Below are positions 1 through 64,000 of a DNA stretch of 64,000 bases, piece by piece. The stretch's first letter is position 1; each line of letters opens with the position of its first letter. The stretch is from Alphaproteobacteria bacterium. Its GTDB lineage: Bacteria; Pseudomonadota; Alphaproteobacteria; WRAU01; Hepatincolaceae. The stretch covers positions 176 to 64,175 of the forward strand of contig CANHGT010000001.1 in NCBI GenBank assembly GCA_947460385.1, given 5' to 3'. A program made the translations under genes and the position numbers. The notes under the pieces are model-generated. The model did no database searches. It was not told where the DNA came from and saw only the letters and a list, made by a program, of their open reading frames with translations.

Positions 1-82
1 TTGCAAAGCAACTATATATAATTCTAGCTTTAGCTAGCATAACTTGTGCAGAATGACACGCAAGTTGCAAAGCAACTATATA
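1..82. repeat. 18-bp direct repeat TTGCAAAGCAACTATATA present twice (1-18 and 65-82) at the window edge
   Basis: Exact 18/18 match read directly. Left context is cut by the window. Confidence 0.6.
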
Positions 83-199
83 AAAGACCTTATATGAAAC
101 TTGTTCATAATACCTTAATGATTAATTAAATCATATTCATGTAAAAATAGGCGTTCAAGCTGAACTTTTGCTCATGTATAGGAATTATGATATAGATAA

Positions 200-1054
200 T
201 TATTTGCTTTTACATAGTTCTTTATAAGCGTTATCATACGTCTTTTTAATAAATTTTATGTCATCGCCTACATTGCTATTTATTAAATTGATTAATTGAT
301 CTGATTGTAAATTCTTTAATCCTTCTAAATCTACAGATAAATACATAGACAAGCTACGTAAATGCGCATTCATAAAATCTTGATTATTAGATGCTAAAAT
401 AATAGGTAATTTACTTAAAGAAGCAACCATTTTTTGCCCTTCGGGACTCTCTTTTACCATGTTGTTTAATATTAAAATATTGGTTAAAATATTTTCTTGG
501 TTAAAAGGAATAAATTGGTATATTTTTTTATTATTATGCTGATATTCTCCAGCAAATATTAGTATCTTATAAGAAAAAGACTGATTTTTTTTAATTGGAA
601 GCTGTTCTCCTACTATCTTGAATACATTATTATTAAATGTTCCTAGGTATGAACCATCAGATAAAGATTCTTGCACTGCCACACTTAATAAATTAGGAAA
701 AACAAAAATACTAGCCAAATGAGGATTCAACTTTTGAATACTTTCACTAGAAAAGTTAGAATCAATAACTTGGTTGTTTTGATTATAATTATTAAAATTT
801 AAAGTGCTTATATCGAACTGCATGTTCATATGCCAAAATACTAGCAAAGGTATAGGCAAGTTAGGGTTAGTTCCTATGTAAATATAACTACGAGTAGCTA
901 TTTGGTAAAGATCACAAAACTCATTAAAGGCTTTGGCATCTTGCATAATAAGATTTTCTACTTGCTTATGATTCAAACTATTATTTTGTGAATTTGCTAC
1001 GGCAACAATAGAAGTAAAAGTAATAATGATTATAACAATTAATAAAATTCGCAT
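200..1054 (-). CDS. Hypothetical exported protein (N-terminal hydrophobic signal-like segment, Asn-rich); no family recognised
   Basis: 284-aa intact ORF. N-terminus MRILLIVIIIITFTSIVAVANSQ looks like a signal peptide. No conserved motifs that I recognise. Confidence 0.5.
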   Translation of the reverse strand: MRILLIVIIIITFTSIVAVANSQNNSLNHKQVENLIMQDAKAFNEFCDLYQIATRSYIYIGTNPNLPIPLLVFWHMNMQFDISTLNFNNYNQNNQVIDSNFSSESIQKLNPHLASIFVFPNLLSVAVQESLSDGSYLGTFNNNVFKIVGEQLPIKKNQSFSYKILIFAGEYQHNNKKIYQFIPFNQENILTNILILNNMVKESPEGQKMVASLSKLPIILASNNQDFMNAHLRSLSMYLSVDLEGLKNLQSDQLINLINSNVGDDIKFIKKTYDNAYKELCKSK

Positions 1055-1063
1055 AGAACAGTC

Positions 1064-2446
1064 TTATTTTAATTCACATTTAATAACAGAGGCTAAACCA
1101 CCTAGAGAAGTTTCTCGGTATTTAGAATCCATATCTTTTCCAGTATTAAACATTGTTTTAATTACATTGTCTAAACTAACTACAGGAGGATTATTTTCAT
1201 TTCTAGCCATAGCCATTTTTGCAGACATCACCGCTTTAACCGCTCCAAATGCGTTTCTTTCTATACAAGGAATTTGAACTAAGCCTGCCACAGGATCGCA
1301 AGTTAATCCTAAATGATGTTCCATAGCAATTTCACCCGCACAACAAGCTATTTCAGGGCTGGCTCCTAACATTTCAGCTATAGATACTGCTACCATAGAA
1401 CTAGCTGCCCCTATTTCAGCCTGACACCCTGCTTCTGCTCCTGAAATTGAAGCATTAAGTTTATAAATATAACCAATAGCTGACGCTGTTAATAAAAATT
1501 TAACCACATCATCATCATTCAATTTCTTATAAAACTTATTATAATAAGCCATAACCGCAGGGGTAATTGCACATGCACCATTGGTTGGTGCTGTAACAAC
1601 TTTATGTCCTGCCGCATTTTCTTCAGCTACTGCAAGTGCAAAAGCACTAATCCAATTAATAGTGTTAAAATCATCTTGTTGCATTGAATTGTTCGGATCA
1701 TTAAGCTTTTTATATAAATCTCCTGCTCTTCTTGGTAAATGTAAAGCACCGGGCAATACTCCAAAAGTATTTAAACCGTTATTAATTGCACAATCCATAA
1801 CTTCCCAGATTTTTTTATAGTAATCATAAATTTCTTGTTTTGACAAGTGTTGCATTTCACGCATTAAAGCAATTTCAGATATACTTTTACCATGGGTTTT
1901 GCATAAATCTAGAATATCTTGAACAGATTTAAAATCTATAGCTAATTTAACAGTACCTGAGGAATCTTCATCAAAAAATGAGTCCTTTTCTTTAACAAAA
2001 CCACCACCTACAGAAAAATATGTTTTTTCTAATAAAAGTTCATTTTCATTATAAGCACTAATAGTTACACCATTCTCATGAAGATCTAAAAAAGTTGGAT
2101 TAAAAACAATATCTTTATCTCTAATAAAAGAAATACGGTGTGTATTGTTTACATGTAAACTATTAGTAGCAGTTACATTGGCAATAATATCTTCAATTTC
2201 TTTAGAAGTAATAGTTTCAGGCAACCTACCACTTAAGCCTAAAATTATTGCAACATCTGTTAAATGTCCACGCCCTGTAAGAGATAGAGAGCCGTACAAA
2301 TCTACTTTTATTCTGTTAATGTTACATGTTAAATCTTTTTCTTCTAAAGTTTTGCAAAACATATTGCCAATAAGCATGGCACCGAGTGTATGAGAACTAG
2401 AAGGACCAATACCAATTTTAAAAATAGATAGAATACTGTTTTTCAT
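1064..2446 (-). CDS. sdaA: L-serine dehydratase (iron-sulfur dependent, single chain)
   Basis: N-terminal hallmark FKIGIGPSSSHTLGAM. The 460-aa length and C-terminal alpha-domain Cys-rich segment (CCAGEIAMEHHLGLTCDPV) are typical of SdaA. Confidence 0.9.
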   Translation of the reverse strand: MKNSILSIFKIGIGPSSSHTLGAMLIGNMFCKTLEEKDLTCNINRIKVDLYGSLSLTGRGHLTDVAIILGLSGRLPETITSKEIEDIIANVTATNSLHVNNTHRISFIRDKDIVFNPTFLDLHENGVTISAYNENELLLEKTYFSVGGGFVKEKDSFFDEDSSGTVKLAIDFKSVQDILDLCKTHGKSISEIALMREMQHLSKQEIYDYYKKIWEVMDCAINNGLNTFGVLPGALHLPRRAGDLYKKLNDPNNSMQQDDFNTINWISAFALAVAEENAAGHKVVTAPTNGACAITPAVMAYYNKFYKKLNDDDVVKFLLTASAIGYIYKLNASISGAEAGCQAEIGAASSMVAVSIAEMLGASPEIACCAGEIAMEHHLGLTCDPVAGLVQIPCIERNAFGAVKAVMSAKMAMARNENNPPVVSLDNVIKTMFNTGKDMDSKYRETSLGGLASVIKCELK

Positions 2447-2525
2447 TTTTTATTGCCTTATATAAATAAATTAGTTAGTTTATTGGCACACTAGGAACAC
2501 AGAATTTGTTACAATTATCAATATT

Positions 2526-4868
2526 CTACCTAGCATACTTACTTCTAGCATTACTACTGCTAAGTTTAAAAGTTAATAATCCACGAATAGTATCTGCTTC
2601 GGTTAATATTACTTGTACGGGTTGACCTATTTTATAAGTTTTTTTCGTAGCACGGTCTAAAATCATATTGCGTTCTGAATCAAAATCAGCAAATTGAGTG
2701 CTAATAGTACGCATTGGGATTAATCCGCTTGCTCCATTCTCTTTCAAACCAATAAACATTCCTGCTTTGGTAATTGTAGAAATATAGGCTTCAAAGGTTT
2801 CACCTATTTTATCTGCTAACCATCTGGTAATAATTCGCTCTTTTGCTGTCATTTCTGCTGAAAATGCTTTACGTTCGGTTATAGAAATATTCTCGGCTAT
2901 TGTTGTAACATCGCCTCGTGTGTAATCAAACTTATTATTATCTTTATCTAAAATATGTAGGATTAGCCTATGTGTCATTAAATCGGCATATCTACGAATA
3001 GGTGAGGTAAAATGACTATATTCTTTTAAAGATAAACCAAAATGCCCAATATTGTTCACATCATACACAGCTTGAGCTTGGCAACGTAAAATAATTTCAT
3101 TTAAAGATACAATAAAATATTCTTTACTGTATTTTTTTACAAAACTATTAAAAAAGTCTCCACTAATTTTAGTTTCAGATAATTTAATATCTCGCACAGG
3201 AATATCAAATGCTTTTAATTGTTGGATAAAATTCACAAGTTTTTCTTGGGTTGGTTTATCATGCACCCTATAAACACATAAGCCTTTTTGCGAATAACCT
3301 GCTACACCTGTGAATTTTGCTGCTGCCACATTTGCTGACACCATAAATTCTTCAACTATTTTATGGGATATTAAAGATTCTCTAATTTTTATTGACAACA
3401 AATTATCGTCATTGTCTAACAGAATTTTAGTTTCTTGGGAATGGATTTCTAATGTGTGCCTTCTTTCCCTTGCTTTATCTAATAATTTATAGCACTCATA
3501 AATAGGTTTTACTACCTCAGTAAATATTGGAGCAATATGATCATTAATATTGCCATCTAAAGCATTTTGTACTTCTTTATAGGTTAGCCTTGCTTTTGAT
3601 TTCATAAGCCCACGAGAAAAATCAAAAGTTTCAATTTCACCATTTCTATTAATCACCATTTCGCATAATAAACAACCCCTATCTTCTTGTGGGTTTAAAG
3701 AACACCAACCATTAGATAACTCTTTAGGCAACATGGGAATTACAAAACCTGGCAAATATACTGAGTTACCACGAACCAATGCTTCCTTATCTAGCTCCGA
3801 GTTAATCGCCACATAATGAGAAACATCGGCAATTGCCACATAACATTTATATGCTCCACTGCCATCTTGTATTGCTTCTGCCCAAATAGCATCATCAAAA
3901 TCTTTTGCATCTTCATCATCTATTGTTACAAGGGGTAAATGCCTAACATCTCGCCTATTATCTATGGTGCATGCTTTAGCTTCTTTAGCTTCTTGTGTTA
4001 CTTCACTTGAAAATTCATATGGTAAATCAAATTGATACACCGACATCATAGATGAAGATTTTACTTCGCTTGCCATTGCAACAACCTCAATAAAATCAGC
4101 CTCAGAAGGTATTACCCTATCTCCTTTAACTAAGCTTGCCTTAATTATACTGCCCTCAATTAGGTCTTTAGGAGCGTTATTTAAAATAATATCTTTACGA
4201 GAACGGAAACTTAAGGGAATTAAATAATCAAAGCCTTCCTCTCTCTTATACACACCTTTAATAGAGCTTTCTTGTGTGGCATTAGCATTATTTTTAGGAA
4301 AAGCTATGGTATTGCTATCTAAGTACAATAATGGTTCCGCAATTATTTTTTCATGTTCTACTACAAGCCTAGCCACAATACGCTTGTGCATTAAATTTTT
4401 ATTAACATCATAAATTAATACATCGGTTTCTTTAACCGCTGTCCCATCTAGTGCGGAAACTTTACAAATAAAATGTTCTGCTACTACATTATCTAAAATA
4501 TTTAATAAAACAACTTGATAATACTCACTATTAGGAATCAAACCTTTATTAAACACAAAAGTATCGTTATTTTCGGTTTTAATAACTTTATTTTTTAATA
4601 GTAATTGTATTTTAAACAACACACTTTCTTGATCTTTGCCTGAAATATTTAACTGTTCTAAAAACGTATTTAATTCTAACACCGCATTTTTTGCTAAATA
4701 ATCTACAATGAGTTCAATTGACACCCGAGATTTACCAAAAAAGTTTTTAGTTTTTATTTGTTTATCACCCCTAAATCCCCCGCTCTTTTTTTTAAAAGAA
4801 TTGCTTGATTTATTAGAATTTGAATGACTTGACCTAGATTGTTTATTAAAAAATGATTTTTGTTTCAT
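2526..4868 (-). CDS. rnr: Ribonuclease R
   Basis: RNB catalytic motif VTIDDEDAKDFDDAIW. SPIRRYADL motif. C-terminal S1-like segment (FEAYISTITKAGMFIGL). 780 aa. Confidence 0.9.
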   Translation of the reverse strand: MKQKSFFNKQSRSSHSNSNKSSNSFKKKSGGFRGDKQIKTKNFFGKSRVSIELIVDYLAKNAVLELNTFLEQLNISGKDQESVLFKIQLLLKNKVIKTENNDTFVFNKGLIPNSEYYQVVLLNILDNVVAEHFICKVSALDGTAVKETDVLIYDVNKNLMHKRIVARLVVEHEKIIAEPLLYLDSNTIAFPKNNANATQESSIKGVYKREEGFDYLIPLSFRSRKDIILNNAPKDLIEGSIIKASLVKGDRVIPSEADFIEVVAMASEVKSSSMMSVYQFDLPYEFSSEVTQEAKEAKACTIDNRRDVRHLPLVTIDDEDAKDFDDAIWAEAIQDGSGAYKCYVAIADVSHYVAINSELDKEALVRGNSVYLPGFVIPMLPKELSNGWCSLNPQEDRGCLLCEMVINRNGEIETFDFSRGLMKSKARLTYKEVQNALDGNINDHIAPIFTEVVKPIYECYKLLDKARERRHTLEIHSQETKILLDNDDNLLSIKIRESLISHKIVEEFMVSANVAAAKFTGVAGYSQKGLCVYRVHDKPTQEKLVNFIQQLKAFDIPVRDIKLSETKISGDFFNSFVKKYSKEYFIVSLNEIILRCQAQAVYDVNNIGHFGLSLKEYSHFTSPIRRYADLMTHRLILHILDKDNNKFDYTRGDVTTIAENISITERKAFSAEMTAKERIITRWLADKIGETFEAYISTITKAGMFIGLKENGASGLIPMRTISTQFADFDSERNMILDRATKKTYKIGQPVQVILTEADTIRGLLTFKLSSSNARSKYAR

Positions 4869-4872
4869 ACGA

Positions 4873-7287
4873 TTATTTCTCTTCAGTATTGATTATTTTA
4901 ATAGCATCTGCCAAAGATAAGTCTTTATTTTTATATTCCTTAGGTATCTTAATATTTTTTCCATCGTAATATAAGTATACACCATATCTACCATATTTCA
5001 ACATTATATTTAGTTTTGTAACATCATGTAAGCCTAATACCTTACCTTCTTTCTTTTGTTTTTGCTCTTGAACAACTTGTTTTGCTTTTTCTGCAGTAAT
5101 TGTAAAGATGTCTTCTTTATATGAATAAAATTCTTTGCTAATTCTAATATATGGACCGAATTTACCAATTGCAAAACTCATATCAGAATCTAGCTGTAGT
5201 GGTAAATTAATAAAGAATATTGCCTGCTCTAACGTTAATTTTGTAGCATCTATTGTGGCTGGAATAGCCACCCTTTTAGTTTGCTCATCGGTTTTTTCTA
5301 CATAATAACCGTATGGTCCTTTTTTAACAAAAATTTCTTTCCCACTGCTGTCTAAACCTAAGGCTTGATTGTCGTTATTTTGCATGCTAACTTGCTCATC
5401 TATAATTTCTAATTGATTGGTATATGTGCATTCAGGATAATTAGAGCAACCAATAAAAGCTCCAAATTTAGAATTTTTAATTTGTACATCGCCCTCTATA
5501 CACTTCGGACATTTCACATTTTCTTGTACAAAATGGTGTAATATAGCTTTATTTATAGTTTCCATAATTTCAGGAATAGTAATTTTTTCTACGGTTTTGA
5601 TATTTGCATCAAAGCTTACCCAAAAATCTCCTAAAACCTTTTTCCAATTGGCATCACCACTTGATACTTCGTCTAATTGCTTTTCTAAATTTGCAGTGAA
5701 GTCGTATTCTACGTATTTGGCAAAAAATTTATCTAAAAACACACTTAATATTCTACCCCTTGCCTCTGGAATAAAGCGTTTCTTATCTATATTTACATAC
5801 TTGCGTTCCTGTAAAACAGACATAATGCTAGCATATGTTGATGGGCGACCAATTCCCATTTCCTCTAACTTTTTAACTAAAGTAGCTTCTGAGTACCTAG
5901 CTGGCGCTTCTGTAAAGTGTTGTTTATTTTCTACGTTCTCTACTTTTAAATTAGCGTTTAGTTCAATTTTAGGCAGGGTTTTATCTTTTTCATCTAAATC
6001 TACCTTATACACTTTATAAAAGCCGTCAAAACTTAGAATAGAGCCTGTAGCTTTTAGATTTATTTTATCGTTACTTGCATTAATATCATAAGAGCAAACA
6101 TCATACAAAGCACTACTCATTTGAGATGCTATGGTACGTTTCCAAATAAGGCTATATAATTTAAAAGCATCGTCTTCTAGGAATGATTTTAGATCATCTG
6201 GCTGTCTTTCAATTGCGGTTGGTCTGATCGCTTCATGGGCTTCTTGGGCATTTTTTGCCTTAGTTTTGTACACTCTTAAACTTGTAGATAAATATTTATC
6301 ACTGAATTGGCTTACAATGTAAGACCTCATATTATTTAAGAATGCTGGGTCAATTTGTGTAGCATCTGTTCTCATATAGGTTATTAAACCCACTGTTTCT
6401 TTATCTATATTAATACCTTCATATAACTTTTGGGCAACCTGCATAGTTTTTTTAGCTGAAAAACCTAGCTTGTTAAAGGCATCTTGCTGTAATGTAGAGG
6501 TGGTAAATGGAGCAAATGGGTTACGAGTTAGTTTTTTATTTTCAATGTTGGTTAAAATAAACTCACCCTTGCTAATGCGGTCTTTAATGGCTAAAGCATC
6601 TGTTTCATTATTAACGGGTTGTTTTTCTATTTGTTGGCTATCTATTTGAATAAGTTTAGCTTTAACACTTTGTTTTTTATTATCTAATAAATCTACTAAA
6701 AATGACCAATATTCTTCTGATTTAAAATCATCTATCTCGTTTTCTCGCTCACAAATAACTTTTAATGCTACAGATTGTACACGTCCTGCTGAACGACTAC
6801 CCGGCATTTTCCTCCACAGTATTGGTGAAATACTAAAGCCCACCAAGTAATCTAGTGCTGTGCGTGTCATATACGCTGATACTAGATTATCGTCTATATC
6901 TCGGGCATTATTAAAAGCTTCTAAAATGTTATCTTTCGTTATAGAGTTAAATACTACACGCCTAATTGTTAGACCTTTTTTTAAGGCTTTTTTATCTGTT
7001 AAACAGGCAATAAGATGCCATGAAATTGCTTCTCCTTCCCTATCGGGATCGGTTGCTAAATACAGCTCATCGCAACTTTTAACTAACGTTACTATTTCTT
7101 TAAGATTTTTTTTTGCTTGAATAGTTTCTTCCCAAACCATGGCAAAATCATTTTCAGGCTGTACAGAACCACTTTTAGACACTAATTGTCTTATATGACC
7201 ATAACTTGCAACTACTTTATAGTCTTTACCTAAATATTTATTAATTGTTTTAGCTTTACTTGGCGATTCAACTATTACTAATTTCAT
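4873..7287 (-). CDS. topA: DNA topoisomerase I
   Basis: Toprim N-terminus MKLVIVESPSKAKTINKYLG. Active-site region GLITYMRTD. C-terminal zinc ribbon CPKC...CSNYPEC. Confidence 0.95.
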   Translation of the reverse strand: MKLVIVESPSKAKTINKYLGKDYKVVASYGHIRQLVSKSGSVQPENDFAMVWEETIQAKKNLKEIVTLVKSCDELYLATDPDREGEAISWHLIACLTDKKALKKGLTIRRVVFNSITKDNILEAFNNARDIDDNLVSAYMTRTALDYLVGFSISPILWRKMPGSRSAGRVQSVALKVICERENEIDDFKSEEYWSFLVDLLDNKKQSVKAKLIQIDSQQIEKQPVNNETDALAIKDRISKGEFILTNIENKKLTRNPFAPFTTSTLQQDAFNKLGFSAKKTMQVAQKLYEGINIDKETVGLITYMRTDATQIDPAFLNNMRSYIVSQFSDKYLSTSLRVYKTKAKNAQEAHEAIRPTAIERQPDDLKSFLEDDAFKLYSLIWKRTIASQMSSALYDVCSYDINASNDKINLKATGSILSFDGFYKVYKVDLDEKDKTLPKIELNANLKVENVENKQHFTEAPARYSEATLVKKLEEMGIGRPSTYASIMSVLQERKYVNIDKKRFIPEARGRILSVFLDKFFAKYVEYDFTANLEKQLDEVSSGDANWKKVLGDFWVSFDANIKTVEKITIPEIMETINKAILHHFVQENVKCPKCIEGDVQIKNSKFGAFIGCSNYPECTYTNQLEIIDEQVSMQNNDNQALGLDSSGKEIFVKKGPYGYYVEKTDEQTKRVAIPATIDATKLTLEQAIFFINLPLQLDSDMSFAIGKFGPYIRISKEFYSYKEDIFTITAEKAKQVVQEQKQKKEGKVLGLHDVTKLNIMLKYGRYGVYLYYDGKNIKIPKEYKNKDLSLADAIKIINTEEK

Positions 7288-7309
7288 TTATATTACCTTA
7301 AATAATTAT

Positions 7310-8419
7310 TTATTCGTTATCAATTGGTTTTAAAAGAGCAACTCTACCACTAGAAAATCTTTCAATATAACCATCTAATTCTAACTCAATTAGTGCGATG
7401 TTAATATGTTGTGCATCTAAATTACTGCTAGAAATTAAAACATCTAAATGTATTGGATTATAAGAAAGAGATGATTTTAAATATTTTCTTGCAACACTTA
7501 AGTTCTGCTCTACTAATTCTACAGTTTTATTATGTGTGTAACGAGAGAATGTTTTTTCTTTTAAAACTTGTTCTTTGGTTAATACTTTTAAAATATCATC
7601 TATATTTTCAATTAAGACACCTTGATTTTCCTTAATTAACATGTTTGCCCCTGAACTTTTATTGCCCGGAGAGCTCGGATAACACATTACTTCTCTACCT
7701 TGTTCAAAAGCTAAGCGTGCCGTAATAATGCTGCCCGACTTTATAGAAGCTTCCATTACAACTATCCCCCTAGACATGCCCGATATTAAACGATTACGGG
7801 TGGGAAAATGTGCGGGTATAGGTTGGGTTCCAATAGGAAATTCTGAAACAACAGCCCCTTGATTGCAAAGCTTATGGTATAAATCTTTAGATTGTGGCGG
7901 ATAAATATTGTCTACCCCTCCACCTAAAAAAGCTACTGTACCTTTTTCTAAAGCTCCTTCATGGGCTGCAGAATCAATGCCCCTAGCCATTCCTGAGGCT
8001 ACTAAAAATCCTTTACTACCTAAATCTTTAGCTAAATTAAAAGTAGCTTTCTGGGCAAACAATGAGCAATTGCGAGATCCCACTATGGCAACTGCAGATT
8101 TTCTTAATAAATGTTTGTGTCCTTTTAAAAATAATACGGGAGGAAAGTCATAAATATGTTTTAATAAGGGCGGATAGTATTCATCTAAATAAGTAATGAT
8201 TTCTACTCCTTGCTTTTCGCATTCAGCTATTTCATCTTCAACAGAAGCACGGGAAGCTATTTCAAATTTTTTACTTCTCCTACTTTGTAATTTAGGAATA
8301 ACCGATAAAGCATTACTTTCTGAACCAAATTGCTCTACCATTTGCATATATACAACGGGACCAACATTTTTTGTACGTATTAATTGTAAAATATTTACTA
8401 ACTGATTATTTTTTGACAT
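7310..8419 (-). CDS. dprA: DNA processing protein DprA/Smf
   Basis: Rossmann-like core VAIVGSRNCS...VASGMARGIDSAAHEGAL is typical of DprA. 369 aa. Confidence 0.9.
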   Translation of the reverse strand: MSKNNQLVNILQLIRTKNVGPVVYMQMVEQFGSESNALSVIPKLQSRRSKKFEIASRASVEDEIAECEKQGVEIITYLDEYYPPLLKHIYDFPPVLFLKGHKHLLRKSAVAIVGSRNCSLFAQKATFNLAKDLGSKGFLVASGMARGIDSAAHEGALEKGTVAFLGGGVDNIYPPQSKDLYHKLCNQGAVVSEFPIGTQPIPAHFPTRNRLISGMSRGIVVMEASIKSGSIITARLAFEQGREVMCYPSSPGNKSSGANMLIKENQGVLIENIDDILKVLTKEQVLKEKTFSRYTHNKTVELVEQNLSVARKYLKSSLSYNPIHLDVLISSSNLDAQHINIALIELELDGYIERFSSGRVALLKPIDNE

Positions 8420-8432
8420 TGGATATCTTTTA

Positions 8433-9047
8433 TTATTTCTTTTTAAAAGTTATTTTAGTTTCTTGTTTCTTTATTAATTTAATAATATTACTTTTATGTT
8501 TAAATAAAATTATACAAGAGATAAATAAAACATAATAGAACAAATCATTATTCATAAAATACATGAATATAGGAAGTGATAAAGTAGCTAAGATTGCAGA
8601 TAGGGAAGAATATCTGGTAATAATAGCAGTTAATAGCCATACAATTAAAACAAAAGCAGATATTAACGGATTAACAATTAACATCGTACCAAAGCCTGTA
8701 GCAACCCCTTTACCGCCTTTAAATTTCAGCCACACAGGAAAAATATGACCTAAAACAGCAGATACGCCAGCTAACATGCTTAAATTAATTTCTATATTAG
8801 CAATTACTACATTGTTGTAAAAATAAGCTACTAAAAGTACAGATAATGCCCCTTTAAAAGAATCTAAAAATAAAGTCATTAATGCTAAAAATGGATAACC
8901 TGCTCTTAAAACATTTGTTGCACCAATATTTTTAGAGCCAATATTCCGTATATCTTGACCTTTAAAAAGTTTAACTAAAATTAATCCATAAGGTAAAGAA
9001 CCTATGAAATAACAGCCTATAATAATTATAAAAATACTAGATATCAC
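8433..9047 (-). CDS. plsY: Glycerol-3-phosphate acyltransferase PlsY
   Basis: Motifs GSKNIGATNVLR and FKGGKGVATGFG. Polytopic membrane protein of 204 aa. Confidence 0.9.
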   Translation of the reverse strand: MISSIFIIIIGCYFIGSLPYGLILVKLFKGQDIRNIGSKNIGATNVLRAGYPFLALMTLFLDSFKGALSVLLVAYFYNNVVIANIEINLSMLAGVSAVLGHIFPVWLKFKGGKGVATGFGTMLIVNPLISAFVLIVWLLTAIITRYSSLSAILATLSLPIFMYFMNNDLFYYVLFISCIILFKHKSNIIKLIKKQETKITFKKK

Positions 9048-9275
9048 TTGCTCTCCTATAAAATTCCATAACTTTTATCTAGTATAACAGGTAATTTATA
9101 AAATTAAAGTTAATTGTACTATTCATATTTAAAATGTATAAATAATTTGATTTCGTACTGATATAAGCAAGACGCTAAGTGTAGTTATTACAGCAGACTG
9201 AAAAAGCTAGAAGGGTTAAAAATATAAATAGTTAGCTGTAGATGTACAACATACTTTGTAAACAAAACATTATAT

Positions 9276-9318
9276 AAAGTATAAAGAATTAATCTATGTG
9301 GCTAATTCTTTATACTTT
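9276..9318 (-). terminator. Candidate rho-independent terminator after the isc-mla-orf260 block
   Basis: Perfect 16-bp inverted repeat AAAGTATAAAGAATTA / TAATTCTTTATACTTT (9276-9291 and 9303-9318) with an 11-nt loop. It lies about 55 nt downstream of the orf260 stop. The T-tract is only partial. Confidence 0.5.
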
Positions 9319-9372
9319 GGTAAATTTGCACAGTCTTAATAGCTAAATTAAAATAATTTAACTATATGGCTA

Positions 9373-10155
9373 TTATTCAGCACCTAGTATTTTGCCATCT
9401 TTATTGATTTGCTGTATTGCCTTCAGAACAGTTCCATCTTTAAACTCTGTAAAAGATTGCATGTTTTCTATATAAGTTTGATACTTATATAAATCTTCAG
9501 CTTTTAAAGCTACTTGTGATAACCATAAATATGCTATAAATTTTTCTAAGTTATTCTTAGATGATGCCAAAGCTTTACTAAGATGTTGGTTAGCTTCTGT
9601 TAAATCTCCACCACCAACACTAGGAACAAACAAATTCCATTTACCTAAGCCGATATTGGCAATATAATTATTTTCATCTATCTCTAAAACTTGCTTGTAC
9701 ATATCTTGAACTTTAGGTCCTTCAGACATCTTGCTAAAAATACTAACAAACATTAAAGAATACATTTTAAAATCAGCATAAGAAGCTAAAACATTAGCAT
9801 TGATATTGCTAATTTCTACAGCTTTTATTCTTTCTTCCCATTGTTTATTTAAGTTGGTAGTAATTTCTTTAGCAACCTTACTGGTAATTAGTTTTGCCGA
9901 CAACTCAAACTGCAATAAGGCAATTTGAATATTAGAATAATTAGCAAAATCTTCTAGTGTTAAAGGGTCTTTATGTGCATTTAAATAATCTTGAAAATTC
10001 TTTGTTGTTAATTCTTTATAGTTAGCAATATCTTGGGCATTCTTAATATAATTGCCTGAATAGTAATTAAATAGAACTTTATCTGATTCAATATAATTTT
10101 CAGCTTTTAAAACACTTGTAAACAGCAATATAGTTAAAAAAATAAAATAACGCAT
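9373..10155 (-). CDS. Hypothetical exported helical (TPR-like?) protein, last gene of the mlaEF block
   Basis: 260-aa ORF with signal-like N-terminus MRYFIFLTILLFTSVLKAEN. The composition looks helical. No MCE/MlaD motifs recognised. Confidence 0.55.
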   Translation of the reverse strand: MRYFIFLTILLFTSVLKAENYIESDKVLFNYYSGNYIKNAQDIANYKELTTKNFQDYLNAHKDPLTLEDFANYSNIQIALLQFELSAKLITSKVAKEITTNLNKQWEERIKAVEISNINANVLASYADFKMYSLMFVSIFSKMSEGPKVQDMYKQVLEIDENNYIANIGLGKWNLFVPSVGGGDLTEANQHLSKALASSKNNLEKFIAYLWLSQVALKAEDLYKYQTYIENMQSFTEFKDGTVLKAIQQINKDGKILGAE

Positions 10156-10186
10156 TTCATTGACTCCGATTTATTATTATAGTTAA

Positions 10187-10936
10187 TTATTTAGAATCTC
10201 CTCGAACAAATTTATCTACAATATTATTGCCACTATTATCAATGTTATTTGGGCTTCCTTGCCAAATAATTTCTCCATTGGATATCATAGCAATATGGGT
10301 AGATATTTTTCTTACACTATTCATGTCGTGTGTAATACTAAAAGAAGTCGCATTTAGGTATCCCCTAATATCAACAATTAAATTATTAATAATATCAGAC
10401 ATAATAGGGTCTAAACCTGTTGTTGGTTCATCAAAAAAAATCAATTGAGGTTTCATTGCTACTAATCTAGCTAATGCTACCCTTCTTTGCATACCACCTG
10501 AAATTTCAGATGGATATTGTTTTAAAATGTGTTCACTAAGCCCGACCATTTTAATATGTTCTAGGGCAATATGATCTGCTTCATCATTAGTTAATTTGCT
10601 ATGCACATGTATGCCAAAAACAATATTGTCTCTAATATTTAAGCTATCAAATAATGCAGAACCTTGAAATAACATACCCAAACCAATCTTTTTATTGACT
10701 TGTATGCGATCTTTCTGCTTTACCTCTGTCATATTGATATCATTAACTTGAATCACACCACTATCTGGCTTAATTATTCCTAAAATATTTTTAATTAATA
10801 CAGATTTACCAACTCCCGACTTACCAATTAAAGTAAACGAAGAACCTTTGGGAACGGTTAAACTAACATTTTTTATAACGTGATTTTCCCCAAAAGATTT
10901 ATATAAATTAGAAATTTGGATTGCTGTATTACCCAT
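10187..10936 (-). CDS. mlaF: ABC transporter ATP-binding protein, MlaF-like
   Basis: Walker A GKSGVGKS, signature ISGGMQRRVALAR, Walker B LIFFDEPTTGLD. Sits directly downstream of an MlaE-type permease. Confidence 0.8.
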   Translation of the reverse strand: MGNTAIQISNLYKSFGENHVIKNVSLTVPKGSSFTLIGKSGVGKSVLIKNILGIIKPDSGVIQVNDINMTEVKQKDRIQVNKKIGLGMLFQGSALFDSLNIRDNIVFGIHVHSKLTNDEADHIALEHIKMVGLSEHILKQYPSEISGGMQRRVALARLVAMKPQLIFFDEPTTGLDPIMSDIINNLIVDIRGYLNATSFSITHDMNSVRKISTHIAMISNGEIIWQGSPNNIDNSGNNIVDKFVRGDSK

Positions 10937-10951
10937 ATAGTGAATGCCTAC

Positions 10952-11749
10952 CTAAGATTTAAAAAATATTAAAGTTAAAATATAATCTACAATAAATATT
11001 AAGATAGATGCTACAACAACGGCATTAGTAGTAGATTTTCCAACACCCTTAGAACCACCCTTGCTTGTATAACCATAATAACAGCCTATTCCTGTAATAA
11101 TTAAGCCAAAAAATGCTCCCTTAACTATGCCCGAAAGAATATCTCCCATTGTTACGAAACTCCAAGTACTGCTTAAATATACACTACTAATAAAACCTAA
11201 TTGGAATACGGAAATTAAGTATCCTCCCATAACTCCAATAATATCAGACAATAAAACTAAAACAGGTAAGGCTAAAATGCCTGCAATGATTTTTGGAGAT
11301 ATAAGATATTTGATAGGATTAACATACATAGTATATAAAGCATCTACTTGTTCGGTAACACGCATAGTGCCAATTTCTGCGGCAATTGAACCTGATATAC
11401 GTCCTGCTACCATAAGGGCAGTTAATACTGGACCTAACTCCCTTGTTAAAGCTACTACAACAACATTGGCAATAGCTCCTTCTGCTGAAAATCTGGCAAA
11501 TCCAACATAACTTTGTAAAACTAGCACCATTCCACTAAATAAGGAAGTTAAGCCAACAACAGGAATAGAAAAAAACGCAATTTCAACAAAATGTCTCCAC
11601 ATAGCTCTAAAATATATAGGAGGCATAAAAAAATGAACAATACCCAAAAATATGAAAAATACCTTGCCACCAATAATAGATAAAGATGACAAAAACCCAT
11701 TGCCCACATAATAAAATATACTAATAAAAAACGATGTTATTTTATTCAT
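10952..11749 (-). CDS. mlaE: ABC transporter permease, MlaE family
   Basis: MlaE-type core LTRELGPVLTALMVAGRISGSIAAEIGTMRVTEQVDAL. 265 aa, multi-pass. Confidence 0.8.
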   Translation of the reverse strand: MNKITSFFISIFYYVGNGFLSSLSIIGGKVFFIFLGIVHFFMPPIYFRAMWRHFVEIAFFSIPVVGLTSLFSGMVLVLQSYVGFARFSAEGAIANVVVVALTRELGPVLTALMVAGRISGSIAAEIGTMRVTEQVDALYTMYVNPIKYLISPKIIAGILALPVLVLLSDIIGVMGGYLISVFQLGFISSVYLSSTWSFVTMGDILSGIVKGAFFGLIITGIGCYYGYTSKGGSKGVGKSTTNAVVVASILIFIVDYILTLIFFKS

Positions 11750-11953
11750 TTAATCTTCTCGTTCGTTAAACCAAGACAACTGAATTGCTTCTAAAACTTT
11801 CTCGTTGCACGAAGTATCATCGTCATCAAAATGTTCAAGCGATTCTACCATCTTCTTAAGGTCAACAAAACTTAAATTAAAAATATCTACTTCGGGATAT
11901 TTTTCTTGCAATTGTATTGCTATTTCTTGTGTATCTGTCCAATATATTAACAT
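11750..11953 (-). CDS. iscX: Fe-S assembly protein IscX (YfhJ family)
   Basis: The 67-aa sequence ...WTDTQEIAIQLQEKYPEVD...LEHFDDDDTSCNEKVLEAIQLSW matches the IscX pattern (W-TD..EI...L...P..D; F.DDP...NEKILEAI...W) as I recall it. Positioned after fdx. Confidence 0.8.
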   Translation of the reverse strand: MLIYWTDTQEIAIQLQEKYPEVDIFNLSFVDLKKMVESLEHFDDDDTSCNEKVLEAIQLSWFNERED

Positions 11954-11985
11954 TTAAAACTCTACGGATTGTTGTTAGTGATAAA

Positions 11986-12312
11986 TTAATCTTCGTTCCT
12001 TGTTTTAGAAGGTATTCTTAAAACCATTCCTTCTAAATTTTCAGCCACAATAATTTGACAGCCCAATCTTGAAGTTGGAGTTAAGCCAAAAGCTAAATCT
12101 AGCATATCTTCTTCGTCTTCTTCTGCTTCAGGAAGTTTTTTATAATAGGCTTCTTCTAAAATTACATGACATGTGGAACATGCCAATGAGCCCTCGCATG
12201 CACCTTCTAAAGGAACCCCATTACTATGGGCTGCTTCAAGTATTGAAGTTCCAACTGGCACATCAACTTCATATTTTGTATCATCTGATGTAATAAAGAC
12301 TATTTTTGTCAT
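11986..12312 (-). CDS. fdx: 2Fe-2S ferredoxin, adrenodoxin/ISC type
   Basis: Cluster ligand pattern [14 protein letters not shown] ... LGCQI. 108 aa. Sits after hscA. Confidence 0.9.
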
Positions 12313-12398
12313 AAACTATACCTTACGTTATATTATCATTCCACTATTATATAAAAAAAAAACTATAAGTAAATCATTAAAATGAAAAATCACATTAT

Positions 12399-14300
12399 TT
12401 ATAGAATATTATTCACATCTTTAATGTGTTTACCTTTTAATAACTTGTCTATCTTTTTATTCATGATTTTTTCTGCAAACTCTCTACTTTTTTCATCTAG
12501 CTTTTTAATAGATGAATCAATTAAGTGCCTATTTTTATTCAATATATTTTGTTTAACCTCTAAAATTATAGATGATATTAGATGTTTTTCATCTAATTCT
12601 ATTAATTCTATGTGTTCTATAAAGGCTTTTTCTGTTATTGACACCATAGCTTCTGCTTCTACTATTGCCTGCGATAATAACCTAGCTTCTACATCAAGCT
12701 TAGCATTATCAAAAGATTCTTCAAGCATTTCCCGCATATTTAATACAGACAACCCCCAAGTAGGCTTAACTTCAATGCTTTGTTTAATTTTTGTATGTTG
12801 CTCTTCTGCTGTTACTGTTAATAAACCATCGGCATCTACTGTGAACATAACTCGCACTTTTGCCATACCTGCTGGCAAAGGTGGTATTCCTTTTAATGAA
12901 AATTTAGCTAAAGAACGACTATGTTCAACAAGTTCTCGCTCGCCTTGTACCACATGAATTAAGATAGCTGTTTGATTATCTTTATAGGTAGTAAAATCTT
13001 GTGCTTTTGCAATAGGAATCAATGAATTACGATAAATGATTTTTTCTACAGCACCACCATGTAGTTCTATACCTAATGATAATGGAATAACATCTAATAA
13101 CAGCCCATTATCAACAACTCCCATTAAGTGGGCAGACTGATGCCCCGCACCAAGTGCCACTACTTCATCGGGATTGATACTACTGAAGCCTTGCAATTTA
13201 AACAGTTTATATATTTCTTCAGCAATTAATGGGATTCGTGTAGAACCACCAACTAAAATAATTCCCTTAATGTCTGCTAATAATATTTTGGAATCTTTTA
13301 ATACATTTGAGGTTATTGCTAATGTTTTATCTATAATTGGCTTAATAAAAGACTGCATAGTACTTGTTGTAATTGTACAAGGCACTTTTAAAGGACCATC
13401 TTCCCAAACACCATTAAATGTATCATGATTAGATAAAAATTCTTTAATATGTTTCGCATATATTAACAATTTCTCTTGTGTATGATAAGGTAAATCTTGG
13501 ATAGATTGAAAGTTAAAAGCACTAGAATTGTTTTCTATAATATGTTGTACAATTAACATGTCTATATCGTCGCCACCTAAGGAATTATCGCCCCCTGTGG
13601 CTAACACTTTAAACACACCTTTTACTAACTTTAAAATAGAAACATCAAATGTTCCACCTCCAAAATCATAAACTATATAAACCCCTTGTAACGTATTATC
13701 GTTATCTGTATCTAGGCCATAGGCAAGTGCTGCTGATGTTGGTTCATTAACCAACCTTAATACTTCTAAATTGCTAAGTGTGGCAGAATTTTTAGTGGCA
13801 ACCCTAGCTACCTCATCAAAATAGGCAGGAACTGTAATTACAGCCTTTTTAATTGATATCTTTAAATAATTTTCTGCGTTACTTTTTAAATATTTTAAAA
13901 TTTCTGCAGATATTTCCTCAGGGGTTTTATAAACTTGCGGATAAACTTCTATAAGTAAATTATCTTTATTTTCATTCATTTTAATATTAAAGGGCAATCC
14001 TAAATTAGAAGCTTCGTTAAATGTTTTACCCATTAACCTTTTAATTGAACGAATGGCAATATATTTACTATTTTCTTTAGCTTTTGTTATAGCTTCATGC
14101 CCAACAAACACTGCATTCTCTGTAAAACATACAACAGATGGAACAAGTGTTGAACCATTAATTTCAAGTAAACAGATATCTCCATTATTAGTGTAATACG
14201 ACACCGCTGAATTAGAGGTGCCTAAATCTATCCCTATGGCATACTCTTGCTGTTCATCTTTAATTTTTACCGCAGAATCATTAATTTGTAACAACGACAT
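12399..14300 (-). CDS. hscA: Fe-S cluster chaperone HscA (Hsp70 family)
   Basis: Hsp70 motifs GIDLGTSNS, DFGGGTFDVS and LVGGSTRIP. Located between hscB and fdx. Confidence 0.95.
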   Translation of the reverse strand: MSLLQINDSAVKIKDEQQEYAIGIDLGTSNSAVSYYTNNGDICLLEINGSTLVPSVVCFTENAVFVGHEAITKAKENSKYIAIRSIKRLMGKTFNEASNLGLPFNIKMNENKDNLLIEVYPQVYKTPEEISAEILKYLKSNAENYLKISIKKAVITVPAYFDEVARVATKNSATLSNLEVLRLVNEPTSAALAYGLDTDNDNTLQGVYIVYDFGGGTFDVSILKLVKGVFKVLATGGDNSLGGDDIDMLIVQHIIENNSSAFNFQSIQDLPYHTQEKLLIYAKHIKEFLSNHDTFNGVWEDGPLKVPCTITTSTMQSFIKPIIDKTLAITSNVLKDSKILLADIKGIILVGGSTRIPLIAEEIYKLFKLQGFSSINPDEVVALGAGHQSAHLMGVVDNGLLLDVIPLSLGIELHGGAVEKIIYRNSLIPIAKAQDFTTYKDNQTAILIHVVQGERELVEHSRSLAKFSLKGIPPLPAGMAKVRVMFTVDADGLLTVTAEEQHTKIKQSIEVKPTWGLSVLNMREMLEESFDNAKLDVEARLLSQAIVEAEAMVSITEKAFIEHIELIELDEKHLISSIILEVKQNILNKNRHLIDSSIKKLDEKSREFAEKIMNKKIDKLLKGKHIKDVNNIL

Positions 14301-14302
14301 AT

Positions 14303-14950
14303 TTAAAGCTTTCCTATTTTATTTTGGCAAAATTCTATTAGGCGAACTATATATTTTAAATTAATATAGTTTTCTTCAAACAGCTCGGCATTGGTTTTTA
14401 TATCTATAGCATTAAAGCTGTTTAAAACATCTTGATGCTTTTTTTGAAAATCTTCTAAAATTTTCAACAAAGTAGTGTTATCAGATTCATCTATCATTTC
14501 ATAATATTCTAAAAACTCCATATTTAAAACATTATTATATAACATTTTACCTTCTTCAAGGAGGTGCTTATTATAATGCACAAAATAATAGTATCCTAAC
14601 ATTAGCAAACTATCTTTTAAAGTATTATAAGCACTATTTAAAAAACTACTATGTTGAATAGCATTGTTATAATACTCATTGTTTTTACTATATTTATCGG
14701 GGTGATAAATTGTCATTAGTTGTAAATAATTATTTTCTAAATTTTCTAAATTAATATTTATAGACACAGGTAACTTAAGGTAAGAAAAATAATCTATAGA
14801 GTTCATAGGGTTTAAACAACCGCAATGTATACATAAAAAACTATCAATTACAACATCTATTTGCTTTGAACATTTTTCACAAACTATACTAAATGGTAAA
14901 AGATTCTCCACAACCACACTTTCCTTTTTCATTGGGATTTTCAAACACAA
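14303..14950 (-). CDS. hscB: Fe-S co-chaperone HscB (J-domain) with possible N-terminal CxxC-x12-CxxC extension
   Basis: J-domain with HPD (MTIYHPDKY) after DYFSYLKL. The long ORF start at 14950 (or Met7 at 14932) overlaps the iscA 3-prime end. The alternative canonical-length start is MNSIDYF at 14806. Confidence 0.85.
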   Translation of the reverse strand: MCLKIPMKKESVVVENLLPFSIVCEKCSKQIDVVIDSFLCIHCGCLNPMNSIDYFSYLKLPVSININLENLENNYLQLMTIYHPDKYSKNNEYYNNAIQHSSFLNSAYNTLKDSLLMLGYYYFVHYNKHLLEEGKMLYNNVLNMEFLEYYEMIDESDNTTLLKILEDFQKKHQDVLNSFNAIDIKTNAELFEENYINLKYIVRLIEFCQNKIGKL

Positions 14951-15224
14951 AGCCCTCTTCTAAGTCTGTTTTCACATAAGCAATAGAACTTCCAATAATA
15001 AAAAGGATAGCTTTTGGGTCTAAATAAACTTTTAGCCCCTCAAACTCTACTAACTCATCTCTTGGCTCTACTGCATCTATAAAGTCTAAGTTCCAAGATA
15101 AACCAGAGCAACCCTTCGTTTTCAAAGATATACGTAAGCCCTTAGGAATTATTGGTCTGCTTTGCATTAGACTAATAATTCTTTCTAAGGCGTTATCATT
15201 AATTTCAACAATACGCTTTGCCAT
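14889..15224 (-). CDS. iscA: Fe-S cluster insertion protein IscA (HesB family)
   Basis: GCSGLSW and C-terminal GKCGCGESF motifs. 111 aa. Confidence 0.9.
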   Translation of the reverse strand: MAKRIVEINDNALERIISLMQSRPIIPKGLRISLKTKGCSGLSWNLDFIDAVEPRDELVEFEGLKVYLDPKAILFIIGSSIAYVKTDLEEGFVFENPNEKGKCGCGESFTI

Positions 15225-15245
15225 TGCTAGTATTTACTCATTAAT

Positions 15246-15626
15246 TTAGTTTGTATGCTTTTTATTATAATCGGCAATTGCACTTTTTACTGCTTCTTCA
15301 GCTAATACAGAACAATGTATTTTCACAGGTGGTAATTCTAACTCTTCTACTACATCTGTATTTTTAATTTGCAATGCTTCATCTAAGGTTTTACCCATTA
15401 ACATTTCTGTAATTAACGAACTTGATGCTATTGCTGAACCACAACCAAAAGTTTTAAATTTGGCATCTTTAATTATGCCGTCTTCAACTTTAATTTGTAA
15501 CTTCATAACATCACCACAAGCAGGAGCTCCTACTATTGCAGTACCTACATTGCTTTCATCTGCACCAAAAGAACCAACGTTTCTTGGGTTTTCATAATGA
15601 TCAATAACTTTATTTGAATATGCCAT
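15246..15626 (-). CDS. iscU: Fe-S scaffold IscU
   Basis: GAPACGDVMKL, FKTFGCGSAIASSS and HCSVLAEEA motifs. AGGAG RBS upstream. Confidence 0.95.
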   Translation of the reverse strand: MAYSNKVIDHYENPRNVGSFGADESNVGTAIVGAPACGDVMKLQIKVEDGIIKDAKFKTFGCGSAIASSSLITEMLMGKTLDEALQIKNTDVVEELELPPVKIHCSVLAEEAVKSAIADYNKKHTN

Positions 15627-15775
15627 TTTTTATACTCCTATTGTAAAAAAATTATAAATATTAATTGAACTTATCTTGTTTATTTTATTAGCACCCATAA
15701 ACATATTAAATTGCTTTATAAGTGCACCACAGATAACGAACATAGGTGGTAAAATTAAATAAAACAAAATATATG

Positions 15776-17002
15776 TTAATGTCCTTCTGCCCACTCTATT
15801 GTGTTTAAGTCTATGCCTGCTTCTATCATTTCCCAAATAGGACTCATGTGCCTTAAATGATTAACTGTGTCTATAACATGCTTAGCTGTAATATTAACTT
15901 CTTCTTGGGTAGTGAAACGCCCCATACCAAACCTAATAGATGTATGAGCTAAGTCTTCCCTTACTCCCATAGCTTTTAACACATATGAAGATTCTAAAGA
16001 TGCTGAAGTACATGCGCTACCTGAAGAAACTGCTATTGTTTTACCAAATCCCATTAATAAACTTTCACCTTCAACCCCTGAAAAACTTACATTAAGATTA
16101 CCCGGTATGCGGTTATTTTCATCCCCATTAATATAGATTTTAGGCAAAGCATCTTGTAGTTGTTTTTTAAGACTATCCGATAATGCTTTAATTTTTTTAT
16201 GTTCATCAGACATGGTTTCCATAGCTATTTTTGCAGCTTCACCAAAACCTACACATAGATGAGTAGGCAAAGTTCCCGAACGCAAACCTCTTTCTTGACC
16301 ACCACCACTCATTTGTGGTAAAACTCTAACACGTGGCTTCCTTCTAACATATAAAGCTCCAATTCCTTTTGGACCATAAATTTTATGAGCTGAAATACTC
16401 ATTAAATCTATATTCAGTTCATCAACATTAATTGGCAACTTACCAAACGCTTGGGCAGCATCTGTATGAAAAAACACACCTTTTTCTCGGCACAACTTAC
16501 CTATTGCTTTAACATCTTGAATTGTTCCCACTTCATTATTTACAAACATAATAGAAACCAAAGCTGTTTTGTCTGTAATTAAATCTTTTAACTGGTTAAT
16601 ATCAATAAGGGCTTGTTCATTAACTGGCAAATAATCTACTTTAAAACCACGCTCACTTAAATAATGGGCAGAAGACAGCACACATTTATGCTCAACTTGA
16701 GATACAATTAAATGATCTTTGCCTTGTTGTTTGTAAAACTCCATTACGCCTTTTAAAGCTAAATTATTAGACTCTGTTGCCCCTGAGGTGAAAATAATAT
16801 CTTTATGATTTGCCCCAATAACTTTGGCAACTTGTTCTCTGGCAACATCTACCGCTGTTTCAGCTTCCCAGCCCCAAGCATGACTTGAAGAATGTGGATT
16901 GCCAAAATTTTCAAACAAATAAGGAACCATCGCTGATACAACTTTAGGATCAACAGGAGTTGTAGCTTGATAATCTAAATAAATTGGTTTTTTTGTATTC
17001 AT
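15776..17002 (-). CDS. iscS: Cysteine desulfurase IscS
   Basis: PLP-lysine region SISAHKIYGPKGIG and active-site loop SSGSACTS. 408 aa. Confidence 0.95.
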   Translation of the reverse strand: MNTKKPIYLDYQATTPVDPKVVSAMVPYLFENFGNPHSSSHAWGWEAETAVDVAREQVAKVIGANHKDIIFTSGATESNNLALKGVMEFYKQQGKDHLIVSQVEHKCVLSSAHYLSERGFKVDYLPVNEQALIDINQLKDLITDKTALVSIMFVNNEVGTIQDVKAIGKLCREKGVFFHTDAAQAFGKLPINVDELNIDLMSISAHKIYGPKGIGALYVRRKPRVRVLPQMSGGGQERGLRSGTLPTHLCVGFGEAAKIAMETMSDEHKKIKALSDSLKKQLQDALPKIYINGDENNRIPGNLNVSFSGVEGESLLMGFGKTIAVSSGSACTSASLESSYVLKAMGVREDLAHTSIRFGMGRFTTQEEVNITAKHVIDTVNHLRHMSPIWEMIEAGIDLNTIEWAEGH

Positions 17003-17009
17003 AATATAT

Positions 17010-17453
17010 CTATCCTTGTTTTAACATTATTTGATTAGCAATTTCAAAATCATCATCTAATATATTTTGTAAAGAGATACTACTTAAATAGCTGTAAACT
17101 GAACCCATAAAATTACTCCAAAGATGATGGGTGCTACATTGCTTGCCTGTTTTAAGACAATCTTTAGTATTATTGCATCTTAAAAACTCTAACTTTTCAT
17201 CAACGGCATCAACCACATTGGCAACACTAATTTCTTCGTTAGACCTAGAAAGTAAATATCCTCCCTTAGGACCTTTGGCTGAAAGCACTAAGTTAGCTTT
17301 TTTAAGCTTAATAAACAGCTGTTCTAAATAAGACATGGATATGTTACAACGAGTTGATATTTGATACAATGACACATGTTCTCCACCTTTAGAATATATA
17401 GCTATATCTATCATTGCCATCAGTGCGTATCTACCTTTTGTACTTAACTTCAT
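17010..17453 (-). CDS. iscR: Rrf2-family regulator IscR
   Basis: MKLSTKGRYALMAMIDIA N-terminus is typical of Rrf2 proteins. First gene of the isc block. The ORF could alternatively start 18 nt upstream at 17471. Confidence 0.85.
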   Translation of the reverse strand: MKLSTKGRYALMAMIDIAIYSKGGEHVSLYQISTRCNISMSYLEQLFIKLKKANLVLSAKGPKGGYLLSRSNEEISVANVVDAVDEKLEFLRCNNTKDCLKTGKQCSTHHLWSNFMGSVYSYLSSISLQNILDDDFEIANQIMLKQG

Positions 17454-17558
17454 ACTTGAAACCTTTTTCACTGTGTTCTTAAAAATTTTATATTCATATT
17501 ATAGCTAGGTTAAAAATAATAGTCAAGTAGTTTAGTAGGATTTAACTTTTATATTAGT

Positions 17559-17587
17559 TTGATTTTATACAAGTTTCTTGCTATAAT
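17559..17587 (+). promoter_or_regulatory. Candidate sigma-70 promoter for the hydrolase-tyrS unit
   Basis: TTGATT (17559-17564), 17-nt spacer, TATAAT (17582-17587) preceded by TGc (extended -10). It lies 34 nt upstream of the ATG at 17621. Chance matches are common in AT-rich DNA. Confidence 0.4.
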
Positions 17588-17620
17588 CTGCTATACTTAA
17601 ATTTACAAAGGAATTATAGC

Positions 17621-18286
17621 ATGACACGTGTGAATATTAGCTCTATTGCAGGTAGATTAGAAGGAATATACAAGAAGTCTGAAGTAGACAATGCACCTTG
17701 TGCTTTACTGTTGCACCCTCACCCACTTTATGGCGGAAATATGTATAGCAAAGTTGTGGCAACAATGGAAAAAGCTTTTCAAAACAATGGATTTTCTACC
17801 TTAAGATTTAATTTTAGAGGGGTATGTAATTCCGACGGTGTTTATGGTGAAGGAAGAGACGAAATAATAGATGCCAGCACAGCTTGTGATTGGCTACAAG
17901 AAAAAGAACCTAATGCTTCATCTTTTTGGGTGGCAGGATTTTCTTTTGGTGCCTACATTGCCATTCAAATTATGATGCGTCGTATTGAGGTGAACCGCTT
18001 TATTGCCATTGGAACACCTGCTAATATGTTTGACTTGTCTTTTATTTATCCTTGCCCAACCAACGGCTTATTTATTCACTCGGAAAAAGATATTGTTGCC
18101 CCTTTTAAAGAGGCCGACAAAATAATTAAAAAAGCTATTAGAACCAAAGATAAAGAAATACTCTTGAAAACCTTTAAAAATACCGATCATTTCTTTACGA
18201 ATCATGAAGAAGATTTACTGAAGGTAGTAGACCAATACATTAAAGACGAACTAGCAAAAGGCGTTAAAAACAACATATCTCTATAG
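17621..18286 (+). CDS. Alpha/beta-fold hydrolase (COG2945-like)
   Basis: LHPHPLYGGNMYSKVV and nucleophile-elbow-like GFSFGA motifs. 221 aa. Confidence 0.7.
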   Translation: MTRVNISSIAGRLEGIYKKSEVDNAPCALLLHPHPLYGGNMYSKVVATMEKAFQNNGFSTLRFNFRGVCNSDGVYGEGRDEIIDASTACDWLQEKEPNASSFWVAGFSFGAYIAIQIMMRRIEVNRFIAIGTPANMFDLSFIYPCPTNGLFIHSEKDIVAPFKEADKIIKKAIRTKDKEILLKTFKNTDHFFTNHEEDLLKVVDQYIKDELAKGVKNNISL

Positions 18287-18298
18287 GAACTTACAACA

Positions 18299-19546
18299 AT
18301 GCAATTTAAAAGTGATTTTTTAGCTTTTCTTAATGAAAGAGGCTTTTTACACCAATGTTCGTCTTATGAAAATTTAGACGATATAATGAGTAAAGAAAAA
18401 ATAACCGCCTATATTGGCTTTGATTGCACTGCTAATTCCTTACATGTTGGATCATTAATGCAAATTTTACTGTTAAAATATCTACAAAAGTTTGGGCATA
18501 CTCCAATAGCTTTACTAGGTGCTGGCACAACCATGATTGGCGACCCTAGTGGGCGGGACGAAAGTAGAAAAATGCTCACAGTAGAACAAATAAATGAAAA
18601 TATGCTGGGCATTAAGGCAGTATTAGAAAGATTTATTTCATTTGATGGTAGTAATGCGGGCTTGTTACTAAATAATGCCGACTGGTTAAGCAAATTCAGT
18701 TATTTAGAATTTTTAAGAGATTTTGGGGTACATTTTACAGTAAATAGAATGCTAAGCTTTGATAGTGTGAAACTTCGCCTAGAAAAAGAAAATCCAATGA
18801 CATTTTTAGAATTTAACTACATGTTGTTACAAGCTGTTGATTATTTACATTTGAATCAAAATCACAATGTAAAGTTGCAATTAGGTGGAAGCGACCAATG
18901 GGGCAATATTATTAATGGTGTAGAATTAATAAGACGCAAAGATGCTAAGGAAGTATTTGCACTCACTACTAATCTTTTAACCAAAAGTGATGGTAGCAAA
19001 ATGGGTAAAACGGCAAGTGGGGCAGTATGGCTTACCCCAAGTATGTTTTCGGTGTGGGATTTCTACCAGTATTTTAGAAATGTAGATGATTTAGATGTTA
19101 TTAAATATTTAAAGATTTTCACCGAAATTCCAATGGCAGAAATAGGAAAATTGGCTACATTGCAAGGTAAAGAGTTAAATGAGGCTAAGAAGCTATTAGC
19201 CTTTGAAATTACCAAGCTATGCCATGGTGAACTTGAGGCTAAAAGTGCTGAAGAACTGGCAATCAATACATTTGAAAAAGGCATTGTAGATGCTAATTTA
19301 CCCACGTTCTTTATTACCAGTGCCGAACTAAATGATGGCTTAAATATTGTTGATGCACTAATAAAATTTGGGCTAACAGCAAGTAAGGGCGAAACTAGAA
19401 AGCTTATTTTAAATGCGGGGGTAAAATTGAATGATGCCCCTGTTGTAGATAGTAATTATTCCTTAAGCAAGGTAGATATAAAAGACGATGTTATAAAACT
19501 ATCTTTAGGTAAAAAGAAACACATTTTGTTGAAGATAGAGGGTTAA
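18299..19546 (+). CDS. tyrS: Tyrosyl-tRNA synthetase
   Basis: HIGH-type motif (SLHVGSL), KMSKS-type motif (KMGKT) and a C-terminal S4-like domain. 415 aa. Confidence 0.95.
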   Translation: MQFKSDFLAFLNERGFLHQCSSYENLDDIMSKEKITAYIGFDCTANSLHVGSLMQILLLKYLQKFGHTPIALLGAGTTMIGDPSGRDESRKMLTVEQINENMLGIKAVLERFISFDGSNAGLLLNNADWLSKFSYLEFLRDFGVHFTVNRMLSFDSVKLRLEKENPMTFLEFNYMLLQAVDYLHLNQNHNVKLQLGGSDQWGNIINGVELIRRKDAKEVFALTTNLLTKSDGSKMGKTASGAVWLTPSMFSVWDFYQYFRNVDDLDVIKYLKIFTEIPMAEIGKLATLQGKELNEAKKLLAFEITKLCHGELEAKSAEELAINTFEKGIVDANLPTFFITSAELNDGLNIVDALIKFGLTASKGETRKLILNAGVKLNDAPVVDSNYSLSKVDIKDDVIKLSLGKKKHILLKIEG

Positions 19547-19567
19547 TAGTTATTTGTTATTGATAGT

Positions 19568-19633
19568 TCTTGAATGCTATTGAATGGCTGTTTGATTGCT
19601 GTTTGATGGCTACTTGTTTACTACTTGGTGGAT
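19568..19633. repeat. Six phased 11-nt units (consensus about RYTTGAWKGCT)
   Basis: Read directly: TCTTGAATGCT ATTGAATGGCT GTTTGATTGCT GTTTGATGGCT ACTTGTTTACT ACTTGGTGGAT. It begins 22 nt after the tyrS stop. Confidence 0.6.
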
Positions 19634-19876
19634 CTTTAACACTAAAGCCCCCACCCCTCTCAATTTTGTTATTTTATGTTTTTTATTGTAGATGCCTGTA
19701 GTATGTAAAGTCATGAAGATGTTGCATTTGCAAGCATTTATCCACAAATTCATTTACATTTTCATCAAAACATAGTAGAATAATTTTCAGTCAACAGTCT
19801 TAATGATTGATGTACGGTAGATTTTTGCATCTGTTAGATTAGTAATATAAAAATTTATAAAGGATTTATAATAATT

Positions 19877-21991
19877 ATGGAAGTTTATAAAAAATATCTA
19901 GTAGAGTTTATTAGTGCCAGTGGAATTACCTTAAAAATACCTGTATATCAAAGAAATTATGCTTGGAGTGATGAAAATTGTAAAAAACTTTGGGCAGACC
20001 TTATAAATTTAATTAGTTTAAGAAAAAATAGTGCTAAAGATAAACTTAATGATGCCTATCATTTCTTAGGTACATTAGTGGCAGTTGAAGAAAGAGAAGA
20101 AAGTACAGGTAATACAAAATATACCATAATAGATGGGCAACAACGTTTAACTACTATATCTTTATTGTTACTTGCAATGCTTAATTTATATAAAGAAAAT
20201 AATAGCCTATTAAGTAACTCTGATAATGCAGACAAGCTAGAAAATGAATATCTTAAAAATAGACATGGTGGAGAGGATACTAAAATTAAGTTGAAAACTG
20301 TTAAAAACGATAGATATGTATATGAGAAACTCTTTGAAAATAATGAAGACCTTGTAGCAAATAAAGATGCTAAACTATATCATAACTATCTCTTTTTTAA
20401 AACAAGATTACACAAATTTACTAACTCCCAAAATTATGTCAACTTTGACCCAATTCTTGATGCTATAAAAAATTTACGCATTATTTTAATAACTCTTAAT
20501 ACAGGGGAAAAACCTCAAGAAATATTTGAAAGTATTAATAGTACAGGCTTAGCATTAGAACCGTCTGATTTAATTAGAAATTATTTACTTATGAATTTAA
20601 AGAGTGCAGATCAAGAAAATATTTATAACAAATATTGGCAAATAATAGAAAATAATACGGAAATAAAAACAGAATCTCTTACCAATGAATTTATTAGAGA
20701 TTATCTTTGCTGTATAAAATCTACAACTATCAAATATGATGATGTTTTATCTACCTTTAAAGAGTATATAAGTAATAACACACATGAAAAATTAGAAAAA
20801 TTAACCACCTACTCTGGTTATTATAAAACATTATTAGAGCCACAATATCCTAACAAAATTATTAATCACTTGCTGAGTATTGTAACATATATAATTCCTA
20901 CCAGAGTTCTTTTACTTGAGGTAATTGCCGATTATGAAACAAATAAAATATATATTAAAAATGAAGCAGACTTAATAAGTATTTTAAAAATATTCGCTTC
21001 TTTAATATTAAGAAATAATCTTATTAAAAAATCTAACACTGGGTTTAATAGTAAAATTGCTCCACTACATAAAAAAATTGTAGAGTATATTGAACAAGGT
21101 AATAAATTTTCGTACTCTGAAATATTAGGAGAGCTATTAAGAGGTGATTTTGCAACTGATGAAATACTAAAACCTATACTTCCAACCTTAGCATTGTATA
21201 GCAACCACTCCTATAAAGATAGATACATATTGCAAATATTAGAGCATAAATATCAAAATAATAAAGCAATGTCTTTTGATAATATATCAATAGAACATAT
21301 TATGCCCCAAAATCCTAAAAATTGGCAACATATTAATAAAGATGACCATAAACAATATTTACACACACTTGGTAATTTAACTATAACCAATATTAATAGC
21401 AAAGCAGGTAGTAAATCTTTTGTAGATAAAAAAGAAATTTATAAAAGTGAAAGTGATATTTATAAAAATTTGTATAAAGATATTATGGATAAAGAGCAGT
21501 GGAATATTGATACTATTAAAGCAAGAAGTCATAGATTAACTGAAGAAATATTAGAGATTTTGCCTCTACCTAGAAAGATTAATCTTGAGGTAAAAAATAC
21601 AAGTAACACTTTAGATAAAATAAATGATTTAAACTATACTAAGATATTGGCTTTTACAATTTTTAATCATAAAGAAAATACAGAAACAGCAAAGGATTTT
21701 TTTCATAAGTTAGTATCATGGCTATGCAAGCAAGATGAATATAAAAATTTATTAATTCCTGATAGATTTAGGTGGTTATCATCTACAAAAATAAATGCTG
21801 ATTATAGAAAAATTGCTGGTAGTAGTTATTATGTGAATACTCACGCTAGTAGTAATAGGAAATTAGAATTAATTAAAAAGATGTTTGAAGAGTTAGAGAT
21901 TCCTTTACATGAATTATCAATAACTACCAAAGATACTACTGAAAGTGATGATGTTGATGACGAAGAAGACGATAATGAATATGAAGATTAA
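19877..21991 (+). CDS. DUF262/DUF1524 nuclease (GmrSD-like type IV restriction/defence family) with extra C-terminal domain and acidic tail
   Basis: N-terminal DUF262 motifs IPVYQRNYAW, IIDGQQRLTT and FESINSTGLALEPSDLIRNY. C-terminal His-Me/DUF1524 motif SIEHIMPQN...LHTLGNLTITN..NSKAGSKSF. Ends in ESDDVDDEEDDNEYED. Confidence 0.85.
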   Translation: MEVYKKYLVEFISASGITLKIPVYQRNYAWSDENCKKLWADLINLISLRKNSAKDKLNDAYHFLGTLVAVEEREESTGNTKYTIIDGQQRLTTISLLLLAMLNLYKENNSLLSNSDNADKLENEYLKNRHGGEDTKIKLKTVKNDRYVYEKLFENNEDLVANKDAKLYHNYLFFKTRLHKFTNSQNYVNFDPILDAIKNLRIILITLNTGEKPQEIFESINSTGLALEPSDLIRNYLLMNLKSADQENIYNKYWQIIENNTEIKTESLTNEFIRDYLCCIKSTTIKYDDVLSTFKEYISNNTHEKLEKLTTYSGYYKTLLEPQYPNKIINHLLSIVTYIIPTRVLLLEVIADYETNKIYIKNEADLISILKIFASLILRNNLIKKSNTGFNSKIAPLHKKIVEYIEQGNKFSYSEILGELLRGDFATDEILKPILPTLALYSNHSYKDRYILQILEHKYQNNKAMSFDNISIEHIMPQNPKNWQHINKDDHKQYLHTLGNLTITNINSKAGSKSFVDKKEIYKSESDIYKNLYKDIMDKEQWNIDTIKARSHRLTEEILEILPLPRKINLEVKNTSNTLDKINDLNYTKILAFTIFNHKENTETAKDFFHKLVSWLCKQDEYKNLLIPDRFRWLSSTKINADYRKIAGSSYYVNTHASSNRKLELIKKMFEELEIPLHELSITTKDTTESDDVDDEEDDNEYED

Positions 21992-22276
21992 TTTTTGCAT
22001 TTTTATTGTTAGATAATTGGTTTTTACATATAGCCTAAATACATAGTTCCTAGCCCCACTAACCGAACATAAATCCTTTTTTATTGTGGTTAGTTGGAGT
22101 TAGGGAAGTTTAATTATATCTAACCAATAATAAACACCTCACCACCCCATCTTGTTTTTGCTAAGCCAACCATAACTCCCTATGCCTTGCCAATGAAAAA
22201 ATTCATCTTACAATACAACCAAAAGTTTTGTTATATCTATTTTTACTCCGTACAATAATAATTACTAATACAATAT

Positions 22277-22308
22277 AAAATAGGATATAAAAACTTATAC
22301 CCTATTTT
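22277..22308. terminator. Hairpin between the convergent nuclease and cyclophilin A-copy genes (candidate bidirectional terminator)
   Basis: AAAATAGGATATAA / TTATACCCTATTTT inverted repeat with one mismatch and a 4-nt loop, flanked by A/T runs. Confidence 0.5.
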
Positions 22309-22339
22309 AATTTTGTAAATATAAAAATTTATTTAATGG

Positions 22340-22963
22340 CTATGATGCTGATGTAGCACCTTGATTATACTCACCACAGTTTACAATAGAAATTGTTGCT
22401 GTTGGTTTACCGTCTTTAGCGCCATAAGCTTCAATTTTAGTTACAATGTCCATTCCGCTAATTACTTCACCAAAAACTACATGCTTACCATCTAACCAAT
22501 CAGTTACAGCTGTTGTAATAAAAAATTGAGAACCATTGGTGTTAGGACCAGCATTTGCCATAGATAATAAACCCGCTTTGGTGTGTTTTACTTTAAAGTT
22601 TTCATCTGCAAACTTGTTACCATAAATAGATTTACCACCTTTTCCATTGCCCTGCATGAAGTCTCCACCTTGAAGCATAAATGATGGAATAATTCTATGA
22701 AAAATTGAACCTTTATAGCCAAATCCTTTTTCACCTGTAGCCAATGCTCTAAAATTTTCAGCTGTTTTAGGAACAATATCTGAATATAATTCTATTACAA
22801 TTTTACCCGCAGGTTGACCATTAATTGCCACATCTAAAAAAACTTGAGGTCTTTTATTTGATGAGTTTACCTCTGCAGATTGTAAACTGCTAGTTAAAAA
22901 TAGCCCTGTTAACAATATAAAACAAACAGTCAATAGTGAACTTATTAAAGATAGTTTTTTCAT
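22340..22963 (-). CDS. Cyclophilin-type peptidyl-prolyl isomerase with N-terminal signal peptide (copy A)
   Basis: Core [39 protein letters not shown]...GGKSIYG...[19 protein letters not shown]...[11 protein letters not shown]-terminus [31 protein letters not shown]. Confidence 0.9.
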
Positions 22964-23194
22964 AATTATTACCTTATGTTATAAATGTTAATATAAAAGA
23001 TAATATTATATTTTCACCTATCATATTACAACATTATTACAAATTATTGCTACTTAATATCACATTTAAAACACAGTAATGCAAAACAAAAAAAAATACA
23101 ACAAAGCAACCTAATCTTTTCTGCCTAATGGTTTATATTATCAAATTTATAATAAACAATCACAATATTTGCTAAAGTTATATAACAATGTCAT

Positions 23195-23609
23195 GATTTT
23201 TCTTACTAGAAATCTACACACTACACCTTTTGAAATTGCTATAAATTTAACATATTCAAAGATATTAGTTTTTACAATTTTTAATAACAGTTCACAAACA
23301 AACTTAGGGCATGTAAGCTATTTTTCTCATAACTTAGTATCATGTTTTTACAAACAAGATGAGTATAAAGATTTATTAACTGATGATAGATTTAAGTGAT
23401 TATCTATAAATAAAATAAAGGCAATTGATAAAAAAATTGAGGGTAGTAGTTATTATTTGGATACCGACTATAAAACTAATGAAAAATTAAAATTCATTAA
23501 ACAGATGTTTAAAGAGTTAGAGATTCCTTTACATGAATTATAAATTACTACCCAAGATAGTACGGTAGATGATTTTGATGAAGAAGACGTTAATGAAAAT
23601 GAAGAGTAA
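23195..23609 (+). pseudogene. Decayed duplicate of the 3-prime end (C-terminal domain) of the DUF262/DUF1524 gene
   Basis: Aligns codon-for-codon with about 21565-21991 (KILVFTIFN..., KQDEYKDLL..DRF, GSSYY, FKELEIPLHEL, acidic end). It carries in-frame TGA at 23397-23399 (TGG in the intact copy) and TAA at 23541-23543 (TCA in the intact copy). It has no N-terminal nuclease domains. The left boundary is approximate. Confidence 0.8.
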
Positions 23610-24110
23610 TTTTTGCATGATTATTATGAGATAATGGGTTTTTACATATAGCCTAAGTAAATCGTTCCGCCCTACTACACTCATATTAACCATTTTTGAT
23701 TTTGCTTAGTTGGGATAGATAAGCATAATTATTTATAATTTTCCAATTACTTACCACCTAATTTTGCTAAACACTCATACCCTAATAATCTACTAAGAAA
23801 AAAATTAACGCCCTAATACAACCAAAAGTTTTATTGTTCTATTTGCAATACTTATATATCAGTTATATTGTATCAATTTTTACTAATAAATTGAACCATA
23901 CTTGAAATTATATATTCGCAACAAAGAAATGAGAATTACATTAAGTGAAATACTAAATTGCTTAGCAATGAAACTGTCTAGCTAGCTAACTTATTTTACA
24001 GTAATAAAGCTTGTAGATAAGAAGGTTGTAACAATATAACGTAATAGCCTTGTTGAAATTATATTTGGTGTGAACTGTAATAATACCACTTATAACTGTG
24101 CATACAATAT

Positions 24111-24142
24111 AAAATAGGATATAAAAAATTATATCCTATTTT
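24111..24142. terminator. Hairpin downstream of cyclophilin copy B (paralogous to 22277-22308)
   Basis: Perfect 14-bp inverted repeat AAAATAGGATATAA (24111-24124) / TTATATCCTATTTT (24129-24142) with a 4-nt loop. Confidence 0.55.
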
Positions 24143-24168
24143 AATTTTGTAAATATAAATATGAAAAT

Positions 24169-25011
24169 TTATTTAACTGGAGTAGCTGTACCTTGTTCTA
24201 CAGGAACTTCTGTAGGAGTTGCTTCAGCTGTTTCACTTACAGTGCTTTCTGTTGTTGAGGTTGCTGAAGTAGAACTTGCATTTTCATCTACAGGTTTATT
24301 AGCAGAATCTTTAGTTGATGTGGCAGTTGAACCTTTATTTGAATCTGTTTTAGAATCCTTATCGGAAGTTTTATCATACTCACCAGCGTTTACAATAGAA
24401 ATTACTGCTTTTGGTTTGCCATCTTGAGAACCATAAGATTCAATTTTAGTTACAACGTCCATTCCACTAAGTACTTCACCAAAAACTACGTGCTTATCGT
24501 CTAACCAATCAGTTAAAACAGTTGTAATAAAAAATTGAGAACCATTGGTGTTAGGACCAGCATTTGCCATAGACAATAAGCCCACTTTGGTGTGTTTTAT
24601 TTTAAAGTTTTCATCTTCAAACTGTGGACCATAAATAGATTTACCACCTGTTCCATCACCTTTTTCTATGTCGCCACCTTGAATCATAAAGCCTGGAATA
24701 ACTCTATGAAAAATTGAACCTTTATAACCGAATCCTTTTTCACCTGTAGCTAAAGCTCTAAAATTTTCAGCGGTTTTAGGAACACTGTCTGAATATAATT
24801 CTATTACAATTTTACCAGCAGGCTTGCCATCAATTGCAACATCTAAAAAAACTTGAGGTCTTTTACTTGATGATATGACAGGTTGTGTGCCAACTGTATT
24901 ATCACTTGCAGGTACAGGCTCTGCAGATTGCAAAGTTCTAGTTAAAAATACCCCTGTTACTATTATAAAAAAAACAGTAAATATAGAGGTTGTTAAAGAT
25001 ACGCTTTTCAT
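24169..25011 (-). CDS. Cyclophilin-type peptidyl-prolyl isomerase with signal peptide and Ser/Thr-rich C-terminal tail (copy B)
   Basis: Same core as copy A ([33 protein letters not shown]..., [18 protein letters not shown]). N-terminus [31 protein letters not shown]. The 68-aa tail begins DKTSDKDSK and ends [16 protein letters not shown]. Confidence 0.9.
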
Positions 25012-25057
25012 AATTATTACCTTATATTAATAAATTCTCATATAATATTATTATAAT

Positions 25058-25098
25058 TATTATACTTATTATACTATTATACTATTATACTATTATAG
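25058..25098. repeat. Short tandem repeat (TATTATAC)x5, slightly imperfect, upstream of cyclophilin copy B
   Basis: Read directly: units at 25058-25065, 25067-25074, 25075-25082, 25083-25090 and 25091-25098 (the last ends in G). Absent from the paralogous upstream region of copy A. Confidence 0.7.
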
Positions 25099-25201
25099 TA
25101 CAATATATTTTTAGTTTTCATATTACAACATTCTTATAGAATATTGGAATTTTATATTAACAATTGATTCCTGCATCTTTAAGCTGTTACAATTGTTATT
25201 A

Positions 25202-25837
25202 CTATAAATTTGCAAACTGCACATTTTTAATTTTCTGAGTATTAAAAATAGACTGGTTTTTAACTCCATTTACACTAAAGGTAGGCTCTAATAAAAAGAC
25301 CTCTGTAACTATACCTTTAGCATCTACCACATTCCATTTAATAATTTCAGCTTTTTCTGAGGTTAAATATAGGGTTAAACTACCTATTTCTGGATTATTC
25401 TTGCTTACCATGGTAATTTCCACATGGGTAGAATAAGATACATAATTCATAATTTTAATGTGTGCATTTAGAAAAGATGTTTTATCTTCAAGCAAATAAG
25501 CGAATGGTGAACTATGTATTGGTAAAAAAGTTTTTTGTTTTAAGCTAGTGTCTTGATATAATAAAGCTCCTTTGTTCGCAATAAATCTTACAGGAATATT
25601 GCTATATTCAATTCTTGCTTTACCTGGCTTTGATATTATAAACCAACCTTCGCCCCTGTTACCTAAATTATCTTTTTGGATAAACTTAGCCTTAATGGTA
25701 TTATATTTTTCATATAAACCATCAATTATTTTAATTTCATTTATCATTTTTTCAGTTAAGATGAAGTCTTTCGCATGCAAGGTAAAACTAACACATAGCA
25801 ACAATAAAATAACAATTAATTTCTTCATAATATCCAC
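25202..25837 (-). CDS. lolA: Outer-membrane lipoprotein carrier protein LolA
   Basis: Signal peptide, then a LolA-like IKAKFIQ...G..W segment. Conserved ftsK-lolA synteny. 211 aa. Confidence 0.8.
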   Translation of the reverse strand: MDIMKKLIVILLLLCVSFTLHAKDFILTEKMINEIKIIDGLYEKYNTIKAKFIQKDNLGNRGEGWFIISKPGKARIEYSNIPVRFIANKGALLYQDTSLKQKTFLPIHSSPFAYLLEDKTSFLNAHIKIMNYVSYSTHVEITMVSKNNPEIGSLTLYLTSEKAEIIKWNVVDAKGIVTEVFLLEPTFSVNGVKNQSIFNTQKIKNVQFANL

Positions 25838-25843
25838 CTTTTT

Positions 25844-28264
25844 TTATAATAAAATTTCTCTTTTTCCTGTAGCTGTTGCCTTAGATACAACTCCCCTGTA
25901 CTCTAATTGCTCTACAATCTTTGCTGCCCTATTATAACCTATATTAAATCTGCGTTGAATAAAGCTAGTAGATACCTTGCCCTCTTGTTGTATCATATCT
26001 ATCACTGCGTCATATAGTTCATCTTTTTCAGACATTTCATCTACATTATCATCTAACAATCCAAAATTAGTAATACTATCTACATAACTAGGTTCACCTA
26101 AGCTTTTTAAATAATCAACAATTTTACCCACTTCATCATCATTAATAAAAGGTCCATGAATTCTTTGTATTCTGCCAACGCCAGACATATAAAGCATATC
26201 ACCCCTGCCTAACAACTGTTCTGCTCCTTGTTCTCCTAAAATGGTGCGAGAATCAATTTTAGAGCTCACTTGAAAACTCATGCGGGTTGGGAAGTTCGCT
26301 TTAATTGTGCCTGTAATTACATCTACTGAAGGTCTTTGGGTTGCCATTACCAAGTGAATTCCCGATGCCCTTGCCATCTGTGCTAACCTTTGTACTGCTA
26401 CTTCAACCTCTTTGCCTGCTACTATCATTAAATCTGCCATTTCATCAATCACTACTACAATATATGGCATGTGTTTAAATTCAATCGGTATGCCTTGATT
26501 CACTAACAATTTCTCTTGTATTATGCGTAAATTCTCGGTATTAGAAATTTTTTCATTAAATCCAATAATATTTCTTACCCCTAAAAGCGACATTTGGTAA
26601 TATCTATACTCCATTTCTTTCACTACCCATTTTAATGCTCCAACCGCTTGTTTTGGGTCTGTTACAACGGGAGTTAACAGATGTGGGATATCTTGGTAAA
26701 TAGATAGCTCTAACATTTTTGGGTCTACCATAATAAGTTTGCACTGATCTGGTGATAGTTTATAAAGCAAAGATAAAATCATACCATTGATTCCAACAGA
26801 TTTTCCTGAACCTGTTGTTCCTGCAATTAACACATGGGGCATGGTTGATAAATCTTGTACTACTGTTCTTCCATTAATATCACAGCCTAAACCTAAGGGT
26901 AATTTTGCAGTGCTGTTTTGAAATTCATCACTTTGTATAATATCTTTAAAATAAACTGTTTGCCTGTGTTTATTTGGTATTTCAATGCCGATTACTTCTT
27001 TGCCCGGAACAATGGCAATACGTACTGAAACCGCTCCCATTCTTAATGCAATATCTGTTTCTAAAGAAATAACTTTAGAACTTTTAACTCCTGCAGGAAT
27101 AGTAATTTCATACAGTGTTACTACTGGTCCACTTTCAATGTTTACAATGGTACAATCTATATTAAATTCACTAATAATTTGTGCTAACTTGGTGGCTACT
27201 TCTTTAATTTCCTGAGGAGACATTTGATTATTTTTTTTGTTATCAGAACTTTGTAAGAAAGATAAAGGAACATTATAATTCAAAGAAGCAGTATTATTGT
27301 CTAATGCTAGTTCTTGTGGAGAATATGGCTCTATTTTTATACTGGATTCTTCTAACATTGTAGGTTTTAAATTGGCAAGATTGTTTTTTTCTTCTTCTAC
27401 CTCTGCAATTTTGATATTGATATCATCTTCATTGGAATGAGCATGTGAATTGGGATTAGAATCTGAATCTGCAAGACTTTCTAACTGTACTTCTAAGTTA
27501 TCTTGCTGGGGTAATTTGGTATTGTTTGTTTCTACTAAATTATCAAAATTAAAAATTTTATGCTCTTTAATATGCTGGGTCAGTGAATTATCTTGCTGTG
27601 GCATATTAATACTGGTGTTTGCCATTACTTCTTTTTGCTTAGATAAAATATAGTCTATATCAGGGGTAGCCTGCATTTTAGATGCATGTACTTTATCTGA
27701 AATTGGTGCTTTTTTGTTTACCTTGTTACTATAATAATCCATAATTAAACTACATAAATACTGGCTCTTCCCAATTATTTTCCTAAGCAAAGATGTACTT
27801 ATATTTTTATAAAAATGTAAGTGAATAGAGAGGACACTAAAGAATATTGCTATATTAATCAGCAACCCACAAAACACAAAATAAGATGGAAACATTAAAG
27901 TTTCTGCTAAAAATTTACCAATTATTCCGCCATCATATATTCCTAAAAAATAATATAATAAATATGGGGTACTAATTAATAGGTATAACAATCCCATTAT
28001 TTTAAACAATGCAAATTTAATTTTAAGTCCAACAAACAAGAGATAACTCCATACAATGAACACAATAATTATGATATAAATTGCATAACTAAAAGTTTGT
28101 AGTAAAAAATCTGCTACTACATTTCTTAGGTAATAAATTTGAGTTATTTTGCCATACATCTGGGTAGAATTCAAAGACAGTTCAAGTTCACTATAGGTAA
28201 TTAACATTACCCATAAAGTTAAAGATATTAGCATAATAATGGCAGATATTATTTTATACAGCAT
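25844..28264 (-). CDS. ftsK: DNA translocase FtsK
   Basis: N-terminal TM helices, low-complexity linker, motor domain with Walker A GTTGSGKSV and Walker B VVVIDEMADL. C-terminal gamma winged helix STSFIQRRFNIGYNRAAKIVEQLE. Confidence 0.95.
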   Translation of the reverse strand: MLYKIISAIIMLISLTLWVMLITYSELELSLNSTQMYGKITQIYYLRNVVADFLLQTFSYAIYIIIIVFIVWSYLLFVGLKIKFALFKIMGLLYLLISTPYLLYYFLGIYDGGIIGKFLAETLMFPSYFVFCGLLINIAIFFSVLSIHLHFYKNISTSLLRKIIGKSQYLCSLIMDYYSNKVNKKAPISDKVHASKMQATPDIDYILSKQKEVMANTSINMPQQDNSLTQHIKEHKIFNFDNLVETNNTKLPQQDNLEVQLESLADSDSNPNSHAHSNEDDINIKIAEVEEEKNNLANLKPTMLEESSIKIEPYSPQELALDNNTASLNYNVPLSFLQSSDNKKNNQMSPQEIKEVATKLAQIISEFNIDCTIVNIESGPVVTLYEITIPAGVKSSKVISLETDIALRMGAVSVRIAIVPGKEVIGIEIPNKHRQTVYFKDIIQSDEFQNSTAKLPLGLGCDINGRTVVQDLSTMPHVLIAGTTGSGKSVGINGMILSLLYKLSPDQCKLIMVDPKMLELSIYQDIPHLLTPVVTDPKQAVGALKWVVKEMEYRYYQMSLLGVRNIIGFNEKISNTENLRIIQEKLLVNQGIPIEFKHMPYIVVVIDEMADLMIVAGKEVEVAVQRLAQMARASGIHLVMATQRPSVDVITGTIKANFPTRMSFQVSSKIDSRTILGEQGAEQLLGRGDMLYMSGVGRIQRIHGPFINDDEVGKIVDYLKSLGEPSYVDSITNFGLLDDNVDEMSEKDELYDAVIDMIQQEGKVSTSFIQRRFNIGYNRAAKIVEQLEYRGVVSKATATGKREILL

Positions 28265-28384
28265 AAACTTTCAATATAATTGACCCAATAATTTTTATAA
28301 ATTATTTTACTAAAAAATAATAAAAAAAGTATTAACTTTTAATTTTATGATATAATAACCATAACATCAACAAGGAGATTAGTT

Positions 28385-29116
28385 ATGAATATTTTATTAT
28401 GTAGTAATGGCAAACTAACAAAAGAAGATAACTTGTTAAACTATGCTTTAGATTACCTTGAACAGCAAATTAAAGATTCTAATATTAAATCTTATACTTT
28501 AATACCGTATGCTATTATTCGTAGCCCATATGAACAAAGAGTAATAGATTTAGAAAAAACACTAAAACACTTAGGAATTAAAGTACATAATATATGTGAT
28601 GCTATTGATCCTGTGAAAGCGATTGATAATGCAGAAGGCATTGCAGTAAGTGGTGGCAACACGTGGTTTTTAAATTACTCACTGCATATTAATAATTTAA
28701 TTGGAGCGATACGTAAAGCAGTATTAAAAGATAATAAACCTTATGTAGGTTGGTCGGCAGGAACAAATGTTGCTACCCCAACAATTTTAACTACTAATGA
28801 TATGCCTATTATTTCAACTTTAATTGCCCCATCTTTAAATCTTGTTCCTTTTCAAATTAACCCACACTATATAGATGCTAGCATAGACGGGCATATGGGC
28901 GAAACAAGAGATGAACGTATTGAAGAGTTTCTTGTGAAAAACCAGCATCAGTACGTGGTTGGCTTAAGAGAAGGTAGTTTACTAAACATCAAGAATAATA
29001 ATATTCAATATTTTAGTGCTAAAAATCATAAGATAAAAATTTTTGAACATAATAAAGATTCTGTTGAGTACGATAATACTAAAGATTTAAGTTTTTTGTA
29101 TAATAGAAGCTTATAG
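28385..29116 (+). CDS. pepE: Dipeptidase E (peptidase S51)
   Basis: S51 motifs VSGGNTWFL and GWSAGTNV. 243 aa. Confidence 0.75.
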   Translation: MNILLCSNGKLTKEDNLLNYALDYLEQQIKDSNIKSYTLIPYAIIRSPYEQRVIDLEKTLKHLGIKVHNICDAIDPVKAIDNAEGIAVSGGNTWFLNYSLHINNLIGAIRKAVLKDNKPYVGWSAGTNVATPTILTTNDMPIISTLIAPSLNLVPFQINPHYIDASIDGHMGETRDERIEEFLVKNQHQYVVGLREGSLLNIKNNNIQYFSAKNHKIKIFEHNKDSVEYDNTKDLSFLYNRSL

Positions 29117-29139
29117 TTATATTATTTCACAAAAAGAAG

Positions 29140-29172
29140 ACCTCATGTAGTATCAATGAAACTACATGAGGT
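29140..29172. terminator. Hairpin between convergent pepE and chpT
   Basis: Perfect 12-bp inverted repeat ACCTCATGTAGT (29140-29151) / ACTACATGAGGT (29161-29172) with a 9-nt loop. Confidence 0.55.
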
Positions 29173-29210
29173 ATATATTGTTTACGTTATATATTAATAA
29201 TTAGATATAC

Positions 29211-29870
29211 TTATATAATCTTTAATTTAAAAGCTATTTGTATCTCTTCCTGCATGTTATCACGAACTTGTAAATCTGCATCTATTTCATTGGCTAAAAC
29301 TGCTGTGAAATAGCTCTGCACATTACGAGGAGTAATATCTTTCTCTTTAACTTCAAAACGTAAAGCTTGAATATTATCTATTCCTAATTTAATTCCTGCA
29401 CCTTTTACCGAAAGGGCAAACCCTATGGTAGTGTCATCTATATCCTTACAGTACATAGAGACTGTGGCAGACTTACCTACTGCATAAAAAATAATAAGAA
29501 ATAGATTCAATAATAACTTCATATTTTCATTACTAGCTACTTTTAAAAGGTTGTCATCTATATCTTTATTCCAGTCCATTTTTACATCTTTTTCTTGGAA
29601 TAAATTTACAATTAATTCTCTAGCTTTCTTTAATGCACTATGCTCACTACCAACACTCGCAGCCCCTAATGCAATACGAAAATAAGTGAGACGATTAATT
29701 AAATTGTTCACACTCGTATTAGCTATGTCAAAGGCTTCTTTAGCACTTTGATCTTTTTCTTCCTTAATAATACTTATAGAGAAATTTAAGCTATTAACTG
29801 GGCTTATAATATCATGGCATAATCTAGAGCTTAAAAGTTTCAACAAGTCAAATTCTACTTTCACAAACAA
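29211..29870 (-). CDS. chpT: Histidine phosphotransferase ChpT
   Basis: LSSRLCHDIISPVNSL and YFRIALGAAS match the Caulobacter ChpT segments LAARLCHDFISPASAI and FTRVAFGAS as I recall them. 219 aa. Confidence 0.8.
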   Translation of the reverse strand: MFVKVEFDLLKLLSSRLCHDIISPVNSLNFSISIIKEEKDQSAKEAFDIANTSVNNLINRLTYFRIALGAASVGSEHSALKKARELIVNLFQEKDVKMDWNKDIDDNLLKVASNENMKLLLNLFLIIFYAVGKSATVSMYCKDIDDTTIGFALSVKGAGIKLGIDNIQALRFEVKEKDITPRNVQSYFTAVLANEIDADLQVRDNMQEEIQIAFKLKII

Positions 29871-29954
29871 CCCTCTTTAGGTACTATTTATTTACTATCT
29901 TCTAAAACTATTATAGCATATAATATATAAATTATAAATAGGTAAAGACATAAA

Positions 29955-30719
29955 ATGAAAATAGCCTTTATAGCATCTAGATCAGAAAAATCGCAACAAT
30001 TATTTGCAACACTATCAAAAAGGTATAGTTCTTACCCGCTTGAAGAAGCAGATATTTTAGTAGCTTTAGGTGGAGATGGCTTTCTTCTTCATGTTTTACA
30101 CCGTTATATGAATTTTAAACAGCCTATTTATGGTATTAACTGTGGTCATTTAGGATTCTTATTAAATAATATTGATATTACACAAGATATCTATCAGCAT
30201 TTAAATAATACAACTCAGGTAGAGATTGTGCCTTTGTTGGGAAGTTTTACTAATACTAACCAACAATCCTTTTCATATTTTGCTTTTAATGAAATTTCAA
30301 TAATGAGATCTGAACCTGTTGCTGCTAATTTACAAATTAAACTAAACAACAAAGTTATTATTGAGCGTCTTGTGTCAGATGGCATATTAGTATCAACACC
30401 AACAGGTAGTACTGCATATAATAGGGCTTGTGGTGGGCCATTAATTCCTGCCAATGCTAATTTGTTGGCTATTACCCCTATTAATTCATTTAACCCTTTA
30501 TCTTGGCATGGTACTACAATTAATAATAAGAGTATTGTTGAAATCATGAACCTAGAAACTAAAAATCGTAAAGTAAAGATAGCCTTTGATTTTAAAGAAC
30601 ACCATGATATTGTAAGCGCTAAAATAATTCTATCTAGTGATTATAAAAGAACTCTATTATTTGATAAAAATAATGATTTAGAAAGTAAAATTTTAAATGC
30701 ACAATTTCATCAGTTTTAA
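29955..30719 (+). CDS. nadK: NAD kinase
   Basis: GGDGFLLH motif and STPTGSTAYNRACGGP motif. 254 aa. Confidence 0.9.
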   Translation: MKIAFIASRSEKSQQLFATLSKRYSSYPLEEADILVALGGDGFLLHVLHRYMNFKQPIYGINCGHLGFLLNNIDITQDIYQHLNNTTQVEIVPLLGSFTNTNQQSFSYFAFNEISIMRSEPVAANLQIKLNNKVIIERLVSDGILVSTPTGSTAYNRACGGPLIPANANLLAITPINSFNPLSWHGTTINNKSIVEIMNLETKNRKVKIAFDFKEHHDIVSAKIILSSDYKRTLLFDKNNDLESKILNAQFHQF

Positions 30720-30722
30720 GAG

Positions 30723-31826
30723 ATGTCAATTATGAATAAAATTCAAATTTATTTATTTAAAAAAACAATTGTACCCATAATTTTAATAATAGTATCTATT
30801 ACCCTATTGTTAATTTTACTAAATTCATTAACATTCATTGATTTAGTACTGAATAGAGGATTTTCTGTAACAATACTATTAAAAAGAATTGCATTAAATT
30901 TACCTACTACTTGGATTCAAATTGTGCCATTTGCACTTTTATTTGGCTGGATTTTTGCTTTAAACAATCTTAATCATACTAGCGAAATGTATATTATAAA
31001 AGCTACAGGTTTTTCGCCTTGGAATATATCTAAGGTATTAATTTATCTAGGCTTATTTGTTTCTATTTTAACTGCATTGTTTGTTTCATATATTGTGCCT
31101 ATAGCCACTTTAGAATCTTTAAAAGTACGTCAGATTATTACCTCTAGCTATAATATTCAGCTTATTAAACCAGGGCAATTTGTTCCCCTAAACCGAGATA
31201 CAACATTTTATGTACAACGCATTAGTGGTAACACCTTGCAGAATATTATGATTTCACAAGATAGCTTATATCAGAAAATGATTGTGTTTGCCGAAAAAGG
31301 TTATATAGATATACAAAATAATCAAGTAGTAATATTATTAGACAAGGTAAATATTAAGGAAAATAATAATTTAGTGTATCTTGACAAATACATATTTTCT
31401 TTTAATAACGAACAGAAGAAAAATATCAAAATAGAAACCAACGCCAAAAGAACATTGTTCTTACATACACTTATTAATTACAAGAATTTACCAGAGTTTC
31501 AAAGCCTTGCCAACAATTCAGCAGAAAAAATTAAGGAGGAAAAAAACTTCATTAAAGAAATTAATACAAGATTAAATAATATTTTCTTTCCATTAATAAT
31601 TAGTTTAATTGTCTCTTATTGCTTTACCAACGCATCTTTTAAAAGAGCTGGTAATATTGCCCCAATTATCCAAAGCATTGCCTACGCTGTTACATGGGAA
31701 ATTTTTACTATATTTATCATTAATCTTAATATTCCCTTTGCTATTATAAGTCTATGCACTATTAATTTGCTAGCTATTATAATTTTATTTTTAAGAATTA
31801 TTAGATACACCCCATTAGATAAATAA
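30723..31826 (+). CDS. LPS export ABC permease, LptF/LptG (YjgP/YjgQ) family
   Basis: 367-aa protein with the typical topology: three N-terminal TM helices, a periplasmic beta-jellyroll-sized insert and three C-terminal TM helices. The N-terminus resembles the YjgP/YjgQ family. Confidence 0.7.
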   Translation: MSIMNKIQIYLFKKTIVPIILIIVSITLLLILLNSLTFIDLVLNRGFSVTILLKRIALNLPTTWIQIVPFALLFGWIFALNNLNHTSEMYIIKATGFSPWNISKVLIYLGLFVSILTALFVSYIVPIATLESLKVRQIITSSYNIQLIKPGQFVPLNRDTTFYVQRISGNTLQNIMISQDSLYQKMIVFAEKGYIDIQNNQVVILLDKVNIKENNNLVYLDKYIFSFNNEQKKNIKIETNAKRTLFLHTLINYKNLPEFQSLANNSAEKIKEEKNFIKEINTRLNNIFFPLIISLIVSYCFTNASFKRAGNIAPIIQSIAYAVTWEIFTIFIINLNIPFAIISLCTINLLAIIILFLRIIRYTPLDK

Positions 31827-31834
31827 TTTATAGG

Positions 31835-32635
31835 TTAATCGGTATTAAAATTTTGAATCCAACTCGGCAAGATACAAATAAGTTCTGAACCATTGCACAC
31901 TAAATTATCTTGATGATGCTTCATTAAAATAAAAGCTAGAACATAGTCTTGCTCTCTACCTAAAATATAACCAACTTCTACATCTTTACTGTATATGGTG
32001 TTTAGCTTGTGTAAGGGATTTACATCTTTTATAATTTTTAGTGGAACAATACGGTGGCGAATACTCATACGATGCTTGCTAGAATTAGTAAACTCTTGTC
32101 CTAAATAACAACCTTTGTTAAAAGATAAAGCTCCTAGCTCCTCCATACCGCATTGCAAAGGAATAGATTTGGCTACTATCAGTTCTTCACTTTCAGGAAT
32201 AGCCATTTTATAACGTAAATAATTATATTCTGTAATATTACTATTCTTTACCCCTAAAGATGGTACAATGCACCGAATAAAATCTAATAATCTATCAGAA
32301 TATGCACATAAATAACCTTCAGGAAGCATGCTATTTGATGCCACAACTACTACCGATAAATTTTCTAAATGCTCTAAATTAACTTTCGCAATTAATTTAT
32401 ACATTTTTAAAGTTTGAAGAAAACGTTGCACTTCATGATTATTAATATCAATTAAAAAATAATCATCTATTTTAGAAATAAAGAAATCGTAATCGTATTT
32501 GCCTTTATTGTTTAATAAACAACTATACAATGTCTGTTTATTAACATCTAAATCTACAGTAATTAGTTTTTGTAAAAAATTATAGGCATCTGCCCCTGTT
32601 ACTTTAATAATTGCACGGTTTAATTGATATAACAT
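31835..32635 (-). CDS. ygfZ: Folate-binding YgfZ/CAF17-family protein (aminomethyltransferase-like)
   Basis: N-terminus RAIIKVTGADAYNFLQKLITVDL and the later KGCYLGQE motif are typical of YgfZ. Confidence 0.75.
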   Translation of the reverse strand: MLYQLNRAIIKVTGADAYNFLQKLITVDLDVNKQTLYSCLLNNKGKYDYDFFISKIDDYFLIDINNHEVQRFLQTLKMYKLIAKVNLEHLENLSVVVVASNSMLPEGYLCAYSDRLLDFIRCIVPSLGVKNSNITEYNYLRYKMAIPESEELIVAKSIPLQCGMEELGALSFNKGCYLGQEFTNSSKHRMSIRHRIVPLKIIKDVNPLHKLNTIYSKDVEVGYILGREQDYVLAFILMKHHQDNLVCNGSELICILPSWIQNFNTD

Positions 32636-32740
32636 CTTATTTTTCCTAAGTAATCATTAATATATTTGGCAATACATTGTTAAGAATTATCATTATGGCT
32701 TTATGCTACACAAATTATTAAATAGAAAAGTTAAATGATA

Positions 32741-33895
32741 CTAATTGATGATTTGTCCATTCTCTATAACATTCATCATTTTAAAATTCTCATCAAACAC
32801 CACTAAATTAGCTATAAACCCTTTACTAATTAAACCTAAATCATTTTGTAATGACATAACCCTTGCTGGATATAAAGAAGCCATTCTTAAGCTTTCAGCT
32901 AAAGATATACCTACATGTTGCACGCAATTTTTTACCGAAGACATCATATCTATGTGGCTACCTGCAAGGGTTCCATCTTTATTTACACACTTGCCATGTT
33001 CTACCATAATTTCTTGATTTGCAAAAGTAAATGAACTCATATCAGTACCCATAGGAGTTACTGCATCAGTTACAATATAAAGTTTTTCTTGCTTAATTTT
33101 CTTAACTAAGGCAATTGAATTATAATTTACATGGTAACCATCAACAATAATTCCACAAGGGATATCGCTATTTAGCAAAGCTCCCACAACACCAGGGTTT
33201 CTACCCTCAAAGCCCGACATAGCATTAAACAAATGAGTTCCTAAACTTATTCCATGCTCTATAGCTTGTTGTGCCTGTGCGTGGGTAGCATTACTATGCC
33301 CAAGTGAAACAATAACGCCATTTTGTGCTAATTTATGAATTAAAGATAAATCATTAGTTTCAGGAGCCATAGTAATTTTAATTGGCACCTCAATGGCTTT
33401 TTCAATTAAAAAATCTACCATTGCTAAATCAATAGGCTTAATGAACTTAGCATTATGAATACCTTTTTTTACGCTAGAAATATAAGGTCCTTCAATATGT
33501 ATGCCCAGTATTTTCTTATATTGTTGCTCTTTGTAAAGTTTGGCAACTAAATTAACTGCTTCTTTAATTTCTTCAGGCGTTGTTGTAATTAAAGTGGGCA
33601 AAAAACTAGTACAACCAAACTTTAAATTAGTTTTGTGCATAATTTCTAAGGTATTAATAGAGATGTCATCGTTTAACAAGACACCACCACAGCCATTAAT
33701 ATGTAAGTCTATAAAACTAGGGGCAATAACATGATTTTTCATATCGTGAATTGGCAAATTTTTATAGCGTTCTAAAATTATATTTTTAAAATCAATATCA
33801 ACTATTTTACCATTTTCAACAACTATTGCATGGTCGTATAAAAAATTATATCCGTTAAAGATTTTTTTACTAAATAATATATAATTATTAGACAT
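32741..33895 (-). CDS. nagA: N-acetylglucosamine-6-phosphate deacetylase
   Basis: Amidohydrolase motifs FIDLHINGCGG, HIEGPYIS, LGHSNA, HLFNAM and VTDA. Adjacent to nagB. Confidence 0.9.
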   Translation of the reverse strand: MSNNYILFSKKIFNGYNFLYDHAIVVENGKIVDIDFKNIILERYKNLPIHDMKNHVIAPSFIDLHINGCGGVLLNDDISINTLEIMHKTNLKFGCTSFLPTLITTTPEEIKEAVNLVAKLYKEQQYKKILGIHIEGPYISSVKKGIHNAKFIKPIDLAMVDFLIEKAIEVPIKITMAPETNDLSLIHKLAQNGVIVSLGHSNATHAQAQQAIEHGISLGTHLFNAMSGFEGRNPGVVGALLNSDIPCGIIVDGYHVNYNSIALVKKIKQEKLYIVTDAVTPMGTDMSSFTFANQEIMVEHGKCVNKDGTLAGSHIDMMSSVKNCVQHVGISLAESLRMASLYPARVMSLQNDLGLISKGFIANLVVFDENFKMMNVIENGQIIN

Positions 33896-33900
33896 ATGGG

Positions 33901-34713
33901 TTACTCCGTATTTTTAACTATTTCTTCTATATACGAAAATTCGTCCTGCAAAGAACTAAAATATTTATATGTTTTTACTTTAAGTTCAATGGTAGCTGAT
34001 TCATCAGCCACAATAATAGCTTTTTTATGAAATTGTAAAGCAGAAATAGGGCAACTATGAGATACTGCCCCTTCTAAACATTGTTGTAAAGCATGTGCTT
34101 TTTTTACTCCTTGAACTAAAATCATGACTTCTTTAGATTCAAGCAAAGTTTCAATTCCAACAGTTATAGCACTTTTTGGCACTAAGTTGATATTTCCACC
34201 AAAAAATCTGGCATTTGCATTCATTGTATCAAAATCTAGCTCTTTATCTCTTGTTTGAGAAGATAAAGAAGAATATGGTTCATTAAAAGCAATATGACCG
34301 TTTTCACCAACACCCCCAACAAATAAATCAATGCCCCCATTTTGTTTAATGCGTTCTTCGTATTCCACACAAAATTGCTTAATATCTACTGCCATTCCAT
34401 CGGGAATATTGATATTTTCTTTTTTAATATCAATGGAATTAAATAAATTTTTATGCATAAAACTATAATAACTTTGTTCATGATTTTTATCTAAACCAAT
34501 ATATTCGTCCATATTAAATGTAACTACATTTTGAAAAGATAATTGTTTTTTATTGTACATATCAATTAAAAATTCATACATTTTTACAGGAGTGCTACCC
34601 GTTGGCAATCCTAAAACAAAGTTTTTTTTAATATGATAGTTGTGAGTTTTGATTTTATTACAGATATAATTAGCTGCCCATAAACCGGGATTTTGTGAAA
34701 TGATTAATCGCAT
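33901..34713 (-). CDS. nagB: Glucosamine-6-phosphate deaminase
   Basis: LGLPTGSTP, FNMDEYIGL and GVGENGHIAFNEP motifs. 270 aa. Confidence 0.95.
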   Translation of the reverse strand: MRLIISQNPGLWAANYICNKIKTHNYHIKKNFVLGLPTGSTPVKMYEFLIDMYNKKQLSFQNVVTFNMDEYIGLDKNHEQSYYSFMHKNLFNSIDIKKENINIPDGMAVDIKQFCVEYEERIKQNGGIDLFVGGVGENGHIAFNEPYSSLSSQTRDKELDFDTMNANARFFGGNINLVPKSAITVGIETLLESKEVMILVQGVKKAHALQQCLEGAVSHSCPISALQFHKKAIIVADESATIELKVKTYKYFSSLQDEFSYIEEIVKNTE

Positions 34714-34846
34714 GTATTACTCCTTACAATGTTATATATCTAAATTCATATGTTTTGAAATATACTAAAGAAAATTAAGTTTAGTTCAACGCTAAGAAAA
34801 AATAAGATAATACTGTATTTTTATACATCAGCATTGCTATAAATAA

Positions 34847-34992
34847 AAATATGGAGTAAATACAACTAAATTTATATTTTTTCAAAGAGTTATCTGCAGT
34901 ACAGATTGTAGTTAAATTCTACATAAAACTGCAAAGATACACATAGTAAAATATAGGTTTTTAGTTATATTAAATATATTTACTCCATATTT
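34847..34992. repeat. 146-bp segment bounded by a perfect 16-bp inverted repeat, in the nagE-nagB spacer
   Basis: AAATATGGAGTAAATA (34847-34862) and its exact reverse complement TATTTACTCCATATTT (34977-34992), separated by 114 nt. Confidence 0.7.
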
Positions 34993-34999
34993 CAAGTTT

Positions 35000-36439
35000 T
35001 TATTTACTTTGGAAAACTTTTTTTATTTTATCTGCTAATGCCTCTACCTGCATTCCAATAATAATTTGCACATTTCCCTCAATATTATTAATAACTCCTT
35101 TAGCACCTAATTTTTTCAGTGTTTCTACATCTATTTTAGAATTATCAACAATAGATACTCTTAGCCTAGTAGTACAATGGCCAATATGCACAATGTTTTC
35201 TGAACCACCCATAGCTGATAAATACAACAAAGCTTCTTCGTTGTCTTTATCTGCAACATTTTTTATTGGTTCATTGCTTGCTAATTTGTTAGCTACAGTT
35301 GTTGTATCTAAAACATTAGAACTGTCATCTTCTCTGCCTGGTGTTTTAATGTTCCAAATTTTAATAGCAAAATAGAAAATTACAAAATATACTACAGCAA
35401 AAATCAATCCAATAGGAAATAATAATAAAGGATTAGTACCCAATTTGCCACTAATTAAGTAATCGAACAAGCCTGCTGAAAATGTAAAACCTAATTTGAC
35501 ATCAAAGATATTCATAACAACTAAAGAAATACCTGTTAAAATAGCATGTACTACATACAATGGAAAAGCTAAAAACATAAAACTAAATTCTAGTGGCTCT
35601 GTAACCCCTGTTAAAAAAGCTGTTAATGCGGCAGAACCTAATATGCCCATCATCATTCCTCGCTTCTCTTTTTTAGCCGTAACAATCATTGCCATGGTTG
35701 CAGCCGGTAAGCCAAACATCATAATTGGGAAAAAGCCTGCCATAAAAGAACCTGCTGTTTTATCTCCCGCAAAAAAACGCCACAAATCGCCATGTTTAAT
35801 AACTGTTACACCGTTTTCTACCACAGAATAATCGCCAAAAGTAAACCATACTAAAGAATTTAAAATATGATGTAACCCTAAAGGTATTAACAATCTATTG
35901 GCAACCCCATAAATAAATAAACCTATGTTGTCAGAATGAATAATAAAATCACCTAAGCCTTTTACTAATAAATCAATTGGAGGCCATATTATAGAAAAAA
36001 TAAAAGCAAATAAAAGAGATATTAAGCCCGTTACAATAGGAATAAATCTTCTACCACCAAAAAAGGCTATATAAACAGGCAAAGAAATGTTTTTATATTT
36101 ATTGTACAGTCCTCCTGCCAATGCACCAATAATTATTCCAGAAAATACTCCCATATTAGCACCTGGTAACAATACTAATAAAGATGCCATAAAAATAGAA
36201 TGACCAATAAAAGCAGCTAAACCTGCAGAACCATGATTATCTTCAGCAAAACCAATTGCTACGCCTAAGGCAAAAATAATTGGTAAATTAGAAAACACTG
36301 CATTACCTGCGGCAGAGATAAATGCCACATTTAATAAGTCGGGCTGACCTATTCTTAATAAAATACCCGCAATTGGTAAAACTGCAATAGGTAGCATTAA
36401 AGCTTTACCTAAATTTATAAAAAAATTACCGACCTTCAT
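35000..36439 (-). CDS. nagE: PTS EIICB component, glucose/GlcNAc family (N-acetylglucosamine specificity inferred from context)
   Basis: Polytopic EIIC domain followed by an EIIB domain with active-site CTTRLRV (NIVHIGHCTTRLRVSIVD). No EIIA domain. Flanked by nagB/nagA and an EIIA-HPr-EI gene. Confidence 0.85.
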   Translation of the reverse strand: MKVGNFFINLGKALMLPIAVLPIAGILLRIGQPDLLNVAFISAAGNAVFSNLPIIFALGVAIGFAEDNHGSAGLAAFIGHSIFMASLLVLLPGANMGVFSGIIIGALAGGLYNKYKNISLPVYIAFFGGRRFIPIVTGLISLLFAFIFSIIWPPIDLLVKGLGDFIIHSDNIGLFIYGVANRLLIPLGLHHILNSLVWFTFGDYSVVENGVTVIKHGDLWRFFAGDKTAGSFMAGFFPIMMFGLPAATMAMIVTAKKEKRGMMMGILGSAALTAFLTGVTEPLEFSFMFLAFPLYVVHAILTGISLVVMNIFDVKLGFTFSAGLFDYLISGKLGTNPLLLFPIGLIFAVVYFVIFYFAIKIWNIKTPGREDDSSNVLDTTTVANKLASNEPIKNVADKDNEEALLYLSAMGGSENIVHIGHCTTRLRVSIVDNSKIDVETLKKLGAKGVINNIEGNVQIIIGMQVEALADKIKKVFQSK

Positions 36440-36516
36440 AATTTTATACTCCCCTTTTGTTACAAAACTTAAATTAACAGTTAATTAAATAATAAATTTC
36501 ACATGATATGATTTTA

Positions 36517-39069
36517 CTATATATTAAAAGTTTCCAATACCAACTTTTCCACTTCATCTGCCGTAGCAAAAGTTAATGCCTTATTAGCCACTTCTACACA
36601 TTGTGCATAATTAAGAGTTCTAATTAAAGCTTTCACATCGGGAATAGACTTCATAGAAGTTGACAGTTCATGCACTCCAAGACCTAATAATATTGGGATA
36701 GAACTTAATTCTGAAGCCATTGCCCCACAAACTGCAGTTGGTTTATTACTTAAATTTCCACCATCTACTGTCATTTTAATAAGTTTTAAGATAGCAGGGT
36801 GTAAATTATTTAATTTTTTGGTTAAATGAGAGTTGCCACGATCCATCGCCATAACATACTGGGCAAGATCGTTAGTTCCAATAGAGAAAAAGTCTACATA
36901 TTTAGCCATTTGCTCTGCTAAAATAGCCGAAGAAGGAACCTCAATCATTGTTCCAATTTCTACAGGAACATTAATTCCTAATATTTTTTTCTCTTCTTCT
37001 ATAATTGCTTTTACGGCAATCATTTCACTAATATCACTAATCATTGGCACCATTATTTTTACCAGAATTAATGGTTTTACCTTTAAAATAGAACGAACCT
37101 GTGTTAAAAATATCTCTTTATTGTTAAAGTAATTTCTTACTCCACGCATGCCTAAAATTGGATTCTCTTCAGGATCAATATGTACATAACTTAAAGGTTT
37201 GTCTCCACCAACATCTAAAGTTCTTAATGTAACACTGCCTCCTTGCATAGAATCTAAAGCTCCTTGATATAACAAAATCTGTTCTGCTTCTGTTGGTGCA
37301 TTCTGAGAATTAAAAAATAAAAATTCTGTACGCAATAAACCCACCCCTTCGGCACCCAGTGCTAAAGCTTTTGAAGCCTCTAACGCATTAGAAACATTGC
37401 CTTTAACTTTAATGGCAACGCCATCTTTAGTAACTGCAGGCTCCATAGCATGAGAAATATTTTCAGCACGGACTTTTTCTATTTTAGTATGTTTTTCTAC
37501 CATTTCTGCTAGTATGTTTGCATCGGGATTTATAACTAAAGTTTTATCATTAGCATCTACAATTAAATTGGTACCATCAGAAATATAATCTAATGAATCG
37601 CCTAAAGACACAATAGCAGGAACACCCATATTTCTTAACATTAAAGCCACATGAGCTGTAGCTGAACCATGAGACAATACCACTGCCTTAACGTTTTCAT
37701 CAAACTTAGATAAATCAGATGGAACTAAATCTTTAGCTACTATTACAGTATTTTCAGGAAAAGAATCTATAGTTTTATCGGGCAAACCTAATATTTTAGA
37801 AATTACACGCCTTTTAATATCTTTAAGATCGGCTACCCTCTCAATTAAGAGGGCGTTACCACTTCCTTGTAGAATAGAAACACTATCTTTAATAGACATA
37901 GACCAAGCAAAAGCTGAAGACTTACCTTGAGAAATATATTTTCTTGCATTTTCTACAATAGCAGGGTCTTGTAAAATATTTAAGTGTGCGTTAAAAATCT
38001 CTACCTGAGTTTTTTGTGATTTTGCATTGGCTACTGCAATATCATTGTTAATGCTTTCATGAACCTGCTTCAAGGCATTATTCAGAAGCGTAAGTTCATT
38101 TTCAACACTACCACCTTGCTCATTTACTTTAATTTCTTCTTCACTCATCATTAATGACTTACCAATAACCATGCCCGGAGAAGCTAAAACACCTTTCAAT
38201 GTTACTGTTTTACTAAAATCTGTAACAATATCTTTAGCTACAACATTAGATGAAGCTACAGCACTAACCCCAGATTTTGCCACGTTTTCACCTAATCCAT
38301 CTATTACTGCCTTAGATAATTCAGCTACTGCACTACTTGCGTCATCACCATTTGCCACAAATTCTATTTTATCGTTAAATTTAATACCCATACCAAGAAT
38401 AGAAATTACGCTTTTAGCATTAGCTTTTTTATCATTACTTCTAAGTTCAATTGTAGATTTATATCTATTAGCTATTTGAAAGATTGCAGAAGCAGGACGA
38501 GCGTGAATCCCTGTGTGATTCGCCACAGTTAAAACTTCAGAAAACACCTCATTACTATTAGATGAAACAGATTGTACAGCTTCTAACTTTACACTAGCAT
38601 CTTTATTATCAATAACTACCAATTGTTTTTGCTTTTCAATATGACCTTCGGGCTGTAAAAATAATTTTTGGTCTTCCGACAAATTGGTAAACACCATAAT
38701 TACATCTATGCTTGGTGCGTTTTTAGAGATAAAATCAAAATCTACTTCTAGTAACTTTTCACCTTTTTTAACAGATTGCCCTACTTTTACAAAAGCTTTA
38801 AAGCCTTTACTTTGTAATTTCACAGTATCTATACCAACATGCAATAAAATAGTAATGCCATGTGCGGTCGTAAGTGCTACTGCATGATTAGAATCATGTA
38901 AAGTTTCAATAATACAATCACAAGGAGCAACAATATTTTGTACTCCAAGATTAGGTTGAATTGCCAAACCATCGCCCAGCATTTTCTCTGCAAATACAGG
39001 ATCACTAACTTTAGTAATATTTATTAAATTGCCTTCAATTGGTGCGTATATTGTTTCTTGTGATGCCAT
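36517..39069 (-). CDS. Multiphosphoryl transfer protein: PTS EIIA(Glc-type)-HPr-Enzyme I fusion
   Basis: EIIA region (DPVFAEKMLGDGLAI..., HAVALTT..., LLHVGIDTV). HPr region (NHTGIHARPAS). EI region (GSATAHVALMLRNMGVPAIV, GLLRTEFLF, RTLDVGGDK, FFSIGTNDLAQY). 850 aa. Confidence 0.9.
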   Translation of the reverse strand: MASQETIYAPIEGNLINITKVSDPVFAEKMLGDGLAIQPNLGVQNIVAPCDCIIETLHDSNHAVALTTAHGITILLHVGIDTVKLQSKGFKAFVKVGQSVKKGEKLLEVDFDFISKNAPSIDVIMVFTNLSEDQKLFLQPEGHIEKQKQLVVIDNKDASVKLEAVQSVSSNSNEVFSEVLTVANHTGIHARPASAIFQIANRYKSTIELRSNDKKANAKSVISILGMGIKFNDKIEFVANGDDASSAVAELSKAVIDGLGENVAKSGVSAVASSNVVAKDIVTDFSKTVTLKGVLASPGMVIGKSLMMSEEEIKVNEQGGSVENELTLLNNALKQVHESINNDIAVANAKSQKTQVEIFNAHLNILQDPAIVENARKYISQGKSSAFAWSMSIKDSVSILQGSGNALLIERVADLKDIKRRVISKILGLPDKTIDSFPENTVIVAKDLVPSDLSKFDENVKAVVLSHGSATAHVALMLRNMGVPAIVSLGDSLDYISDGTNLIVDANDKTLVINPDANILAEMVEKHTKIEKVRAENISHAMEPAVTKDGVAIKVKGNVSNALEASKALALGAEGVGLLRTEFLFFNSQNAPTEAEQILLYQGALDSMQGGSVTLRTLDVGGDKPLSYVHIDPEENPILGMRGVRNYFNNKEIFLTQVRSILKVKPLILVKIMVPMISDISEMIAVKAIIEEEKKILGINVPVEIGTMIEVPSSAILAEQMAKYVDFFSIGTNDLAQYVMAMDRGNSHLTKKLNNLHPAILKLIKMTVDGGNLSNKPTAVCGAMASELSSIPILLGLGVHELSTSMKSIPDVKALIRTLNYAQCVEVANKALTFATADEVEKLVLETFNI

Positions 39070-39271
39070 TGAAATACCTACAGTTATAGTGTTTAAATTA
39101 ATTAAAAATAATTATCCTAAAACTATATAACTTTTCTTACCAACAATCAATTAAAAAGATATTTCATGTCTAATCATATATTTTCATTGATTGTTTGCAA
39201 GAGATAATATATAATTTGTGTTGTTTTGATGAAAATCAAATATCTCAACAAATTTCAAGGAAATCAATATT

Positions 39272-40057
39272 TTGAATAAAACTTTTAATAATAACAATAA
39301 ATTTAGAAACAACTTTCGTATAAATTACAATAAGCCCTTAGACATAAAGTTCACATGGCTAATTGTAGGACTAGCTTCTGCACTAATTTTCTCTACGTTG
39401 TTTTTTTTAGCAGACCCTTACAGTATAAAATATGTGCTTGTCTATTCTTTATCATTTATGTTTTTACAATTAATTAACGAGCTTTTTGGCAAAGTAAATG
39501 CACTAAAAACCTACTATGTAGCATCATGGAGTACAATACTTTTTATTGGAATTGGATACCTGGTTAATGTAAGTGTTATAGGCGATACTTTAAATATGCT
39601 ATTATTTGCTGGCTTATCTATAATAGTTTCGCAGTTCGTAAACATTAAAATTTACGCTTTTATTAAAGAGAAAAAAAGGCATCTAGGTTTATGGACAAGG
39701 GCATTGCCATCTTTAATTGTTGCTCAAGTAGTTGCTACAGCTATCATGTATTCTTATGTGTTTATTAATGCAATCTTAAAAGCGCAAATTATTACAAATA
39801 TCTTGAATGATATTTTGTTAAAATTAATATTAGTTATATCTCACCTCATATTAATGTATATTTTATTGTTTTTCTTTAGAAAGAAATACAAAAAATATTT
39901 TCCTAATTTCTTCAACTATAAACCTTATCATCAAAATAATTATAAGAAATCTTTTAGCCAAGGGGAACAAACCAATGAAAAATATAATGCAAATGATGCA
40001 AAAAGCACAAAAAATGCAACAAGAACTAGAAAAAATTCAGAAGGAAATCAATCTTAG
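39272..40057 (+). CDS. Membrane protein, possibly VUT/YhhQ (queuosine-precursor transporter) family, with Asn/Lys-rich termini
   Basis: TTG start. Multi-pass hydrophobic core. The segment LINELFGKVNALKTYY resembles the YhhQ-family D.I.E.YG...AR motif. The family call is tentative. Confidence 0.45.
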   Translation: MNKTFNNNNKFRNNFRINYNKPLDIKFTWLIVGLASALIFSTLFFLADPYSIKYVLVYSLSFMFLQLINELFGKVNALKTYYVASWSTILFIGIGYLVNVSVIGDTLNMLLFAGLSIIVSQFVNIKIYAFIKEKKRHLGLWTRALPSLIVAQVVATAIMYSYVFINAILKAQIITNILNDILLKLILVISHLILMYILLFFFRKKYKKYFPNFFNYKPYHQNNYKKSFSQGEQTNEKYNANDAKSTKNATRTRKNSEGNQS

Positions 40058-40304
40058 TGAATTTACAGGGGTTGCCAACGGTGGTCTTGTTACAGTAGTT
40101 ATTAATGGTGCCACAGATATTTTAAGCATAGAAATTTCTGATTCTTTGAAAGAAGATTTAGACTTAACTTTAATAGCAGATATGGTTATTCTTGCCTTTA
40201 ACGATGCCAAACAAAAAGCCAACGTTGTAAGTGCTGAAAAAATGAAAACTGCAACAGCAGGTTTGCCAATACCTCAAGGAATGAAGATTCCGGGCTTGTT
40301 TTAA
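39975..40304 (+). CDS. ybaB: Nucleoid-associated protein YbaB/EbfC
   Basis: MKNIMQMMQKAQKMQQELEKIQKEI...GGLVTVVINGA matches the YbaB pattern. Precedes recR as in many bacteria. Confidence 0.9.
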   Translation: MKNIMQMMQKAQKMQQELEKIQKEINLSEFTGVANGGLVTVVINGATDILSIEISDSLKEDLDLTLIADMVILAFNDAKQKANVVSAEKMKTATAGLPIPQGMKIPGLF

Positions 40305-40340
40305 TGGCAAATAATAATCATATAAACAGCGTTAATAGCA

Positions 40341-40928
40341 ATGGATAATATTTTAGATCATACTGTGTTGTTATTGTCTAGGTTGCAAGGCATTGGTACT
40401 AGATCTGCTAGAAGAATCTTGTTTGACTTAATGAAAAAAAAAGAACTTTTGCTTGAACCTTTAATTCTATCTTTAGACAATGTAGCAAAAAACATTAAAA
40501 CTTGTCAACAATGCTTTAATTTAGATATTACAGACCCATGCAACATTTGTAGCGATAGCACGAGGGATAAGCAAACTATTTGCGTTGTTGAAGATATCTC
40601 TTCTTTATGGGCTATTGAAAATAGTAAATCTTATAATGGCTTATATTTTGTTTTAGGCGGAAATATCTCTGCCCAAAAGAATCAATCTCCGCAAAACTTG
40701 AATATTGATTTATTACTGGAACATATCAAAAGTAGTTCCATAACAGAGGTTATTATTGCAACATCGGCAACAATGGAGGGGCAGATAACCTCTCATTATA
40801 TTAAAGATCAAATTGACCCTAAAATAACCCTTACAATGCTTGCACAAGGTATTCCAATAGGTGGAGAAATAGATTATTTAGATGATATAACGCTGTCAAC
40901 TGCAATAAAACTAAGGAAAGTATTGTAA
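40341..40928 (+). CDS. recR: Recombination protein RecR
   Basis: N-terminal HhH (RLQGIGTRSARRI), zinc finger C..C...C.IC, Toprim segment ICVVEDISSLWAIE. Confidence 0.95.
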   Translation: MDNILDHTVLLLSRLQGIGTRSARRILFDLMKKKELLLEPLILSLDNVAKNIKTCQQCFNLDITDPCNICSDSTRDKQTICVVEDISSLWAIENSKSYNGLYFVLGGNISAQKNQSPQNLNIDLLLEHIKSSSITEVIIATSATMEGQITSHYIKDQIDPKITLTMLAQGIPIGGEIDYLDDITLSTAIKLRKVL

Positions 40929-40929
40929 T

Positions 40930-41481
40930 ATGCAAGATATAGATGTATATAAATTAGAAATTCTAAAATATCCTAATACTAAGCTCAAAATGATTTCTCA
41001 CACCGTAGATATAATAAGCGAAAACACTAAAGCATTAGTAGAAAAAATGTTTGAGACAATGTATGAAAATAATGGTGTTGGTTTAGCTGCCCCACAATTA
41101 GGTGTATTGCAACGCATTATTGTTTTAGATCCTCAAACCGATGAAATAAACACCCCCTACGTTCTTATAAATCCAACTATTATCTCACATACAGATGACT
41201 TAACGGAATTAAAAGAGGGTTGCTTATCTTTACCCGGTCTTTACTTAGATATTAGCAGGCCCAATGAAATAGTGGTAGAGTATATGGACATCAATAGTGA
41301 AATACAACAACTTGAGGCAACCGATTTCTTAGCAAAAATTATTCAACATGAAATAGATCATCTAAATGGTAAACTAATTATTGATCATCTGTCTAGCTTA
41401 AAAAAACAGTTGAAAATCAGAGAATACTATAAAATACTAAAAGAAAAAGATGAAGAATCTAAAGAAAAAGCAATGAACTAG
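40930..41481 (+). CDS. def: Peptide deformylase
   Basis: Motifs GVGLAAPQ, EGCLS and QHEIDHLNG. Confidence 0.95.
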   Translation: MQDIDVYKLEILKYPNTKLKMISHTVDIISENTKALVEKMFETMYENNGVGLAAPQLGVLQRIIVLDPQTDEINTPYVLINPTIISHTDDLTELKEGCLSLPGLYLDISRPNEIVVEYMDINSEIQQLEATDFLAKIIQHEIDHLNGKLIIDHLSSLKKQLKIREYYKILKEKDEESKEKAMN

Positions 41482-41492
41482 GAGACAAGCTC

Positions 41493-42428
41493 ATGAAAAT
41501 ATGTTTTATGGGTACACATACATTTTCTTTAAAAATTTTAAGTGCAATTATAGAAAATAATTATCAGCTTTCATGTGTTTATACTAAAGCCCCTAAAGCA
41601 CAAGGAAGAGGACACAAGGTTATTATGTCTCCTGTGCATCAGTTCGCCCTTAGCAACAATATTCCTGTAAGAACGCCTACCACTTTCAAAAAAATAGAAA
41701 ATCAAGAAGAATTTATTAAAGAAAATTTTGATGTCTGCATAGTAGCATCTTACGGGCTAATTCTTCCTAAGACCGTTTTAGATTCTCCAAAACATGGTTG
41801 CATTAACACCCATGCCTCTCTTTTACCAAGATGGAGAGGTGCTTCCCCCATTCAGATGGCTATTGCCTCAGGAGATAAAGAAACGGGGGTAACTTTAATG
41901 CAAATGGACGAAGGCTTAGACACAGGTGATATTATTAGTGTATCTACCACGCCAATTACAAATACCACAACCTCGCAAAATTTGTATGATAGCCTTGCTG
42001 ATATTGGTGCTAAATTGATTTTAGAGTTATTATATAAATTAAAGAATCATCAAGTTTTATCTAAAAAACAGCAACCCTTAGAAGGTGTAACCTATGCTCC
42101 TATTTTAAAAAAAGAACAAGGGTTAATAAATTTTTCACAAACAGCACAAGAAATAGAACACCGTATTAGGGGGTTTGAAAATTTTCCATCTTCTTTTTTT
42201 TATTACAACGAAGAACTCATAAAAGTATTTTCTGCTAAAGTTTATGAAGAAAACCATAATTATGAAGTAGGCACAATTGTCAATAATAATCCTTTTACCG
42301 TAGCTTGTAAAAACTCCTTTTTAGAACCTATTATAATGCAAAAAACAGGAAAAAAACCATTAGAGAATAAAGAGTTTGTTAAAGGATATAAATTTATAAT
42401 AAACGATAAAATTAATTACTTTGTATAA
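41493..42428 (+). CDS. fmt: Methionyl-tRNA formyltransferase
   Basis: HASLLPRWRGASPIQ motif. def-fmt synteny. 311 aa. Confidence 0.95.
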   Translation: MKICFMGTHTFSLKILSAIIENNYQLSCVYTKAPKAQGRGHKVIMSPVHQFALSNNIPVRTPTTFKKIENQEEFIKENFDVCIVASYGLILPKTVLDSPKHGCINTHASLLPRWRGASPIQMAIASGDKETGVTLMQMDEGLDTGDIISVSTTPITNTTTSQNLYDSLADIGAKLILELLYKLKNHQVLSKKQQPLEGVTYAPILKKEQGLINFSQTAQEIEHRIRGFENFPSSFFYYNEELIKVFSAKVYEENHNYEVGTIVNNNPFTVACKNSFLEPIIMQKTGKKPLENKEFVKGYKFIINDKINYFV

Positions 42429-42500
42429 AATAAAACTTATGATATATTACAAAATATATTCTACTATTAATTATATTTTTAACATGAAAAAGTGAAAGCC

Positions 42501-43493
42501 ATGAAATGTATTTTAATTGTTTTATCTTTATTAATACCTTTATCACTAAGTGTTTATGCTAGAGACAATATTAAAATAGTTGGTTCTTCAACTGTGTATC
42601 CATTTTCTACCCTTATAGCACAAAATTTTGTAACTAAAAATAATAATTTCAAAACACCAATAGTTGAAGCAAATGGTACAGGTGGTGGCATTAAACTGTT
42701 TTGTCAAAGCCCTGCTTTAGTATCTCCAGACATAGTAGATGCATCAAGAGAAATGACCGCAACTGAAATAGCTATGTGTAATAGCAATGGAGTTACCAAT
42801 ATTACTGAAATAAAATTTGGTTATGACGCTATTGTAATAACTTCACCAAAAATATTTAAAGATTTAAGCTTAACTACAGAACAACTTTTTTTAGCTTTAG
42901 CGAGCCAAGTACCTGATTCCAAAGGTAATTTAATTAATAATCCGTATAAAAAATGGTCTGATATATCAAAAGATTTACCAAGTTTACCAATTAAAGTTAT
43001 GGGACCTCCTTCTACATCGGGAACACGTGATTCTTTTGTTGAAATGGTTTTAATAGATGGTTGCAAAACTTTTAAATCTAACACAATAGACTGTGGCAAA
43101 GTAGGTAAAACTATTAGAAATGATGGAGCATGGGTTTCAGGCGGTGAAAACGATATTTTAATGATAAAAAAAGTTGCTACTTCCAATAATTTGCTAGCTG
43201 TTAGTGGTTATAGCTATTACGAGCAAAATCAATCTATTGTAAATGCTGTTAAAATTGATGGAGTATCTCCTAACAAACTTACCCTATCTAACAAAAAATA
43301 TAAATTGATTCGCCCATTATTTATGTATGTAAAAACAGATAATATCGCAGTTGTTCCTGGTTTAAAAGATTTTATGAAAGAACTTATAAATCCTAAAACA
43401 ATATCCGATAAGGGATATTTGCAAAAAGCAGGTTTAGTAGTACTTGATTCTAGTGAATATAAAGCATTAGTAGCCAAAATAAATAAGATTTAA
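42501..43493 (+). CDS. pstS: Phosphate ABC transporter substrate-binding protein PstS
   Basis: Signal peptide MKCILIVLSLLIPLSLSVYA followed by VGSSTVYPF and GPPSTSGTRDSF. The ORF is open from a GTG at 42492, but the ATG at 42501 is more plausible. Confidence 0.85.
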   Translation: MKCILIVLSLLIPLSLSVYARDNIKIVGSSTVYPFSTLIAQNFVTKNNNFKTPIVEANGTGGGIKLFCQSPALVSPDIVDASREMTATEIAMCNSNGVTNITEIKFGYDAIVITSPKIFKDLSLTTEQLFLALASQVPDSKGNLINNPYKKWSDISKDLPSLPIKVMGPPSTSGTRDSFVEMVLIDGCKTFKSNTIDCGKVGKTIRNDGAWVSGGENDILMIKKVATSNNLLAVSGYSYYEQNQSIVNAVKIDGVSPNKLTLSNKKYKLIRPLFMYVKTDNIAVVPGLKDFMKELINPKTISDKGYLQKAGLVVLDSSEYKALVAKINKI

Positions 43494-43518
43494 TTGATAT
43501 TGAAAATTGAGAATAGTT

Positions 43519-43551
43519 TGCCGTATGTTGTTAGTAATAAAAGATACGGCA
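43519..43551 (+). terminator. Hairpin between pstS and pstC (candidate partial terminator/attenuator)
   Basis: 8-bp inverted repeat TGCCGTAT (43519-43526) / ATACGGCA (43544-43551) followed by TTCT. The loop is 17 nt. Confidence 0.35.
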
Positions 43552-43609
43552 TTCTAAAATTATAAAAGGTTAACTATATAGAAAGAAACATCTAACATAA
43601 AGTGTAATA

Positions 43610-44989
43610 ATGTTTTTATTTTTTTTAATTTCTTGTATTTTGATTTTTATCTCTTATAAATTAGCTTTAAGAAAATTTACAGCATCTACTATAACCCGTG
43701 AAAATCGTAAACAAATCAAGTATTTTGCTTCTTACATAGTTTTATGGTCGTGCATTCCTAGTGTTATTTTCTTTTTTATTTTATATTTTTCTACTAACAT
43801 ATGGATTAATACGGTAATAACTAATAAGTTTATATCTAGTGAGCCTTTAATAGTTCAAGAAATAGTACAATCTCAATTACCTGCACTAGTTAAACAATTA
43901 AACGATACTAACAGCTTAGAAAACGTAGATTTTCCCTCATCTATTTCTAAAGAAAGAATACTAGAGATGGTAAAAACTATTGTACATTATCAACAATGGC
44001 AACAACTATTATTGTATGCTATTTTCGTTATATTGTTTATTATTTTAGCCTCATTCTTATTAAACACCATTAATCTCAAAGGAAATTTTCATAATAAAGT
44101 AGAAAAAATTATTAGGGTTGTTCTATTTTTATTTGCTAGTATTGCAATATTGACAACAGTTGGGGTTATCTGCTCTTTATTAATTGAAGCAATTAAATTT
44201 TTCTCGCAAATTCCCATTACCCAGTTCTTATTTGGTAGCAATTGGCACCCTGAAGACTACGAATTAGATCCTGAAAACAGCTTTGGAGTGATACCTTTAT
44301 TAAGTGGTACTCTTTTAATTGCCCTTATTTCTGTTTCTACTGCGATTATTTTAGGCTTATCTGCTGCTATTTATATGTCGGAGTATATGTCTAGCAAGAA
44401 GCGTAAAATTGTGAAACCAATTTTAGAAATATTAGCGGGTATTCCTAGCATTGTTTACGGATTTTTTGCTGCTATTACCTTCGCTCCTTTTTTAGTTAAT
44501 TGCTTTAGTTTTTTTGGTATTCAAGTAGAAAATGAAAATGCTTTAACTGCAGGCTTGGTAATGGGCATTATGCTTATACCTTTTATTTCTTCTTTAAGTG
44601 ATGACATGCTTCATGCTGTACCTAAATCGCTCCGTGAAGGTGCAATGGGTATGGGTTCAATGAAAAATGAAATGATTCGCAAAGTATTGTTACCTTCTGC
44701 TTTTCACGGCATTATGGCTGCGGTATTATTGGCAGTATCACGGGCGGTTGGAGAAACAATGATTGTTGTAATGGCTTCATCTTTAGCTGCCAACTTAACT
44801 TTTAATCCCCTTGAACCTGTAACTACTATCACTACACAAATTGTTATGCTGATTCAGGGAGATCAGGAATTTAATAGCCCCAAAACCCTTGTGGCTTTTG
44901 CATTAGGATTGTTGTTGTTATGTATTACATTAGTTTTTAACATCATTGCTGTTCATATAGTTAACAAATATAAAGAAAAATATGATTAA
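43610..44989 (+). CDS. pstC: Phosphate ABC transporter permease PstC
   Basis: Multi-pass permease with a BPD-transport core (SRAVGETMIVVMA). Position in the pst operon. 459 aa. Confidence 0.9.
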   Translation: MFLFFLISCILIFISYKLALRKFTASTITRENRKQIKYFASYIVLWSCIPSVIFFFILYFSTNIWINTVITNKFISSEPLIVQEIVQSQLPALVKQLNDTNSLENVDFPSSISKERILEMVKTIVHYQQWQQLLLYAIFVILFIILASFLLNTINLKGNFHNKVEKIIRVVLFLFASIAILTTVGVICSLLIEAIKFFSQIPITQFLFGSNWHPEDYELDPENSFGVIPLLSGTLLIALISVSTAIILGLSAAIYMSEYMSSKKRKIVKPILEILAGIPSIVYGFFAAITFAPFLVNCFSFFGIQVENENALTAGLVMGIMLIPFISSLSDDMLHAVPKSLREGAMGMGSMKNEMIRKVLLPSAFHGIMAAVLLAVSRAVGETMIVVMASSLAANLTFNPLEPVTTITTQIVMLIQGDQEFNSPKTLVAFALGLLLLCITLVFNIIAVHIVNKYKEKYD

Positions 44990-46199
44990 AAATAATATTG
45001 CCAAAAAAAGATACATCATAGAATTTTTATTTAAAAATTTAGGATTATTTTCTATAGTTTCTACTATTGTTATACTTTTCATACTGATGTTTTCTATATT
45101 TTCTAAAGGATATACATCTTTTTATACCCATTATCTAACCTTAGAAGTTCCACTTCTTCAACATAATGACAATGCTAACTATGAAGAAATTTTGTATGGT
45201 TCATTAAATGCCATGTTAAAAAAATCAAACATAGAAAATATAGACAAAATTCAAACAAGCGATTTATTAAGCTCTATCTCTATTAGTGAACTACAAAATG
45301 TTGCATCAACTTTAAAAAATAAAAATAACGCAGAATCACATAAAATAGAATTACTAGTATCATCTAATGTAGATATGGTGCTGAAACATTACTTAGGTGC
45401 AGGCTATCTGTTAAATGAAGAAACCATTCAGGCTATTGAGCAATTAAAAAAGCAAGGCTTAATTCAAACAAGATTCAATAATCTATTTTTTAAGAATTCC
45501 GACTCCCGTTACCCCGAATTAGCGGGAATTAAAGGAGCCTTTTTAGGTACTTTATATACAATATCTTTAACTATTATTTTCTCGGTAATTATTAGTATTG
45601 GTGCGGGAATTTATTTAGAAGAATTTGCCCCTAAAAATCGTTTAATAAATATAATTGAAATTAACATTAATAATTTAGCAGCAGTACCTTCTATTGTATT
45701 TGGACTATTAGGATTGACAATTTTTCAACATTTTTTAGGTGTGCCAAGGGCTACTCCCCTGCTAGCATCTTTTGTGCTTACACTGATGTCGTTGCCCACT
45801 ATTATTATTGCAACACGTGTGGCTTTATCTTCTGTGCCTAACTCTATAAAAGAAGCAGCATATGGCATGGGAGCATCTAAGGTTCAGGTGGTAATATTAC
45901 ATTTACTACCATTGTCTATGCCTAGCATATTAACAGGAATTATTATTAGTATTTCTAGGGTACTTGGTGAAACAGCTCCTTTGCTAATGATAGGAATGGT
46001 GGCATTTATGAATAATACACCTAGCTCTATTTTATCTAATGCTGTAGCATTTCCTGTGCAAATATTATTATGGTCAGACTCACCTGAGATTGGCTTCATA
46101 GAAAAAGCATCTGCAGCATCTATGCTATTATTAATATTTTTATTATTTGTTAACTGGTTATCTATATACTTAAGAAATAAGTTTGAAGTGAAACTATAA
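44982..46199 (+). CDS. pstA: Phosphate ABC transporter permease PstA
   Basis: Permease core SRVLGETAPLLMIG. Overlaps the pstC end by 8 nt. Position in the pst operon. Confidence 0.9.
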   Translation: MIKNNIAKKRYIIEFLFKNLGLFSIVSTIVILFILMFSIFSKGYTSFYTHYLTLEVPLLQHNDNANYEEILYGSLNAMLKKSNIENIDKIQTSDLLSSISISELQNVASTLKNKNNAESHKIELLVSSNVDMVLKHYLGAGYLLNEETIQAIEQLKKQGLIQTRFNNLFFKNSDSRYPELAGIKGAFLGTLYTISLTIIFSVIISIGAGIYLEEFAPKNRLINIIEININNLAAVPSIVFGLLGLTIFQHFLGVPRATPLLASFVLTLMSLPTIIIATRVALSSVPNSIKEAAYGMGASKVQVVILHLLPLSMPSILTGIIISISRVLGETAPLLMIGMVAFMNNTPSSILSNAVAFPVQILLWSDSPEIGFIEKASAASMLLLIFLLFVNWLSIYLRNKFEVKL

Positions 46200-46214
46200 A
46201 TAAGGAGTCTTATT

Positions 46215-46985
46215 TTGAGCGATATTAATGATAAAAAAATCTTAATTAAAGATGTAAATGTATTTTATGGTACTAAGCAAGCATTATTTGATATAGATCT
46301 ACATATTTTATCGCAACAAGTAACTGCATTTATTGGGCCATCTGGTTGTGGTAAATCTACATTTTTAAGATGTTTGAATAAAATGAACGACATGATAGAT
46401 AATTGCGTAGTTAAAGGTTCTATTAAGATAGATAATGATGAAATTAATGCTAAACATGTAGACCCTGTAGCACTAAGAATGAAAGTTGGCATGGTGTTTC
46501 AAAAGCCTAATCCCTTTCCTAAAAGTATTTTTGAAAATGTAGCGTACGGCTTAAAAATTCATGGTTTATGTAATAACAAAGCTGAAATGGAAGAAATAGT
46601 AATATCTTCATTAGAAAAAGTTGGTTTATTTAATGAAATAAAAGATCGGTTACACGATAGTGCACTCGGCTTATCAGGTGGGCAACAACAAAGGCTGTGT
46701 ATTGCACGAACTATTGCTATTGATCCCGAAATAATCTTAATGGACGAACCATGTTCAGCACTAGATCCTATAGCCACTGCTAGAATAGAAAGTTTAATAG
46801 AAGAACTGAGTATAAAATATACAATTGTAATTGTAACCCACTCTATGCAACAAGCTGCGAGAGTGTCTGATAATACTGCTTTTTTTCACATGGGAAAGAT
46901 TGTAGAGTTTGGTAAAACTAGCTCTATTTTTAGCAATCCCAAAGATAAGCGTACGGAAGATTATATAACAGGAAGAATTGGATAA
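46215..46985 (+). CDS. pstB: Phosphate import ATP-binding protein PstB
   Basis: TTG start. Walker [10 protein letters not shown], signature [13 protein letters not shown], Walker [13 protein letters not shown]. Confidence 0.95.
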
Positions 46986-46989
46986 TAAA

Positions 46990-47661
46990 ATGAGCGAACA
47001 TATTGTAAAATCTTATGATGATGATTTAAGTACATTAAAACAACAAATCGTACAGATGGTAGGTCTGTGTTTAAAACAGATCAACAATGTATACAGTGCC
47101 ATTGGTACTCACGATAAAGAATTAAGTGGAAAAATCTTAGAAAGCGATAAGAAGCTGAATGAACTAGACAAAAATATTACCTTATTAAGTTTAAATATTA
47201 TGAGTTTAAGAAATCCTGTAGCTTTTGATTTACGCTTTGTTTTTGCAGCTAGCCATATTTCTCGTAATTTAGAACGCATTGGCGATAATACCATCAATAT
47301 TGCTAAATATATTCAACAAACTGATGATAGCAGTAAATCTATTGATGCTAAAATTATGCAAATAGTACATCATGCTTCAGAAATGCTACATGGTTGTTTG
47401 CAAGCTTTAGAAAACAATGATAGCCATTTAGCTAAAAAAATTATTAATAAAGATTTATTAATAGATGAATTACATTATGAAGTTAGCCAATTAACGCTTT
47501 CTAAAATGCAAGATCAACCAAGCAGAATACATTATTTACATAGCTATTTACTAATAGGACGCTATTTAGAACGTATCGGCGATCATATTGTCAATGTGTG
47601 TAAATATTTATTATTTATTGAAAGCAGTCAATTAGTTTTTGATGACGATGATCCTAATTAA
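46990..47661 (+). CDS. phoU: Phosphate signalling regulator PhoU
   Basis: Two PhoU repeats, each carrying ERIGD (LERIGDNTINIAKY and LERIGDHIVNVCKY). ATG at 46990 preferred over the upstream TTG at 46978. Confidence 0.9.
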   Translation: MSEHIVKSYDDDLSTLKQQIVQMVGLCLKQINNVYSAIGTHDKELSGKILESDKKLNELDKNITLLSLNIMSLRNPVAFDLRFVFAASHISRNLERIGDNTINIAKYIQQTDDSSKSIDAKIMQIVHHASEMLHGCLQALENNDSHLAKKIINKDLLIDELHYEVSQLTLSKMQDQPSRIHYLHSYLLIGRYLERIGDHIVNVCKYLLFIESSQLVFDDDDPN

Positions 47662-47699
47662 AAAATAAATTTACATAGGCAAAAAAAGGAGAAATAAAA

Positions 47700-49079
47700 A
47701 TGAATACAGATATGAAACCACGTTACGGGCTTGTAACCTCACTATGCATGGTGGTTGGTTCGGTGATTGGAACAGGCATATTCTTACGCTCGGGAAAAAT
47801 GTCTTTAGCTGCAGGCGGTGATACTACTGCAATCATTTTAGCTTGGATTATTGGGGCAATAATGATTATTCCAATTGCTACAATTATTTCAGAAGTAGCA
47901 AGCATGACAACTGAAAGCGGTGGACCACAAGTATATGCTGAAAAAACTATTAGTAAAAGATTTGGTTTTGCTGTAGGTTGGTCGCAATCATTCTTTTATT
48001 TGCCAGCTATGGTATCTATGATATTATGGCTAGTGGCAGAGTACACTTTAAAAATCGCCAAATTAGAGCATCTAGGGGTACCGGGAACAATTTATTTAGC
48101 ATCATTTTACGGCACTGCTTTATTTTTAATTAATATGTTATCTCCTAAATCAGGTGGTACTATTCAAGTTGTTTCAACATTTATTAAAGTTATACCACTT
48201 GTAGGTGTTACTATTTTAGGATTACTTTATTTTGGAGATAAAATTGATGTGATTGGTAGCCCAGAATTACTTAATCAATTAAATATGAATGCTGATTCTT
48301 CATTTATAACAAAAGTAGCATCTATTTTACCTCCTGTGATTTTTTCTCTTGATGGCTGGATTATTATTTGTATTGTAACCAAAGAAATTATAAACCCGAA
48401 TAGAAATATTCCATTATCTGTAGTTGGTGGCTTATCTGTGGTATCTATTTTGTATTTACTATTTACTATTGCATCGTTTAATGTAGCATCATCAGTATCA
48501 CTTGGTACAGAAGGATCATCAACCATTGATATTGCAAAACATCTCTTCGGAGATTTCTTTGGTAGCTTATTAAATATATTTGTAGTAATTTCAGCAATTG
48601 GAGTTGCAAATTCCAAAATTATAGCCATCATTAGGGCTCCATATTCTTTAACTAAGAATAAAACGTTTATAGGCTCTAATTTTTTATCTAAGCTACAAGG
48701 TAAAAATGATATGCCAATTCATTCAGGCATTGTTGCATTATTATTTGTGTTGGCGTATTTACTCATACCTTTTTTTCTTAATAAGGTAAATGGTGGTGAG
48801 ATTTATGGTTTTTTTATTGATACCGCCCTATTACTATTCTTTGCTTATTATTCATTAATATGCTTTGGAGTATTTAGAATGCGTAAAACCCAGCCTAATG
48901 CATATAGACCATTTAAAGCACCATTCATAATGTTATTACTAATAATTTCCTTTATGGGCTGTGGTTTTGGCATATATGGGCTAATTACTGCTTATGCTTT
49001 ATTACCTGTGGTAATATTTTTAGTTTGTTCATTATCGGGCTTTGTTTTTTATAGCTTTGTAACAGATTCTAATAAATAA
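47700..49079 (+). CDS. APC-superfamily amino acid/polyamine permease
   Basis: 459-aa, roughly 12-TM protein. The N-terminal segment VVGSVIGTGIFLRSG is typical of APC transporters. Substrate unknown. Confidence 0.75.
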   Translation: MNTDMKPRYGLVTSLCMVVGSVIGTGIFLRSGKMSLAAGGDTTAIILAWIIGAIMIIPIATIISEVASMTTESGGPQVYAEKTISKRFGFAVGWSQSFFYLPAMVSMILWLVAEYTLKIAKLEHLGVPGTIYLASFYGTALFLINMLSPKSGGTIQVVSTFIKVIPLVGVTILGLLYFGDKIDVIGSPELLNQLNMNADSSFITKVASILPPVIFSLDGWIIICIVTKEIINPNRNIPLSVVGGLSVVSILYLLFTIASFNVASSVSLGTEGSSTIDIAKHLFGDFFGSLLNIFVVISAIGVANSKIIAIIRAPYSLTKNKTFIGSNFLSKLQGKNDMPIHSGIVALLFVLAYLLIPFFLNKVNGGEIYGFFIDTALLLFFAYYSLICFGVFRMRKTQPNAYRPFKAPFIMLLLIISFMGCGFGIYGLITAYALLPVVIFLVCSLSGFVFYSFVTDSNK

Positions 49080-49129
49080 GGGTTTTATATAATTAATGTT
49101 AATTCTTTCATTTGTAGAAGGTAAACACT

Positions 49130-49521
49130 ATGAATGAAAGAATAACAGACAATTTAGTTCATACTATTATTCGTGATTTTGCTATCAATATGATTATACA
49201 GTAATAATTGTTAGAACATTATTGCTTTATACTAATAAATTTGACTTAAATAAGTATATAGGATTTTATATATGTAGCTTATTAAGAATGAATAAATATA
49301 AATATACTTACGGTAGAGTATTATCAGGAGATAGAATTAAGTTAGAAAGAATTATTTTACCAGTAGCTGAAAATGGTAATCCAGATTGGCAGTTTATGGA
49401 AAATTATATTAAATCTTTACCATATAGTAAAAATCTAGAAAATAAGGCTACATTAAATAAATTATTTGTACTTTCTATTTTGTTTTTCAATCTAAAAGTA
49501 TTATTGTATCTAAAGTCATAG
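49130..49521 (+). pseudogene. Probable gene remnants (short broken reading frames), family unassigned
   Basis: A 24-codon ORF (49130-49204, MNERITDNLVHTIIRDF...) is followed by a 99-codon TTG-initiated frame (49222-49521) ending in low-complexity hydrophobic residues. There is no RBS context, and about 0.9 kb of ORF-free DNA follows. Confidence 0.35.
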
Positions 49522-50370
49522 ACTTGATATATAAAACAAATGTAGCTAATGTTCTTGTGCTATAATATTATATTTAACTACATTACAAAGTCATTGTGGC
49601 TAGAAAATACTATACAATCATAATAACGATTAATTATTCAATCGGCATAGAGCTTTTAAAACCTTTTGATCTACTCCAATGCCAGTATTTGCCTACAACA
49701 TAAATATTGGTTGATTTACGCTACACTTGGCTACTAACCATAACCTTCCCATCTGTTTTTTTATTCCAAATACCATTTTGCCACGAACTTCATTGTATAA
49801 AAAATATAATCCATATAGGTAAACAATGCCAAATGTAGTAATAGTATTAAAACTTGTTAGTAAATAATTTTCCTACATTTATTAAAATAATTGTTTATTG
49901 TTAATCTCCTCATCCTAGTAATTTAATTGTATTTGTTTCAGTAATATATAAGCTAAAATACTTCATTACTTCAATGCCTTGCCGAGCAATATGACTATAC
50001 TTTTATAATTGTTGTTAGTTGTATGTAATATGGGTTATTGCCTTTTTCTATAAAGATATCTAAAGCCTTAATATATTGCTCTAAAAAGATTATAATGCCA
50101 CTTATAGGGCAACTATCTAGCAATATAATATAGTAAATAACAATAGGGAGCCTTAATTATTAAGCACCTACTTTGTGCCAAATTCAAAACAAAATAATCA
50201 AACTGATATAATACTAGTGTGGGTAGAATAATCTAAATAAGATTTATTTATAATCTAATATAAGTGAAATATCAATGAAAGTTTAAGATTAACTGTATAG
50301 GAATAGTAAATTTTCTATATTCTTATAAATAAAAAAAGTTTTACCATTATAAAACTAGATATATACATAT

Positions 50371-50408
50371 ATAAAATAAAAAAAGCATTTTACTTTACAG
50401 TAAAATAC
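50371..50408 (-). terminator. Rho-independent terminator of the rpoA-rplQ (alpha) operon
   Basis: Minus-strand RNA would read GUAUUUUACU-GUAA-AGUAAAAUGC (10-bp stem with one G-U pair and a tetraloop) followed by UUUUUUUAUUUU. It lies about 50 nt after the rplQ stop. Confidence 0.7.
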
Positions 50409-50458
50409 TTTTTATAAATAGCAAATTAAATAAACATTTCTATAGTTTATTAGAAAAA

Positions 50459-50884
50459 TTAATTTTCTTCTTGTTCTTTTTCTTTTTTCACTAAGAATTC
50501 TCTATCTTTTAAACCTTTAGCATTGATATCTCTATCTATTAATTCAATAATACTCATTGTAGCATTATCGCCTTTACGAAAACCATTTTTTAAAACTCTA
50601 GTATAACCACCATTTCTTTCTTTATAACGTGGTGCTAATACTGCAAATAATTTAGCTACGGCTTCATCATGCCTCAACAAGGCAAAAGCTAATCTACGAT
50701 GAGATAAACCACCTTTTTTACCAAGGGTAATTAGCTTATCAAAATATTTTTTTAACTCTTTAGTCTTAGGCAAAGTGGACTGAATTTGCTCATTAAAAAT
50801 CAAAGAAATTGACATATTTTTAAATAAAGCCTTTCTTTCGCTTGTTGTTCTACCTAACTTTCTACCTTTTATCCCATGTCTCAT
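50459..50884 (-). CDS. rplQ: 50S ribosomal protein L17
   Basis: [25 protein letters not shown]-terminus. Follows rpoA. Confidence 0.97.
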
Positions 50885-50950
50885 ATTTTAACCTTAAATC
50901 CTTAATATATTTTTTAAGTTATAATGTTTTTATCTTAGAAAAACAAAAAA

Positions 50951-51976
50951 TTAATATTTATCTTCATACTTTTTAATAAGTTCCTCTATGTTAGCAGGAG
51001 GCCAACCCTCTATTTGCATTCCTAAATGCAAATTCATTTTGTTTAATAAATCCTTAATTTCATTTAAAGACTTTCTACCAAAATTAGGAGTTCTTAACAT
51101 GTCAATTTCAGTTCTTTGAACTAAGTCTCCAACATATAAGATATTATCATTTTTTAAACAATTAGCAGATCTAACAGAAAACTCTAATTCATCTACTTTT
51201 TTTAATAAATTTTTATCAAAAGGTAACTTAGCAACTTCTTCTTTTACTACCTTAACTTCTTCAACTGGTACTACAAAGTTAACAAAACTTGATAGTTGTT
51301 CTTGCAAAATTTTAGCAGAAAAAGCCACTGCATCTTCAGGTGAAATAGCTCCATTAGTTTCTACTTCTAAAAATAATTGATCATAATCAGTAATTTGACC
51401 AACCCTAGAATTTTCTACATAATATTTTACTCTTTCTACAGGAGAAAATAAAGCATCAATTAAAATCAATCCCATTTCTTTATCTACAACCGTACGAGAT
51501 TCAACCGAAGAATATCCTTTACCTATTTCAATATTAAGCATCATCTCAAAATCTTGATCATTTGTAACATTACAAATGATTAAATCTTTATTTAAAATCT
51601 CAATATTATGATCTTCAATAATATCTTTAGCAGTTACCACACATGGTCCTTTCACTTTAATATAAACAGCGGTAGGATTGAAAGTGCTAGATTTAATTTT
51701 AACATTCTTAACATTAAGAATTATATCAGTTACATCTTCAACTATACCAGGAACTGCAGAAAATTCATGTGAAACACCCTTAATTTTTATTGAGGTAACG
51801 GCTCCACCACGCAAGGAAGATAATAAAACTCTTCTTAAAGAATTACCGATAGTAACACCAAAACCTCTTTCTAAGGGACCAACCGAAAGTTTAGCCTTCT
51901 TAACAACATCAGAATCTTGATGAACTAACTCTACTTTATTAGGCTTAATTAAACTGTTCCAATTTTTTTCTAACAA
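50951..51976 (-). CDS. rpoA: DNA-directed RNA polymerase subunit alpha
   Basis: N-terminal domain ([22 protein letters not shown]) and C-terminal domain ([13 protein letters not shown]...VGDLV). 341 aa. Confidence 0.97.
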
Positions 51977-52039
51977 ATCTAACCTCGATTACTTGATCTT
52001 ATTTTACTTTACTAAATTAAAAAATAAAATATTTATTTA

Positions 52040-52435
52040 TTAAATTCTTCTTCTTTTACTAGGTCTACAACCATTATGAGGTATATAAGTTACATCTTTA
52101 ATTGAAGTAACTACCAACCCTGCAGATTGTAAAACTCTAATAGCAGATTCTCTACCTGTTCCAGGACCTCTAACACAAACAGAAACAAATTTCAAGCCAT
52201 GTTCCATTGCTTTATCAGCTGCATACTTTGCTACACTTTGTGCAGCATAAGGAGTAGACTTACGAGACCCTTTAAACCCTTGTTGCCCTGATGAAGACCA
52301 AGAAATTGTATTGCCGTAGACATCTGTAATTGTAACTATTGTATTATTAAAGCTAGAAGAGACATGAACAACACCTGTAACAATATTTTTCTTTTCTCTT
52401 TTTTTTAGCTTTTGTTTATCTGCATTTTTAGCCAT
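52040..52435 (-). CDS. rpsK: 30S ribosomal protein S11
   Basis: [18 protein letters not shown]...[14 protein letters not shown]. Canonical order. Confidence 0.97.
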
Positions 52436-52451
52436 ATTTAGTACCTTTTAC

Positions 52452-52823
52452 TTAGCTTGTTTTTTTACCAGCTATTGCTACAGCTGGACCTTTTCTTGTT
52501 CTTGCATTAGTATGAGTTCTTTGCCCTCTAACTGGCAAATTTTTTCTATGTCTTAAACCTCTATAACAGCCTAAATCCATTAGACGCTTAATATTCATAT
52601 AGACAATTCTCTTTAAATCACCTTCAACAGTATGATCTCTATCTATAACCTCTCTCAGCTTTGCTACATCTTCTTCACTTAAAGCATGTACTCTAGATCC
52701 AATTTTTACTCCTGCCTTCTCACAAATATCAAATGCAGTCTTTTGACCTATTCCATATATATATGTTAGAGAAATTTCTATTTTTTTTGAACTTGGAATA
52801 TTAACCCCTGCTATACGAGCCAA
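52452..52823 (-). CDS. rpsM: 30S ribosomal protein S13
   Basis: [10 protein letters not shown]...LTYIYGIG...[25 protein letters not shown]. Confidence 0.97.
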
Positions 52824-52906
52824 ATTTATTCTCCTTTATAATTTATTACAATAAAAAACACTTACATTCTACTAGAAAATAGTGTTAATGTCAACAAAAT
52901 AAATAA

Positions 52907-53560
52907 CTAAACACTACCTATTATATCAGATAGTATTTTTTTACAACTTTCGCCATCTAAATCACCTTTAATGGTGTGCGATCTTTTCTTATCTTTATAA
53001 TAAGATAAAACTGGAACAGATTGTTCATGATATGTTTTTAATCTAGATTTAACTGTATCTAACTTATCATCTGTTCTACGATTTAAATTTTTTCCACCAC
53101 ACTTATCACAAATTCCAGTCTCTTTAGTCGGTAAAAAATAATCGTTATATATAGAATTACAATCACTACATGAATATCTACCCAAAATTCTATGAACAAT
53201 TATTTCATCAGAAATATCTATTTCTATAACTTTATAATCAAGGAATTTAAAATTAGAAAAAATATCATCTAATAATTTAGCCTGATTAAGTGTTCTAGGA
53301 TAACCATCTAAAATAAACCCATTAGAACAATCATCTTTAAGTATTCTTTGTTTAATTAAATTATTCATAATATCGTCATCAACCAGAGAACCTTGATCTA
53401 AAAGATTTTTTATTTCAATACCAAGCTTTGTTTTTAATTCAACCTCAGACCTTAGAATATCTCCAGTAGAAATATGAGCTATATTATATAAGTCTTTAAG
53501 TATTTTAGATTGAGTACCCTTGCCACTGCCAGGAGCACCCATAATTATAATTATTTTCAT
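52907..53560 (-). CDS. adk: Adenylate kinase
   Basis: P-loop GAPGSGKGTQ. Zinc lid CSDC...CDKCGG. Overlaps the secY end by 4 nt. Confidence 0.95.
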   Translation of the reverse strand: MKIIIIMGAPGSGKGTQSKILKDLYNIAHISTGDILRSEVELKTKLGIEIKNLLDQGSLVDDDIMNNLIKQRILKDDCSNGFILDGYPRTLNQAKLLDDIFSNFKFLDYKVIEIDISDEIIVHRILGRYSCSDCNSIYNDYFLPTKETGICDKCGGKNLNRRTDDKLDTVKSRLKTYHEQSVPVLSYYKDKKRSHTIKGDLDGESCKKILSDIIGSV

Positions 53561-54891
53561 TTTCTACCAATTTTAGCTTTTTTAAGAATATTTGCATACT
53601 GAGTTGTCATTAAATGAGACTGAACTTGGGTTATAGTATCTATTGTTACAGAAACTATAATCAACAAACTTGTCCCTCCAAAATAAAACGGTATAGACAT
53701 CTTTGAAATTAAAAATTCTGGTAGCAAGCAAACCATCACTAAATAGATGGATCCAATTACTGTTAGCCTATTTAATATACGCAACAAATAAGTAGATGTG
53801 TCATTACCAGGTCTTACACCTAATATAATGCCACCATGATTTTTTAAATTATCTGCAGTTTCTTTCGCATTAAACACTATAGAAACATAGAAAAATGCAA
53901 AAAACACAATTAATCCAGCATATATAATCATATAAAATGGTTGTCCCCTACCTAAATATACGCCTAACTGACTAACAAAAGAGTTAGAAGTAGAGAAAAA
54001 TCCAAGCAAAGTAGAAGGAACTAATAATAAAGAACTAGCAAAAATAGGCGGAATAACTCCTGCGTTATTAATTTTCAGAGGTAAGTATGAAGTATCACCA
54101 CCTGAACGCTGATTTAAACCTATTTGCCTACTAGGATATTTTACAGTTATTTTTCTTTGTGCGGTCTCCATAAAAACTATTCCGTAAATAACTAAGAACA
54201 CCATTACAATTATAGAAACTATTGCTAAAGCAGATAAACTACCTTTTTCACCCATTGTAAATAGAGTAGCTACGGCAAATGGTAAATTAGATACTATGCC
54301 AGCAAAAATAATCAAAGATACTCCGTTACCTATTCCTCTTTCAGTGATTTTTTCACCCATCCATAAAACAAAAAAGGTTCCAGAGGTTAATGTTAAGGCT
54401 GTCATTATTCTAAAAAACCAACCATATTCAAAAACAGCCTTACCTAAGCTTGTTTGCATATTTTCTAAGCCTACAGCAATACCAACTCCTTGAATAAAAC
54501 AAACTATAAAAGTTAAATATCTTGTATATTGATTAATTTGTTTACGACCAGAATCTCCTTCTTTTTTTAATTCGGCTAAAGTAGAAGAAACTATTGTAAA
54601 CAACTGCATCATAATTGAAGCTGTTATATAGGGAATAATATTTAATGCAAATATAGTCATTCTTCCTAGAGCACCGCCAGAAAAAAGATCAAACATTCCC
54701 AAAATTCCTTGAGAATTATTTGACATAAAGTCTTTTAAAACTAAAGGATTAACTCCGGGTAAAGGTATATAAGTTCCTAAACGATAAACTAACAATATGC
54801 CTAAAGTAAACACAATTCTATTCTTTAACTCTGAAGCTTTAGACCAAATACTAGACGTATTACCTAAATTATTTGCTAATCCCTTAGACAT
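53557..54891 (-). CDS. secY: Preprotein translocase subunit SecY
   Basis: 10-TM protein with typical SecY segments (FALNIIPYITASIMMQL, GIGNGVSLIIFAGIV). Sits between rplO and adk. Confidence 0.97.
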   Translation of the reverse strand: MSKGLANNLGNTSSIWSKASELKNRIVFTLGILLVYRLGTYIPLPGVNPLVLKDFMSNNSQGILGMFDLFSGGALGRMTIFALNIIPYITASIMMQLFTIVSSTLAELKKEGDSGRKQINQYTRYLTFIVCFIQGVGIAVGLENMQTSLGKAVFEYGWFFRIMTALTLTSGTFFVLWMGEKITERGIGNGVSLIIFAGIVSNLPFAVATLFTMGEKGSLSALAIVSIIVMVFLVIYGIVFMETAQRKITVKYPSRQIGLNQRSGGDTSYLPLKINNAGVIPPIFASSLLLVPSTLLGFFSTSNSFVSQLGVYLGRGQPFYMIIYAGLIVFFAFFYVSIVFNAKETADNLKNHGGIILGVRPGNDTSTYLLRILNRLTVIGSIYLVMVCLLPEFLISKMSIPFYFGGTSLLIIVSVTIDTITQVQSHLMTTQYANILKKAKIGRK

Positions 54892-54923
54892 ATTTTGTAA
54901 ATCTCTTTTTTTTATATTTATAA

Positions 54924-55418
54924 CTAAAATGATTTAGGTTTATTAACAAATTGAGCAATTTTTATAATCTCAACATTTCCACCTTTAGCATTAACACTTT
55001 CTAATGCTTTCTCAGAAATACCATGAACCTTAAATTTTACAGGTTGATCTAATTCGCCTTTAGCTAACACTCTAATTCCATCATAATTTCCTCTTATTAT
55101 GCCGTTACTTTTTAATAACTCATAAGTAACAACATCGCTAACTGACAATTTTCCAACCTTGAGCAACTCAGAAACAACAGATAAATTTAATACAAAAAAA
55201 TTCTTCTTAAAAATGTTAGTAAATCCACGCTTAGGCAATCTTCTATATATAGGATTTTGACCGCCTTCAAAACCTAATCTAACTTTTCCAGAACCACGAG
55301 ATTTTTGCCCTTTTTGACCTTTGCCCGATGTCTTACCTAAGCCAGAACCTATCCCTCTACCTACTACTTTTGAACTATGAGTAGCTCCTACATTATCACG
55401 AATACTATTTAATTTCAT
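54924..55418 (-). CDS. rplO: 50S ribosomal protein L15
   Basis: Gly/Lys-rich N-terminal region GRGIGSGLGKTSGKGQKGQKSR. Canonical order. Confidence 0.95.
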   Translation of the reverse strand: MKLNSIRDNVGATHSSKVVGRGIGSGLGKTSGKGQKGQKSRGSGKVRLGFEGGQNPIYRRLPKRGFTNIFKKNFFVLNLSVVSELLKVGKLSVSDVVTYELLKSNGIIRGNYDGIRVLAKGELDQPVKFKVHGISEKALESVNAKGGNVEIIKIAQFVNKPKSF

Positions 55419-55436
55419 TTATACACCTACAATGAT

Positions 55437-55625
55437 TTATATTACTTTAACTAAGTGAGCAACTTTTCTTACCATGCCTCTAATAGAATTCGTATCTTCT
55501 AATACAACTTCTTTATTCATCTTAGTTAAACCTAAGCCAATCAAAGTTCTTTTTTGATCTTCAGGTTTTCTAATTGCACTTTTAACTAGTTTTAATTTAA
55601 TTGTACCATTTTCTTTATTTAACAT
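55437..55625 (-). CDS. rpmD: 50S ribosomal protein L30
   Basis: 62 aa. KLKLVKSAI...[10 protein letters not shown]...[14 protein letters not shown]. Confidence 0.93.
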
Positions 55626-55665
55626 AACCTATTTCTCTCTTTTACTTAAAGTAAACACATTGTAA

Positions 55666-56250
55666 TTATTCAACAGAAGAATTATCCGTATTATTATTTT
55701 CAACAATTCTCTTGGCTAAAATTTCTGATACTTTTTTTCCTCTTTTGTTAGCTACTGAGCGTGGAGAAACAGTTTCTTTTAATCCAGCCACTGTAGCTCT
55801 AATTAAATTATGAGGATTAGTACTACCAATAGATTTAGCAACAACATCTTGAATACCTATCGCTTCAAATACTGCTCTCATAGCACCCCCTGCTATAACT
55901 CCTGTACCTGGCTTAGCAGTTCTCATAACTACTCTACCTGCTCCAAACTTGGCAACTATATCGTGATGTAAAGTTCTTCCCTCTTTCATTGGAATATGTA
56001 TCATTGAACTTTTAGCTGATGCAGTTGCTTTTACCACCGCATCAGGAACTTCTCTAGCTTTAGCAGAACCAAAACCTATTTTCCCCTTACCATCGCCTAC
56101 AACAACCAAAGCTGCAAAAGCAAACCTTCTACCACCTTTAACTACTTTAGCTACACGGTTTACGTGAACAAGCTTTTCAATAAAATCATTTTTATCTTTA
56201 GAATCTTTTCTTTTTCTACTTACATTTTCTTTGGTTGTTGACATTTTCAC
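55666..56250 (-). CDS. rpsE: 30S ribosomal protein S5
   Basis: [27 protein letters not shown] and [13 protein letters not shown] motifs. Confidence 0.97.
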
Positions 56251-56260
56251 AAATAACTCC

Positions 56261-56635
56261 TTAAAATTTTAATCCACTTTCTCTTGCTGCATCAGCTAAA
56301 CTCTTAATTTTTCCATGATACAAACGACCACCTCTATCAAAAACTACTTCAGATATACCTTTTGCAATTAAACGCTGTGCAACACTTTTTCCAATTATTT
56401 CTGCCGCCATCTTGTTAGATGTTTTACTTAATGAAGAACGTAATTCTTTATCTAAAGTAGAAGATGATGCCAAAGTAATTCCTTGAACATCGTCTATAAC
56501 CTGTGCATATATATGTAAGTTAGATACAAAAACACAAAGCCTTGGCTTATTATTTTCTTTCTTAAGTTTATATCTGATTCTTTTTTGACGTCTTAAAAAA
56601 TTTGTTTTAATCTTATTATTTGTACTTCTTAACAT
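56261..56635 (-). CDS. rplR: 50S ribosomal protein L18
   Basis: [17 protein letters not shown]...[28 protein letters not shown]. Confidence 0.97.
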
Positions 56636-56636
56636 T

Positions 56637-57170
56637 TTATTTTTTCTTACCTTCTTTACGCAAAATTACTTCATTATCATATTTAATTCCTTTACCTTTA
56701 AAAGGTTCAGGCTTTTTAAAAGATCTAATTTGAGCTGCCACAAAACCAACTTCTTGTTTATTAATGCTAGATACACTAATATGAGTAGGATCAGAACAAA
56801 CTACTTGAACAGATGAAGGTATTTCATATAAAACTTCGTGAGAAAAGCCTAAATTTAAAAGCAATTTATCACTTTTCATAGATGACTTATAACCAACACC
56901 ATTTATCTCTAAGTTCCTCTTAAAACCCTCAGAAACACCTACAACCATATTATTTATTAAAGCCCTTATAGTACCCCATAAAGATCTAGCATTCTTTGTA
57001 CTGTCCAATGGAGATACTATAATACTATTATTTTCATAAACAACACCTATGCAAGAAGGTATATCTAAACTTAATTTACCTTTTGAGCCAACAACTTCAA
57101 TTTTACCATCAGCAATAGTAGCAGATACACCGCTTTTTAATACTATTGGATACTTACCAACTCTAGACAT
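56637..57170 (-). CDS. rplF: 50S ribosomal protein L6
   Basis: MSRVGKYPI start chosen (the ORF is open 12 nt further upstream). [12 protein letters not shown] near the C-terminus. Confidence 0.95.
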
Positions 57171-57188
57171 ATTTATCTCCAAGTTTAA

Positions 57189-57578
57189 TTAAAATACAGA
57201 GCATATAACTTCACCACCAATATTCTGCGATCTTGCTTCAGAATCAGACAAAATACCCTTAGAAGTAGTTAAAATAGATACTCCCAAACCATTATTAACA
57301 AGCTTTAAATCATTAATACCTGTATACAGTCTACGACTAGACTTTGAAACCCTAGAAATAGAAGTAATTGTAGGAGATCCGTTGTAATACTTTAAAACAA
57401 CGTTAATTAATTTAACTCCAGATCTGATTTCTTCTTCTTTAAAACTCTTGATATAACCTTCCCTTTCTAAAACAGACAAAATTCCAACGTTTTGCTTTGA
57501 ATGTACAACAGAAACTTCTTCTTTTGCAGCCATCAAACCATTTCTTATTCTAGTTATCATATCACTAATTATGTCCAT
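57189..57578 (-). CDS. rpsH: 30S ribosomal protein S8
   Basis: MDIISDMITRIRNG start chosen (the ORF is open 15 nt upstream, which would overlap rpsN). Ends GGEVICSVF. Confidence 0.95.
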   Translation of the reverse strand: MDIISDMITRIRNGLMAAKEEVSVVHSKQNVGILSVLEREGYIKSFKEEEIRSGVKLINVVLKYYNGSPTITSISRVSKSSRRLYTGINDLKLVNNGLGVSILTTSKGILSDSEARSQNIGGEVICSVF

Positions 57579-57586
57579 TTTTCCTC

Positions 57587-57892
57587 CTACCAACTAGCCT
57601 TAATTACACCAGGAATCTGCCCCTTAGAAGCTAACTCACGAAATTTATGTCTACACAACATAAATTGTTGATAATTACCTCTAGGTCTACCTGTTAACTC
57701 ACATCTAACTCTATATCTGTCAGGAGATGAATTTCTAGGTAATTTAGCTAATTTTAATCTTGCTAAAAACCTTTCATCGTCTGGAATAGACGTATCATTG
57801 GCAGTTAATTTTAATTTATCTCTTCTATTTTTATACTGAGCAATCATTTTAGCTCTTTTGTTATTTCTTTCAATGGCACTTACTTTAGACAT
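57587..57892 (-). CDS. rpsN: 30S ribosomal protein S14 (long form)
   Basis: 101 aa. [17 protein letters not shown]...[11 protein letters not shown]. Confidence 0.97.
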
Positions 57893-57930
57893 ACCATTAA
57901 TCTCCTATTGATTAAATTGTTTACATTATT

Positions 57931-58470
57931 TTATTTGTTAAAAGGCATCATAAACTCTTGCAACAACGCCTTGGCTTCATCGTTTGTTTTAGCTGTAGTA
58001 CAAAAAGTAATATTCATTCCCCTGATTTTATCGACTTTGTTATAATCAACCTCTGGAAAAACTATTTGTTCTTTTAATCCCATAGAATAATTACCATTGC
58101 CATCAAAACCTTTAGCACTTAAACCCCTAAAATCTCTGACTCTAGGCAAAGCTACGTTAACAAATCTATCTAAAAACTCATACATTCTATCTTTACGCAG
58201 GGTTACTTTACAGCCTATAGGCATATTCTCTCTTAATTTAAAAGCTGCAATAGCTTTTTTAGAAAGACAAACAATAGGTTTTTGACCAGATATAGCAGTT
58301 AACTCTTGATAAGGAAAATCTATTTTTTTCTTATCAAGTGCAGCTTCACCAACTCCAATATTAATAACTATTTTTGTAACCTTAGGAACTTCCATAATGT
58401 TATCATAATTAAACTTTTCAACTAAAGATTTTATTACTTTTTCTTTATAATAAGTTAACAAACGCGCCAT
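57931..58470 (-). CDS. rplE: 50S ribosomal protein L5
   Basis: [16 protein letters not shown]...[29 protein letters not shown]. Confidence 0.97.
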
Positions 58471-58493
58471 TTTATTCTCTCTTACTTCACTAA

Positions 58494-58811
58494 CTAATTT
58501 AAAACAGACCCAGAAAGCTTAGCAAATCTAACTTTCTCACCATTTTCTATTTTATAACCAATTTTTGTAGGCTTAGACATCTTAGGGTCTAAAAAAGCTA
58601 CATTAGATATATCAACAGGAAGATACTTATCAAGTATTCCGCCCTCTGAGTCTCTACTAGGCTTAACATGTTTTTTATTTAAGTTAACACCTTGAACTAG
58701 AACTTTTTGAGTTTTTGGATAAACAAATAAAACCTCACCAATTTTCTTCTTATCTTTACCAGCAACAACTATAACATTATCACCTTTTTTTATCTTACAT
58801 TTTATATTCAT
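58494..58811 (-). CDS. rplX: 50S ribosomal protein L24
   Basis: [25 protein letters not shown] motif. Canonical order. Confidence 0.95.
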
Positions 58812-59180
58812 TTATATAACCTCTGGTGCTAAAGATATTATTTTCATAAATTTTCTTTCTCTTAATTCTCGTGTAACTGGACCAAAAATACGTGTCCCTA
58901 CAGGTTCTCTCTGATTATTGATTAAAACAGCTGCATTTTTATCAAACCTTATAACACTACCATCTGATCTCTTAATCTGAAAAGCAGTTCTAACTATAAC
59001 AGCTTTAAAAACTTCACCTTTTTTAACCTTACCATTAGGAATAGCGTCTTTAACGCTAACAACTATAACATCACCAACGCTGGCAAATCTTCTCCTAGTA
59101 CCACCTAAAACTTTAATACACTGTACAAGCTTAGCACCAGAATTATCTGCAACTTCTAAATTTGTTTCTTGCTGTATCAT
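58812..59180 (-). CDS. rplN: 50S ribosomal protein L14
   Basis: [17 protein letters not shown]...[12 protein letters not shown]...[13 protein letters not shown]. Confidence 0.98.
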
Positions 59181-59196
59181 ACTAATTCACCATGCC

Positions 59197-59433
59197 CTAT
59201 TTTTTTTCTACTACTACTTCCCAAGATTTCATTTTTGAATAAGGCTTTGATTCTATAATTTTTACCAAATCACCTTTTTTACAAATATTACTCTCATCGT
59301 GAGCCATATATTTTTTTGATACTTGCATAACTTTTTTATAAAGTTTATGCATAATTTTTCTCTTAGTTTGAACAACCACAGTTTTATTCATACTATCACT
59401 AACAACCACACCATCTAATATTCTTTTCGGCAT
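59197..59433 (-). CDS. rpsQ: 30S ribosomal protein S17
   Basis: 78 aa. [14 protein letters not shown]...KYMAHDESN...[14 protein letters not shown]. Confidence 0.95.
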
Positions 59434-59435
59434 TA

Positions 59436-59654
59436 CTACAAACCTTTCTTACTTAACGTTCTTTTTTCACTTAAAGCTGTTTTTAATCTAGCTACATGCT
59501 TTCTATTTTTTCTAATAGAAGATAAGTCTTCTAAAGAACCAGCTGACAAACTTAATCTTAAATTCAAAGAGCTTTTTCTAAGGTCAACCAATTGACTTAC
59601 CAACTCAGACTCTGTGCTTTGATTAATTTTTTTTTTCAATTCTAATAATTTCAT
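59436..59654 (-). CDS. rpmC: 50S ribosomal protein L29
   Basis: 72 aa, helical. Lies between rplP and rps[18 protein letters not shown] pattern. Confidence 0.9.
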
Positions 59655-59663
59655 AAAAACCCC

Positions 59664-60083
59664 TTAGTCTTCAACTGCTATTCTACGAACAAACTTTGTA
59701 TTTATCGGCAATTTAGCTGCCCCAAGCTCAAATGCTCGCTTCGCTATTTCTTCTGAAACACCATCTATCTCAAAAATAATTCTACCTGGCTTAACCCTAA
59801 AAACATAATGCTCTATATTTCCTTTACCTTTACCTTGCCTTACTTCTGCTGGCTTTTGAGTAACCGGAACATCTGGAAATACTCTTATCCATATTTTTCC
59901 TGCTCTTTTCATATATCTGCTAATAGCCCTTCTAGCAGCTTCAATTTGCCTAGAAGTAATTCTTTCAGGCGATAAAGATTTTAATCCAAAATCACCAAAG
60001 TTTAAATTAGTAGCTCTCGTTTCTATTCCGTGAATTCTACCTTTATGTGCTTTACGAAACTTAGTTCTAGCCGGACTTAACAT
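59664..60083 (-). CDS. rplP: 50S ribosomal protein L16
   Basis: [16 protein letters not shown]...[25 protein letters not shown]. Confidence 0.98.
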
Positions 60084-60124
60084 TTTTTATACCTTTCACT
60101 TAATCACTTGTTTTAGTTAATATA

Positions 60125-60787
60125 TTATTTTTTGTGTTTTTTTTCAAACAAATAATCTTTAGTCATTACTTCGCCCTTAAAAATCCATACTTTTACTCCG
60201 CATGCACCATAAGTAGTAAAAGCAGTCGATTCGCCATAATCAATATCTGCTCTTAAATTATGCAATGGCACTCTTCCTTCTCTATACCATTCCATTCTCG
60301 CAATTTCTGCACCACCAAGTCTTCCAGAACAGTTGACTCTTATACCTTCAGCACCCATTTTCAAAGCATTTTGTACAGCTTTTTTCATAGCTCTTCTAAA
60401 AGATACTCTTTTTTCTAACTGATTAGTAATGTTGTACGCTACTAATTGAGCGTCAACTTCTGGCTTTCTTACTTCTATGACGTTTAATCTAATATCTGCA
60501 TCGGTTAATTTAGATATTTCTTTTCTTAAAACATCCATGTTATTATTCTTTTTGCTAACAATAACACCCGGTCTTGCTACATGAATATTTATATTCATTT
60601 TTTTAGAAGAAGATCTTTCAATTAATACTTTAGACAAACCTGCATCTTTTACTTTTTTAGCAATTACTTTTTTAATTTTTAAATCTTCATGCAAAAAATT
60701 AGCAAAATTTTTATCAGCATACCAATTCGAATCCCAAGTACGATTAATTTTTAATCTTAAACCAATTGGATTAACTTTTTGTCCCAT
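60125..60787 (-). CDS. rpsC: 30S ribosomal protein S3
   Basis: [12 protein letters not shown]...[31 protein letters not shown]. Confidence 0.98.
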
Positions 60788-60788
60788 A

Positions 60789-61151
60789 CTACACTTCTCC
60801 TTGTTCAGAAACCGATATAAATAAATGACTAAAAGGCTTTAAAATTCTAACCCCTCTACCCTTTGCTCTAGCATGGAATCTTTTCATTACTACTGCCTTT
60901 CCAACATAAGAAGATGCAACATACAATTTATCAACATCCATATTATGATTATTTTGTGCATTTGCTATTGCAGACATTAAAGTCTTCATAACATCAAGCG
61001 CTATAGCTTTCTTTGAAAATCTTAACTCATTTAAAGCATCTTGACAACTTAAACCTCTAATGCTAGAGGCTACGAGATTTAATTTTATAGGACTAACTCT
61101 TACATTTTTCAAAATAGCTTTTGCTTCTTTCAATTGCTTATTATTAGACAT
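60789..61151 (-). CDS. rplV: 50S ribosomal protein L22
   Basis: Start chosen at [12 protein letters not shown] (61151), just after the rpsS stop. The longer ORF to 61223 would overlap rpsS. Core [11 protein letters not shown]...[10 protein letters not shown]. Confidence 0.93.
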
Positions 61152-61155
61152 TTCT

Positions 61156-61434
61156 CTACTTCCTCTTCGCTTTTTTATCTGCACCATGACCATAATAGGT
61201 TCTAGTTGGTGAATACTCTCCAAACTTTTGGCCTATCATTTCTTCATTAACAAATACAGGAATAAATTTCTTACCATTGTATACTCCAAAAGTAAGACCT
61301 AAAAATTTAGGTAAAATAGTAGACCTTCTTGACCAAGTTTTAATAACTGCATGACTTTTACTTTCTAAAGCCACATCAGCTTTTTTTAATAAATATCCGT
61401 CAACAAAAGGACCTTTTTTTAATGAGCGAGTCAA
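61156..61434 (-). CDS. rpsS: 30S ribosomal protein S19
   Basis: [12 protein letters not shown]...[12 protein letters not shown]...[11 protein letters not shown]...[11 protein letters not shown]. Confidence 0.98.
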
Positions 61435-61453
61435 ATCTATATCTCCTTATTAA

Positions 61454-62281
61454 TTACTTATCATAACGACGACGAATAATAAATTTATTCGTTGATTTAT
61501 TACTACGTGTTCTTTTACCCTTAGTTTGTAAACCCCAAGGACTTACAGGATGACGTCCACCAGAAGTTTTACCTTGACCTCCACCATGTGGATGATCAAC
61601 AGGATTCATAGCTGTACCTCGTACTGTTGGTCTAACTCCCATCCATCTTTTTCTGCCTGCTTTACCATAATTAACATTCCTATGATCAACATTAGAAACG
61701 GAACCTATAGTAGCCAAACAATTAACATTAACTAATCTTAATTCTCCAGAAGATAATTTCAACTGAGCAAAATCAACATCTTTACCAACCAATTGAACAT
61801 AAGCACCTGCAGATCTAGCTAGTTGACCACCTTTGCCAGGCTTTAATTCAACATTGTGCACAATAGAACCCATTGGAATATTAATTAAAGGTAAAGTATT
61901 TCCAACTTTAATATCAGCAGTTTTTGAACTTACAATAACCTCTCCCTCAGACAAACCATGAGGAGCAAGAACATAAGACTTTTCTCCATCTTCATAAGAA
62001 ATTAAAGCTATAAACGCTGTCCTATTAGGATCATACTCTATTCTTTCTACTTTAGCAACTTTATCAAACTTATTACGCTTAAAATCTATTAATCTATACT
62101 TCTTTTTATTACCCCCACCTATATGCCTAGTAGTGATTCTTCCAGTATTATTTCTTCCACCAGTCTTTTTAAGACCAACAGTTAAAGATTTTTCAGCCTT
62201 ACCCTTCCAAAGATCACTTTTATTTACTAAAACTAAACCTCTTTGACCTGGGGTAACAGGATTATATTTTTTTAATGCCAT
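61454..62281 (-). CDS. rplB: 50S ribosomal protein L2
   Basis: [17 protein letters not shown]...[26 protein letters not shown]. Confidence 0.98.
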
Positions 62282-62589
62282 TACCTAACTCCTGAACTAA
62301 TATCTATCATATTTCCTTCTTTCAAGGTAACAATAGCTTTTTTAAAGTTTTTTCTCTTACCTTTTTTGCCTCTAAAAATTTTCACCTTACCATTTTGATT
62401 TATAGTAGCAACTTTTTCCACTGCAACTTTAAATAAAAACTCTATAGACTCTTTGATTTCATCTTTAGTAGCATCTTTTGAAACTTCAAAAACAGCTTGA
62501 TTATTAGCTGATAATAATGTTGTTTTTTCTGTTACTAAAGGTCTGCGAATAATTTCATACAATCTTTCTTTATTTACATAATTAACCAT
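62281..62589 (-). CDS. rplW: 50S ribosomal protein L23
   Basis: [12 protein letters not shown]...[17 protein letters not shown]. Canonical order. Confidence 0.95.
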
Positions 62590-63205
62590 TTAATCGCTCC
62601 GTTAATTCTTTAACACTTTGCTCTGTACAAACTAAACTATCATGTTTTAAAATATCATAAACATTTAAACCTATTTGCGGCAAAACATCTATATGAACTA
62701 AATTAGAACAAGCCATAGCAAAATTAACACTGTTTTCTTTATTGTCAATAAATAAAGCAGATTTTAACCCAAGAGCATCTAACTTTTGTCTTAATAGTGC
62801 AGTTTTACCTTGTTCTAAGCTCAAATTATTAATAACTATTAATTTGCCAGCTTTCATTTTTGCAGATATAGCACTTTTTAATCCTAAAATTCTAACTTTT
62901 TTAGGCAACTTATGAGAATGATCACGAACTACTGGACCAAATACTACTCCACCGCCTCTCATCTGAGATACACTCAACATACCCTGCCTTGCTCTACCAG
63001 TACCCTTTTGCTTGTAAGGTTTTCTGGTTGTATGTTTTACTTCTGCTCTAGTTTTAACTTTATGATTTCCAGATCTTAATTTGGCTAACTGCCATTTTAC
63101 TACTCTAGCCATTATATCTGATCTAACAGTAGTAGCAAATACATTTTCGCTTAAATCTATTTGAGAAATTTTATTACTAGATAAATCTATAACATCTACC
63201 TTCAT
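62582..63205 (-). CDS. rplD: 50S ribosomal protein L4
   Basis: RKPYKQKGTGRARQG...RGGGVVFGP motif. 207 aa. Confidence 0.97.
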   Translation of the reverse strand: MKVDVIDLSSNKISQIDLSENVFATTVRSDIMARVVKWQLAKLRSGNHKVKTRAEVKHTTRKPYKQKGTGRARQGMLSVSQMRGGGVVFGPVVRDHSHKLPKKVRILGLKSAISAKMKAGKLIVINNLSLEQGKTALLRQKLDALGLKSALFIDNKENSVNFAMACSNLVHIDVLPQIGLNVYDILKHDSLVCTEQSVKELTERLNG

Positions 63206-63228
63206 TTGTAAATACCTTTATTTATTTT

Positions 63229-63900
63229 TTATTTAACAGCTGCTGGAAAAGGAATATTTTCTGGTAACTTTTTCTTAACAGAATCTTTTATTTTAACAAA
63301 AGAACCTTCATAACCAGGAACTGCTCCTTTAATTAAAATTAAATTATGTTCTTCATCTATTCCAACTACTTTAAGATTCTGCACAGTAACATTGTCAACT
63401 CCCAAATGCCCTGCCATTTTTTTACCTTTAAACACCTTCCCTGGATCTTGTCTATTACCAGTAGAACCATGAGAACGATGAGTTAAAGAAACACCATGAG
63501 TAGCATCTAAAGTACTAAAATTATGTCTTTTTACCACACCTGCAAAACCTTTACCTATAGAAACACCTGAGATGTCTACAAACTGTTGTTCTACAAAATG
63601 ATTAACTGACAAAAATTTACCAACTTCAACAAAATTACTTTCATCTATTCTAAATTCTGTAGATTTTACTACAGGATCCAGATTAAGTTTTTTATAAACT
63701 TCAAGTTGTGGCTTTGCTACATTCTTAGGTTTAGCTTTACCTATACCTAATTCAATGGCATTATAACCATTTTTTTCAAGGGTTTTATGTGATAGAACCA
63801 CACAATCTTTTACTTCTAATACAGTAACAGGAATGAAAAGACCTTTTTCATCATATATTCCTGACATACCTATTTTTTTTGCTAATAAACCTGTTCTCAT
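63229..63900 (-). CDS. rplC: 50S ribosomal protein L3
   Basis: MRTGLLAKKIGMS...GKGFAGVVKRHNF...THGVSLTHRSHGSTGNRQDPGKVFKGKKMAGHLG. Confidence 0.98.
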   Translation of the reverse strand: MRTGLLAKKIGMSGIYDEKGLFIPVTVLEVKDCVVLSHKTLEKNGYNAIELGIGKAKPKNVAKPQLEVYKKLNLDPVVKSTEFRIDESNFVEVGKFLSVNHFVEQQFVDISGVSIGKGFAGVVKRHNFSTLDATHGVSLTHRSHGSTGNRQDPGKVFKGKKMAGHLGVDNVTVQNLKVVGIDEEHNLILIKGAVPGYEGSFVKIKDSVKKKLPENIPFPAAVK

Positions 63901-63909
63901 TTTCTATTC

Positions 63910-64000
63910 CTAAAGCTTAATTTCAACATCAACACCAACTGAAAGCTCTAATTTCATTAAAGCGTCAATTGTTTGAGGTGTAGGGTCTTGAATAAATAAC
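63910..64000 (-). CDS. rpsJ: 30S ribosomal protein S10, 3-prime end only (truncated by window)
   Basis: My hand translation of the minus strand gives ...IQDPTPQTIDALMKLELSVGVDVEIKL-stop. This matches the S10 C-terminus and lies upstream of rplC. Confidence 0.85.
   Translation of the reverse strand, partial: LFIQDPTPQTIDALMKLELSVGVDVEIKL

What the first reader, a model, noticed from the sequence alone, without database searches (positions are those of the whole stretch)
22340..25011. Two tandem, signal-peptide-bearing cyclophilins that look eukaryotic (CypA/CypB-like) rather than proteobacterial
Both ORFs carry a cyclophilin core that aligns without gaps to human cyclophilin A as I remember it. 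By eye roughly two thirds of positions are identical. Shared strings include [81 protein letters not shown] and ..CG. The Trp in T-D-W-L-D-G, which is the cyclosporin-contact Trp in eukaryotic enzymes, is present.

Copy B also shares strings I associate with secretory-pathway cyclophilin B (FMIQGGD...[11 protein letters not shown] and [27 protein letters not shown]). Typical proteobacterial PpiA/PpiB are far more divergent and need indels to align.

Each ORF starts with a hydrophobic export signal ending LQS-AE, so the proteins are probably exported. In a reduced host-associated genome this suggests a host-derived (HGT) foldase used as a secreted host-interaction factor. It has recently been duplicated, next to a defence gene.
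Basis: partly seen in the sequence, partly recalled or inferred. Interest (0 to 1): 0.8.

Follow-up and report, generated by a model that had tools for sequence, protein, structure and literature searches.

The report
Duplicated exported CypA-type cyclophilins in gut symbiont
A small-genome gut symbiont of the Hepatincolaceae family carries two neighbouring, export-tagged copies of the 'human-like' cyclophilin A type of protein-folding enzyme; the genes are real and were probably acquired from outside the lineage, but this enzyme type is widespread in other bacteria, so a host origin or a host-directed role is not shown.

Summary
ORFs 22340-22963 (207 aa, copy A) and 24169-25011 (280 aa, copy B), both on the minus strand, are cyclophilins. 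They align without gaps to human CypA and CypD at 65-68% identity. All 13 catalytic and cyclosporin-contact residues are identical to human CypA, including Trp121. Against E. coli PpiA/PpiB they show only 30-41% identity, with indels. Each has an N-terminal hydrophobic export segment ending T-x-x-L-Q-[S/A]|A-[E/D].

The genome belongs to the Hepatincolaceae, extracellular gut symbionts of ecdysozoans. Five other genomes of the family keep FtsK-LolA but have no cyclophilin after LolA, so lineage-specific acquisition is likely.

CypA-type cyclophilins at the same identity (66-74%) are common in Streptomyces, Planctomycetota, Myxococcota and Bacteroidota, and some of those carry Sec or Tat signals. 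Trees and profiles do not resolve a eukaryotic from a bacterial donor. Codon usage is fully native.

The pair arose by a ~1.4-1.9 kb tandem segmental duplication that also copied the 3' end of the neighbouring GmrSD gene, now a pseudogene. With dS about 0.28, the duplication is older than the strain split. Copy B's CypB-like strings are convergent.

The family is reported to have almost no secretion machinery beyond Sec and Tat. Periplasmic or membrane-tethered foldases are therefore the likeliest reading.

The parts
22340..22963 (-). Copy A: 207-aa CypA-type cyclophilin precursor. Export segment aa 1-29 = 22877-22963. Catalytic core aa 38-198 = 22370-22852.
   Evidence: ORF. PF00160 at E 1.9e-50. 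Gapless 67.5/68.3% identity to human CypA/CypD. All 13 active-site residues match human CypA.
24169..25011 (-). Copy B: 280-aa CypA-type cyclophilin precursor. Export segment aa 1-29 = 24925-25011. Extra linker, aa 30-50 = 24862-24924. Core aa 51-211 = 24379-24861. Ser/Thr-rich disordered tail aa 212-280 = 24172-24378.
   Evidence: ORF. PF00160 at E 4.2e-49. AF2 core pLDDT mostly 80-98, with linker and tail below about 60. Foldseek target-normalised TM 0.92-0.93 to CypA/CypD. Tail composition: T15 S12 K7 A7 of 69 residues. Tail length varies among orthologues.
21627..23060 (.). Duplication unit 1: 3' end of the intact GmrSD gene, the convergent intergenic region with its hairpin, copy A, and copy A's upstream region.
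   Evidence: Direct repeats D1-D5, D8, D12. blastn blocks 21627-22242 / 23245-23844 (74.5%), 22361-23013 / 24370-25058 (81.5%) and 23021-23060 / 25118-25157.
23245..25157 (.). Duplication unit 2: GmrSD 3' fragment, the hairpin, copy B, and copy B's upstream region.
23244..23668 (+). Pseudogenised partial copy of the GmrSD 3' end, corresponding to aa 584-691 of the intact gene and its downstream DNA.
   Evidence: tblastn gives 56% identity over 110 aa with two in-frame stops. Repeats D2 and D4.
19877..21991 (+). Intact GmrSD-family (DUF262/DUF1524) type IV restriction-like defence gene, convergent with copy A.
   Evidence: Pfam GmrSD_N at 2.5e-36 and GmrSD_C at 7.2e-23. PADLOC Orf5 at 2.5e-102, plus HEC-06 and mREase_IV.
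22276..22309 (-). A/T-rich 15-bp-stem hairpin followed by a U-run, downstream of copy A. Probable intrinsic terminator, possibly bidirectional.
   Evidence: MFE -15.4 kcal/mol, z = -3.4. Conserved in both duplication units (D5).
24110..24143 (-). Paralogous hairpin terminator downstream of copy B.
   Evidence: MFE -18.6 kcal/mol, z = -6.0. D5.
22971..22975 (-). AAGGT ribosome-binding site 7 nt upstream of the copy A start codon. The same AAGGTAATAATT-ATG arrangement precedes copy B at 25019-25023.
   Evidence: Read directly from the sequence.
25041..25097 (-). (GTATAATA)x7 tandem repeat just upstream of copy B. Each unit contains a perfect TATAAT box. It is absent from the related strain.
   Evidence: TRF: period 8, 6.9 copies. 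Comparison with L081-L086.

Best explanation
These are two paralogous peptidyl-prolyl cis-trans isomerases of the cyclophilin A type in a Hepatincolaceae gut symbiont.

Each is made with an N-terminal Sec-type export segment. The catalytic domain therefore works outside the cytoplasm, in the periplasm. It is either released by signal peptidase after LQ[S/A], or stays tethered to the inner membrane if the unusually long hydrophobic segment is not cleaved. There it would speed proline isomerisation in folding envelope proteins, as periplasmic PpiA does in E. coli.

The gene entered this lineage from outside the Alphaproteobacteria. The donor, a eukaryote or another bacterium, is unresolved. The gene has since taken on native codon usage.

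A tandem segmental duplication of about 1.4-1.9 kb then copied it, together with its promoter region, its terminator hairpin and the 3' end of the neighbouring GmrSD gene. Copy B later gained a 13-residue linker and a disordered Ser/Thr-rich tail, and it evolves faster.

Shown: the family, the fold, the intact active site, the duplication anatomy, and absence from the syntenic site in relatives. Inferred: export route, cleavage, periplasmic foldase role, cyclosporin sensitivity, and HGT.
For: Identity and fold:
- Pfam, PDB sequence search, gapless BLASTP alignments.
- AF2 model and Foldseek.
- All 13 CypA active-site residues conserved in both paralogues and their orthologues.

Functional genes:
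- Core dN/dS is 0.35 between paralogues and 0.5-0.6 between orthologues.
- RBS and conserved upstream motifs.
- Terminator hairpins.
- Codon adaptation like that of ribosomal protein genes.

Export:
- Basic N-terminus, a 22-24-residue uncharged stretch, and a conserved T-x-x-L-Q-[S/A]|A-[E/D] with allowed -3/-1 residues. This is kept across A and B types while the rest of the segment drifts.
- No internal Met that could give a cytosolic form (sequences).

Duplication.

Lineage-specific presence:
- The same cypB-cypA-GmrSD-TyrRS order occurs in a conspecific metagenome contig.
- Five other Hepatincolaceae genomes have FtsK-LolA without cyclophilins.
- The KEGG table of Ca. Hepatincola porcellionum lists no K03767.

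Periplasmic rather than secreted: the family is reported to have almost no protein secretion systems besides Sec and Tat (PMC11724238).

Precedents: bacterial exported CypA-type proteins in Planctomycetota, Acidobacteria and Thiospirillum.
Against: - No signal-peptide predictor was available. The hydrophobic segment is longer than in classical signals of the same genome (LolA) or of E. coli PpiA, so cleavage is uncertain.
- Only a 64-kb window was seen, plus 20-kb samples of related genomes. A CypA-type gene elsewhere in the relatives is not excluded. All Hepatincolaceae analysed in PMC11724238 score positive for COG0652, type unknown.
- The NJ sister group is eukaryote-only in 114 of 195 informative bootstraps and bacteria-only in 3.
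- Copy B has a fast, mosaic pattern of evolution and a mucin-like tail. Those features would also suit a surface-exposed protein.
Confidence: 0.62

Rival explanations
1. One reading: a cyclophilin gene captured from a eukaryote, possibly the animal host, and now exported out of the cell. It would act on host proteins or receptors as a mimic of host CypA/CypB.
For: - CypA type with intact cyclosporin-site residues.
- Export segments.
- Extracellular, microvillus-associated lifestyle of the family (abstract).
- The nearest named neighbours in NJ bootstraps are mostly metazoan or fungal (Ciona in 76 of 200; eukaryote-only sister in 114 of 195).
- Lineage-specific presence.
- Copy B diverges about four times faster than copy A between two strains and has a variable Ser/Thr-rich tail.
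- Precedent: secreted eukaryote-type PpiA of M. tuberculosis (PMC3913756).
Against: - No specific eukaryotic donor lineage emerges. Top hits are a mix of fungi, lophotrochozoans, a tunicate and a mite at 74-76%, level with Polyangia at 74%.
- Mean identity to eukaryotes and to bacteria is equal.
- Euk-versus-bac profiles do not discriminate, and there are no shared derived residues.
- Codon usage is fully native.
- The family reportedly has no outer-membrane secretion system.
- dN/dS is below 1 everywhere except the signal segment.
Confidence: 0.13
2. The same enzymes, but the N-terminal segment is an uncleaved signal anchor. Both proteins would then be inner-membrane-tethered PPIases facing the periplasm, like the membrane-anchored surface cyclophilin PpiA of Lactococcus lactis.
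For: - Uncharged stretch of 22-24 residues with Kyte-Doolittle mean 2.1-2.3 over 19 residues, i.e. transmembrane length. This compares with 14-17 residues in LolA of the same window, E. coli PpiA and other exported bacterial CypA-types.
- AF2 models a helix at residues 7-21 followed by a flexible linker.
- Precedent: PMC3307742.
Against: - A conserved polar c-region with -3 Leu and -1 Ser/Ala, followed by Ala-Glu/Asp, is what a signal peptidase I site looks like. It is the best-conserved part of the segment.
- A Gly sits at position 20, in the middle of the hydrophobic stretch.
Confidence: 0.22
3. Ordinary, vertically inherited alphaproteobacterial PpiA/PpiB-type cyclophilins.
For: COG0652 is reported present in all Hepatincolaceae genomes analysed in PMC11724238.
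Against: - 30-41% identity with 12-16 gap positions to E. coli PpiA/PpiB, against gapless 65-68% to CypA/CypD.
- 60-66 bits against NCBIfam equivalog cut-offs of about 300.
- Five active-site positions differ between the two types, and here all follow CypA.
- Absent after LolA in five relatives.
Confidence: 0.02
4. Assembly artefact or host DNA contamination.
For: None found.
Against: - The same gene order appears in independent metagenome contigs from several samples.
- Native GC3 and codon usage.
- Bacterial RBS and terminators.
- Housekeeping bacterial genes on both sides.
Confidence: 0.01

Closest known systems
Human cyclophilin A (PPIA) and cyclophilin D (PPIF)
   Same: Gapless alignment at 65-68% identity. 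All 13 catalytic and cyclosporin-contact residues are identical. The fold matches (target-normalised TM 0.92-0.93).
   Different: The human proteins are cytosolic or mitochondrial. These are bacterial genes with a bacterial RBS, an N-terminal Sec-type segment and, in copy B, a disordered tail.
Human cyclophilin B (PPIB), the secretory-pathway cyclophilin
   Same: N-terminal signal plus a C-terminal extension. A few shared strings ([24 protein letters not shown]).
   Different: Only 60% identity with 3 gaps over the 163-aa core for copy B, and 50% with 17 gaps over 204 aa including the N-terminus for copy A. No VEKPFAIAKE-type C-terminus. Copy B's nearest relative is copy A, so the resemblance is convergent.
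E. coli periplasmic PpiA (RotA)
   Same: Probable working analogue: a Sec-exported cyclophilin-fold PPIase in the cell envelope.
   Different: A different subfamily. 30-35% identity with indels. Phe instead of Trp121 and Tyr instead of His126. Far below the NCBIfam equivalog cut-off.
Bacterial CypA-type ('eukaryote-like') cyclophilins of Streptomyces and other Actinobacteria, Myxococcota, Planctomycetota and Bacteroidota; M. tuberculosis PpiA
   Same: The same subfamily at 66-74% identity. The 'actino-eukaryotic' clade and a possible inter-domain transfer are already discussed in the literature, as is a secreted eukaryote-type PpiA acting on host proteins (PMC3913756).
   Different: Most of these are cytosolic proteins of 163-168 aa. 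None of those recovered is from a reduced alphaproteobacterial symbiont, and none is a tandem pair with a Ser/Thr-rich tail.
Exported 190-207-aa CypA-type proteins of Planctomycetota, Acidobacteria and Thiospirillum
   Same: A CypA-type core preceded by a Sec or Tat-like signal.
   Different: Their signals are short and classical (15-residue hydrophobic cores) or carry twin arginines. They do not group with the window clade.
Lactococcus lactis PpiA, a membrane-anchored surface cyclophilin
   Same: An exported cyclophilin held by an N-terminal hydrophobic segment, with PPIase and chaperone activity in vitro (PMC3307742).
   Different: Described in PMC3307742 in a Gram-positive bacterium. Its sequence was not compared with the window proteins here.

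Membership tests
Cyclophilin-type PPIase (Pfam PF00160) | Profile match above the gathering score over the whole domain | tested here: met
   171.7 and 167.3 bits against a cut-off of 21.7, covering profile positions 2-158 of 159.
Cyclophilin-type PPIase (Pfam PF00160) | Eight-stranded beta-barrel cyclophilin fold | tested here: met
   AF2 core pLDDT mostly 80-98. Foldseek target-normalised TM 0.92-0.93 and rmsd about 2 A to CypA/CypD.
Cyclophilin-type PPIase (Pfam PF00160) | PPIase activity | not testable with these tools
   Needs the recombinant mature proteins in a protease-coupled or NMR assay.
CypA-type (cyclosporin-binding, 'eukaryote-like') subfamily | Gapless alignment to CypA with no PpiA/PpiB-type or divergent-loop indels | tested here: met
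   0 gaps over 160-164 aa to human CypA/CypD.
CypA-type (cyclosporin-binding, 'eukaryote-like') subfamily | R55, F60, M61, Q63, A101, N102, A103, Q111, F113, W121, L122, H126 conserved | tested here: met
   All identical in both copies and in P0121, P0040 and P0045. E. coli PpiA/B differ at 101, 102, (103), 121 and 126.
CypA-type (cyclosporin-binding, 'eukaryote-like') subfamily | Nanomolar cyclosporin A binding or inhibition | not testable with these tools
   Inferred only, from the conserved contact residues.
Eukaryotic-origin gene (host-derived HGT) | Nested with support inside a eukaryotic clade, closer to eukaryotes than to any bacterium | tested here: inconclusive
   - The clade is monophyletic in 195 of 200 bootstraps, but the best sister (Ciona) appears in only 76 of 200. 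The sister is eukaryote-only in 114, unlabelled-only in 61, mixed in 17 and bacteria-only in 3.
- Mean identity to copy A is 70.1% for eukaryotes and 69.6% for bacteria.
- The profile log-odds fall in the overlap zone.
Eukaryotic-origin gene (host-derived HGT) | Compositional signature of recent foreign origin | tested here: not met
   GC3 is 0.165 and 0.143 against a genome mean of 0.192 +/- 0.039. The CAI-like index is 0.73 and 0.77 against 0.69 +/- 0.05.
Cyclophilin B (PPIB) orthologue | Closer to CypB than to CypA/CypD, with a CypB-type C-terminus | tested here: not met
   50-60% identity with gaps to CypB, against 65-68% gapless to CypA/D. CypB is absent from the top 60 PDB hits. The tail is unrelated low-complexity sequence.
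E. coli-type PpiA / PpiB (NCBIfam NF008151 / NF008057 equivalogs) | Score at or above the equivalog cut-off | tested here: not met
   60-66 bits against cut-offs of 308 and 297.
Sec signal peptide cleaved by signal peptidase I | Basic n-region, hydrophobic h-region, polar c-region with small or aliphatic -3 and small -1 | tested here: inconclusive
   MKK/MKS is present. The -3 Leu and -1 Ser/Ala before Ala-Glu/Asp are conserved. But the h-region is 22-24 residues, which is transmembrane length. No dedicated predictor was available.
Tat signal peptide | Twin-arginine motif in the n-region | tested here: not met
   No RR in residues 1-30 of either copy (sequences). Compare L008, L048 and L055_2, which have TRRE/TRRQ.
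Bacterial lipoprotein | Lipobox [LVI][ASTVI][GAS]C | tested here: not met
   Copy A has LTVC, with Val at -1. The Cys is Phe or Leu in all B-type sequences.
GmrSD type IV restriction family (the neighbouring gene) | DUF262 N-terminal and DUF1524 C-terminal domains | tested here: met
   GmrSD_N at 126 bits and GmrSD_C at 81.5 bits. PADLOC Orf5, HEC-06 and mREase_IV.

The most novel reading that the evidence does not exclude
An extracellular gut symbiont captured a eukaryotic, possibly animal, cyclophilin A gene and fitted it with a bacterial export segment. It then duplicated the gene. The fast-evolving copy B, with its mucin-like tail, would be displayed on or released from the cell, for example in outer-membrane vesicles. 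There it could act on host microvillar proteins or cyclophilin receptors. That would be a case of eukaryote-to-symbiont transfer used for host mimicry.
Probability: 0.1. Interest if true: 0.6.

Novelty: new member of a known kind. Interest (0 to 1): 0.3.

Why it matters
The finding adds a clear case of lineage-specific gain and duplication of a folding catalyst in a genome that is otherwise shrinking. The duplication left a dated footprint in the form of the GmrSD pseudogene. It also suggests a testable idea: in a Sec/Tat-only symbiont, envelope protein folding is served by a xenologous CypA-type enzyme that should be sensitive to cyclosporin.

It is also a warning. About 67% identity to human CypA does not indicate a eukaryotic donor, because bacterial CypA-type proteins are just as similar. 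If the proteins did reach the host surface, they would be candidate symbiosis factors in a family for which almost no interaction machinery is known.

Tried and rejected
- Exact look-ups of copy A in the contig index failed, although the protein is in the protein collection.
It did not return the source genome, so presence or absence across whole Hepatincolaceae genomes could not be tested.
Only four of those stretches passed tblastn, all generic matches to residues 38-76.
- A eukaryote-versus-bacteria profile classifier had no discriminating power. Leave-one-out put only 36% of eukaryotic sequences on the right side.
- A search for shared derived residues found six family-specific states. No outside sequence shared more than three.
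- A lipoprotein signal and a Tat signal were considered and rejected.
- CypB orthology was rejected.
- Phase variation at the (GTATAATA)n repeat was considered. The related strain lacks the repeat, and its six contigs are nearly identical there (one substitution in L084, outside the repeat position), so there is no evidence for it.
- Rfam and tRNA scans of the window found nothing.
- A literature search for the metagenome label GROS21 was uninformative.
- The window contains no alaS-pyk region. Whether the weak PpiB-like gene of Ca. Hepatincola (HAV_01215) has been replaced here could not be checked.
Full report
**What is there**

The minus strand carries two ORFs at exactly the reported coordinates: 22340-22963 (207 aa, copy A) and 24169-25011 (280 aa, copy B). 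Both match Pfam PF00160 end to end at E about 1e-50.

Against solved structures the best hits are human cyclophilin D and cyclophilin A, at E 1e-71 to 1e-75, in single ungapped stretches. BLASTP gives these figures:

| Comparison | Copy A | Copy B |
|---|---|---|
| Human CypA | 67.5%, 160 aa, 0 gaps | 64.8%, 162 aa, 0 gaps |
| Human CypD | 68.3%, 164 aa, 0 gaps | 66.5%, 164 aa, 0 gaps |
| Human CypB | 50%, with gaps | 60%, 3 gaps |
| E. coli PpiA/PpiB | 30-36%, 15-16 gap positions | 35-41%, 12-15 gap positions |

The E. coli sequences were taken from MG1655.

All 13 residues that form the CypA catalytic and cyclosporin-binding site are identical to human CypA in both copies and in their orthologues. 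These are R55, F60, M61, Q63, G72, A101, N102, A103, Q111, F113, W121, L122 and H126. E. coli PpiA/B differ at 101, 102, (103), 121 and 126.

An AF2 model of copy B has a confident cyclophilin core. Foldseek returns CypA and CypD with target-normalised TM scores of 0.92-0.93. The two proteins score only 60-66 bits against the NCBIfam PpiA and PpiB equivalogs, whose cut-offs are about 300. No other cyclophilin is encoded in the window.

**Whose genome it is**

SecY of the window is 76% identical to that of 'Candidatus Hepatincolaceae symbiont of Richtersius coronifer', and the next hits are unnamed Alphaproteobacteria. FtsK hits include Ca. Hepatincola sp. Pdp and several contigs of 1.1-1.5 Mb.

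The Hepatincolaceae are extracellular, microvillus-associated gut symbionts of arthropods and other ecdysozoans. They have small genomes. [quoted passage not shown]

The window is about 30% G+C and otherwise holds housekeeping genes. These include isc/hsc genes, TyrRS, LolA, FtsK, LptF/G, a PTS-NagAB locus, pst genes and the ribosomal protein operon.

**Anatomy of the pair**

The two genes are products of a tandem segmental duplication.

- Unit 1 (21627-23060) holds the last ~365 bp of the intact GmrSD gene, the convergent intergenic region, copy A and ~100 bp upstream of it.
- Unit 2 (23245-25157) repeats all of this in the same order.
- The copied GmrSD piece (23244-23668) corresponds to residues 584-691 of the intact protein. 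It is 56% identical and has two in-frame stops, so it is a pseudogene.

Both cyclophilin genes keep three features:

- the same AAGGTAATAATT-ATG ribosome-binding arrangement;
- a shared upstream motif, AATGTTGTAATATGA;
- the same A/T-rich 15-bp hairpin followed by a U-run downstream.

The paralogues are 74% identical overall and 83% in the core. For the core, dS is 0.275 and dN is 0.095. The neutral GmrSD fragment is 74.5% identical to its parent.

A conspecific metagenome contig (L081; FtsK 98%, SecY 99%) has the same cypB-cypA-GmrSD-TyrRS order. A third B-type sequence (P0040) also exists. In trees, the A-type and B-type sequences form reciprocal subclades.

The duplication therefore predates these strains, since copy A's orthologue dS is only 0.025. 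It is 'recent' only on a long timescale.

**How copy B differs**

Copy B has a 13-residue insertion after the export segment. It also has a 69-90-residue tail rich in Thr, Ser, Lys and Ala. The tail is of variable length and is modelled as disordered, and it ends in a conserved PVE..TATPVK.

Between the two strains, copy B has diverged about four times more than copy A (dN 0.075 and dS 0.099, against 0.014 and 0.025). The pattern is mosaic. The 5' end and the last ~60 bp of the upstream region are strongly diverged, while the tail is 98% identical at the DNA level. In the window strain alone, a (GTATAATA)x7 repeat sits just upstream of copy B.

Copy B's nearest relative is copy A, and both are closer to CypA/D than to CypB.

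**Export**

Both proteins begin with MKK or MKS, followed by 22-24 uncharged residues, then T-x-x-L-Q-[S/A]-A-[E/D]. This c-region is the best-conserved part of a segment that otherwise evolves neutrally (dN/dS about 1) while staying hydrophobic. Leu at -3 and Ser/Ala at -1 fit the signal peptidase I rule. There is no twin arginine and no lipobox.

The hydrophobic stretch is longer than in LolA of the same window, E. coli PpiA, or the exported CypA-type proteins of Planctomycetota and Thiospirillum, which have 14-17 residues. An uncleaved signal anchor therefore cannot be excluded. The lactococcal membrane-anchored cyclophilin PpiA is a precedent.

A long, very hydrophobic signal would also suit SRP-dependent targeting in a family reported to lack the dedicated post-translational Sec component. 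This last point is my inference.

Either way, the catalytic domain should end up on the periplasmic side. Nothing in the data indicates passage across the outer membrane.

**Origin**

Acquisition in this lineage is likely, for three reasons.

- Five other Hepatincolaceae genomes keep FtsK-LolA but have unrelated genes after LolA.
- The KEGG table of Ca. Hepatincola porcellionum has no K03767. It lists only a weak second-best PpiB hit, for HAV_01215.
- The two genes do not belong to the E. coli-type PpiA/PpiB subfamily.

One caveat: COG0652 is scored present in every Hepatincolaceae genome analysed in PMC11724238, with the type not stated. I could not scan whole genomes.

The donor is unresolved. 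A scan of GTDB representative genomes found at least 494 bacterial loci encoding relatives. The best 80 (58-73% identity in the best segment) come from these groups:

- Streptomyces, Kitasatospora and Streptacidiphilus
- Planctomycetota
- Myxococcales and Polyangia
- Flavobacteriales
- Runella
- Verrucomicrobia
- Acidobacteria
- Thiospirillum
- an unclassified Pseudomonadota MAG

Several of these carry Sec or Tat-like signals.

In a 158-column alignment of 179 sequences, named eukaryotes average 70.1% identity to copy A (maximum 75.3%) and named bacteria 69.6% (maximum 74.1%). Human CypA itself averages 71.5% to the bacterial set and 70.9% to the eukaryotic set.

The window clade is monophyletic in 195 of 200 NJ bootstraps, but it sits on an unresolved comb in which bacterial and eukaryotic sequences interleave. 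The most frequent sister, Ciona, appears in 76 of 200 replicates. The sister group is eukaryote-only in 114 replicates, unlabelled-only in 61, mixed in 17 and bacteria-only in 3. That is a lean towards eukaryotes, not a result.

A eukaryote-versus-bacteria profile test and a search for shared derived residues were uninformative. GC3 and codon adaptation are native and resemble those of ribosomal protein genes.

The existence of a mixed 'actino-eukaryotic' cyclophilin clade, and of a secreted eukaryote-type PpiA in M. tuberculosis, is already in the literature.

**Verdict**

The two genes are functional, exported CypA-type cyclophilins, gained by this symbiont lineage and then duplicated along with a piece of the neighbouring defence gene. 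The most economical function is envelope protein folding.

The host-mimicry reading remains possible but has no positive evidence. It is disfavoured by the family's lack of secretion machinery.

This is a new member of a known kind: bacterial CypA-type cyclophilins, some of them exported. It comes with a neat duplication history and an unexplained, fast-evolving, tailed paralogue. Interest is modest.

Noticed in passing
window 23244-23668 (+): A pseudogenised copy of the last ~110 codons of the neighbouring GmrSD gene lies between the two cyclophilin genes. It is 56% identical at the protein level and has two in-frame stops. It marks the boundaries and the age of the segmental duplication.
   Followed up: yes
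window 25041-25097: An octamer repeat, (GTATAATA)x7 on the minus strand, sits immediately upstream of copy B. Each unit carries a perfect TATAAT box. The conspecific metagenome contigs L081-L086 lack it and are nearly identical to each other there (one substitution in L084). Its effect on expression is unknown.
   Followed up: partly
window 24862-25080 vs L081 9930-10150: Between two strains whose FtsK, SecY and copy A are 97-99% identical, the 5' end of copy B (signal and linker) and its proximal upstream region are only 73-83% identical. The 3' tail is 98% identical. This mosaic suggests recombination or localised rapid evolution.
   Followed up: partly
window 24172-24378 (copy B tail): The tail is Thr/Ser/Lys-rich, is predicted to be disordered, and varies from 69 to about 90 residues among three strains. 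Its C-terminus, PVE(QG)TATPVK, is conserved and ends in Lys. No known sorting or attachment motif was recognised.
   Followed up: partly
window 19877-21991 vs L081 13282-15057: The GmrSD-family protein is 704 aa here but is called as 591 aa in the conspecific contig. The extra C-terminal region here ends in an acidic run (DDVDDEEDDNEYED). In PADLOC it matches Orf5, HEC-06 and the SspE N-terminus.
   Followed up: no
window 32741-39069 (-): A compact N-acetylglucosamine-type locus. It has an 850-aa fusion of PTS EIIA, HPr and Enzyme I, then an EIICB permease, NagA and NagB. This would fit a chitin-rich arthropod gut niche.
   Followed up: partly
window 200-1054 (-) and 9373-10155 (-): Two ORFs of 284 and 260 aa with no Pfam match at E <= 1e-5.
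   Followed up: no
window 49080-50458: About 1.4 kb at ~25% G+C with no ORF of 120 aa or more, no tRNA and no Rfam hit. It lies between an amino-acid permease gene and the end of the ribosomal protein cluster.
   Followed up: no
L008, L048, L055 (second gene): CypA-type cyclophilins in Acidobacteria and Planctomycetaceae carry twin-arginine-like N-termini (TRREF/TRREM/TRRQV). This suggests Tat export of a pre-folded cyclophilin.
   Followed up: no
one search hits P0001-P0030: The highest-scoring database hits are 300-360-aa proteins with two tandem CypA-type domains, for example from Ichthyophonus and Dissostichus, and many are on ~1.1-kb metagenome or transcript contigs. Their scores exceed the self-hit only because two domains are summed.
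   Followed up: partly
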